A DNA stretch of 23,465 bases from Archangiaceae bacterium (lineage in GTDB: Bacteria > Myxococcota > Myxococcia > Myxococcales > Myxococcaceae): positions 1-23,465 of the forward strand of contig JAYVCD010000348.1 in NCBI GenBank assembly GCA_043750125.1. Reading direction: 5' to 3'. The notes under the pieces are model-generated. The model was not told the origin of the DNA. It saw nothing but the letters and a program-made list of their open reading frames with translations, and searched no databases. This document shows positions 1 through 23,465 of the stretch, one piece after another. The stretch's first letter is position 1; every line of letters begins with the position of its first letter. A program made the position numbers and the translations under genes.

Positions 1-1556
1 AACGCCTTCGCATCGGGCAGCCCACTGCCCGCGGTATCCACAGACAGGGTGTGAAGAATGCCAGAGTAGATGTCGCGCTCGTTCGAGAGCACCTTCGCCG
101 CGTCAGGCGTTCCGGTCTCAGGGTCGAAGCCGTAGGTCATGCAGGTGTTCTTGTTGACCCCGCCCAGGACCGTGTTGCCCTTCAACATCGGCGACATCAT
201 GAAGAAGCCGTTGTTGAGATCGTGGCCGGTGCCGAACGTGGTCGCGCCCGCGATTCGCATCTTGGTGCGGCCGAAGTCGGTGGCGACGTAGATCAACGTG
301 CGATCCCAGAACGTCTCGCCGGTGGCCGAGTCGAACACCTCGCCCTTGAGCAGCGTCGCCAGGCGGTCGGTCACGCTCAAAATCCGGTTCCACATCATCG
401 CCTGCGCGCCGCGGTGATCCTGATGCGAGAAGTCGAAGGCCAGCGGAGGGTTCGCCAGGCGGGCGTTCGCGCCCGAGCCAAACAGCAGCAAGTTGAAGTT
501 GGGCCCGATGGTGACCGCGCAGCTGACGCGATTCTTCAGCAACAGGAACGCCGCCGCCGCCTGCGTCTCGAACGGGTCATTGAGGAAGTCGGGAAACACC
601 GCTCGCAACGCCGCCGCTTCCGGCGCCGCGCTCAAGCCGTACTCGGTCAGCGGAACGACGCCCGGCACGTCAGGCAAGATGTTGAGGCGGGTGATGAGAT
701 CCTTCGCTTCCAGACGTTGCTGGGCAGCGCCACGATCTCCAATCCACCGTTTCAGCCGCTCGGACTTCGAGAACGTTTGCGAAAATACCGACTGGGGGTC
801 CAGCTCTTCGTTGCGCACCTTGCGCGCCAACGCGAGCAGCTCTTTGTCCGGAGCGCCTTTCAACCCTTTGCCCCCGTCCAGGCCCAGCGGCCAAAGCTTC
901 GCGTCGGCCACCGACTCGGGGTAGCAGTACAAGGGCAGCGAATCGTCAGCGCCCCGCTCGAGGTACCCACCGGTGCCCATGTTCACGTTGGGAATTGGAA
1001 AATCCGCGCCGTATTCCAGCGCCATCGCTTCCTGCAGCGTGCGGTTGTTCCAGGCCCCGTTGCCCGTGCACGAGCGCTTCTGCGCGATGATGTGATTGAC
1101 GCTGGTCCCGGTGCAGCTGGCGATCAGGATGTTGTCCTTGTACTTCGTCATGAACGGCGCCTGGTCGACGTTGACCGGAATCTGAATCGTCCCCAGGTTC
1201 AACGAGCCGTTGAACTTCACCGACCGCAGCGGCGAATTGGCAATCGAGGCCACCGACGCATCGGGAAAGACGTTGAGCGTGTTCGGCGTCGCGCACTCGG
1301 ACTGCCGCACCGCCATCGCGCTGTCGATGATGCTCGCGCCCCCGCTGGCCGAGATGACGATCAGAAACTTGGCCGGCTTCCCCAGCGCGTCTTTGCGCGC
1401 GTCGGTGTGCCAGCGCTCTTTGCTCTCAGGCGACATCGCCTGCTCTCGGCAGCCCGAGAGGAAGGGGGACATTCCCGCCGCTCCGCCTGCTGCGCATGCC
1501 GACAGCGCCTGCAACATCTCTCGCCGACTCAGCCGTCCGTTGTTTTTCAGGGCCAT
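1..1556 (-). CDS. Tat-exported DUF1501-like (lipo)protein, putative metalloenzyme; 3' end outside window
   Basis: Manual translation (not in ORF track): open from ATG 1556 to the window edge, MALKNNGRLSRREMLQALSACAAGGAAGMSPFLSGC... Twin-Arg motif SRREML, lipobox-like LSGC. C-terminal FDFSHQDH, WDRTLIYVATDFGRT and GTGHD resemble DUF1501 WDxH / TLVxxxSEFGRT / GTDH motifs. Starts 8 nt after the upstream stop, GAGAG RBS. Confidence 0.75.
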   Translation of the reverse strand, partial: MALKNNGRLSRREMLQALSACAAGGAAGMSPFLSGCREQAMSPESKERWHTDARKDALGKPAKFLIVISASGGASIIDSAMAVRQSECATPNTLNVFPDASVASIANSPLRSVKFNGSLNLGTIQIPVNVDQAPFMTKYKDNILIASCTGTSVNHIIAQKRSCTGNGAWNNRTLQEAMALEYGADFPIPNVNMGTGGYLERGADDSLPLYCYPESVADAKLWPLGLDGGKGLKGAPDKELLALARKVRNEELDPQSVFSQTFSKSERLKRWIGDRGAAQQRLEAKDLITRLNILPDVPGVVPLTEYGLSAAPEAAALRAVFPDFLNDPFETQAAAAFLLLKNRVSCAVTIGPNFNLLLFGSGANARLANPPLAFDFSHQDHRGAQAMMWNRILSVTDRLATLLKGEVFDSATGETFWDRTLIYVATDFGRTKMRIAGATTFGTGHDLNNGFFMMSPMLKGNTVLGGVNKNTCMTYGFDPETGTPDAAKVLSNERDIYSGILHTLSVDTAGSGLPDAKA

Positions 1557-1564
1557 GGTTGCTC

Positions 1565-2251
1565 TCAGTAAAAAACAGACTCGACGGAAGTGAGGACTGC
1601 GAAACACGAGAGCGTCATCCACGTCTTCCCGGCCTCGGGCTTGTGGGTGGCCAGAATGTCCGCGTACATCTTCTTCAGCGTCGTGACTTCCGCGTCGGTC
1701 ACCGGACGAAGGACCACCTGCTTGTAGAGAAGATCCAGCGCGGTCTTCACTTCGGCGCTTTCGATGTTGGTCAGCTTTCCGCCCGCGTCAAGGCTCACCG
1801 CCTTGAAGATCAGCGCCGTCGAAGGGGTGGCGAGATCCGCGGTGACCCTCTGAATGCACGCCGACAGAGCAATGCGGTCGACGACAATCGGGGACGTGAG
1901 CCCGGTGAATGCCAGCGGCTCATAGACCCCGATGTTGTAGGGGTCGACTCCGCCGAGGGCCAGATGATGAACAACCGTCGCGCAGGGATACAGCCCCAGC
2001 TCGTTGCAGACCTTGTCCGGCGGCAGCCCGAGGCTCTTGGCGAAGTCGCCGTTGATCCGCTCGTTGCGCTTGAAGCGGACCACGCCTTTGGCCGACGCCG
2101 CGAAGCTCGCAGACCCTCCGCCCGCCCCTCCACCCGCGGCGCCGCCGCCGTCACCCCCGCCCACTCCTCCGCCATCGAGGTCCGGGCCCAACCCCACGGG
2201 ACAACCGGCGAGAGCGAACAGCCCTGCCACCAGCATCGATTTACGGAGCAC
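1565..2251 (-). CDS. Lipoprotein with Gly-rich linker; C-terminus resembles DUF1553/DUF1595-type helical domains
   Basis: Signal MLRKSMLVAGLFALAG-C (lipobox), Gly-rich tether, then LYKQVVLRPVTDAE...WMTLSCFAVLTSVESVFY. Overlaps the upstream gene by 11 nt. Confidence 0.7.
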   Translation of the reverse strand: MLRKSMLVAGLFALAGCPVGLGPDLDGGGVGGGDGGGAAGGGAGGGSASFAASAKGVVRFKRNERINGDFAKSLGLPPDKVCNELGLYPCATVVHHLALGGVDPYNIGVYEPLAFTGLTSPIVVDRIALSACIQRVTADLATPSTALIFKAVSLDAGGKLTNIESAEVKTALDLLYKQVVLRPVTDAEVTTLKKMYADILATHKPEAGKTWMTLSCFAVLTSVESVFY

Positions 2252-3743
2252 CGTAGGCCTCCGTTCGAATCAGCTCATGGAGCATCTTCGCCACCCGGTA
2301 GTTGTGCGTTGTCTTCAGACCCGTCCACAGCTTCACGAACTCTGCGTTCTGCTCGGGCAACGGAGGCTGCCCCATCAGCAGCTTCCAGTAGTCATTCACC
2401 GTCGCCACCACGAACGCATCGGAGTTGGCCGCCACCCCCGCCCACTCTTTGAGCGTGTTGACCGGCTGACCCATGATGAAACCCCGCTCTGGAATCTGGG
2501 TGATGTTGGGCGCCTCGGCCGCAAACGAAGTTTCGATTCGATTCGGCACGTATGTCAGCTGATTGGGCGCCGTCAGTCCGTTGTAATTGCGAAACGGGTA
2601 GCTGAGCGGGTCGAGCGTCGCGTGGCACTGGGTACACAGCGCCTGGGTCACTCCCTTCCCGTCGTAGTCCTTCGGCTCGTTGGCAATCGGGTAGAGGCCT
2701 TCCTGCTTGGCGATGTCGAGGCCGAGGTAGGAACGGTAGGCCTGCGCGGCCGCGTTGCGGGGAAGCGCGGTGAACATCACGTTGTAGGCAAGGCTCCACG
2801 AGCTCGACAGATTGCCCGCGCGATATTGCGCAGCGACGAACTGGGTGGGCAGGCAGAACTTCGCGTACATCCCGGTCTTGATGCAGCTGTTGCCGACGCC
2901 GCATTCCGCATCGGTCAGGTTGGGGCAGGCGACGGGCGCTTTGAAGTAGGTGGTGGGAGGAGCCGAGCGGGCCACGGTGAAGTCCGCGGTCAGCACGTCG
3001 CGCGCGTCGTGGTCATCGGTGCTGGCCCAGGTGAACAGGTGGTAGTCGACGTAGTAGTCGGCGATCGGCGCCAACCTCGGCACCGGCTGGTCTTCGCCGG
3101 ACTTCAAGCTGACCACCGGACGGATTTTCTTGTGCGCCAGCTGCCACAGCTGGCCGTTCTTCCCGCGCCAGAACTCTGACCCGAGGCAGCCGTCGAGCGT
3201 GGTGTCGAGCGTCGCGACTTTCTGCGCGTCGGGGGTCTTGGTGAAAGCCTCGAGCAGGTCGTAGGTGGGCGACGTGCCGCAGAAATCGAGCAGCAGCTTC
3301 CGGTACACGTATTTGTAGTCGTACTTGCAGACCGAGTAGCTGGGGTTGGTGCCTCCTCCACACGGAATGTCCGAAGGAAAGCTCTTCTTGTCCCCGGGGA
3401 ACGTGCCCTTCTGAATTTCGATCAGGTTGGTGACGCCGTCGGCGTCGCTGTCCGCGGCCTCGATCGCAATCAGCGCGCCGTTGAGCGCCGTCGCAAAGTC
3501 CGGGTCCGACAGCGGCCGGGGAACGCTGACCGGGGGCATCTTTGCTCCCAGCGCTGCGCCGAAGTCGTTTTTATCGGGCGGTGAAGTGTGGCAGTAGGTG
3601 CAGGCGGGCTGAGCCCCAACGCACACCGACGAGGTCGGATACCGGGCGCAGAACGTCGTCGCTCCGACTCCGGGCTTCGCCAGTGCAGTCTCCGCACAGA
3701 GGAAAAGCGTCACCGCGCAGAGCGGCCACGAGCCAAGCTTCAT
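2241..3743 (-). CDS. Secreted putative di-heme c-type cytochrome (DUF1588/DUF1585-like C-terminus, TSP3-like Ca-binding loop)
   Basis: Sec signal (..ETALA/KP), two CxxCH motifs (CTYCH, CTQCH), DSDADGVTNLIEIQKGTFPGD acidic loop, CTQCHATLDPLSYPFRNY resembling DUF1588. Strong SD (GGGGAGG) upstream of ATG 3743. Confidence 0.75.
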   Translation of the reverse strand: MKLGSWPLCAVTLFLCAETALAKPGVGATTFCARYPTSSVCVGAQPACTYCHTSPPDKNDFGAALGAKMPPVSVPRPLSDPDFATALNGALIAIEAADSDADGVTNLIEIQKGTFPGDKKSFPSDIPCGGGTNPSYSVCKYDYKYVYRKLLLDFCGTSPTYDLLEAFTKTPDAQKVATLDTTLDGCLGSEFWRGKNGQLWQLAHKKIRPVVSLKSGEDQPVPRLAPIADYYVDYHLFTWASTDDHDARDVLTADFTVARSAPPTTYFKAPVACPNLTDAECGVGNSCIKTGMYAKFCLPTQFVAAQYRAGNLSSSWSLAYNVMFTALPRNAAAQAYRSYLGLDIAKQEGLYPIANEPKDYDGKGVTQALCTQCHATLDPLSYPFRNYNGLTAPNQLTYVPNRIETSFAAEAPNITQIPERGFIMGQPVNTLKEWAGVAANSDAFVVATVNDYWKLLMGQPPLPEQNAEFVKLWTGLKTTHNYRVAKMLHELIRTEAYGAP

Positions 3744-3963
3744 TGGTGAAACCTCCCCTTCGTTCGACCCGAGCGCGTCAACGTAGCGATTGATTCTTCA
3801 AAAGACACAGCTCGGCCGATCAACGCAAAGCCATCGAAAACAAAATAGTCGCCATCGTGTGCGCAGATACGCACCGACGCAGATCGCATTTCAAATCAGC
3901 CGGTGCCGATCCGCAGAAAGTCCGATAGAAAAAAGTTATTCTCGCCGCGCTCTCTTTCCCCAC

Positions 3964-4992
3964 ATGCCGCTTCTTCTCGCCGAACTTCAGGACAGATTTC
4001 GCGCGGCCTTTCTGGGCTTCGCGGTGGGCGATGCCCTGGGGTTTCCCTACCGGGGCCTTCCTCCTGCGAGCGCAGCGCGCGGGTTGAGCCTCGCCGATGA
4101 CTTCGCCCCCCGCCCTCGCGGGCGCTTCGCAAAGGGGCAATTTTCCGACGACACCCAGGTGATGCTCGCCGTCGCCGAGAGCGTCGCGAAGAGCCGGCGC
4201 ATCGAAGGCCGCAGCGCGGCGCAGCACCTGTCCTGGCTCTGGCAAGAGGGAGTCATCTTGTTGCCCCCGCCTTCCACCACCCGCGCGGCCGAGGCCTTGC
4301 TCAGCGGCACCCCGTGGATGAGCGCGGGCGCCGAGCTCGGAGTGCGAGACCCTTCCTGCCTTTCGCGCGGAGTCGTGCTCGGCCTGTGGAGCGAAGTGTC
4401 TCCGGTGAAGCTGGCCCACGACGCTTCGGTGGTGACGGTGATGACCCACAAGGACCAGGTCTGCGCCGCCGCAGCCTGCGCCGTCGCGCGCGCGGTGCAG
4501 CTGGGACTTTCCGGCGAGAGCCTCGAGCCCACTGCGTTCTGCGAAGAAGTCGCCAAAGCCGCCAGCGGCTGCGACGCCGACCTCGCCGATGAGATTTTCT
4601 ACCTTCCCCGGGTGCTCAGCTGGGACGGAGATCGCGCCCTTCAGGCCTTGCGCCGCATCGCGATGCCGCAGGCGCAGCTGGATGCCGAACCCGGAATTCC
4701 TGCCCACGTCACCCCGGTGTTGCTCTGCGCGCTCTACGCCGCGCTCAAAATTCCCTACGACGTGCGGGCCGCGCTCAACCTGTTGCTGCGGTGCGGAGGC
4801 GAGGTCGATGTCGCCGCGGGCGTGTGCGGCGCGGTGCTCGGAGCAACGCTTGGAACCCAGGCCATTCCAGCGCGGCTGAAGAAGAACCTGCTCTACGCCG
4901 ACGAGGTCCTCGACTCTGCCGACCGACTCTTCGATGCACGGCTGGCGCGGGAGCCGGTTCGACTGCCGGTGCTCGCTGCTTCGAAGCGCTGA
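3964..4992 (+). CDS. ADP-ribosylglycohydrolase (DraG/ARH) family protein
   Basis: GFAVGDALG, GQFSDDTQ, MTH and GAVLGA motifs. Start placed at ATG 3964 (MPLLLAELQDRF) because the ORF-track extension is intergenic-like. Confidence 0.85.
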   Translation: MPLLLAELQDRFRAAFLGFAVGDALGFPYRGLPPASAARGLSLADDFAPRPRGRFAKGQFSDDTQVMLAVAESVAKSRRIEGRSAAQHLSWLWQEGVILLPPPSTTRAAEALLSGTPWMSAGAELGVRDPSCLSRGVVLGLWSEVSPVKLAHDASVVTVMTHKDQVCAAAACAVARAVQLGLSGESLEPTAFCEEVAKAASGCDADLADEIFYLPRVLSWDGDRALQALRRIAMPQAQLDAEPGIPAHVTPVLLCALYAALKIPYDVRAALNLLLRCGGEVDVAAGVCGAVLGATLGTQAIPARLKKNLLYADEVLDSADRLFDARLAREPVRLPVLAASKR

Positions 4993-5040
4993 ATTTCTCT
5001 GGGGAAATACCGAGCCTCGTTTTTTTTCGCCCCCAGGGAC

Positions 5041-5068
5041 TTGCGCGCAGCATTGGGTGTTGGAAAAT
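5041..5068 (+). promoter_or_regulatory. Putative sigma70-type promoter for the small transcript
   Basis: TTGCGC (5041-5046), 16-nt spacer, GAAAAT (5063-5068), ending 6 nt before the first hairpin. Confidence 0.4.
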
Positions 5069-5074
5069 GCACGA

Positions 5075-5211
5075 GCCCTACGGGGCCGAAGGAGGTGGTG
5101 CCTTGATGATAGACAGTCAAAGCGCGACCTTCTCTGCGGGTCAGTAAAACCGCGGAGGAGTCGCAACCGCATTACGGAGCCGCCTTCGAAGTTTGAGGGC
5201 GGCTCTTTTTT
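5075..5211 (+). ncRNA. Candidate small RNA or sORF mRNA with three stem-loops
   Basis: SL1 GCCC-TACG-GGGC (5075-5086, cUNCGg tetraloop); AAGGAGGTG (5089-5097); ORF 5106-5147 MIDSQSATFSAGQ; long SL2 5124-5164; terminator 5177-5211. Confidence 0.6.
5177..5211 (+). terminator. Rho-independent terminator
   Basis: GAGCCGCCTTC / GAGGGCGGCTC 11-bp stem followed by TTTTTT on the + strand. Confidence 0.8.
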
Positions 5212-5458
5212 ATTCGCGGCCTACGTCTTGATGCGCGAGCAGCCGGGCGATCACCGCATCCGCGCCGACGAACAACTTCTCGCCGTCCCACAGCGCCGGC
5301 ACCGTTCCATCGCCGCCAACCGCTTTGAGCTTCGCCATCGGCTCATCGAAGGCCACGTTCCGGAATTTCACTTCGCCCATCAGCTCGCGATCCCCCACGA
5401 ACTTCCGCACCCGCGCGCTGCCCGCATCCACAATCTGGTGGAACAGCTCGAACGACAT
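5210..5458 (-). CDS. Small glutaredoxin/GST-N-like thioredoxin-fold protein without cysteines
   Basis: 82 aa; ELFH..SARVRKFV, GGDGTVPALWDGEKLFVGADAVIARL match the Grx/GST-N VP-containing layout. TGATG overlap with atpC. Confidence 0.65.
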   Translation of the reverse strand: MSFELFHQIVDAGSARVRKFVGDRELMGEVKFRNVAFDEPMAKLKAVGGDGTVPALWDGEKLFVGADAVIARLLAHQDVGRE

Positions 5459-5862
5459 CAGCGCCTTGAGGCGAGCTCTAAGCGGACCTGGGCCTTCTTC
5501 ACCACGTCCGCCTGCGCCTGGTACGCGGGCAGCGACGGGGAAATCTCGAGCAGCTTTCCTTCTGCGTCGGTGACGGCTTTCTGCGCGCCCGGAAGATCGA
5601 TGCTCTCCAGCGGCTCGGCGACATCGGCCAACACCCGCACCACGTCGTCGGCGACTTCGCAGAACCCGCCCGCGACGAAGAAGCGCTTCTCGATTCCCCC
5701 CGCCTCTTTGACGGTCAACAACCCCGGCTGGAGCACGGCAAGATAGGCGGTGTGGCCCGGACGAACGCCGAACAGCCCGTCGAAGCCCGGGGCGATGACT
5801 TCCTCCGCCTCGACCTGAACCAGGCGCCGCTCGGGAGTGACGACTTCGACCTTGAGCGCCAT
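5458..5862 (-). CDS. atpC: F1 ATP synthase epsilon subunit
   Basis: LKVEVVTPER, GLFGVRPGH, FFVAGGFCEV; directly downstream of atpD. Confidence 0.97.
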   Translation of the reverse strand: MALKVEVVTPERRLVQVEAEEVIAPGFDGLFGVRPGHTAYLAVLQPGLLTVKEAGGIEKRFFVAGGFCEVADDVVRVLADVAEPLESIDLPGAQKAVTDAEGKLLEISPSLPAYQAQADVVKKAQVRLELASRR

Positions 5863-5866
5863 CGCC

Positions 5867-8137
<2,271 letters not shown>

Positions 8138-8147
8138 TCAGCGCTCC

Positions 8148-8918
8148 TTGATGCGCGCGCTCTTCCTCCTGGGTCTGCTGGTCGCTGGTTGCGCACTCGC
8201 GTCCGAGCAGCCGTTGAGCTTCACGCTGACCGGGCCCGCGCTGGACGCCGGTACGCGAGAGGCATTTGTCTCGACGACGCCACGTTTCGGCCGGCCCGAG
8301 GAGTTCATCCGTTTCGACAACCGGGTCGGACTGAATTACGGCCTGGGCCACCGACTCGAGTCGCAACTGCTGATCGCGTTCTTCAACACCCAGGAAGCGG
8401 TCCAGGGCGTATCCACCGGGTTTGGGGTGCAAACCCGGCTGCGCTGGCAGCCGCTGGATTCACGCACCGACCCGGTGGGGTTGAACCTCGTGGCGACCCT
8501 GGGCGCAGCCAACGACTCACTCTTCTTCGAGGGTCGCCTCGGCGCCGAAGCGCGGCTGGGAAACTTTCTGTTCGCCCTCAATCTGAGCGTCGATGACTCG
8601 GTTCAGCGCGCCGACGTTCCGGGGCCCCAACTGCACACCGAGCAGACCGGAGGCATCGCCTACCGCCTGCCGAACAACTTCACCACCGGGTTCGAAGTGC
8701 GGAACCGAGTGGGCTTCGACCGCGGGACCTACTTCGGCGACGCTGTCTTCGCCGGCCTGGTATTCGGTTGGAAAGGCAAAAACGGGTGGTTCTCATTGGC
8801 GGCGTTGCCCCAGGTTGCGGCGATCAAGGCCCACTCGCAGGTCGGCAACGGCGAAGCGCTCGAGCTGCGCGACAACGAGCGCGTCGTGTTGCGGCTGCAG
8901 CTCGGGTTCGATTTCTAG
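8148..8918 (+). CDS. Putative outer-membrane beta-barrel protein
   Basis: Signal peptide, alternating amphipathic beta-strands, C-terminal VVLRLQLGFDF ending in Phe. Start TTG 8148 or ATG 8151. Confidence 0.7.
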   Translation: MMRALFLLGLLVAGCALASEQPLSFTLTGPALDAGTREAFVSTTPRFGRPEEFIRFDNRVGLNYGLGHRLESQLLIAFFNTQEAVQGVSTGFGVQTRLRWQPLDSRTDPVGLNLVATLGAANDSLFFEGRLGAEARLGNFLFALNLSVDDSVQRADVPGPQLHTEQTGGIAYRLPNNFTTGFEVRNRVGFDRGTYFGDAVFAGLVFGWKGKNGWFSLAALPQVAAIKAHSQVGNGEALELRDNERVVLRLQLGFDF

Positions 8919-8924
8919 AAAAAC

Positions 8925-9326
8925 TCAGGCTTCGACTTTCGGCTTGTCGGTCTCGGGCCGCCTCTTTTCCTGCTCGGCGAGATCGTTTTTGACCTTGTTC
9001 ATGTCCAGCTTTGTGACCTGTTCGATGATGCCCTCGAGCGCGGCTGCAGGCAGTGCGCCCGCTTCGCTGTAGAGGAGGATTCCGTCTCGAAAGATGGCGA
9101 GGGTGGGAATGCTGCGAATGTCGAAGGCCGCGGCCAGCGACTTCTGCGCCTCGGTGTCGACCTTCCCGAACACCATGTCCGGGTGCTTGCCCGCGGCCGC
9201 CTCGTAGATGGGACCAAAAGATCGACACGGTCCGCACCAGGCGGCCCAGAAGTCGATCAACAGGGTGCCGCCCTTCTTCAGGTGCTCTTCGAAATTTGCT
9301 TCGGTCAACTCGATTGCGGTGGCCAT
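8925..9326 (-). CDS. trxA: Thioredoxin
   Basis: IDFWAAWCGPC, IRSIPTL. ATG 9326 preceded by GGAAGGAG. Confidence 0.92.
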   Translation of the reverse strand: MATAIELTEANFEEHLKKGGTLLIDFWAAWCGPCRSFGPIYEAAAGKHPDMVFGKVDTEAQKSLAAAFDIRSIPTLAIFRDGILLYSEAGALPAAALEGIIEQVTKLDMNKVKNDLAEQEKRRPETDKPKVEA

Positions 9327-9398
9327 GAACGCTCCTTCCAGGCAGAGGGTTACGCTCAGATAGCGCCGGGCGCGACCCGATGCCACCTCAGGGTTTGA

Positions 9399-10103
9399 TC
9401 AGAAAATGCTTCCGGCCCGCCGGCGGGGATCGCTTTCCACCACCGGCTCTTCCAGGCGGCCCAACCGAAGTACGTTCTCGAGCCGCGCCAGTCGTTCGAC
9501 CAGCACTTCTTGCTGGTGGGTCAGCGCGCGCAGCACGTCGGCGACCGGGTCAGGAAGCGTGGCGTGGTCCAGGGTGTCGTGCGGCGCCGGGCCGTTGCGG
9601 ACCACGCGGCCGGGGACACCGACGACGGTCGCTCCGGCGGGGACGTCGCTAATCACCACCGAGCCGCTGCCGATGCGCGCGCCTTCCCCGACGACGATCG
9701 CCCCGAGCACGCAGGCGTTGCTGCCCACCGTGACGTTGCGCTGCAGATGCGGGTGACGTTGCTTTCGTTCGACCGACGTTCCACCCAGCACCACGCCTTT
9801 GTAGATGATGCAGCCGGTCTCGATGATCGCCGTCTCGCCAATCACCACTCCCATTCCGTGGTCGATGAAGACTCCGTCGGCGATCTGCGCGCCGGGGTGA
9901 ATCTCGACCCCGGTGAGGAATCGGGCCTGGTGCGAAACCACCCGGGCGGTCAGCGTGCGCTTTCTCTTCCACAGCAGGTGAGCCACCCGGTGCAGCCAAA
10001 GCGCATGCACTCCCGGGTAGGCCAGCAGGACCTCGAGGGAACCCCGGGCGGCAGGGTCATTCTTGAGGGCGGCTTCGATGTCGCGGCGCAACACGTTGAA
10101 CAT
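9399..10103 (-). CDS. cysE: Serine O-acetyltransferase
   Basis: NDPAARG, YPGVHAL, TGVEIHPGA, FIDHGMGVVIGETA, RHP, VVGVPGRVV. Confidence 0.95.
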   Translation of the reverse strand: MFNVLRRDIEAALKNDPAARGSLEVLLAYPGVHALWLHRVAHLLWKRKRTLTARVVSHQARFLTGVEIHPGAQIADGVFIDHGMGVVIGETAIIETGCIIYKGVVLGGTSVERKQRHPHLQRNVTVGSNACVLGAIVVGEGARIGSGSVVISDVPAGATVVGVPGRVVRNGPAPHDTLDHATLPDPVADVLRALTHQQEVLVERLARLENVLRLGRLEEPVVESDPRRRAGSIF

Positions 10104-10154
10104 GGGAGCCGCCTAGCCGACCACGGACCCGCGTGATCCAACAAGGGCCGTCTG

Positions 10155-10202
10155 TTGACCTCCCACCGGCCTTAGTATATTAAGTCTATCGATTTAGTAG
10201 AC
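10155..10202 (+). promoter_or_regulatory. sigma70-type promoter and palindromic Rrf2-type operator
   Basis: TTGACC (10155-10160), AT-rich -10 region TATATTAA (10176-10183), inverted repeat GTCTA-N9-TAGAC (10184-10202) just upstream of the Rrf2 ATG. Confidence 0.7.
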
Positions 10203-10207
10203 AATCC

Positions 10208-10675
10208 ATGAAAAGCCTCTCTCAAAAATCAAAATACGCCCTGCGCGCGCTGCAGCGGTTGGCCCGGGAAAAGGGTCGCGGTCCGGTGCTGATTGTCGAC
10301 CTCGCGAAGCGCGAAGAGATTCCGCGCAAGTTCCTCGAGTTCATCTTGCTCGAGCTGAAAAACCACGGCTTCTTGCGGAGCAAGCGAGGCAAGGGGGGCG
10401 GTTACGAGCTGCACAAAGAGCCCTCGCAGATTCTGTTGGGAGAGGTGATTCGGCTGTTCGACGGGCCGCTGGCCCCGCTGCCCTGCGCGAGCGAGCGCGC
10501 TTTTCGAAAGTGCGATGACTGCCACGACATCGAGACCTGCGGCACCCGGTTGGTGATGCGTGAAGTGCGCGATGCGATGGCGAAGATTCTCGACAACACC
10601 ACGCTCGCAGATCTCAACCGCCGGGTGGATCAGGCCGTGGGCGAGAAGGCGCGCGAAGCGATGTACTACATCTGA
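10208..10675 (+). CDS. Rrf2-family transcriptional regulator with four-Cys cluster
   Basis: LSQKSKYALRAL, IPRKFLEFILLELK, SKRGKGGGYEL; C-terminal PLPCAS..CDDC..ETC. Confidence 0.93.
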   Translation: MKSLSQKSKYALRALQRLAREKGRGPVLIVDLAKREEIPRKFLEFILLELKNHGFLRSKRGKGGGYELHKEPSQILLGEVIRLFDGPLAPLPCASERAFRKCDDCHDIETCGTRLVMREVRDAMAKILDNTTLADLNRRVDQAVGEKAREAMYYI

Positions 10676-10688
10676 TCCCAGGGACCCT

Positions 10689-10823
10689 TTGCCTACCCCC
10701 GAACCCGTTCCCCACGATGAGCCCGAAGACTTGAAAAAAATCCGCGAGGCCCTCGCCGGCCTGCGCTTCGAAAAAGTGAAGGTCGTCATCGAGGACGGAG
10801 TGGTGGTTCAAGTCGAACGCTGA
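10689..10823 (+). CDS. DUF2292/YezD (OscA-like) small protein, possibly C-terminally shortened
   Basis: TTG start after AGGGA; IREALAGLRFEKVKVVIEDGVVVQVER matches the recalled family pattern AL..LRFG.V....DG.VVQIER. Position ahead of sulfate uptake genes is typical. Confidence 0.7.
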   Translation: MPTPEPVPHDEPEDLKKIREALAGLRFEKVKVVIEDGVVVQVER

Positions 10824-10887
10824 CCCGACAACGGGCAGTCATTCAACGACCCTTTTTTGCAGGTGAGCCGACCGGTCAACCGGAGGT
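10819..10887 (+). repeat. Two tandem 21-nt hairpin repeats (putative cis-regulatory RNA)
   Basis: GCTGACCCGACAACGGGCAGT (10819-10839) and GCCGACCGGTCAACCGGAGGT (10867-10887); same fold with compensatory base changes. Confidence 0.65.
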
Positions 10888-10910
10888 GACCCCCACCGCC
10901 GGAGCTCTGT

Positions 10911-11278
10911 GTGTCTCGTTCCCTGATCGCCCTCGCTGTCCTCTCTTCATTCGCCGTCGCAGCGCAGCAAGCCGCTTCCGACTCACCCGAACAAATGGCC
11001 CAACGCCTCGAAGAGCTCGAGCAGGCCCACCGGATCCTCGATAGGAAGCTCGAGACCACGACGCGTTCATCGCCGAGCTCGCAAGCCTTGCGGTCTCGGC
11101 AGAGCGCGCCACCTCCTTCGGTCTGGGGGTGAACTGGTTCTTGAATCGCAACGCGAAGGTGAGCCTCGACTACGAGCGCTCCTGGTTCATCGGAGGTGCC
11201 GTCCCGATTCCTCTCGAGCAGTGGGCCAATCGCCCTGCTGAAAATGCTGTCTTTGGCCGCCTGCAGGTGGCCTTTTGA
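10911..11278 (+). pseudogene. OprO/OprP-like anion porin pseudogene with large internal deletion and frameshift
   Basis: First frame from GTG 10911: signal peptide plus coiled coil ..QRLEELEQAHRILDRKLE. The -1 frame 11054-11278 reads [56 protein letters not shown], a porin C-terminus. The central barrel is absent. Confidence 0.8.
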
Positions 11279-11304
11279 ACCCCCGGATTTCGAGGACCCA
11301 ACCG

Positions 11305-12300
11305 ATGAAGACCCTTCTTGCCCTGCTTGCTTCGCTGTCTCTGACCAGCTCCGCGCTCGCCCAGCGGGCGCTGTTGAACGTCTCGTACGACCCGACCCGC
11401 GAGCTGTACCAGGACCTTAACGCCGCCTTCGCGAAAGCCTGGCAGGCGCAGGGCGGGAAGGAAGTCACGATCAACCAATCGCACGGCGGCTCGGGGAAAC
11501 AGGCCCGCTCGGTGATCGACGGGCTCGAGGCCGACGTGGTCACGCTGGCGCTCGCCTACGACATCGACGCGATTGCCGAGAAGGGAAAGCTGCTCCCCGC
11601 CGACTGGCAGAGCCGCTTGCCGAACAACTCGACCCCCTACACCTCGACGGTGGTCTTCGTGGTTCGCAAGGGCAACCCGAAGAAAATCAAAGACTGGGAC
11701 GACCTGGTGAAGCCGGGGGTGCTCGTCATCACTCCCAACCCGAAGACGTCGGGCGGAGCGCGCTGGAACTACCTTGCCGCGTGGGCCTACGCCCTGAAGC
11801 GCACGGGCGGCGACGAGGCGAAGGCGAAAGACTTTGTCTCGAAGCTGTACCTCAATGTGCCGGTGCTCGATTCCGGAGCCCGCGGGTCGACCACCACTTT
11901 CGCCCAGCGCCGCATCGGGCACGTGCTGATCGCCTGGGAAAACGAGGCGCTGCTGTTGGTCAACGAGCTCGCCAAAGGCCAATTCGAAATCGTCTCACCC
12001 TCGCTGAGCATTTTGGCCGAGCCCCCGGTGAGCGTCGTCGACAAGAACGTCGACAAGCACAAGACTCGCGCGGTGGCCGAGGCGTATTTGAAATACCTGT
12101 ACACCGACGAGGCGCAGGACATCGCCGCGCGCCGCTACTACCGACCGCGAAACGAAAAAGTGTTCGCCAAATACGCCGACAGATTCCCGAAGCTGAACCT
12201 GGTCACCATCGACGAAGCTTTTGGCGGGTGGAAAAAAGCGCAGAAGGCGCATTTCGACGACAACGGCGTCTTCGATCAGATCTACACCGCAGGTAAGTGA
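11305..12300 (+). CDS. sbp: Sulfate/thiosulfate ABC transporter substrate-binding protein
   Basis: [44 protein letters not shown] 11305 after GAGGA. Confidence 0.96.
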
Positions 12301-13145
12301 GCAGCCTCGCATCCACCGCCTGGGTCCCTTTTGCGCGCCGGCGTGGGGTGCTGCCCGGGTACCGGCTCGCGTTGGGCTTCGTGCTGCTGTACCTGTCGCT
12401 GATCGTCCTGTTGCCACTGGCAGCGCTGGTGCTGCGCACTTCGTCCCTGACCTGGGGCGAGTTCGTCAGCGCGGTCACCGGGCCCCGTGCGTTGGCCGCC
12501 TACCGGCTGTCGTTCGGGGCCTCGCTGCTCGGCGCGATTCTCAACGTGCTGTTCGGGGTGCCGGTCGCCTGGGTGCTGGCCCGGTACCGCTTCCCCGGCC
12601 GGGCGGTGATGGACGCGGTGGTCGACCTGCCCTTCGCCCTTCCCACCGCGGTCGCCGGGATCGCGCTGACTTCGGTCTACGCCGAGAACGGTTGGGTGGG
12701 GCAGTTCCTCGAGCCGCTGGGGATTCAGGTGGCGTTTGGCCGACTGGGAGTGGTGCTCGCGCTGACCTTCGTCGGTTTCCCTTTCGTGGTCCGAACGGTT
12801 CAACCGGTGATCGAAGATTTGGACCCTCAGGTCGAGGAAGCGGCCGCGGTGCTGGGGGCCAGCCGGTTTCGAACCATCGTGAGCATCATCCTCCCCAAGC
12901 TCTACCCGGCGATTCTCACCGGGTTCGCGCTGTCGTTCGCGCGCGGGCTGGGCGAGTACGGGTCGGTGGTCTTCATCTCGGGCAACATGCCGCTGCGCAC
13001 CGAGATCGTGCCCCTGCTGATTGTCACCAAGCTCGAGCAGTTCGACTATGGCGGAGCCACCGCGCTGGCGAGCGTGATGCTCGTCGCTTCGTTCTTCATT
13101 CTGCTGGGGATCAACGGGCTGCAGCGCAAGCGAGGCCGAAAGTGA
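12297..13145 (+). CDS. cysT: Sulfate ABC transporter permease CysT (CysU)
   Basis: [48 protein letters not shown]. Confidence 0.95.
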
Positions 13146-13984
13146 ACGCCCGCATTCGGCGCCTCTCGCCCGGGCTGCGGGCTCCGATTGCACTTCGGGT
13201 GCTGATGATTTCCGGCACTGCCCTCTTCCTCGCAGTCTTCATCGGAATTCCGCTGCTGTCGGTGTTCGTCCAGGCCTTCGAGAAGGGCGGCACCGCGTAC
13301 CTGGCGGCCATCTTCGACAAAGAGACGCTCGCGGCGGTGCGCCTGACGTTGGTGACCGCGGGGGTCTCGGTCAGTCTCAACGTCGTCTTCGGCGTCGCGG
13401 CCGCCTGGGTGATCGCGAAGTACGACTTCTTCGGAAAGGGCCTGCTCAACGCGCTGATTGACCTTCCGTTCAGCGTCTCGCCGGTCATCTCGGGGTTGAT
13501 CTTCGTGCTGCTGTTCGGAGCGCACGGGGTCTTCGGCGCGTGGCTCTCGGCGCACGAGGTGAAGATCATCTTCGCGGTGCCCGGGATCATCATGGCGACG
13601 ACCTTCGTCACCTTTCCGTTCGTCGCCAAAGAAGTGCTGCCGTTGATGCAGAGCCAGGGCAACGATGCCGAGGAAGCCGCGCTCACGCTCGGAGCCAGCG
13701 GCTGGCAGGTGTTCTTCCTCGTCACCTTGCCGAAAATCAAATGGGGCCTGCTGTACGGAGTCATCTTGTGCAACGCCCGCGCGATGGGAGAGTTCGGTGC
13801 GGTGTCGGTGGTTTCCGGCCACGTGCGCGGGTTGACGAACACCCTGCCGCTGCACATCGAGATTCTGTACAACGAGTACAACTTCGTCGGCGCCTTCGCG
13901 GTCGCTTCGTTGTTGACGCTGCTGGCGTTGGTGACGCTGGCGGTGCGAAAGCTGATTGAAGCCAGGCAGGCGGGGGCAGCGTGA
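13142..13984 (+). CDS. cysW: Sulfate ABC transporter permease CysW
   Basis: DLPFSVSPVISGL, EEAALTLGA, LCNARAMGEFGAVSVVSG. GTG 13142 overlaps the cysT stop (GTGA). Confidence 0.95.
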   Translation: MNARIRRLSPGLRAPIALRVLMISGTALFLAVFIGIPLLSVFVQAFEKGGTAYLAAIFDKETLAAVRLTLVTAGVSVSLNVVFGVAAAWVIAKYDFFGKGLLNALIDLPFSVSPVISGLIFVLLFGAHGVFGAWLSAHEVKIIFAVPGIIMATTFVTFPFVAKEVLPLMQSQGNDAEEAALTLGASGWQVFFLVTLPKIKWGLLYGVILCNARAMGEFGAVSVVSGHVRGLTNTLPLHIEILYNEYNFVGAFAVASLLTLLALVTLAVRKLIEARQAGAA

Positions 13985-15045
13985 GCGTCGCGGTGAAAGG
14001 CTTGAAGAAACGCTTTGTCGCCGGGGACCTGCCGGCGGTCGAAGACGTTTCGTTCATCGCTCCGACGGGAGCGATTACTTCGCTGCTCGGCCCCTCGGGC
14101 TCGGGCAAGACCACCGTGCTGCGAATGATCGCCGGCCTCGAAGAGCCGGACTCGGGCTCGGTCAGCATCGAAGGGCTCGACTGCACCCAGACGGCCGTTC
14201 AGCGCCGGGGGGTAGGGTTCGTCTTTCAGGGCTACGCGCTGTTCGAGCACCTCGACGTGCGCGGCAACATCGGCTTCGGGCTCAAGATTCAAAAAGTACT
14301 CAAGGCGGCGAGCGACGAGCGGGTCGACGAGCTGTTGCTGCTGGTCGGGCTCAAAGACCTGGGCAAGAGGCTTCCCTCGCAGCTGTCCGGTGGGCAGCGC
14401 CAGCGAATGGCCTTCGCCCGCGCGCTGGCGACCAAACCCCGGATGCTGCTGCTCGACGAGCCGTTTAACGCGCTGGACACCCGGGTGCGACTCGAGCTGC
14501 GCGATTGGTTGGGCGAGCTCAACTCGAAGACCCACGTCACCACGCTGCTGGTCACGCACGACCAGGACGAGGCGCTCGAGCTGTCGCAGCAGGTGATCGT
14601 GATGAACGAGGGCAAGGTCGCGCAGGCCGGCGCGCCGAATCACATCTACGACAACCCAGCGTCCCCCTTCATCGCGTCATTCATCGGCAACGCCAACATC
14701 CTCAAAGGGAAGGTGCACGCCGGCTTGACCGCTGTGGGCTCGATGTCGGTCGCCACCCCGCTCGGAGCGGCCGACGGCACTGCGGTCAACGCGTTCGTGC
14801 GGCCGAACGAAGTGAAGCTCTCGAAGGCCGTCGACGGCGCGGGAGGCTCGCTGTCGATGGCCCGGGTCGAAGCGGTGTTGCGGGTGGGCGGAAATGTTCG
14901 GGTCAATCTGCGGTTGCCCTCGGACGAGCGAATGACGGTTCACCTTCGAACCTCTGAGCTCGAAGCCCTGGGCGTCGGCGAGGGCGATCGGGTGCTGGTC
15001 GATATTGGGAGCGCCAAAGTGTTCGTGGGAGATTATTCGATATGA
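13981..15045 (+). CDS. cysA: Sulfate ABC transporter ATP-binding protein
   Basis: GPSGSGKTT, LSGGQRQR, LLLDEP, VTHDQDEA; C-terminal TOBE-like region. Confidence 0.95.
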   Translation: MSVAVKGLKKRFVAGDLPAVEDVSFIAPTGAITSLLGPSGSGKTTVLRMIAGLEEPDSGSVSIEGLDCTQTAVQRRGVGFVFQGYALFEHLDVRGNIGFGLKIQKVLKAASDERVDELLLLVGLKDLGKRLPSQLSGGQRQRMAFARALATKPRMLLLDEPFNALDTRVRLELRDWLGELNSKTHVTTLLVTHDQDEALELSQQVIVMNEGKVAQAGAPNHIYDNPASPFIASFIGNANILKGKVHAGLTAVGSMSVATPLGAADGTAVNAFVRPNEVKLSKAVDGAGGSLSMARVEAVLRVGGNVRVNLRLPSDERMTVHLRTSELEALGVGEGDRVLVDIGSAKVFVGDYSI

Positions 15046-15980
15046 TTTTTCGCTCAGTCCTCGAGACGGTGGGACGCACGCCTCTGGTCGAATTGCGCCG
15101 GATGGGAGCTGGGCTGCCCGGTCGCATCGTCGCCAAGCTCGAAGCCCGAAACCCCGGCGGCAGCGTGAAAGACCGCATCGGCCTGGCGATGATTGAAGCG
15201 GCCGAGAAGGACGGTCGGATGAAGCCCGGAGCGACCATCATCGAAGCCACCAGCGGCAACACCGGCATCGCGCTGGCCTTCGTCGCCGCGGCCAAGGGCT
15301 ACAAGTTGATCGTCACGATGCCCGAGACGATGTCGAAGGAACGGGTCTCGCTGCTGCGCTACCTCGGGGCGGAAGTCGTTTTGACCCCGGGTGAGAAGCT
15401 GATGCGTGGCGCGGTCGATGCCGCCACCGAGCTGCTGGCGAAGACTCCGGGCGCGGTGATGCTCGGGCAGTTCACCAACCCGGCGAACCCCGAAGTGCAT
15501 CGGAAGACCACCGCTCCGGAAATCTGGGAACAGACCGATGGGCTGATCGACGTCTTCGTCGCCGGGGTCGGCACCGGGGGCACCATCACCGGAGTGGGCG
15601 AAGAGCTGAAGAAGCGCCGCCCGTCGTTGAAGGTGATCGCGGTCGAGCCGGCGAAGTGCGCGGTGTTGTCGGGGGGCGCTCCGGCGCATCACCTGATTCA
15701 GGGCATTGGGGCCGGCTTCGTGCCCCAGATTTTGAATCGGTCGATCATCGACGAGATCCTCACCTCGACCGAAGACGAGGCGTTCGAGAACGCGCGACGG
15801 CTGGCGCGGGAAGAAGGAATCTCTTCTGGAATTTCGGCGGGCGCGGCGGTGGCGGCGGCGCTGAAGATCGCGGCGCGCGACGAGCTGAAAGGAAAGCTGA
15901 TCGTGGTGATGCTGCCGGACGGCGGCGAGCGGTACGTGACCACTCCGCTGATGGAAGAGCTGGCGCGCGCGAAGACTTAG
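15042..15980 (+). CDS. cysK: Cysteine synthase A (O-acetylserine sulfhydrylase)
   Basis: NPGGSVKDRIG (PLP Lys), ATSGNTG, GVGTGGT, IQGIGAGF, DGGERY. Confidence 0.96.
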   Translation: MIFRSVLETVGRTPLVELRRMGAGLPGRIVAKLEARNPGGSVKDRIGLAMIEAAEKDGRMKPGATIIEATSGNTGIALAFVAAAKGYKLIVTMPETMSKERVSLLRYLGAEVVLTPGEKLMRGAVDAATELLAKTPGAVMLGQFTNPANPEVHRKTTAPEIWEQTDGLIDVFVAGVGTGGTITGVGEELKKRRPSLKVIAVEPAKCAVLSGGAPAHHLIQGIGAGFVPQILNRSIIDEILTSTEDEAFENARRLAREEGISSGISAGAAVAAALKIAARDELKGKLIVVMLPDGGERYVTTPLMEELARAKT

Positions 15981-17344
15981 TCCGGCACGAGGGTGGGGTC
16001 GACGAGCTGAATGTTGCGCCACGCCCCGGTGCGAAAGCGCAAACCCAGCACCGCACCGAGAATGGCCAGATAGCCAATCAGCCAGAGCATCGCGCCCACA
16101 TCGCCGCCTCCGCAGTACTTCACGGTGATGTAGCTGCCCGGCACGAACACCAGCCAGGCGATCGCCAGTCGGGCCCAAAGGGTGAACGCGGTGTCGCCCG
16201 CCGCGCGCAGCGATTCGGCGAAGGTGTTGACCGCGGCGTCGAACAGGCCCCAACCGGCCGACAGCATCAACAGCCGCTTTCCGATCGCGAGGAACTCGGT
16301 CGCGCCGGCGTCCGTCGCAAACGGCAGCATCAGCAGCGTCGGAAGGGTGAGGTACGAGATGCCGACCAGCGTTTCCCACGACGCGCCGGCGATGAAGGAG
16401 AGTTTTACGATTCGCGGCACCTCGTGCTTCGCACCGGCCCCGATGGCTTGACCGGTGAGGATCGCCCCTGCGCTCGCCAACGCGAAGGCCGGCATGAACG
16501 AGACACTGCTGATCTGCAGCACCGACATCATCGCGGCGAGCGCCGTCGTCCCCAGCCCGGCGACGACGATGTTGATGAAGAAGTTGAACGCGAAGAATTC
16601 GATGAACCAGTTGAGGCCCGACGGAATGCCGAACTTCAACATTCGCCAGAACTCGAGCAGCTTCAGCGCAGGGACCACGACTCCGACTTTCCTTCCCTGC
16701 ACCAGGAAGTAGATCAGAAAGCCGGCGAACGCGATCCACGTTGCCAGCGCGCTGGCGAGTGCGGACCCCGCGACTCCCATCGCCGGAAGACCGAAGCGGC
16801 CGTTGATGAAGATGATGTTTCCAATCACGTTGAGCACCATCGCCGAGATGCTGGAAATCATCGGCAGGCGGGTCTGGCCCAGGCCGCCGTAATAATTGGC
16901 CAGCGCCTCGATTCCGATGGCCGCTCCACCCGAGAGCAGCCGAATGCAGAGGTAGTCGACCATCATCGTGCGCACCTGCGGCGCGTAGTCGAGCTGGGCC
17001 AGCAGCGGGGCCACCGCGAGCACGCCGAGCATGCACACCGCCTGGGTCAGGGCCGCCACCCCGAGCCCGTAGAAGCCATAGCGCCGCGCCCCGGCCAGAT
17101 CTCCTTTCCCGAACAGCTGGGACGAGAAGCTCGAGACGATGAAGCAGACCCCCATCGGCATGATCAAAATCATGAAGGTGTTGAGACCCCCGGTGGTGGC
17201 CGCAGCGACCGCACCCTCGCCGAGGTGGGAAACGAGGATCGCGTCCGAAACGCCGACCACCACCTGGCTCGAGCGCGAGATGACGATCGGCCACGCCAGC
17301 AGCAGCAGCGCTTTGAGCGAAGGGGTGGGACGGACGGGGGGCAT
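15977..17344 (-). CDS. MATE-family efflux transporter
   Basis: LLLLAWPIVIS..D..LVSHLG..AVAA, GLGQTRLPM, LRAAGDT; many hydrophobic segments in a duplicated layout. Confidence 0.9.
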   Translation of the reverse strand: MPPVRPTPSLKALLLLAWPIVISRSSQVVVGVSDAILVSHLGEGAVAAATTGGLNTFMILIMPMGVCFIVSSFSSQLFGKGDLAGARRYGFYGLGVAALTQAVCMLGVLAVAPLLAQLDYAPQVRTMMVDYLCIRLLSGGAAIGIEALANYYGGLGQTRLPMISSISAMVLNVIGNIIFINGRFGLPAMGVAGSALASALATWIAFAGFLIYFLVQGRKVGVVVPALKLLEFWRMLKFGIPSGLNWFIEFFAFNFFINIVVAGLGTTALAAMMSVLQISSVSFMPAFALASAGAILTGQAIGAGAKHEVPRIVKLSFIAGASWETLVGISYLTLPTLLMLPFATDAGATEFLAIGKRLLMLSAGWGLFDAAVNTFAESLRAAGDTAFTLWARLAIAWLVFVPGSYITVKYCGGGDVGAMLWLIGYLAILGAVLGLRFRTGAWRNIQLVDPTLVPD

Positions 17345-17359
17345 GGACCAGGACGGCTT

Positions 17360-18085
17360 TTAGCGAAACTCTTCGGTGCGCAGCTCGTAGTCCAGCTGCA
17401 CCAGGCCGCCGTCGCGGTGGACCTCGAGCCGAGCGGTGGTGTTGGTGTCGACCAGCGCGAGAGAATAGGCCTGCGCCGTGGTGCCGCCTCCTCCGTCGGC
17501 CTTCCGGGTGGGCTCGTAGCCTTCGGGGTACGCCTCGACCCGCCAGCTGCCGTGGGTGTTGAGCTCGACCATCTGCCAGGCGAGGTAGCCGGCGCGCCAG
17601 CCGGGCGAGTCGTAGAGCAGCGTCATCCGAAAGCGTTCATCGATGACCTTCGCGCCTGGAAGTCTGGGAAACCAGATCGCCAGTTGCTCGGTGGTCATGG
17701 TCACCGGGGCGTTGAGCAGCTTGCCTACGTCGGCCTCGACCAGCGGAAGGGAAAGGACCAGCTGGTTGCCTTCGATGTGAAGCGAGTACGGGGCTCGAGT
17801 GGCGCTCAGAGATCCACCGTCGACCACCACGACAAATTCGTTCTTCTTCACGCTCAGCAGAACATCCCCGTCGAGCGGCACTTTTCGGTCCACCGTGCGC
17901 ACCAGCGCGTAGCTGCCCTCGACGACCTGCGCTCCGCGAAACTCGGGGTAGATGGTGAAGAGCGCGGTCTTCACGTCGGTCGAGCGGTGAATGCGAGTCC
18001 CCGCGTCGGGTGGAATCGGGCGGGGACCCTCACACCGGCTGCAGCCCGTCGCCGCCAGCAGCAGCAGTCCGACCCAATGTCTCAT
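17360..18085 (-). CDS. Hypothetical lipoprotein
   Basis: MRHWVGLLLLAATG-C lipobox; ATG 18085 overlaps the glpK stop (ATGA). Confidence 0.7.
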   Translation of the reverse strand: MRHWVGLLLLAATGCSRCEGPRPIPPDAGTRIHRSTDVKTALFTIYPEFRGAQVVEGSYALVRTVDRKVPLDGDVLLSVKKNEFVVVVDGGSLSATRAPYSLHIEGNQLVLSLPLVEADVGKLLNAPVTMTTEQLAIWFPRLPGAKVIDERFRMTLLYDSPGWRAGYLAWQMVELNTHGSWRVEAYPEGYEPTRKADGGGGTTAQAYSLALVDTNTTARLEVHRDGGLVQLDYELRTEEFR

Positions 18086-19563
18086 GCGCGTTTGACCGCG
18101 TCGCGCCACTTGCTCAGGTGCTGCGCCCGCACCTCGGGCGACATCTTCGGCTTGAAGATCTTCTCTGCCTTCCAGGACTTTCGAATCTGCTCAGGCGAAT
18201 GCCAGAAGCCGACTCCCAGACCGGCGAGAAATGCGGCGCCCAGGCTGGTGGTTTCCGAGTTCTTCGGGCGGACGACCGGCGTGCCCAGAATGTCGGCTTG
18301 AAACTGCATCAGCAGGTCATTGTGCACCGCTCCGCCGTCGACCTTGAAAGCGGGAATGTCGCGCCCGCTGTCCAGACGCATCGCGTCGGCGAGCTCGAAA
18401 ATCTGCAGCGCCATTCCTTCGAGCACCGCCCGCGCGAGGTGCGCAGCGGTCGTCGATCGGTCGAGGCCGGCGAAGAGGCCCCGGGCTTCGGGCCGCCAGT
18501 GCGGAGCGCCCAGGCCCGCCAGCGCCGGGACGAAGACCACCGCTCCGGTGTCTTTGACCTTCGAGGCGAGCTTCTCGATGTCGGAGGCCTTCTTGATCAA
18601 CCCCAGGCCATCGCGCAGCCATTGCACTGCCGCGCCGGCGATGAACGCGCTGCCTTCGAGCGCGTAAGTGGTTTGAGCTCCAACCTTCCAGGCGACCGTC
18701 GACAGCAGGCCGGCCTTCGATTCGACCGGGGTTTCGCCCACGTTCATCAGCAGGAAAGCGCCGGTGCCGTAGGTACACTTGGCCTCGCCGGGCGCGAAGC
18801 ACGCCTGGCCGAACAGCGCCGCCTGCTGGTCCCCCGCCATTCCTGCGATGGGAATTCCGTCGGGCAGCGACTTCATTCCGCGGGTCACCCCGTAGACCTC
18901 GGACGACGCCGCGATGCGCGGAAGGATCGCCCCGGGAACTCCAAACAGGCTGAGCATCCCCTCGTCCCACTGCAACGAGCGCAGGTTCATCAGCAGGGTG
19001 CGGCTGGCGTTCGAGACATCGGTGACGTGCGCGGCGTGGCCGGTCAGCTTGAAGACCAACCAGGAATCGATGGTGCCAAAACAGAGGTTACCGGCCTCGG
19101 CCTGTCGGGTTGCGCCCTTCACGTGGTCGAGCAGCCAGCGCACCTTGGTGGCCGAGAAGTAGGGGTCGAGCACCAGCCCGGTCGTCTTGCGCACCCGCGC
19201 CTCTTCCCCGCGGGCCTTCAATTCCGCGCAGAGCTCGGACGTGCGGCGGTCCTGCCAGACGATCGCCTTGTGAATCGGCTTGCCGGCTCGAGTCCACAGG
19301 GCGGTCGTCTCGCGCTGGTTGGTGATTCCAATCGCCGCCAGCTCGGTCGCTTTGATTCCGGCTTTGCGCAGCGCCTTCTCGAGGGTGGCCTCGACCGACT
19401 TCCAGATTTCCTCGAGGTCGTGCTCGACCCAGCCGGGCTTGGGAAAGAACTGGGTGAACTCGCGGTACGCCCGGCCGACCACCTTCACTTTGGCGTCGAC
19501 CACGCTGACGTGGGTGCCAGTGGTCCCCTGGTCGATCGACAGCACGTAGCGGGCTTTGGACAT
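18082..19563 (-). CDS. glpK: Glycerol kinase
   Basis: IDQGTTG, GITNQRET, IVWQDRRT, DPYFSATK, GDQQAALFGQ, KCTYGTG. Confidence 0.97.
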   Translation of the reverse strand: MSKARYVLSIDQGTTGTHVSVVDAKVKVVGRAYREFTQFFPKPGWVEHDLEEIWKSVEATLEKALRKAGIKATELAAIGITNQRETTALWTRAGKPIHKAIVWQDRRTSELCAELKARGEEARVRKTTGLVLDPYFSATKVRWLLDHVKGATRQAEAGNLCFGTIDSWLVFKLTGHAAHVTDVSNASRTLLMNLRSLQWDEGMLSLFGVPGAILPRIAASSEVYGVTRGMKSLPDGIPIAGMAGDQQAALFGQACFAPGEAKCTYGTGAFLLMNVGETPVESKAGLLSTVAWKVGAQTTYALEGSAFIAGAAVQWLRDGLGLIKKASDIEKLASKVKDTGAVVFVPALAGLGAPHWRPEARGLFAGLDRSTTAAHLARAVLEGMALQIFELADAMRLDSGRDIPAFKVDGGAVHNDLLMQFQADILGTPVVRPKNSETTSLGAAFLAGLGVGFWHSPEQIRKSWKAEKIFKPKMSPEVRAQHLSKWRDAVKRA

Positions 19564-19574
19564 GGGCGGGTCGT

Positions 19575-20375
19575 TTACCCCGGGGGATTTTCAGCGGCCA
19601 GCCCGTCGAAGAAGCCCGCGACCTCGTTCGCGAGCAGGGCCCGGTCGTTGTCGCGGGGAAGAATGTGAAAACCCCGGCGCAGCGTGAGCAAGCGGGCCCG
19701 GGGAAGCTGCGCCACCAACTGCTCGACGCTCTGGAAATCGACGATGTGGTCGTGCTCGGCCGCGGCGACCAGCACCGGGCACTGCACCCGGGGCACCACT
19801 TCGCGGGCGTGGTCTTGAATGGTGAACAGGTCATAGAGGCGGGCCAACGGGTAGCGCGGGATGATCGGAGCGTCGGCCCGCGCGGCGTCGTCTTCGATGT
19901 CGGTGGTCTTCTTCTCAATCCACAACCCGGTCCACTGGGCGATCGGCAACCAGCGCAGCCGTCGCAGCAGGCGACCGTCCAGCGGGCGCAACTTCCACAC
20001 CGGTGCCATCAACGCCAGGCCGTTGACCCGGTCGGGGTGGCGCGCGGCGAGCAGCATTGCCAGCAGCGCTCCCATCGACAGCCCGCCGATGAAGAGGCGC
20101 GAGTGCCCCTTGAGTTTTTCCAGCGCGTCTTCCGCCGCCTGTTCCCACTCGCGCCAGGTGACCCAGGCCATCGCTTCTGGAGCGACGCCATGGCCGGGCA
20201 GGCGAATCGCGCAGACATGAAACCCCCGGGCCGCCAGCGCCTCGCCCAGGGGTCGAACTTCCCAGGGGCTTCCGGTGAAACCGTGAATCAGCAACACGGT
20301 CGCGATCGCATCTTGGGGAGCCGGGCCCAGAGTGAAAGACGCAGTCTTCGTCTCATCCACGGCCGGGACGGTCAT
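19575..20375 (-). CDS. Alpha/beta hydrolase (carboxylesterase/monoacylglycerol lipase-like)
   Basis: LLIHGFTGSP, LPGHG, GLSMG nucleophile elbow, DHIV, GFH. Start uncertain (ATG 20375 or a nearby GTG). Confidence 0.88.
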   Translation of the reverse strand: MTVPAVDETKTASFTLGPAPQDAIATVLLIHGFTGSPWEVRPLGEALAARGFHVCAIRLPGHGVAPEAMAWVTWREWEQAAEDALEKLKGHSRLFIGGLSMGALLAMLLAARHPDRVNGLALMAPVWKLRPLDGRLLRRLRWLPIAQWTGLWIEKKTTDIEDDAARADAPIIPRYPLARLYDLFTIQDHAREVVPRVQCPVLVAAAEHDHIVDFQSVEQLVAQLPRARLLTLRRGFHILPRDNDRALLANEVAGFFDGLAAENPPG

Positions 20376-20390
20376 GGTAAGGACCTTCTC

Positions 20391-20684
20391 ATGGCCGACA
20401 GCCCGGGCAAGCCTCCTGAAATTCAGCTCCAGATTCAGCTCGACGACGATGTGGCCAACGGCACGTACGTGAACATGGCGCTGGTCAACCACACCGAGAC
20501 CGAGTTCACGCTCGACTTCATCTACGTCCAGCCCCAGCAGCCGAAAGCCAAGGTGCGTTCGCGGATCATCACCAATCCCAAGCACATGAAGCGGCTGTTG
20601 ATGGCGATTCAGGAAAACGTCGCCAAGTTCGAGGCCCGCTTTGGGCCGATCGAGATCACGGACCCCGACAACCCGGTTCATTGA
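20391..20684 (+). CDS. DUF3467-like protein
   Basis: GTYVNMALVNHTETEFTLDF..AKVRSRIITNPKHMKRL..ENVAKFEARFGPI. AAGGA SD before ATG 20391. Confidence 0.85.
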   Translation: MADSPGKPPEIQLQIQLDDDVANGTYVNMALVNHTETEFTLDFIYVQPQQPKAKVRSRIITNPKHMKRLLMAIQENVAKFEARFGPIEITDPDNPVH

Positions 20685-21493
20685 AGATGGTGCGTGTCGC
20701 CTTCGCGCTGGGTCTGCTCGCCGGGAATTTCGCGGCCGCGAAGTGCAGGGAAGACGGGCTGCTGGTCTTCCCCACCCCGGGGTCGGTCATCCCCACCAAT
20801 TCCCGGTTTCTGCTCGAAGGGGCAGGCAAAGAAAAGGGTCGCCTCGAACGCCTGGCCGCCACCGAAGAGCTGGTGCTGAAGTCCGTCGACGACGTGGTGA
20901 TGGTGAAAATCGGCAAAACCAAAGGCGTCGATTATTGGGTCAGCGACATGAACCGGGTCGCGGTGTTGCTGACGCCCAGCAAGCCGTTGCTGCCTCACCG
21001 CCAGTACACCCTGCTCATCGACCGGGTGCTGCCCAACTACGAAGTGCTCAATGAAACCGGAATGCAGACGCTGACCTGGAACACCGGCGGCGGGGCGAAG
21101 GACGTGAAAGACAGAAAAGACCCGCGGGTGACGGGCATCGACAAGACCCCGCCGAAGTACCAGGTCAAGCCCGCGGTGACCGAAGGCTTCTACCGGAAGG
21201 AAACCGAGGGCCTGACCCGCTACCTGAAGCTGGTCACCACGCTCGCGGAAGAAGCGCCTGCGTACTTCGTCGTCACCCTCAAGCGCTCACGGGGTGCGAG
21301 CAACGAGCAGAAGTACCCGGTACCCATCAACGGCGGAGAGGCGAACGTCGGGCACGACCCCTGTCACGGCAGCTTCACCTTCGAAGACGGGCGCGCGTAC
21401 AAGCTGTCGATTGAGACCTTCGATTCGGCGGGAAACAAGGCCGCCGAAGTGGTGAAGATGGAAGCACAGGCGCCCAGGCCCGGACTGCAGTGA
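20681..21493 (+). CDS. Secreted hypothetical protein (beta-rich, possibly Ig-like)
   Basis: Signal peptide ..ALGLLAGNFAAA/K; FPTPGSVIP, LTPSKPL..YTL and DSAGN motifs suggest Ig-like folds. Start TTG 20681 or ATG 20687. Confidence 0.7.
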   Translation: MKMVRVAFALGLLAGNFAAAKCREDGLLVFPTPGSVIPTNSRFLLEGAGKEKGRLERLAATEELVLKSVDDVVMVKIGKTKGVDYWVSDMNRVAVLLTPSKPLLPHRQYTLLIDRVLPNYEVLNETGMQTLTWNTGGGAKDVKDRKDPRVTGIDKTPPKYQVKPAVTEGFYRKETEGLTRYLKLVTTLAEEAPAYFVVTLKRSRGASNEQKYPVPINGGEANVGHDPCHGSFTFEDGRAYKLSIETFDSAGNKAAEVVKMEAQAPRPGLQ

Positions 21494-21496
21494 AAG

Positions 21497-21925
21497 CTAC
21501 TTCTTGTTGAAGTCGAGGGTCGCAATCGACTGATCGAAGAGGACCTCGTTGGTGTCGAGGTTCTTGACCAGAATCTTCACCGCCCACGGCTTACGGGCGG
21601 CGTCGGAATCCGCGAGGAAGCCCTGGGTCAAATTCCAGACTTCGTTCTCGTGGAACAACACGTCGTTCCACATCGACTCGTACATCACTTCGTTCTGTTG
21701 GCTGACGACCCGCAACACGATGTCCGTCTTCACCGACTTGCTCGAAGCGCTCGTCACTTCGAGGTTGAAGCTGACCCGACTGTTGGGCACCGGTTGAATC
21801 GGATTCACCGCGACCTTGGCTTCGAATCGGTAAGTGACGAAGTCCGAAGGAAGCGCGCCGACCTCTCCCCGGCACCCGGTGAGTGCCAGTAAGAGAAAAC
21901 CTACAGTGACGGACCCCTTCATCAT
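21497..21925 (-). CDS. Hypothetical lipoprotein
   Basis: MMKGSVTVGFLLLALTG-C lipobox; GAGGGAG SD upstream of ATG 21925. Confidence 0.75.
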   Translation of the reverse strand: MMKGSVTVGFLLLALTGCRGEVGALPSDFVTYRFEAKVAVNPIQPVPNSRVSFNLEVTSASSKSVKTDIVLRVVSQQNEVMYESMWNDVLFHENEVWNLTQGFLADSDAARKPWAVKILVKNLDTNEVLFDQSIATLDFNKK

Positions 21926-22066
21926 GAGAGCTCCCTCTGCGAAGGGGAGGCCATTGCAGAAGTGAATCGGTGCGGATGACGGATCAGCGAATGTGAACCT
22001 TGTTTGCAGGATTGTGGTGCATGCGCGCGGCTGCACTGGGAAGTGCAGTGAACACCGTCCTTCAGA

Positions 22067-22978
22067 TCAGCGATTCTCGGCCAGCAGCCGCATCACCACG
22101 CTGGCCAGCATCGGAGCCGCGCTCACCACCTGCAGCGGGAAGGGCGATTGGGCCGGCTGAGGCACGCTGTCGGTGCAGACCACCTTGCGAATCGGCAGCT
22201 TCGCCAGCCGCTCGAACGCCTGTCCAACGAACAGCCCGTGGGTCGCGGCGATGGTGACCTGGGGACGGGCGCCGGCCTCGAGCACGGCTTGAATCGAGGC
22301 GGAAATCGTCCCTCCGGTCGAGATCATGTCGTCGACGATGACTGGAAACAGCCCCCGCACTTCGCCGACGACTTCCCGGACCGCGACTTCGGCTCCGGAC
22401 AGTCGCTGCTTGTGAATGATCGCCACCGGCAGGTCGAGCAGCTGGGCGTAGGCCTCGGCGCGCTTCACCGCTCCGAGGTCCGGAGAAATCACCACCGCGG
22501 GCCGCGGGACATCGCTCAGCTGCGCGGCCAGGGCGGGAATCGCAGTCGCGTGTTCCAGGGGCTGGGGAAAACACCCTTCGACCGCGCGGCTGTGGAGGTC
22601 GAGGCAGACGAGGCGATCGATTCGCCCTGCCGACAACAGCTCGGCCATCACCCGCGCGCCCAGCGGCTCGCGTCCCAGCTCCCGGCGATCCTGGCGGGCG
22701 TAGCCGAGATAGGGCACCACCGCGGTGACGCTGCGCGCGCCGCCGCGATGAATCGCATCGGCCATCATCGTCAGCTCGAGCAGGTGCTCGCCGACCGGAG
22801 CGCACAGCGACTGCAACACGAACACGTCCTGCCCGCGCACGTCGCACTGCACTTCGATTTGCGATTCGCCGTCGGGGAACCGTTCGATGCAGCACTCGCC
22901 CAACGGAAAACCGAGCTGGCGCGCGAGCGCGGTGGCCAGCGATGGATGCGACGAACCTGCCAGAAGGGTGAAGGCCAC
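22067..22978 (-). CDS. prs: Ribose-phosphate pyrophosphokinase
   Basis: RFPDGE, PYLGYARQDR, LDLHS, SPDLGAVKRA, IVDDMISTGGT. GTG 22978 start. Confidence 0.95.
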   Translation of the reverse strand: MAFTLLAGSSHPSLATALARQLGFPLGECCIERFPDGESQIEVQCDVRGQDVFVLQSLCAPVGEHLLELTMMADAIHRGGARSVTAVVPYLGYARQDRRELGREPLGARVMAELLSAGRIDRLVCLDLHSRAVEGCFPQPLEHATAIPALAAQLSDVPRPAVVISPDLGAVKRAEAYAQLLDLPVAIIHKQRLSGAEVAVREVVGEVRGLFPVIVDDMISTGGTISASIQAVLEAGARPQVTIAATHGLFVGQAFERLAKLPIRKVVCTDSVPQPAQSPFPLQVVSAAPMLASVVMRLLAENR

Positions 22979-23043
22979 GGTTCGTGCGTTGTAGCCCAGG
23001 ACCGCCGACCGTCTGAAAAGGTCGGCGGCCGAAGAGGAGCTCT

Positions 23044-23465
23044 TTAGAACTGGTTCCAGAGGTACTGGTTGGTGACCTCGTGGTGGAACTGGATTTCCGA
23101 GGTCTTCACCCGCGCGCCCAGCGCCTTCGGGCACCGCTCGGCCTGCAGGTTCTTCAGCTCGGCGAACTTCTCATGCACCTTGTCGCCGTAGATGGCCTGG
23201 GCGAACTTGCTGCCTTTGAAGAGCCGGTTCGCGTCGTAGATGTTGTCCGGCAGGAAGCGGGTGCGGGACTTCTTGCCCGCGTCCTCGTTCGAGATCGGCC
23301 CTTCGAGCCCGGTGCGCAAGATCGTGTAGACGCTCATGTACGGGTTCGAGTCCGGCGCCACGCTGCGCACCTCGATGCGCGCCGACTTCTCGTTGCCCAG
23401 CGGGATGCGCACCATCGCGCCGCGATCGATCGCCGATGCCTTGATCTGGTTGGGCGCCTCGAAGT
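23044..23465 (-). CDS. glnA: Glutamine synthetase, C-terminal part (gene starts beyond window)
   Basis: EAPNQIKASAIDRGAMVRIP..SARIEVRSVAPDSNPY; frame open to the right edge. Confidence 0.88.
   Translation of the reverse strand, partial: FEAPNQIKASAIDRGAMVRIPLGNEKSARIEVRSVAPDSNPYMSVYTILRTGLEGPISNEDAGKKSRTRFLPDNIYDANRLFKGSKFAQAIYGDKVHEKFAELKNLQAERCPKALGARVKTSEIQFHHEVTNQYLWNQF

Follow-up and report, generated by a model that had tools for sequence, protein, structure and literature searches.

A tandem-hairpin RNA element beside DUF2292 genes in bacterial sulfate-uptake loci, a candidate mRNA leader

Gene organization of the locus

The window, the whole stretch of 23,465 nucleotides that we analyzed, comes from an Archangiaceae bacterium of the phylum Myxococcota. 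An Rrf2-family regulator gene of the CymR/IscR-like type lies on its + strand at 10208–10675 (Pfam Rrf2, 125 bits; NCBIfam rrf2_super, 119.8 bits; CymR, 87.5 bits, under the cut-off of 195). Upstream of it, an AT-rich, promoter-like stretch holds an inverted repeat found by eye, GTCTA-N9-TAGAC (10184–10202), which is a candidate operator, and a serine-acetyltransferase-like (cysE-like) gene runs divergently on the − strand (9399–10103; Hexapep, 2.1e-11; SATase_N, weak at 0.0058). The Rrf2 gene is followed on the + strand by a DUF2292-like small ORF of 44 amino acids (10689–10823), two hairpins, H1 and H2, and the remnant of a porin O/P gene (10911–11278). Further along this strand are the sulfate-binding protein gene sbp (11275–12300; SBP_bac_11, 3.3e-38), a cysT-like permease gene (12297–13145; BPD_transp_1), a cysW-like permease gene (13142–13984; BPD_transp_1, 3e-12) whose GTG codon at 13142 overlaps the cysT stop, the ATPase gene cysA (13981–15045; ABC_tran, CysA_C_terminal, and TOBE), and a cysK-like gene for a PLP enzyme (15042–15980; PALP, 2.2e-81). 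The Pfam matches confirmed the flanking genes named in the original prediction: Rrf2, porin pieces, sbp, cysT, cysW, cysA, and cysK.

Only the N- and C-terminal ends of the porin are left, with about 1 kb deleted and the frames shifted. BLASTP against the 457-aa porin of a related locus (L016) aligned residues 42–63 and 412–457, and in the porin region 47 letters of the window stand against 1044 in the contigs of relatives. Window positions 10600–11158 were matched exactly by contigs from runs X3 and X4.

The small ORF reads from a TTG at 10689 to a TGA at 10821–10823. It matched PF10055 with 31.5 bits (gathering cut-off, 22) and covered positions 2–31 of the 37 in the profile. It is truncated at the C-terminus: it ends after VQVER, and by the full-length-domain test, which looks for the C-terminal TEKxRL found in 23 of 23 homologs, it is not a complete domain. 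The conserved basic tail is missing. A word-index search for homologs returned one and an exhaustive search 22. The predicted label of a DUF2292/OscA-type protein stood for DUF2292; with the OscA equivalog model (NCBIfam NF033785), the peptide scored 27.5 bits against a cut-off of 85 and is an OscA relative instead. Three relatives (P0001, P0002, and P0017) scored 41.7–43.4 bits with that model.

The window has the gene context of the family described below, with DUF2292 upstream and the porin O/P remnant plus sbp-cysTWA-cysK downstream. The module looks like one in decay, in which DUF2292 is truncated, the porin is deleted, and the RNA element is intact within an Rrf2-to-cysK operon.

Two hairpins between DUF2292 and the porin remnant

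Read directly from the window sequence, H1 is GCTGACCCGACAACGGGCAGT (10819–10839, + strand) and H2 is GCCGACCGGTCAACCGGAGGT (10867–10887, + strand). Their starts are 48 nt apart, and the 27-nt linker between them (10840–10866) includes a T6 run (10853–10858). The coordinates given in the original prediction held for the two hairpins of 21 nt each, for the T6 run, and for the small ORF. H1, which we assign to class B, has a GCUG/CAGU outer stem, a bulged A at 10823, a CCCG/CGGG inner stem, and an ACAA loop, and the TGA stop codon of the small ORF lies inside it. H2 has a GCC/GGU outer stem, a GA/A internal loop, a CCGG/CCGG inner stem, and a UCAA loop. The 3′ C-AGY variant of the H1 type was also found in loci L042, L082, L084, and L095.

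Folded in isolation, H1 had a free energy of −10.9 kcal/mol (z −3.9) and H2 one of −9.1 kcal/mol (z −1.4); the 141-nt stretch with both hairpins was no more stable than its shuffles (z +0.39). The minimum free energy (MFE) structure of this stretch includes an alternative hairpin at 10880–10902 (−13.6 kcal/mol, z −2.9) that excludes H2, takes its 3′ strand, and reaches the GGAG before the next start codon. We rejected it as a general switch, given its absence by eye in loci L015 and L016. The GGAG (10901–10904) and the GTG start codon at 10911 together occupy 10901–10913, and the GTG lies 23 nt past H2, within the spacing seen in the family.

A pattern scan of the organism's own genome found 3326 occurrences of the bare hairpin architecture and 513 of the architecture with a YCSG/CSGR core. 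Since loose look-alikes are common in this GC-rich genome, two local hairpins alone prove little. A pattern test found two copies where 0.02 were expected, a test that is circular because the pattern was derived from these same copies. Two pattern look-alikes were seen elsewhere in the genome (C8:4973 and C396:7597).

Structural conservation in other genomes

Two covariance models, R1 for the single hairpin and R2 for the tandem pair, were trained on other genomes only, and the window was not among the seeds. R1 scored 28.0 bits for H2 (E 5.9e-5) and 13.3 bits for H1. R2 matched the full tandem-hairpin leader motif at 10816–10890 (+ strand) with 40.4 bits (E 7.8e-8; 442 kb searched). This pair was the only R2 match above 22 bits in the 6.17-Mb genome, in which the model found no second tandem copy. 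The evidence independent of the window is decisive and contradicts a chance pair of hairpins: the window holds a true copy of an RNA control element that is widespread and has not been catalogued.

The consensus of a unit opens with 5′ GCYGAC and closes with GAGGC 3′; between them are a 3-bp stem and a loop, both variable, and the strand that completes the stem. The bulged A is invariant. The linkers between units measure 17–33 nt and are of mixed composition. The NCAA tetraloop, which had been described as common to the two copies, is unconserved, as the family loops vary in sequence and are 4–9 nt long. The compensatory change from C-G to G-C reported between the copies is a family-wide signature that sets the inner stem of H1 (CYCG/CGRG) apart from that of H2 (CYGG/CCRG).

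In an anchor-only test, the inner stem was fully paired in 67 of 113 candidates, with 11 stem types among them, against 16.1 ± 3.2 with shuffled partners (maximum of 25 in 2000 shuffles). In the R2 alignment, 97.0% of 904 cells held standard pairs and 12 of the 14 pairs showed changes on both sides. Both-side changes were seen in 75 cells versus 15.3 in shuffles, and none of 500 shuffles reached 75. Slid controls on the same alignment gave at most 50% pairing, and 24 R2 matches outside the seed were paired in 316 of 329 cells.

The comparisons indicate that the element acts as RNA, not DNA, because 77 of 79 R1 matches are on the same strand as DUF2292, G-U pairs are frequent (the third outer pair of H2 is most commonly U-G, with 35 U-G and 30 C-G), and the internal loop is asymmetric in every unit, 2 nt versus 1 nt. 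The selection on RNA structure that had been proposed from the two copies is supported across loci by covariation, strand bias, and G-U pairs.

Rfam 15 yielded no known family and only weak, irrelevant matches. For window positions 10000–11600 there was no relevant match at E ≤ 10, including guanidine-II, the PyrR binding site, the SAM classes, and sul1, and for 10 loci with strong copies there was none at E ≤ 1. A possible likeness between the purine-rich 3′ strand and the binding loop of PyrR was considered and set aside, with no Rfam match. In article listings and abstracts from outside the subscription journals, we found no description of the tandem-hairpin motif.

Association with DUF2292

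Comparable hairpins lie beside other DUF2292 genes. At least one R1 hairpin was present at 56 of 84 DUF2292 loci, its start a median of 83 nt after the DUF2292 stop, and 28 loci had no R1 match. R2 matched at 45 of 93 loci at E < 1e-4, all co-oriented with DUF2292, and at 60 of 93 at E ≤ 0.01. In a random sample of Planctomycetota, look-alike hairpins with other stems were seen by eye at eight of nine further DUF2292 loci. According to record titles, the motif extends beyond the window's phylum to at least four named groups at phylum level; counted with that phylum, they are Planctomycetota, Binatia, Armatimonadota, Margulisiibacteriota, and the phylum of the window.

Within the window's phylum, DUF2292 was present in 4 of 401 genomes, and all four carry the hairpin pair (R2 scores of 40.4, 50.2, 48.5, and 19.7 bits). 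None of 150 other genomes of this phylum exceeded 26.3 bits with R2, and their four best matches were inside long ORFs. Same-genus loci that lack DUF2292 had no hairpin (best 11.9 bits with filters off), though Rrf2, porin, or sbp remain there. Adjacency alone could let one indel add or remove DUF2292 and the motif jointly.

Samples of 151 genomes gave R2 scores above 30 bits only in G405 and G412 for Planctomycetota and only in G000 for the window's phylum. G405, Singulisphaera acidiphila, has a single DUF2292 gene and carries the tandem motif at four loci; at three of these no DUF2292 lies upstream, which action in trans could explain. In G412, from a sample drawn at a minimum completeness of 90, a porin-like gene is preceded by a tandem motif that scored 32.6 bits, and we found no DUF2292 gene in this genome (nothing with PF10055; best E 0.74 in a homolog-profile search).

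Weak R2 matches of up to 26.3 bits were rejected, as all eight checked were inside open frames of 301–1025 codons. We also dropped a genome-wide co-occurrence table made with R1: its E-values are over-optimistic in GC-rich DNA, and the table is uninformative because 11 of 11 single matches checked in genomes lacking DUF2292 were inside long ORFs.

Neighboring genes and spacing to the start codon

An ATG was found 20–35 nt after H2 in 41 of 52 instances, compared with 3–14 of 52 in control windows. Binatia-type leaders have a gap of about 5 nt between H2 and the AUG. In the MFE structures, 65% of the 8 nt preceding the start codon were paired. A third hairpin, at the ribosome-binding site (RBS), had z < −1 in 23 of 44 instances, with a mean z of −0.87 and a weak signal in Binatia. 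Terminator-like hairpins with T runs were seen by eye in loci L014 and L039.

Pfam annotation of 50 downstream ORFs gave 16 DUF1559 proteins with N_methyl, 12 Porin_O_P, 2 Porin_5, 2 PALP, and 1 sulfatase; this tally leaves out 8 short picks (<~150 aa) and includes 8 added ORFs (7 from the Singulisphaera group and 1 from G409). The choice of upstream and downstream ORFs was heuristic and is wrong in some cases, and 6 of 56 loci had no downstream ORF. The genes behind the motif are usually those of an outer-membrane anion porin, a DUF1559 protein ("SBP_bac_10"), cysK, or a sulfatase, and are therefore sulfur-acquisition genes. The neighbor genes across loci bear out the location in sulfate-uptake loci.

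The hairpins had been placed beneath Rrf2 control. In the window the Rrf2 gene is indeed upstream, but this is not general: Rrf2 adjoins upstream in 2 of 78 related loci, whereas cysA, the commonest gene upstream of DUF2292, is there in 43–44 of 78. Outside this count, loci L015 and L016, from the window's phylum, have an upstream ORF that ends like the Rrf2 of the window. The Rrf2 layer is lineage-specific, given that it adjoins at only these few loci.

Structural prediction for the DUF2292 protein

DUF2292 is predicted to be a homodimer. The dimer prediction scored 0.53 against 0.02 for the best control, at a mark also reached by 20 of 30 proteins whose solved structure is a pair and by 1 of 23 whose solved structure is a single chain; three runs agreed in at least 100% of the contacts, and the partner pLDDT was at least 70. 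The monomer model (mean pLDDT 74) has a helix, a beta hairpin, and a basic tail. Foldseek against the PDB gave nothing significant for this model (best E 1.3) and matched no known RNA-binding fold, and a sequence search of the PDB found no solved relative. We know of no mechanism established for the DUF2292/YezD/OscA family, and the search listings of the literature held only passing mentions of it.

A proposed mechanism and its alternatives

The reading that we favor, tentatively, is that the motif is a cis-acting mRNA leader whose twin bulged-A hairpins bind a dimeric factor, probably DUF2292, that tunes the next gene. H1 and H2 would be the sensor part of this conserved leader, and the twin units would most likely be two binding sites for a dimeric factor acting in trans. 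The leading candidate for that factor is the small protein of the DUF2292/OscA family, whose gene directly precedes the hairpins on their strand; binding sites for this protein had been one of the two readings in the original prediction. When bound, the short segment with the RBS, or in some lineages with a terminator-like hairpin that was noticed by eye, would change its fold, and this could control the downstream gene through translation or termination after the sulfate-uptake operon has been turned on. The comparisons show the motif, its structure, strand, position, and neighboring genes, and the DUF2292 homodimer is a prediction; we infer both the role of DUF2292 as the binder and the direction of the effect, activation or repression. 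Counted against this reading are the motif loci without DUF2292 in G405 and G412 and the DUF2292 loci with no R1 match. The protein itself adds two more points, the DUF2292 model having matched no known RNA-binding fold and the copy in the window lacking the basic tail. The moderate support for the RBS hairpin and adjacency as another cause of shared gain and loss also weigh against it.

The main rival, which we judge somewhat unlikely, is a protein-free riboswitch in which one or both internal loops, with their bulged A and G·A pair, bind a ligand that reports sulfur status (sulfate, thiosulfate, sulfide, cysteine, O- or N-acetylserine, or APS/PAPS) and switch the RBS hairpin or a terminator. 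Several features of the family favor it: a conserved sensor is joined to platforms that vary by lineage, mostly an RBS hairpin and terminator-like in L014 and L039 by eye, and the conserved nucleotides are in and around the internal loop while loops and linker are free to vary. The two mini-hairpins with a variable linker may also recall guanidine-II, and the motif occurs without DUF2292 in G412 and at three G405 loci. However, the conserved core, one bulged A and a G·A pair, is very small. The class B units in the window and in four other loci replace G·A by G-C and carry A-to-C and G-to-A changes in the 3′ strand, which a tight ligand pocket would hardly tolerate, and the adjacency of the motif to one small protein family is strong and specific. 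We regard as unlikely the narrower proposal of a protein-free tandem riboswitch for sulfate, thiosulfate, sulfide, APS, or a similar sulfur compound that is inorganic or early in the pathway. Were this the true reading, genes for sulfur uptake in the outer membrane and periplasm would be under its control in the five groups that have the motif; no RNA sensor for any of these four compounds is known to us.

It is quite improbable that the motif serves some other factor, as a site of binding or processing or as a stabilizer, and that DUF2292 is a mere neighbor in the regulon. That factor might be an RNase, an RNA-binding protein of global reach, or the 30S subunit, which would use GGAGG-like 3′ strands as a standby site or decoy. 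The 3′ strands (GGGAGGC or CCRGAGGC) do look like Shine-Dalgarno sequences, the motif lies between cistrons of sulfate operons, the AUG of Binatia-type leaders follows H2 closely, and G412 and the extra G405 loci have no adjacent DUF2292. Yet a generic stabilizer would need neither an invariant bulged A nor fixed H1 and H2 identities across phyla, and the rarity of the motif in the 151-genome samples argues against a global factor.

A translation-coupled attenuator had been offered in the original prediction, in which the ribosome finishing the DUF2292 ORF melts H1 and decides between termination at T6 and read-through. The window itself suggests it, as the TGA is inside H1, the T6 run begins 13 nt past H1, and a longer fold closed by GUCG/CGAC ends 3 nt before the T run. 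An intrinsic terminator has its U run 0–2 nt after a GC-rich stem, a distance that T6 exceeds; no + strand terminator was called in 10000–11500, and the T run is not conserved in the linkers of the family. The stop codon overlaps H1 only in the window, because the ORF there has lost its C-terminal TEKxRL part; in relatives the hairpins begin far beyond the stop, and some copies of the motif have no ORF ahead of them. The overlap of stop codon and hairpin is a local peculiarity, as is the T6 run, and as a general mechanism the attenuator is very improbable.

Double-stranded DNA operators for Rrf2 or another dimeric transcription factor are harder still to credit. The inverted-repeat form of every unit speaks for them, as does the Rrf2 gene upstream in the window, L015, and L016, but 77 of 79 matches keep to one strand relative to the genes, the frequent G-U pairs would be A·C mismatches on the opposite strand, every unit has the 2-nt/1-nt asymmetry, changes are compensatory with no conservation of half-sites, and most loci have cysA, not Rrf2, upstream. 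A functionless chance pair of GC-rich hairpins, which the abundant look-alikes and the unremarkable local fold might suggest, has next to no probability given the score with a model from other phyla, the uniqueness of the pair in its genome, and its conserved position relative to DUF2292 and the start codon.

Significance

Sulfate assimilation is a textbook case of transcriptional regulation by CysB and CymR. To our knowledge, sulfate uptake has no established sensor at the RNA level and no established RNA-binding regulator of its own. The element described here is small, sharply defined, and supported by covariation. A leader bound by DUF2292 would offer a testable lead on the DUF2292/YezD/OscA family as an RNA-binding regulator. 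The motif likewise labels the DUF1559 proteins of Planctomycetes and the "phosphate" O/P porins as candidate sulfur-uptake components, and it is a new candidate for Rfam and for ligand screening. S. acidiphila is in culture and has one DUF2292 gene and four leaders, and is therefore a ready test system.

Comparison with known systems

Among annotated families, the window ORF shares with DUF2292/YezD/OscA (PF10055; NF033785, "sulfur starvation response protein OscA") both the family and the location at a sulfate-uptake locus; it differs from the OscA equivalog in its score below the cut-off and in the lack of the C-terminal TEKxRL.

The other comparisons draw on general knowledge of each system. 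Guanidine-II (mini-ykkC) also has two small, similar hairpins with a variable linker just upstream of the RBS. It conserves an ACGR tetraloop, whereas here the internal loop and its closing pairs are conserved and the loops are free. The window has ACAA and UCAA in place of ACGR, the gene company differs, and there was no Rfam match.

The coat-protein operators of MS2 and PP7 may be comparable in that a dimeric small protein binds a short bulged-A hairpin near the RBS, and CsrA in that one dimer takes two sites. The MS2 and PP7 operators overlap the start codon and CsrA-type sites have GGA in the loop, whereas the units here are at least 20–35 nt upstream and their loops are unconserved.

A similar layout is that of hutP-terminator-hutH, the HutP antitermination system of Bacillus subtilis, and of BglG/SacY with RAT, where the gene of a small oligomeric regulator lies just upstream of its own RNA target. 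HutP differs in acting as a hexamer on NAG triplet repeats, not on bulged-A hairpins; it has no sequence or fold relation to DUF2292, whose binding is putative, and most platforms here look translational rather than terminators. The hutP and BglG/SacY systems resemble the present loci in that the regulator gene and the RNA target share a transcript, the target belongs to the leader of the gene that follows, and the platform varies by lineage.

The hairpin pair in the window

The two 21-nt hairpins noticed behind a DUF2292-like gene, the T6 run and the overlapping stop codon are all present in the window sequence as first described. H1 (GCTGACCCGACAACGGGCAGT) lies at 10819–10839, H2 (GCCGACCGGTCAACCGGAGGT) at 10867–10887, and the T6 run at 10853–10858. 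The ORF has 44 codons, with a TTG start at 10689 and a TGA stop (10821–10823) inside H1, and scores 31.5 bits against Pfam DUF2292 (cut-off 22). The genes around it are cysE-like (divergent), Rrf2, two fragments resembling a porin, sbp, cysT, cysW, cysA, and cysK.

Folded alone, H1 reached −10.9 kcal/mol (z −3.9) and H2 −9.1 kcal/mol (z −1.4); the whole 141-nt region was no more stable than shuffles (z +0.39). A local pattern test, circular in its design, found 2 units versus 0.02 expected, and the GC-rich genome of the window holds 3326 look-alikes with the generic architecture and 513 with the YCSG core. Because the bare architecture is frequent and the pattern test circular, the window by itself could not settle the question. 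Two single hairpins elsewhere in this genome (C8:4973 and C396:7597) closely resemble the unit. An alternative hairpin (10880–10902, −13.6 kcal/mol) competes with H2, touches the GGAG before the GTG at 10911, and could be a local switch; by eye, it was not seen in two loci of the same phylum, L015 and L016.

Upstream of Rrf2, an AT-rich promoter-like stretch (10150–10207) holds the inverted repeat GTCTA-N9-TAGAC (10184–10202) and may be an Rrf2-type operator. By eye, it has the word ATCGATTTA in common with the AT-rich sequence separating DUF2292 from the hairpin in L042, L084, and L095.

Covariation and core sequence

Covariance models were built for the single hairpin (R1, 35 seeds, alignment A3) and for the tandem pair (R2, 27 seeds, alignment A6), with the window in neither training set. 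Comparable hairpins do stand beside other DUF2292 genes: R1 matched 56 of 84 loci, 26 of these at least twice, and R2 matched 45 of 93 at E < 1e-4, rising to 60 when E ≤ 0.01 was allowed. The window scored 40.4 bits against R2 (10816–10890, E 7.8e-8), which was the only match above 22 bits in its 6.17-Mb genome; R2 found no second tandem copy.

In the R2 alignment, whose fitting to the model favours pairing, 97.0% of 904 cells held standard pairs and 12 of 14 pairs had changes on both sides. Such changes filled 75 cells versus 15.3 in shuffles (0 of 500 reached 75), slid controls were at most 50% paired, and the 24 non-seed matches alone were paired in 316 of 329 cells. This covariation bears out the proposal that the stem differences in the window reflect selection on RNA structure. 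An anchor test, in which only the conserved flanks were fixed (5′ YYGA, 3′ AGG) and the 4-bp inner stem was left free, gave a fully paired inner stem in 67 of 113 candidates, versus 16.1 ± 3.2 with shuffled partners (maximum 25 in 2000), and 11 different stem types.

The core of H1 is G-C-Y-G-A-C-Y-C-G ... C-G-R-G-A-G-G-C and that of H2 is G-C-Y-G-A-C-Y-G-G ... C-C-R-G-A-G-G-C, with G-poor loops of 4–9 nt and nonconserved linkers of 17–33 nt between the units. Since the family-wide cores show the same contrast, the C-G versus G-C difference between the window copies is the H1/H2 signature of the family. The window H1 is a variant, also present in L042, L082, L084, and L095, with the 3′ strand C-AGY, in which G4 pairs with C and A5 alone bulges; thus, the invariant feature is a bulged A in a GC-rich helix.

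Distribution and gene order

DUF2292 is rare in the phylum of the window (4 of 401 genomes searched), and a search of 40 close relatives yielded none. The other three loci of the phylum (L014–L016) carry two hairpins of like design after the stop, with differing inner stems. A contig scan with the DUF2292 alignment added 80 loci, by record titles mostly Planctomycetota, with Binatia, Armatimonadetes, Margulisiibacteriota, and a "delta proteobacterium"; by a strict regular expression, 21 of them had the two hairpins no more than 300 nt from the stop. In a random Planctomycetota sample, 8 of 9 further DUF2292 loci had, by eye, look-alike hairpins before porin-like genes, with still further stem sequences. 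Also by eye, more distant DUF2292 subfamilies (HDGRVVQIE type, L135–L143) are followed by look-alikes with other inner (ACGG/CCGT, CCAG/CUGG) and outer (CUC/GAG, GAC/GUC) stems, and then by genes with porin-like coiled-coil N-termini.

The 50 ORFs downstream of the motif, picked heuristically, include by Pfam 16 DUF1559 ("SBP_bac_10") with N_methyl, 12 Porin_O_P, 4 CarboxypepD_reg, 2 Porin_5, 2 PALP (cysK-like), and 1 sulfatase. Of 78 loci, 43–44 have cysA next upstream of DUF2292 and 2 have Rrf2, so that the usual order is cysA, DUF2292, H1–H2, and a porin or DUF1559 gene; the phylum of the window has the order Rrf2, DUF2292, H1–H2, and porin. Same-genus loci without DUF2292 (L003, L004, L005) are also without hairpins (best 11.9 bits, filters off), and in this genus Rrf2 is followed by an intact porin gene (G003) or directly by sbp (G004, G002).

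An ATG occurs 20–35 nt past H2 in 41 of 52 tandem instances, as against 3–14 of 52 for equally sized control windows. In the window, L015, and L016, the codon in that range is GTG, 23 nt past H2 in the window. The sequence between H2 and the start has a tendency to fold across the ribosome-binding site (65% pairing over the final 8 nt; z < −1 in 23 of 44 instances, mean z −0.87), clearly in Isosphaeraceae and Pirellulales and weakly in Binatia, and L014 and L039 have, by eye, terminator-like hairpins with T runs instead. Binatia-type leaders (L028, L029, L031, L040, L075) have an extra AUG about 5 nt past H2, which puts the GGAGG of the H2 3′ strand at Shine–Dalgarno distance; its frame overlaps the main start codon, and it could open a very small upstream ORF or be coincidental in closely related leaders.

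Apparent decay in the window lineage

VQVER closes the window DUF2292 ORF at a point from which all 23 of 23 homologs continue with TEKxRL; H1 contains the stop because this C-terminal part is missing, and the gene is possibly decaying. Downstream, 10911–11278 is the remnant of a porin O/P gene after internal deletion. It keeps only about the first 48 and last 46 residues, in differing frames, and its ends align to residues 42–63 and 412–457 of the 457-aa porin of L016. Contigs from two further runs are identical to 10600–11158; at the porin gap, where the window has 47 letters, 1044 stand in relatives from the same samples, one contig being approximately 90% alike, and some others join Rrf2 almost directly to sbp. 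In this lineage, then, the DUF2292–porin module seems to be in decay, with the RNA element still intact.

DUF2292 and alternative readings

The adjacency of DUF2292 and the hairpins is very strong, and all four DUF2292 loci of the window's phylum have the pair. Among 150 other genomes of the phylum, no R2 match exceeded 26.3 bits; the top four fall within long ORFs. The predicted protein model has a helix, a beta hairpin, and a basic tail (mean pLDDT 74). A homodimer was predicted with a score of 0.53 versus 0.02 for the best control, with runs agreeing in 100% of contacts and partner pLDDT of at least 70. The same mark is attained by 20 of 30 proteins whose solved structures are pairs and by 1 of 23 whose solved structures are single chains; such a dimer would fit two like units per leader. 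The leading reading, at slightly less than even odds, takes H1 and H2 as twin binding sites for dimeric DUF2292; binding by the small protein was one of the two roles first proposed.

Fold and sequence comparison of the protein found no relation to a known RNA binder, and R1 matched nothing at 28 of 84 DUF2292 loci. Singulisphaera acidiphila has one DUF2292 gene and four tandem leaders, three of them without DUF2292 upstream and each before a DUF1559/N_methyl gene of about 400 aa (9379722–9379805, 95607–95683, and 4959446–4959517; with L099, L111, and L103). In a Planctomycetota genome in which DUF2292 was not found (G412), a porin-like gene is preceded by a leader scoring 32.6 bits. As neighbours, DUF2292 and the hairpins could be removed together by a single indel. 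Single-hairpin genome matches are unreliable (all 11 that were checked fall within ORFs), and a cross-table of motif and DUF2292 by genome is therefore uninformative. The G412 leader (L148, C159:9747–9814) has a compensatory change in the H1 outer stem (UCC/GGA). At the S. acidiphila DUF2292 locus (L033, ~2683–2709), AGG stands where a sister genome (L030) has the ATG of the downstream gene, which, judging from the sequence, may be disabled.

A riboswitch for a small ligand, the main rival, is a possible though unlikely reading, and binding of another factor, or a role in RNA stability or processing, is less likely still. The translation-coupled attenuator, the other role first proposed, is improbable; R1 matches start a median of 83 nt past the DUF2292 stop. 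DNA operators are more doubtful again: 77 of 79 R1 matches lie on the DUF2292 strand, U-G pairs are frequent (35 versus 30 C-G at one position), and the internal loop keeps a constant 2-nt/1-nt asymmetry. A chance pair of hairpins deserves hardly any credence.

Comparison with known families

The proposed scan against Rfam was run: Rfam 15 gave no match for the window region or for 10 loci with strong copies. Literature listings and abstracts on DUF2292, YezD, OscA, DUF1559 and sulfur, and Planctomycete sulfate riboswitch candidates, from a library with few subscription journals, held no description of such a motif. The pair is very probably a real and conserved cis-regulatory RNA, apparently not yet catalogued, in the leader of sulfur-uptake genes. 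The window peptide scores far below the cut-off of the NCBIfam model that names its protein family "sulfur starvation response protein OscA", and the DUF2292-less leaders before DUF1559/N_methyl genes suggest that some of the numerous Planctomycete DUF1559 proteins belong to a sulfur regulon.
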